The translations under genes and the position numbers were made by a program. The notes under the pieces are model-generated. The model worked only from the letters and a program-made list of their open reading frames with translations. It did no database searches and had not been told where the DNA came from. DNA of 64,000 nucleotides from Eledone cirrhosa (Eukaryota), in contig OZ024743.1 of NCBI GenBank assembly GCA_964016885.1, positions 228,098,001-228,162,000 of the forward strand, in the 5' to 3' direction. Shown here piece by piece: positions 1 to 64,000 of this stretch. The number at the start of each line of letters is the position of its first letter. The stretch's first letter is position 1.

Positions 1-720
1 ATGGTGATCGATGCGTAAGATATGTGATCACGCTAAATCGGGTTAATTACAATGCTGATCAATTCATATCCAGCTCTTTATTTTTGAGATTAAATGCATC
101 AATCTCTAAACACTGAGCGAAATAAGTAGCCGAAAGAAATTTAATCACACCCCTGACCATCTTTCCCGCCACACAGACGCACACCAAGATAGATGGATGG
201 TTAGAAAGAAGCGGGGAAGGTAGTGAGGGGTGGAATATGACTACCAAGTTGAAATAAAACAAATACGTTTCAAATTTAATGCAAAACTAACAGGTGACAT
301 AGCAATTAATATATATGGATTTGGACATATTTCTTAGAATCACAAAAGTAATCTATTACGACAGTCAATATTAAATGCTCGACTTTTTCTGATTAACCTA
401 GACTACAACACTACAACATATTTAAACTGGATCGCTTCTTGTACCTGACTGCATCGATTAAATCGAAACAGGATTTTCTTGCACCCGAATGTAATCGATT
501 AGATCAGGTTAATTCTATTGGCATTATCGTTGAACCTTGAGCAAATTGATCGATTGGCATCGATTCTTTAGAAAAGTCGACAAAACATTGTTAACTGATA
601 GCATATTGGAATGTCACAAGCGCCTATAGAAGCCAGTCCGAAAATGTTCTCAAACATTTCAAAATAGAAAAACAAACTAGAAATTTGATCCGATATAATT
701 TTTTTATTACATTCTTATAG

Positions 721-932
721 GGTGGTAAACTTGGCAGAATCTTTCGAGCGTCGGACAAAAAGCTTCTCAATATTTTTTGGTGGTCTTTTGAATTCAAATC
801 TCACCTATGTCAACTTTGCCTCTCATCCTCCTGGCGTTAATAAAATAAAGTACCAATCAAGTACTGGAACTGAGCTAATCAACTTCTTCACCCCCCCCCC
901 CATTATTGGCCTTGTGTCTAAATTACAAATCA
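721..932 (+). mobile_element. tRNA-headed SINE, family 1 (diverged copy)
   Basis: A-box-like TGGCAGAATC and B-box-like GAATTCAAATC. Central CTTTGCCTCTCATCC...AATAAAGTACC and 3' TGGCCTTGTG..AAA motifs are shared with copies at 2167, 42652, 55556 and 63698. Confidence 0.75.
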
Positions 933-950
933 TCAGTGGATGTTCATGGA

Positions 951-1088
951 ATTGGTAGAATCATTAAAACATCGGACAAAAAATATGCAGTATGCGGCTC
1001 TTTACTTTCTAAGTTAAAATTCCGGTGTCGATTATTTCCCTTCCTCATAAATTTGCTGGCCTTGTGCATAAATGTGAAACCATTATTA
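951..1088 (+). mobile_element. SINE family 1, internally deleted copy in tandem with 721-932
   Basis: TGGTAGAATC...CGGACAAAA head and AATTTGCTGGCCTTGTG...GAAACCATTATTA tail; central domain missing. Confidence 0.65.
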
Positions 1089-1858
1089 CCTTCTTCGGAT
1101 TGGCGTGTTACTGAACAGTAGCCCAAATGCTTTCTTTTATTCACTTAGTTTTTTTTTTTCTTTTTCAGAATATTAAAAAATAGTTTTCGATTGACTAATC
1201 GTCAAAAATCATGGTAAACACGCAAACATAATAAATTAGATTATGTTTGACGAAAAAATATTTTTTTTTAAATTCATGTGTTTGGTAGTACTTAGTATAA
1301 AATGGAAAATCTCGTGGTTTAAAGTCAAAAAGATCAAAGAGAATATTCGAGAAATAGAAACAAAATATTGAAAAAAAACTATAATAATAATAATAATAAA
1401 CAAAAACAACAGATCGATGGAAACAAAGATATAAAAAAAGGTTTCAGTAAAGGAATGATTATTCCTAATCTTATGCATAAGAGGAAAAATTGATTTCTCC
1501 CCTCGCCCCCTCATCAAAATCGAACATAGTGAGAAATATTTTAAATTTTTTCCTTTCAATTCTTCATTTGAAAAAAGAAAGTACTTTGTCATTGCAAGAA
1601 GTGATAAAGGTAGTGAGGTGTCAGAAACGGTATGGTATGAAGAGAGCAACAGATTTCTGAAAGTAGCTCATAATATTTAGTTTAGTTGTATTGTAAATTA
1701 CTTGCATCTGGCCAACACTGATTGACATAAGCTTTTCATTTCTCTCGAATCATTGTAGAAGTTATTCGGTAGCAAATTGGCAGACTCCTTAGGACGTCGG
1801 AGTAAATATCTCCGTATCGACATTTTAAAACCTGGTGGAGCCATATCCTATCCAGGTC

Positions 1859-1861
<3 letters not shown>

Positions 1862-1955
<94 letters not shown>
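1862..1955. repeat. (TG)n microsatellite
   Basis: Pure TG run. Confidence 0.98.
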
Positions 1956-1956
<1 letters not shown>

Positions 1957-1963
1957 TTATTAT

Positions 1964-2140
1964 TATAAAAATTACTTCTACAAGACTAGAACATTTTCAT
2001 TCGTAAAAATGATTTATTACGAATGAAGCCAATCTGGCCCAGTAGAGCTCTATAAAAACTGAAGATGTCTATACTCTACTAACATATTGAGTCCATTTTG
2101 TAGCTCTGGTCACCTTCCGATATACATCGAGAATCCACTA
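1964..2140 (+). mobile_element. Palindrome+tail element, family B (decayed HHR-bearing PLE-like remnant)
   Basis: Imperfect inverted repeat TTACTTCTACAAGACTAGAACATTTTCATTCG...CGAATGAAGCCAATCTGGCCCAGTAGAG. The tail contains CTATACTCTAC..ATATTGAGT..CGAGAATC and is homologous to 52106-52301 and 56405-56722. Lies between (TG)n and (TA)n. Confidence 0.6.
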
Positions 2141-2166
2141 TTTTATATATATATATATATATACAT

Positions 2167-2348
2167 AATTGTTTCTACTTTTTTGGCACAAGGCCAGCAA
2201 TTACCCCAGTGTATTACTGGTACTTTATTTTATCGATCCCGTAAGGATGAAAGGCAAAGTTAACCTAGGCGGGATTTGAACTCAGAATGGCAAGGGCCGT
2301 AACTCTTTGCTGCAAATCATGGCTTCAGAACCTTTACCGATACTGCCA
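2167..2348 (-). mobile_element. SINE family 1 (well-preserved subfamily)
   Basis: Minus strand reads TGGCAGTATCGG (A box) ... GAGTTCAAATCCCGCC (B box) ... CTTTGCCTTTCATCCTTACGGGATCGATAAAATAAAGTACCAG ... GCTGGCCTTGTGCC. Closely similar to 42652-42830 and 55556-55735. Confidence 0.85.
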
Positions 2349-2558
2349 TCGACAATAGTTGGAAATAACTAACAGTCTATTGTTAGTAAATAATAGCTTC
2401 GAAAATCGGATAAACCCCCTACCGGCAGAATCCACATGATGATGAAAGTATAGAAATGTTGATTATGGGTAGAGGACACTTATTCCAATCAGCTCCAAAG
2501 GACTCACAAGGAAATGAAATAGGAAAAAAAAAGTCTTTAACAAAGCATACACACACGC

Positions 2559-2664
<106 letters not shown>

Positions 2665-3133
2665 ATGGGGGAAGGACGGAGAAGGAGAAGAGAGGTGGAG
2701 GAGAGATTTAATTAGTGTCTAATTTGATAATGCGCGCACGAATACGCATACACATAGAATAGTTATTTAGATTTAGTCGTGCGGGCGCGTACACACACAC
2801 ACACACAAAGGCAAGCATAAAAATTAAGATAATCTATTCACGTCCAAGAGACGAATGCTTAATTGGGCATTTTACCATCCTTCAAAGCTATACGTATCTA
2901 AAACCTTTCACCCTTTTCTTCACGATACGAGACGAAAATCTAAAATAGTTTCAAAAACAAGTCTCAGATATCACAGCTGATGGATGGTTATCAGTGATGT
3001 TATGGAAAAGTCAGTTACGGCTATTTACCCAACAATGATACAACTACGCGATATCACACAGCAGCTGTTTACAGATAACTTAGCCAAGTAGTTCCTTTTA
3101 CTCAAACCAATAAGGATTTCGTATTGTGACTAT

Positions 3134-3322
3134 TTAACCCCTTTAACACAAAACTGCCTAAAATCTCCCTTCGTTCGACGATACAAAAGTGTTCGTTTTA
3201 AAGATTTTTTATCCATTTAAAAAAAACCTTCCATCAGTAAACTATGTAAGCAACTTTGTTAATGTGGTCGTTATATGACTAATATCTGTCTTTTGTGAGA
3301 AATATAGCAACGAAAGGGTTAA
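3134..3322. mobile_element. piggyBac-type MITE (TTAA target sites, CCC...GGG termini)
   Basis: TTAA-CCCCTTT at 3134 and AAAGGG-TTAA ending at 3322. A second copy in inverted orientation at 62184-62442 shares both terminal regions. Confidence 0.6.
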
Positions 3323-3574
3323 CTAGTGACTGTAAGGAATCTGCCATTTCAATGTGCGACACATTAGTTTCAGAAAAAGAAGCTTTGTTGTGGGTTATCT
3401 ACGATATCTCAGCAGACTTTTTCTTTTATTTGTTTACTACTGATTCCAGTCATCAGACTACGGTCATGCTGGGGTACCAACTTAAAATACATCATATCGA
3501 AACAGTACTTATCTAACCGATATCTTTTTCTTCTGTCAAACTGCAACGCTAAAGGTCAAGCACACACACACATT

Positions 3575-3678
3575 ATATCATATATATATTATATCACACA
3601 TTATATCATATATATATATACATACATACATATATATATATATAAATACATATATATACATACATACATATACATACA

Positions 3679-3712
<34 letters not shown>

Positions 3713-4101
3713 AATACATATATATATATATATATGTATTTATATATACATACATACATACATACATACATACATAAATATACATACATACACATACATA
3801 CATATATATATATATATACATACATACATACATATACATACATACATACATACATATATATATACATATACATACATATATATATATACATACATATATA
3901 TATACATACATATATATATATACATACATATATATATATACATACATATATATATATATACATACATATATATATACATACATATATATATACATACATA
4001 TATACATACATATATATATACATACATACATACATACATATATACATATACATACATATATACATACATATATACATATACATACATATATATATACATA
4101 C

Positions 4102-4136
<35 letters not shown>

Positions 4137-4666
4137 CATACATATATATATACATACATATATATATATACATACATATATATATATACATACATACATA
4201 CATACATACATACATACATACATACACATACATACATATATATATACATACATATATACATACATATATATATACATACATATATACATACATATATATA
4301 TACATACATATATACATACATATATATATACATACATATATATATATACATACATACATATATATATACATACATACATACATATATATATATATACATA
4401 CATATATATATATATAAATACATACATACATATATATATAAATACATACATACATATATATATAAATACATACATACATATATATATAAATACATACATA
4501 CATATATATATAAATACATACATACATATATATATAAATACATACATACATATATATATAAATACATACATACATATATATATAAATACATACATACATA
4601 TATATATAAATACATACATACATATATATATAAATACATACATACATATATATATATACATACATA

Positions 4667-4698
<32 letters not shown>

Positions 4699-4707
4699 CA
4701 TATATAC

Positions 4708-4738
<31 letters not shown>

Positions 4739-4829
4739 CATACATACATATATATATATATACATACATACATATATATATACATATATATATATACATA
4801 CATATATATATATACATACATATATATAT

Positions 4830-4870
<41 letters not shown>

Positions 4871-4933
4871 CATACACACATATATATACATACATACATA
4901 CATATATATACATACATACATACATATATATAT

Positions 4934-5030
<97 letters not shown>

Positions 5031-5245
5031 CATACATATATATATATACATACATATATATATATACATACATATATATATATACATACATATATATATA
5101 TACATACATATATATATATACATACATATATATATATACATACATATATATATATACATACATATATATATATACATACATATATATATACATACATATA
5201 TATATACATACATATATATATACATACATATATATATACATACAT
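3575..5245. repeat. Compound (TA)n/(TACA)n array with a 24-bp higher-order block at ~4417-4650
   Basis: TA/TACA mosaic with about ten consecutive copies of AATACATACATACATATATATATA. Confidence 0.97.
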
Positions 5246-5260
5246 ATATTTATTAAAATA

Positions 5261-5336
5261 ACAGATTAAAGTTTAAGCAAAGAATCGCTGCTTTCACCCT
5301 TAACGGGATCTTCTGAAACTAACAAAGTCAATCTGT
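5261..5336 (-). ncRNA. Extended type-I hammerhead-like motif (mirror copy in the left arm)
   Basis: Reverse complement of 6047-6122, including the CAGAAGA variant core. Confidence 0.55.
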
Positions 5337-6046
5337 AAACGCAGAACTGGATATTTCAAAAAACGTTGCAACCGGAGGAAGACAGGAAGACGATACTTTG
5401 GTTCGTGGTAACGTTCGCTGGCAAAGAACGGGAAAAAACGAATAATACGTCATTAATAGGAGCGGTGAAAAACAATTACGCGCAAAGACAAAACCACATT
5501 TATGGTATAAAAGAGGTCGTAGACTAATGTTTTCTTAGGTGGTGCATAGAGACGTTCTCTGGCAATGACCGAAAAAACGAAGATAATAAGTCATATGTGG
5601 AGCGTGGAGAACAATAGCACGCAAAGACAAAACCACGTAAATGGTATAGCAGAAATCGTAGACTAAAATTCTAACTTGGAGACCAAATGAATCTCCGCTA
5701 CCTCCTAGTTAGAATTTTAGTCTACGATTTCTGCTATACCATTTACGTGGTTTTTGTCTTTGCGTGCTATTGTTCTCTACGCTCCACATATGACTTATTA
5801 TCTTCGTTTTTTCGGTTATTGCCAGAGAACGTCTCTATGCACCACCTAAGAGAACATTAGTCTACGACCTCTTTTATAACATAAACGTGGTTTTGTCTTT
5901 GCGCGTAATTGTTTTTCACCGCTCCTATTAATGACGTATTATTCGTTTTTTCCCGTTCTTTGCCAGCGAACGTTACCACGAACAAAGGATCGTCTTCCTG
6001 TCTTCCTCCGGTTGCAACGTTTTTTTAAATATCCACTTCTGCGTTT

Positions 6047-6122
6047 ACAGATTGACTTTGTTAGTTTCAGAAGATCCCGTTAAGGGTGAAAGCAGCGATT
6101 CTTTGCTTAAACTTTAATCTGT
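6047..6122 (+). ncRNA. Extended type-I hammerhead-like motif with U4A core variant
   Basis: Distal stem I ACAGATTGA/TTAATCTGT with a 7-nt bulge CTTTGTT; proximal stem I AGTTT/AAACT; core CAGAAGA (6068-6074); stem II CCC-GTTAA-GGG; GAAA (6088-6091); stem III AGCA/TGCT; predicted cleavage after CUU (6108). Confidence 0.55.
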
Positions 6123-6225
6123 TATTTTAATAAATATTTGCTCTACGGTTCTTATATATTTGATATATATTTATCCTTATCGAGCCCTCTTTGGATTTTA
6201 GTCTTCAATTTTATTATTATTACTA

Positions 6226-11145
<4,920 letters not shown>

Positions 11146-11756
11146 TGGTGGCTGCCAACTCGTTTTCGAGTACGGCCACTACTTTATATCCATGTAGGAG
11201 AACCCCTACTGATGCGCTGAACGAGTGTGACTTTTTAGTCCAGCCAGCGACTTGAAAGCTCTGGTACAAACACTACACTTGTGACAATTATTGACACATA
11301 GTGCTGGGCCCATGGTACCATGTGACGACAAATGCAGTGAGATCTCCAGATATAAAGCAATGCCTGTGCCGTGAAGCTTTTATAGTGAGCAAAGGCACTG
11401 CACAAAGCCAGTCCCACTCTCTTAACCAAGATGATATTTACCAAAAAGAAGAACAAGTCAACATCATTGGATACCATCAGGGTTGCAGGTGTTATATCAG
11501 AGTTTTCCTTCTCCTAGAATTCTGCCTTGACAAAGGCTAAGGGATCATCTCTCCCGGTGATTTTGGATGGGCATTGACTCTTAAGAGCTCCTTTGCCTTT
11601 TGACAGGTTTTGTTTTTAGTCCTGCAGGATGTCCAAAGTCACCCTCCTCACCAAGAAACCTTGGTGGGGTTGCCAGTTTAGTCGCCAACGACCCGACCAT
11701 GGGACAGGTTGTACTGGAATACATGTTACCAGTAGCACCAACTGGTGCTACTGGTA
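11146..11756 (-). mobile_element. Non-autonomous RTE-LINE-derived element, copy 1
   Basis: Highly similar to 22027-22500 and 30734-31340. The minus strand encodes [23 protein letters not shown] (C2H2 finger, typical of RTE ORF C-termini), then a CTCG-AAAA-CGAG hairpin and a microsatellite tail. It contains AGGAGAAGGAAAACTCTGA, recalled from RTE 5' UTRs. No RT or endonuclease. Confidence 0.8.
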
Positions 11757-11773
11757 TATATATAGTATATATA

Positions 11774-11805
<32 letters not shown>

Positions 11806-11807
11806 CA

Positions 11808-11853
<46 letters not shown>

Positions 11854-11855
11854 CA

Positions 11856-11901
<46 letters not shown>

Positions 11902-12466
11902 CATATATATATACATACATATATATATATATATATATACATAAATACATATATATATATATATACATACATACATACATATACATACATATATATATAC
12001 ATACATATATATATATATACATACATATACATACATACATATATATATACATACATATACATACATACATATATATATACATACATACATATACATACAT
12101 ATATATATACATACATATATATATATGTATGTATATATATATATATGTATGTATATATATATGTACGTATGTATATATATACATACATACATACATATAT
12201 ATATATACATACATACATACATACATATATACATACATACATATATATATATATACACATATATATATATACATATATACACACATATATACATATACAT
12301 ATATACATATATACACATATATATATATACATATATACACACATATATACATATACATATATACATATATACACATATATATATACATATATACATATAT
12401 ACATATATACACATATATATATATACATATATACATATATATATATACACATATATATACATATAT

Positions 12467-12500
<34 letters not shown>
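11757..12500. repeat. (TA)n/(TACA)n array
   Basis: Direct inspection. Confidence 0.97.
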
Positions 12501-12503
<3 letters not shown>

Positions 12504-12571
12504 GGGGTTCTGTAGTTTCCATCTATTAGATTTCATACTCAAACTATTTATTCTACCCGAGGCTACAGTAT

Positions 12572-12666
12572 AAGACGCTTGCCCAAAGTTCCGTTCAGTG
12601 AGACTGAATACGAATCTTCATGGTTGCTAAGTGCACTACTTAACCACACAGCTATGCCTGCGCCTA
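12572..12666 (-). mobile_element. tRNA-headed CORE-like SINE 5' fragment
   Basis: Minus strand AGGCGCAGGCATAGCTGTGTGGTTAAG...TTCAGTCTCACTG...CTTTGGGCAAGCGTCTT; CTTGGGCAAG is the CORE-domain-like motif. Confidence 0.6.
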
Positions 12667-12824
12667 GGTCTACATGAAGCGCACAGTTCACCTCATATAT
12701 AGTATACTAGGGTGACACGTAAATATTTACCTTCGTGTTGGAAACTGTTTCTTATATATTGCCAATCACCCATCTCTAATCAGACAAGAATTGAAATGAA
12801 AGCACACAGAATTTTCCTTCCTTC

Positions 12825-12871
<47 letters not shown>

Positions 12872-14882
12872 ATACATATAAACATATTCACATGTACACA
12901 TATACACATATTTGTTCTACGAAAGTTTCTAGAGGTCAAGGAATGCAGGCCATTCATCCGCACACGGACACAGAGGTCAAGCGGGCATGAGACCCATTAG
13001 CAGCAGTAATGAACTTCCTTTTTTTTTTACTCCGCCACTCGCTCGAACCTTATCTGAAAGGATAAACAAGGTTAAGGGTCTGATATCAGCTGTCGCCCCC
13101 TTTAAAAGGCACGTTCCCTATTTAGCCGTTAATATCTACCGTGTTGTGCCTACTGTTTAGTTTTCAGAACATTCTGTCAAAGATTAAATAAAAGAAAGAA
13201 GAAAAATCCCTTTATGGCAGGCAACATATACTTTCCACTACCATGTCCGCCGACTCTCAAATTGCACCCCTAAAAAAGAATTCCTTTTTAGTCAAGCTTG
13301 TGAAAATAATTGTTTCTTTACACAGCCATGGATCCTCCTGGTATAAATTATATTTTTTAAGCAAAAGTGGGAATGGGAGGTTGTAATGTTCAAATCTACC
13401 CAAAGGTAAAGAAAATCAAACTAGCCTTAAACCCTTACTCTTCATTATTCATGTTAAAATCATAATGGAATGAATAAGGTTTCTCTGAATTAGGTACGAA
13501 GCAGCTTTGATTTAAGCTTCTTATTTAGTGGGATACGAATAAAATTCCAACTAAGTAAGGATTTTAAGAATTCGCCAAACACAGTTTATCCACTCGGTTA
13601 TTCTACTCACACCAAAGACCATACTGAATAATAAATGAGCAAGTAGTGCGAGCTATTTATAAATTATGACAACAAGAATTTGGGGCTCGTTTGGGGAGGG
13701 AATTTATTTCATTTGTGAAGGTTTCATATTTCGGACATAATAGACAGAAAGGCAGCTTTCCCAAGTTAAACTTTGCTAATATTTGTTTGAACCAGATGAG
13801 CATCTTAAGATTTATTTTATTGAATGCACATACTGGTGGGGGAAAGAAAGAGAGAAAGAGAGCTTCGTTTTCTTTTCTTCTCTTGTCAAACAACAATATT
13901 AACAGTTCTCTTAGAAGGACTCTACCATCTTCACTACCTTACACCCCCTACCTATACTTATCAGGGCTCTTTTCCGGAGGAATATGATTTCTAGCTCAGC
14001 AATAGCAGTTAGCTAAAGCCAGACGTTTACCAACGACTAAGAGCTGAGAATGAGGCGGTAAAGTAGTTTGAGAAGGTTAAACAAAACCGGATTTTTCCGT
14101 ATCGATTATGCATGTTTGTTTTTCAGATGGATGTGAGGATTGCATACAGATTTGTGGAGACTTTATTTATTCAAGGTTTAAACACTGCAACGATCTTGAA
14201 TGTAATATAAGTGTGTGGAGTGGGTGGAGGAGGGGAGAAGAATAAGAAACTGTGTGGAAAGAAGCCTTAAACGATCTGTAGATTTTACTGGCTCAACTTA
14301 CAGCATTGTGAAACCTGGTTAAAACAACAAACAAAACTCTCGCATATACCTTGTATTAAGATAGAAATGAATCTATGGCAGATAATGACAGGTCGACAGC
14401 ATTAAATATTAAATTTAACCCATTGGCTTCCTCATTAATTACGAAAACCAAATACCGTTTATAATAGGCTTTCTATAACATTTCTAATATCCACAACACC
14501 ACCACCAACAAAGAAACATTTCCAACACAATGTTAATAACAGGAATGGGTGGACGGATGAAGGAGTTGTTGGAGGACATAGTCGGAGATCGAAGAGAGGA
14601 AAGGTTTTGTCAGATTAAATCTTTGTCTCTTTCTATAATGTCTCCGGCATATCTTCGAAGAATGCTGATAATTTGAGGGGAAAAAAATGAAAGTTACAGT
14701 TTACACTTCTGCAGCTTTAGTTGGCCTTCCACGAACCTGCATCTCATAGGTTTCCTGGATACTTTAATGATGAGGGCACCAATCTTATCATGAAAAGCAA
14801 CGTGAAATGAATCAACTTGCTCCCATTCCTCGACAATTTTGTTGGTTTATGTCTAAATTAGAAATCCTTGCCCTAAAGCAGT

Positions 14883-15040
14883 GGATTAGCATAATCGGTA
14901 CAGCATCGGACAATATGCTTTACGACATTTAGGTCCTGAGTTCAAAACCCGCATCGATAAATTAAAGTCATGTATTGGTTTCATTTCTCCTCCACTGAAA
15001 TTGCTGGCCTTGTGCCAAAAGTAGAAACATTATTATTATT
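14883..15040 (+). mobile_element. SINE family 1 (diverged, partly deleted)
   Basis: TCGGACAA head, GAGTTCAAAACCCGC B box, ATTGCTGGCCTTGTGCCAAAAGTAGAAACATTATT tail. Confidence 0.7.
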
Positions 15041-15075
15041 ATCATTCGAGAAATAACAGTTTACAAATGTAGAAA

Positions 15076-15110
<35 letters not shown>

Positions 15111-16649
15111 GAGAAATAACAGTTTACAAATGTATGACTCATTTAGTGTTGTGCCATCTTTAACTAAATGACGGCTGACAAAAAAAATAAAATCAACAAA
15201 TTCAACACGCACATATATACATCATAACACATACATATACATCATAACACATACATATAACCAGCATAGAACATATATATATACATATATATCATGATAG
15301 AATTTAAAAAATATATATATGCGAAAATAAATGATGCCATAAAAAGAATAGGAGAATGAATTCCGAAATGACATCGTCAAATCGTTGCAGTAACTTATGC
15401 AACGTTGTGCCAATACCAATAAAAGACACTCATTATCTAGGAGTCAAAAAATAAAGAAAGAAAAAAGATATTTCCCAGCTAAAACCTTATAACTCAACAT
15501 AAAAATAAAAAAAATAGAAATAATTACTACAACCCATTCCCCCACCCCGCAAAAACCAACGACATGGGCATTATTAAACTCTTCTATTTGTTTAGTAAAA
15601 TCTCCGTATAACTTCGTATAACCACGACGTATATGGACGATGATTGACAAGCACTTGGTCCTAAGGTGAAGAATCGGGGAAACGACAATATAAACGGGAT
15701 GAAGCTTGGATTTAAACAAACAAATAAACGAATCAACCAAAAAATAGAAGGAAAAAAAAAATAACGAAAACAAAAGAATTAAGGTCTCTCAAAGCTAATA
15801 AGTCAAGATGAATTTGGCTTTTAATATCATCCTTTACTTCTTCCGTCATACAGTAAAAAAGATAAGAAACAAATATGAAAAAAAAATCAAAAAGAAAGGA
15901 TTTCCAGTTATTTTGTATATAAGTTTTCTCTTTTCATTTCTGAACCTTTCCACCTAGACCCAATGTTTCTCCCCTCTACCTTCTTCAATAAATCATCCCA
16001 AGTTAAAAATTCCAAGGGAAACCCCATAGAAATAAGTTCAATAACCAGCTCATCAATCAAATCTTACTGTTTCGAAATCTCTTTCCTTCTGTCTGTATCG
16101 GCCCCCGAACAATAAAACAAATGCCCCACGCTACCCACTTCTGCTACCAAAAAACAAAATAATAAAATTAAATTAAAAATACACCGGCTCCACCCCAAAC
16201 AACATCAACAACATTATTATACTTATTTGCAAGCAAGTGAAAGGAATTTACCTTATTAAAGTGGTAGACAGAATCTTTTAGCCCAGGTTTTTAAAATAAA
16301 CCATTCCCAGTGCCTATGTCCCACCGAAGGCTTGGTAAGGGTGTTCTCCCGCCGCTAGGGACTATGTAACACTCACTGAAGTTTGGCAGGCATGTTCCCT
16401 AATTTCTTCATGCTACATTGATACTAGTCAACAATCTATGCGGATTTTACATTACAACATAGAGTTTAAACCAGTGCTTGTGTTAAAGGTGAAAGGTAAG
16501 AAGATAGACTTCTCGCTATCTTTCCCATCTTTTTTCCCCCACAACCAATCTCCCTAGAAAGAAGTATAAACATCGCGATCCCACAATCCTTTGGAATGGA
16601 AAAAATTACTATTTATAAGTAACACCTATACAGGTTTAGCTAGTCCTTA

Positions 16650-16790
16650 GGAGGTTTCATCTCATAGGAGACTTATCGTGGAAAGTAACGTGAAATATAA
16701 CGTCTTGTTCAAGAACGTACTGCACAGACCGGTCCAGGAATCAAATGGGTTACCTTATGATCATGAGTTCAACATTCCAATCTTTGAACA
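16650..16790 (-). mobile_element. CORE-like SINE family 2 fragment
   Basis: GTGAAAT..CGTCTTGTTCAAGAAC...CCGGTCCAGGAATC...TATGATCATGAGTTCAACA matches copies at 25715, 41215 and 44175. Confidence 0.65.
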
Positions 16791-17190
16791 AAGTCTCAAA
16801 AAGAAATACAATATTCTAGTTGTATCTTTTAAAACTAAATAGCCACTAAAAACTTCTCATCAATCCCGCGCCCAAAAAAAGAATGTCAATTTGAAGTGTA
16901 TGAGGCGGGTGGAGGGTTAACGCATCGTCAAAGGGGTCTTTAGATCTAGAGATAAGCAAATTTAATGATTGAGTCTCGAGGCCAATGTTTACGTCTACTG
17001 TATGGATTGACGTCCAACTCGGTTGGCCATACTCTTTTTTTCCCTTCCTTTTCATTTCGTGAGCACTGCCCCAATACAGATGTTTGTTTGCATTTTGGCA
17101 AGTGTTCGTCAAGTTTTCAACACCTGGGTATTAAAAAGAAATTCACACACACACACTTAACTGGTTATCAGCACGGACTACTTAGCAAAT

Positions 17191-17392
<202 letters not shown>

Positions 17393-64000: not shown

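Follow-up and report, generated by a model that had tools for sequence, protein, structure and literature searches.

Penelope-like elements (PLEs) have been described to insert into (TA)n targets and to carry an inverted 5'-truncated copy together with a tail on one side (PMC8557442, PMC3846280), the tail being usually 30-40 bp long in these descriptions. The preference for (TA)n is not unique to the Hydra clade, and has been described for Naiads as well (PMC8557442). The Hydra clade of C-terminal EN+ PLEs (Craig et al. 2021, PMC8557442), of which Hydra-1_Ajap, Penelope-9_HM, Penelope-13_HM and Hydra-1_Obim are named examples and in which elements are placed by RT phylogeny and by a C-terminal EN without CCHH, is among the known systems closest to the locus analyzed here. 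For Poseidon_Ac, it has been shown in vitro that both strands of AT-rich DNA are cut and extended, that two internal RNA start sites bound the tail, and that cleavage by the hammerhead is dispensable (Frangieh et al. 2024, PMC11167929). Minimal hammerheads have also been found in pairs on opposite strands, 100-700 bp apart (PMC4209133), and retrozymes have been proposed to be derivatives of PLEs (bioRxiv 10.64898/2026.07.22.740005).

Here we analyzed a foldback in a stretch of 64,000 nt of Eledone cirrhosa DNA (the window). Our view, to which we give a probability of about 85%, is that the foldback is made up of two 3' ends, both shortened, of a repeat with a high copy number, placed head to head in a TA array and with a tail on one of them, and that one insertion event likely produced it, through a Penelope-like and probably Hydra-clade reverse transcriptase (RT)-endonuclease that is encoded elsewhere. 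The first-pass annotation had described a near-perfect foldback of 892 bp (5246..6137), with arms of 431 bp and a spacer of 30 nt, between two TA arrays. The foldback is real, and so is its position between TA/TACA arrays (Table 1). Its dimensions had to be revised: global alignment gave two inverted arms of 436 bp each (5246-5681 and 5702-6137) that differ at 11 positions (9 substitutions and 2 one-base indels) and are separated by a loop of 20 nt, the earlier extents having stopped at a single mismatch (5677/5706). Furthermore, the element proposed earlier lacked the one-sided tail that extends from 6138 to about 6227.

The left copy (456 nt), which contains the spacer and has no tail, and the right copy, which including its tail measures about 526 nt, meet with their 5' ends at the junction 5701|5702, where there is no microhomology, and the 5' truncation of the right copy leaves 20 nt less than that of the left one. 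Each arm holds the tandem duplication of 139 bp, and the hammerhead discussed below does not lie within it. The last TATA of the tail may be target DNA, and a target-site duplication is unreadable, both flanks being TA repeats. Because both flanks share strand polarity, they are likely to represent one array that was split by the insertion. TA-type arrays with a strong strand skew occupy 4.7 kb at 56723-61404 and 4.9 kb at 6224-11146 of the window, and a weak palindrome (69% alike), largely made up of mixed microsatellites, is present at 56236-56644.

Table 1. Positions of the features of the foldback and its surroundings, in coordinates of the window.
Feature	Position	Strand	Basis or remark
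Left TA/TACA microsatellite flank	3574..5253	.	TACA 206 vs TGTA 1
Left copy, 456 nt, a 3' end of the element that is 5'-truncated	5246..5701	-	ends at the family's first 3' end
Mirrored predicted hammerhead, same sequence as at 6063..6113	5270..5320	-	relaxed descriptor
Internal tandem duplication, 139 bp, 1.8 copies, 78% alike	5411..5666	.	mirrored at ~5711-5973
Loop (spacer), upstream of the arm in the family and retained by the left copy only	5682..5701	-	X4 contig and loose ends behind 5698-5701
Right copy, arm part, 436 bp	5702..6137	+	alignment
Predicted type I hammerhead, Hydra-like layout	6063..6113	+	relaxed descriptor, Hydra table
One-sided tail, spanning the 86-90 nt from the first to the second 3' end of the family	6138..6227	+	loose (TA)n ends, contigs
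Tail hairpin motif GCTC...GAGC-nCTCT	6140..6190	+	starts 3 nt behind the first 3' end
Right TA/TACA microsatellite flank	6224..11146	.	TACA 607 vs TGTA 19

The repeat family was studied in public contigs of 24 runs, 20 of which contain part of the stretch and 8 of which were aligned. In run X1, 20,498 contigs match 5677-6230 (554 nt), and since their cover goes beyond the arm up to 6227, the 86-90 nt past the arm belong to the element. Among the 13 listed of the 345 loose ends in X1, 143 contigs run into (TA)n behind 6137 and 138 do so behind 6227; the left copy ends exactly at the first of these exits, and the right copy exactly at the second. The (TA)n target is present both at the locus and in the family contigs. 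A strand switch was found at 9 of the 15 joints among those listed for X1, at varied positions, and contigs leading from the arm into the tail are present in X4, X6 and X7. In a 540-nt contig of X4, the arm is followed by the spacer as in the left arm and then by 29 new letters; because contigs of four of the eight runs (X2, X4, X5, with 46 letters, and X9) likewise continue through the spacer into further family sequence, the spacer is family sequence kept by the left copy only. The summed depth in X1 climbs toward the 3' end, from 0.3 to 2.9 million, a figure that is not a copy number and to which we attach little weight, and its drop across the spacer is likely an edge effect. Low-depth contigs near the family majority (1-14 per run, compared with 20,498 in X1) were also seen in X4, X6, X7 and X9, which are labelled as other organisms; trace host DNA is the simplest reading of these.

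The contigs also permitted the changes in the arms to be polarized, by those of X4 and X7 and by the majority in X1, the left-arm states being inferred via complementarity. Relative to the family, the right arm has 8 private changes and the left arm 3, a split that is not significant (two-sided binomial ~0.23). Both arms have a G at 5815, where >99% of the X1 depth shows T, and this shared rare base points to one donor lineage for both arms. At 6036, the arms carry the two common alleles of the family (G accounts for 43% of the X1 depth), which could reflect two template RNAs or a recurrent mutation, a single site being unable to decide. The private changes also bear on the possibility that the foldback is an artefact of the assembly or of chimeric reads. 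Such an origin would agree with the simple-repeat flanks, with the fact that the best runs contain only 0.63 of the sampled words, and with the lack of a listed contig bridging 5701|5702 in four runs (none in X2, X5 and X9, and no match at all in X8), whereby it should be noted that contigs drop rare forms, so that this lack shows the junction to be neither present nor absent. We consider it very improbable: each arm has changes of its own, the left arm terminates where 143 other contigs do, at a biological end, while the tail is not mirrored, and the same layout recurs in two other elements of the window (see below).

Several features speak for the inverted pair of PLE pseudo-LTRs (pLTRs) that the first-pass annotation had proposed. 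Firstly, an inverted 5'-truncated copy is present at the 5' end, as in EN+ Penelope-like elements. Secondly, a tail is present on one end, together with two fixed 3' ends into (TA)n. Thirdly, the inversion points vary, and the layout of the predicted hammerhead is of the Hydra type. What this proposal lacks is a linked RT or endonuclease, EN+ PLEs having an ORF with a telomerase-like RT and GIY-YIG: neither copy gave a match to an RT or GIY-YIG coding frame, none of the 138 ORFs of the window (>=55 aa, above the complexity filter) reached the Pfam cut-off, and upstream of the core, 430 nt or more look non-coding. Membership of the Penelope-like elements would thus rest on non-coding features, and the family is best called Hydra-like rather than a proven member of the Hydra clade, the short RNA motifs having been compared by eye. 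A DNA transposon of the foldback or MITE type, bounded by long terminal inverted repeats and inserted at TA, would likewise give a long, near-perfect and non-coding inverted repeat at a TA target. Terminal inverted repeats of this kind, which the first-pass annotation had named as the opposing case, do not agree with the unequal ends of the foldback. The tail on one side, the inversion points that vary among copies without a fixed centre, and the family sequence that runs past the centre in one orientation largely refute a DNA transposon; with the hammerhead layout near the ends also against it, we deem this explanation extremely unlikely.

The comparison with described elements supports the reading as a PLE insertion. 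As in truncated PLE insertions with an inverted pLTR (PMC3846280, PMC8557442), 5'-truncated copies are arranged head to head and only one of them has a tail, which differs in being 86-90 nt long here instead of 30-40 nt. Penelope-13_HM resembles the locus in having an inverted 5'-truncated copy and a hammerhead on each strand (PMC8557442). With members of the Hydra clade, the locus shares the (TA)n target, a predicted type I hammerhead with a short stem II flanked by U.U and a U at the cut site, and a hairpin motif behind it (PMC8557442); by our own count of the hammerhead table in PMC8557442, stem II is flanked by U.U in 14 of the 26 Hydra rows and in 0 of the 8 Chlamys/PLE-X rows, and the base at the cut site is U in 10 of the 26 Hydra rows. 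The differences are that loop III has 9 nt here compared with 1-3 nt in the same table, and that no ORF is linked to this family. The family also differs from Hydra-1_Obim, whose 3' end as given in PMC8557442 showed no match by eye. Taken as such, the foldback would be a truncated PLE insertion of a Hydra-like type, ordinary and young in appearance, and the locus one of many ordinary PLE insertion footprints.

The orientation of the loop and the tail on one side are informative about how such an insertion may arise. On the favoured scenario, an enzyme would cut both strands of the TA array, and each DNA end would prime reverse transcription on element RNA, one priming site lying behind 6137 and the other 86-90 nt further 3'. 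The two cDNAs would stop after ~456 and 526 nt, respectively, and would then be end-joined. The palindrome would be a by-product of the insertion and not a selected device, and the hammerhead would be inherited from the element's 3' end. We favour two separately primed cDNAs because they would explain both the loop and the tail. It has alternatively been proposed for inverted PLE junctions (PMC3846280) that one cDNA folds back and copies itself, and the short loop of 20 nt and the rare base shared by both arms would fit such self-priming. However, the loop continues the left copy, which is tail-less and cannot template the tail, and the tailed right copy cannot supply the loop in this orientation. 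In addition, the end base 5701 is unpaired with 5682, and position 6036 holds both common family alleles, one per arm. Loop orientation and one-sided tail exclude self-copying in its simple form, and we regard self-priming as improbable overall; with these two features, a single locus provides a clean argument for separate priming of the two cDNAs over self-copying. The locus resembles Poseidon_Ac (PMC11167929) in its AT-rich target and, on the favoured scenario, would also do so in the extension of both strands and in a tail bounded by two internal start sites; Poseidon_Ac belongs to a different clade from the Hydra-like family.

The same PLE machinery may have moved a non-autonomous, retrozyme-like unit without an ORF of its own in trans, a possibility that differs from the preferred explanation only in the nature of the donor and that we rate at somewhat below even odds. 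There is no coding frame in the 456 nt, nor in at least 46 more AT-rich nt upstream, the family has the internal 139-bp duplication, and the proposed origin of retrozymes from PLEs would suit such a unit. Like the animal non-LTR retrozymes (bioRxiv 10.64898/2026.07.22.740005), the family is non-coding, probably PLE-related and predicted to carry a type I hammerhead. Unlike in these retrozymes, hammerhead units are not repeated head to tail at this locus, where there is one hammerhead per copy. Moreover, the upstream sequence has no match to the tail, so that no sign of circular permutation can be seen here, and repeats are possible in the 3' UTRs of Hydra elements too, as in Hydra-1_Ajap (PMC8557442).

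The hammerhead-like motif that had been annotated in each arm, on opposite strands, was recovered with a relaxed type I descriptor that allows any base at positions 4 and 7. With both strands of the window searched, this descriptor found the two sites in the arms and no others, and it found 0 sites in 40 locally shuffled windows. In their opposite strands the two sites resemble the dual hammerheads of PMC4209133, and their spacing of ~750 bp is just over the range given there. The predicted hammerhead has a 5-bp stem I, the core CAGAAGA, a 3-bp stem II flanked by U.U and a 4-bp stem III, with a predicted cut after U6108; the other core bases and all three stems are present, and position U4 is an A. 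It is not the minimum-energy fold (z ~0; -4.8 vs -8.8 kcal/mol). Rfam gave 0 matches in the window at the gathering score, and at E<=10 no hammerhead among 16 rows of miRNA-like, low-complexity and other weak non-ribozyme matches. A 25-nt hammerhead pattern had 0 loci in metagenome and viral contigs, and three short motifs of this hammerhead were not found in the accessible supplement of PMC8557442, where line breaks could hide a match.

The core thus reads CAGA, unlike the CUGA, with U at position 4, of all 26 Hydra rows in the hammerhead table of PMC8557442. Since, with a threshold of 5%, none of 4 runs has an alternative base listed at 6069 (two rows were hidden in this check, and the per-run A>T tallies are accounted for at other positions), the U4-to-A change is, as judged from the contigs, family-wide. 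One low-depth contig of X6 with a diverged stem II retains the change, which is a weak hint that it is old. The U10.1-U11.1 mismatch is a known tolerated hammerhead variant and U4C lowers activity while still allowing viroid infectivity (PMC3088659), and CUGA mutants of a type III hammerhead have low activity (PMC9901934). In the open literature, with subscription journals and Repbase/Dfam outside the search, we found neither a natural U4A hammerhead nor this repeat family described, and the accessible part of PMC3376415 holds nothing on U4. Because the A at U4 is absent from all 26 Hydra rows, the predicted hammerhead likely cuts weakly or not at all. It is tempting to speculate, as a tentative and rather doubtful proposal, about a Hydra-like family that has been massively amplified while being fixed for A at U4 and keeping its three stems. 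On the one hand, this might be a natural and active core variant that is missing from the tables consulted, perhaps assisted by a protein. On the other hand, it might be a natural experiment at the scale of a genome, indicating that cleavage is dispensable for Penelope mobility in vivo, the fold being kept for another role. With the family-wide change, it could be tested cheaply whether the mobility of a PLE depends on cleavage by its hammerhead.

The first-pass annotation had further proposed that a transcript from either strand could form ~430 bp of dsRNA and would carry a ribozyme motif near its 3' end. The dsRNA part agrees with our prediction of pairing over 428 bp in a read-through transcript; the ribozyme part does not, because the hammerhead would be fully paired with the other arm, buried in the duplex, and could not fold. 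Octopus shows high hyper-editing, and Penelope of a lizard is heavily edited (PMC5625713); by analogy, editing is plausible if the locus is transcribed, and such foldbacks would in that case add to the dsRNA pool. It is a different matter whether the foldback is a selected dsRNA device, an ADAR or Dicer substrate with ribozyme-trimmed ends. The predicted pairing and the editing reported for octopus and lizard would suit such a device, which we nevertheless find hardly credible. Once polarized by the family contigs, the 9 substitutions between the arms include no A-to-G change, whichever strand is considered, so that the arms hold no fossil of ADAR editing; the hammerheads would be sequestered in the duplex and have a mutated core; no exon was found in the window; and the layout is fully explained by the insertion.

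The tail hairpin motif occurs at five separate loci of the window, at 6140 and four others, compared with 0.16 expected, and by eye it is also present in the consensi of Hydra-2_Amil, Hydra-1_Ajap and Hydra-2_Ajap (PMC8557442 supplement). Two of the four other loci (31981 and 55210) could not be linked to a PLE end. Folding of the tail hairpin is not significant on its own (z -1.45 and -0.38), and the motif in the tail of a second family folds otherwise. Two copies of this second family, 86% alike, lie at 17946-18141 and 46441-46638, and a third, partial copy begins at ~46636. They have the same layout as the foldback: a TA repeat, a palindrome of ~116 bp, and a one-sided tail of ~80 nt with the same hairpin motif. 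The centre of their palindrome has GAAAC flanks on both strands, as if it had folded at stem II of a hammerhead. At 31846 (-) there is a CTGATGA...GAAA motif, the stem II region of which is long, and the hairpin motif at 31981 (-) lies 135 bp from it, across a TA run; these two motifs are probably decayed PLE ends. Other repeats in the window include three copies of a LINE-like 3' end, each inside TA arrays (11148-11755, ~22030-22501 and ~30730-31340), on the frame of which a C2H2 zinc finger scored below the Pfam cut-off. Finally, a dispersed SINE-like family, which we take to resemble octopus SINEs, is present at 2165-2348, 42651-42831 and 55555-55736, with fragments at ~731-883, 14999, 29420-29577 and 63698-63834.
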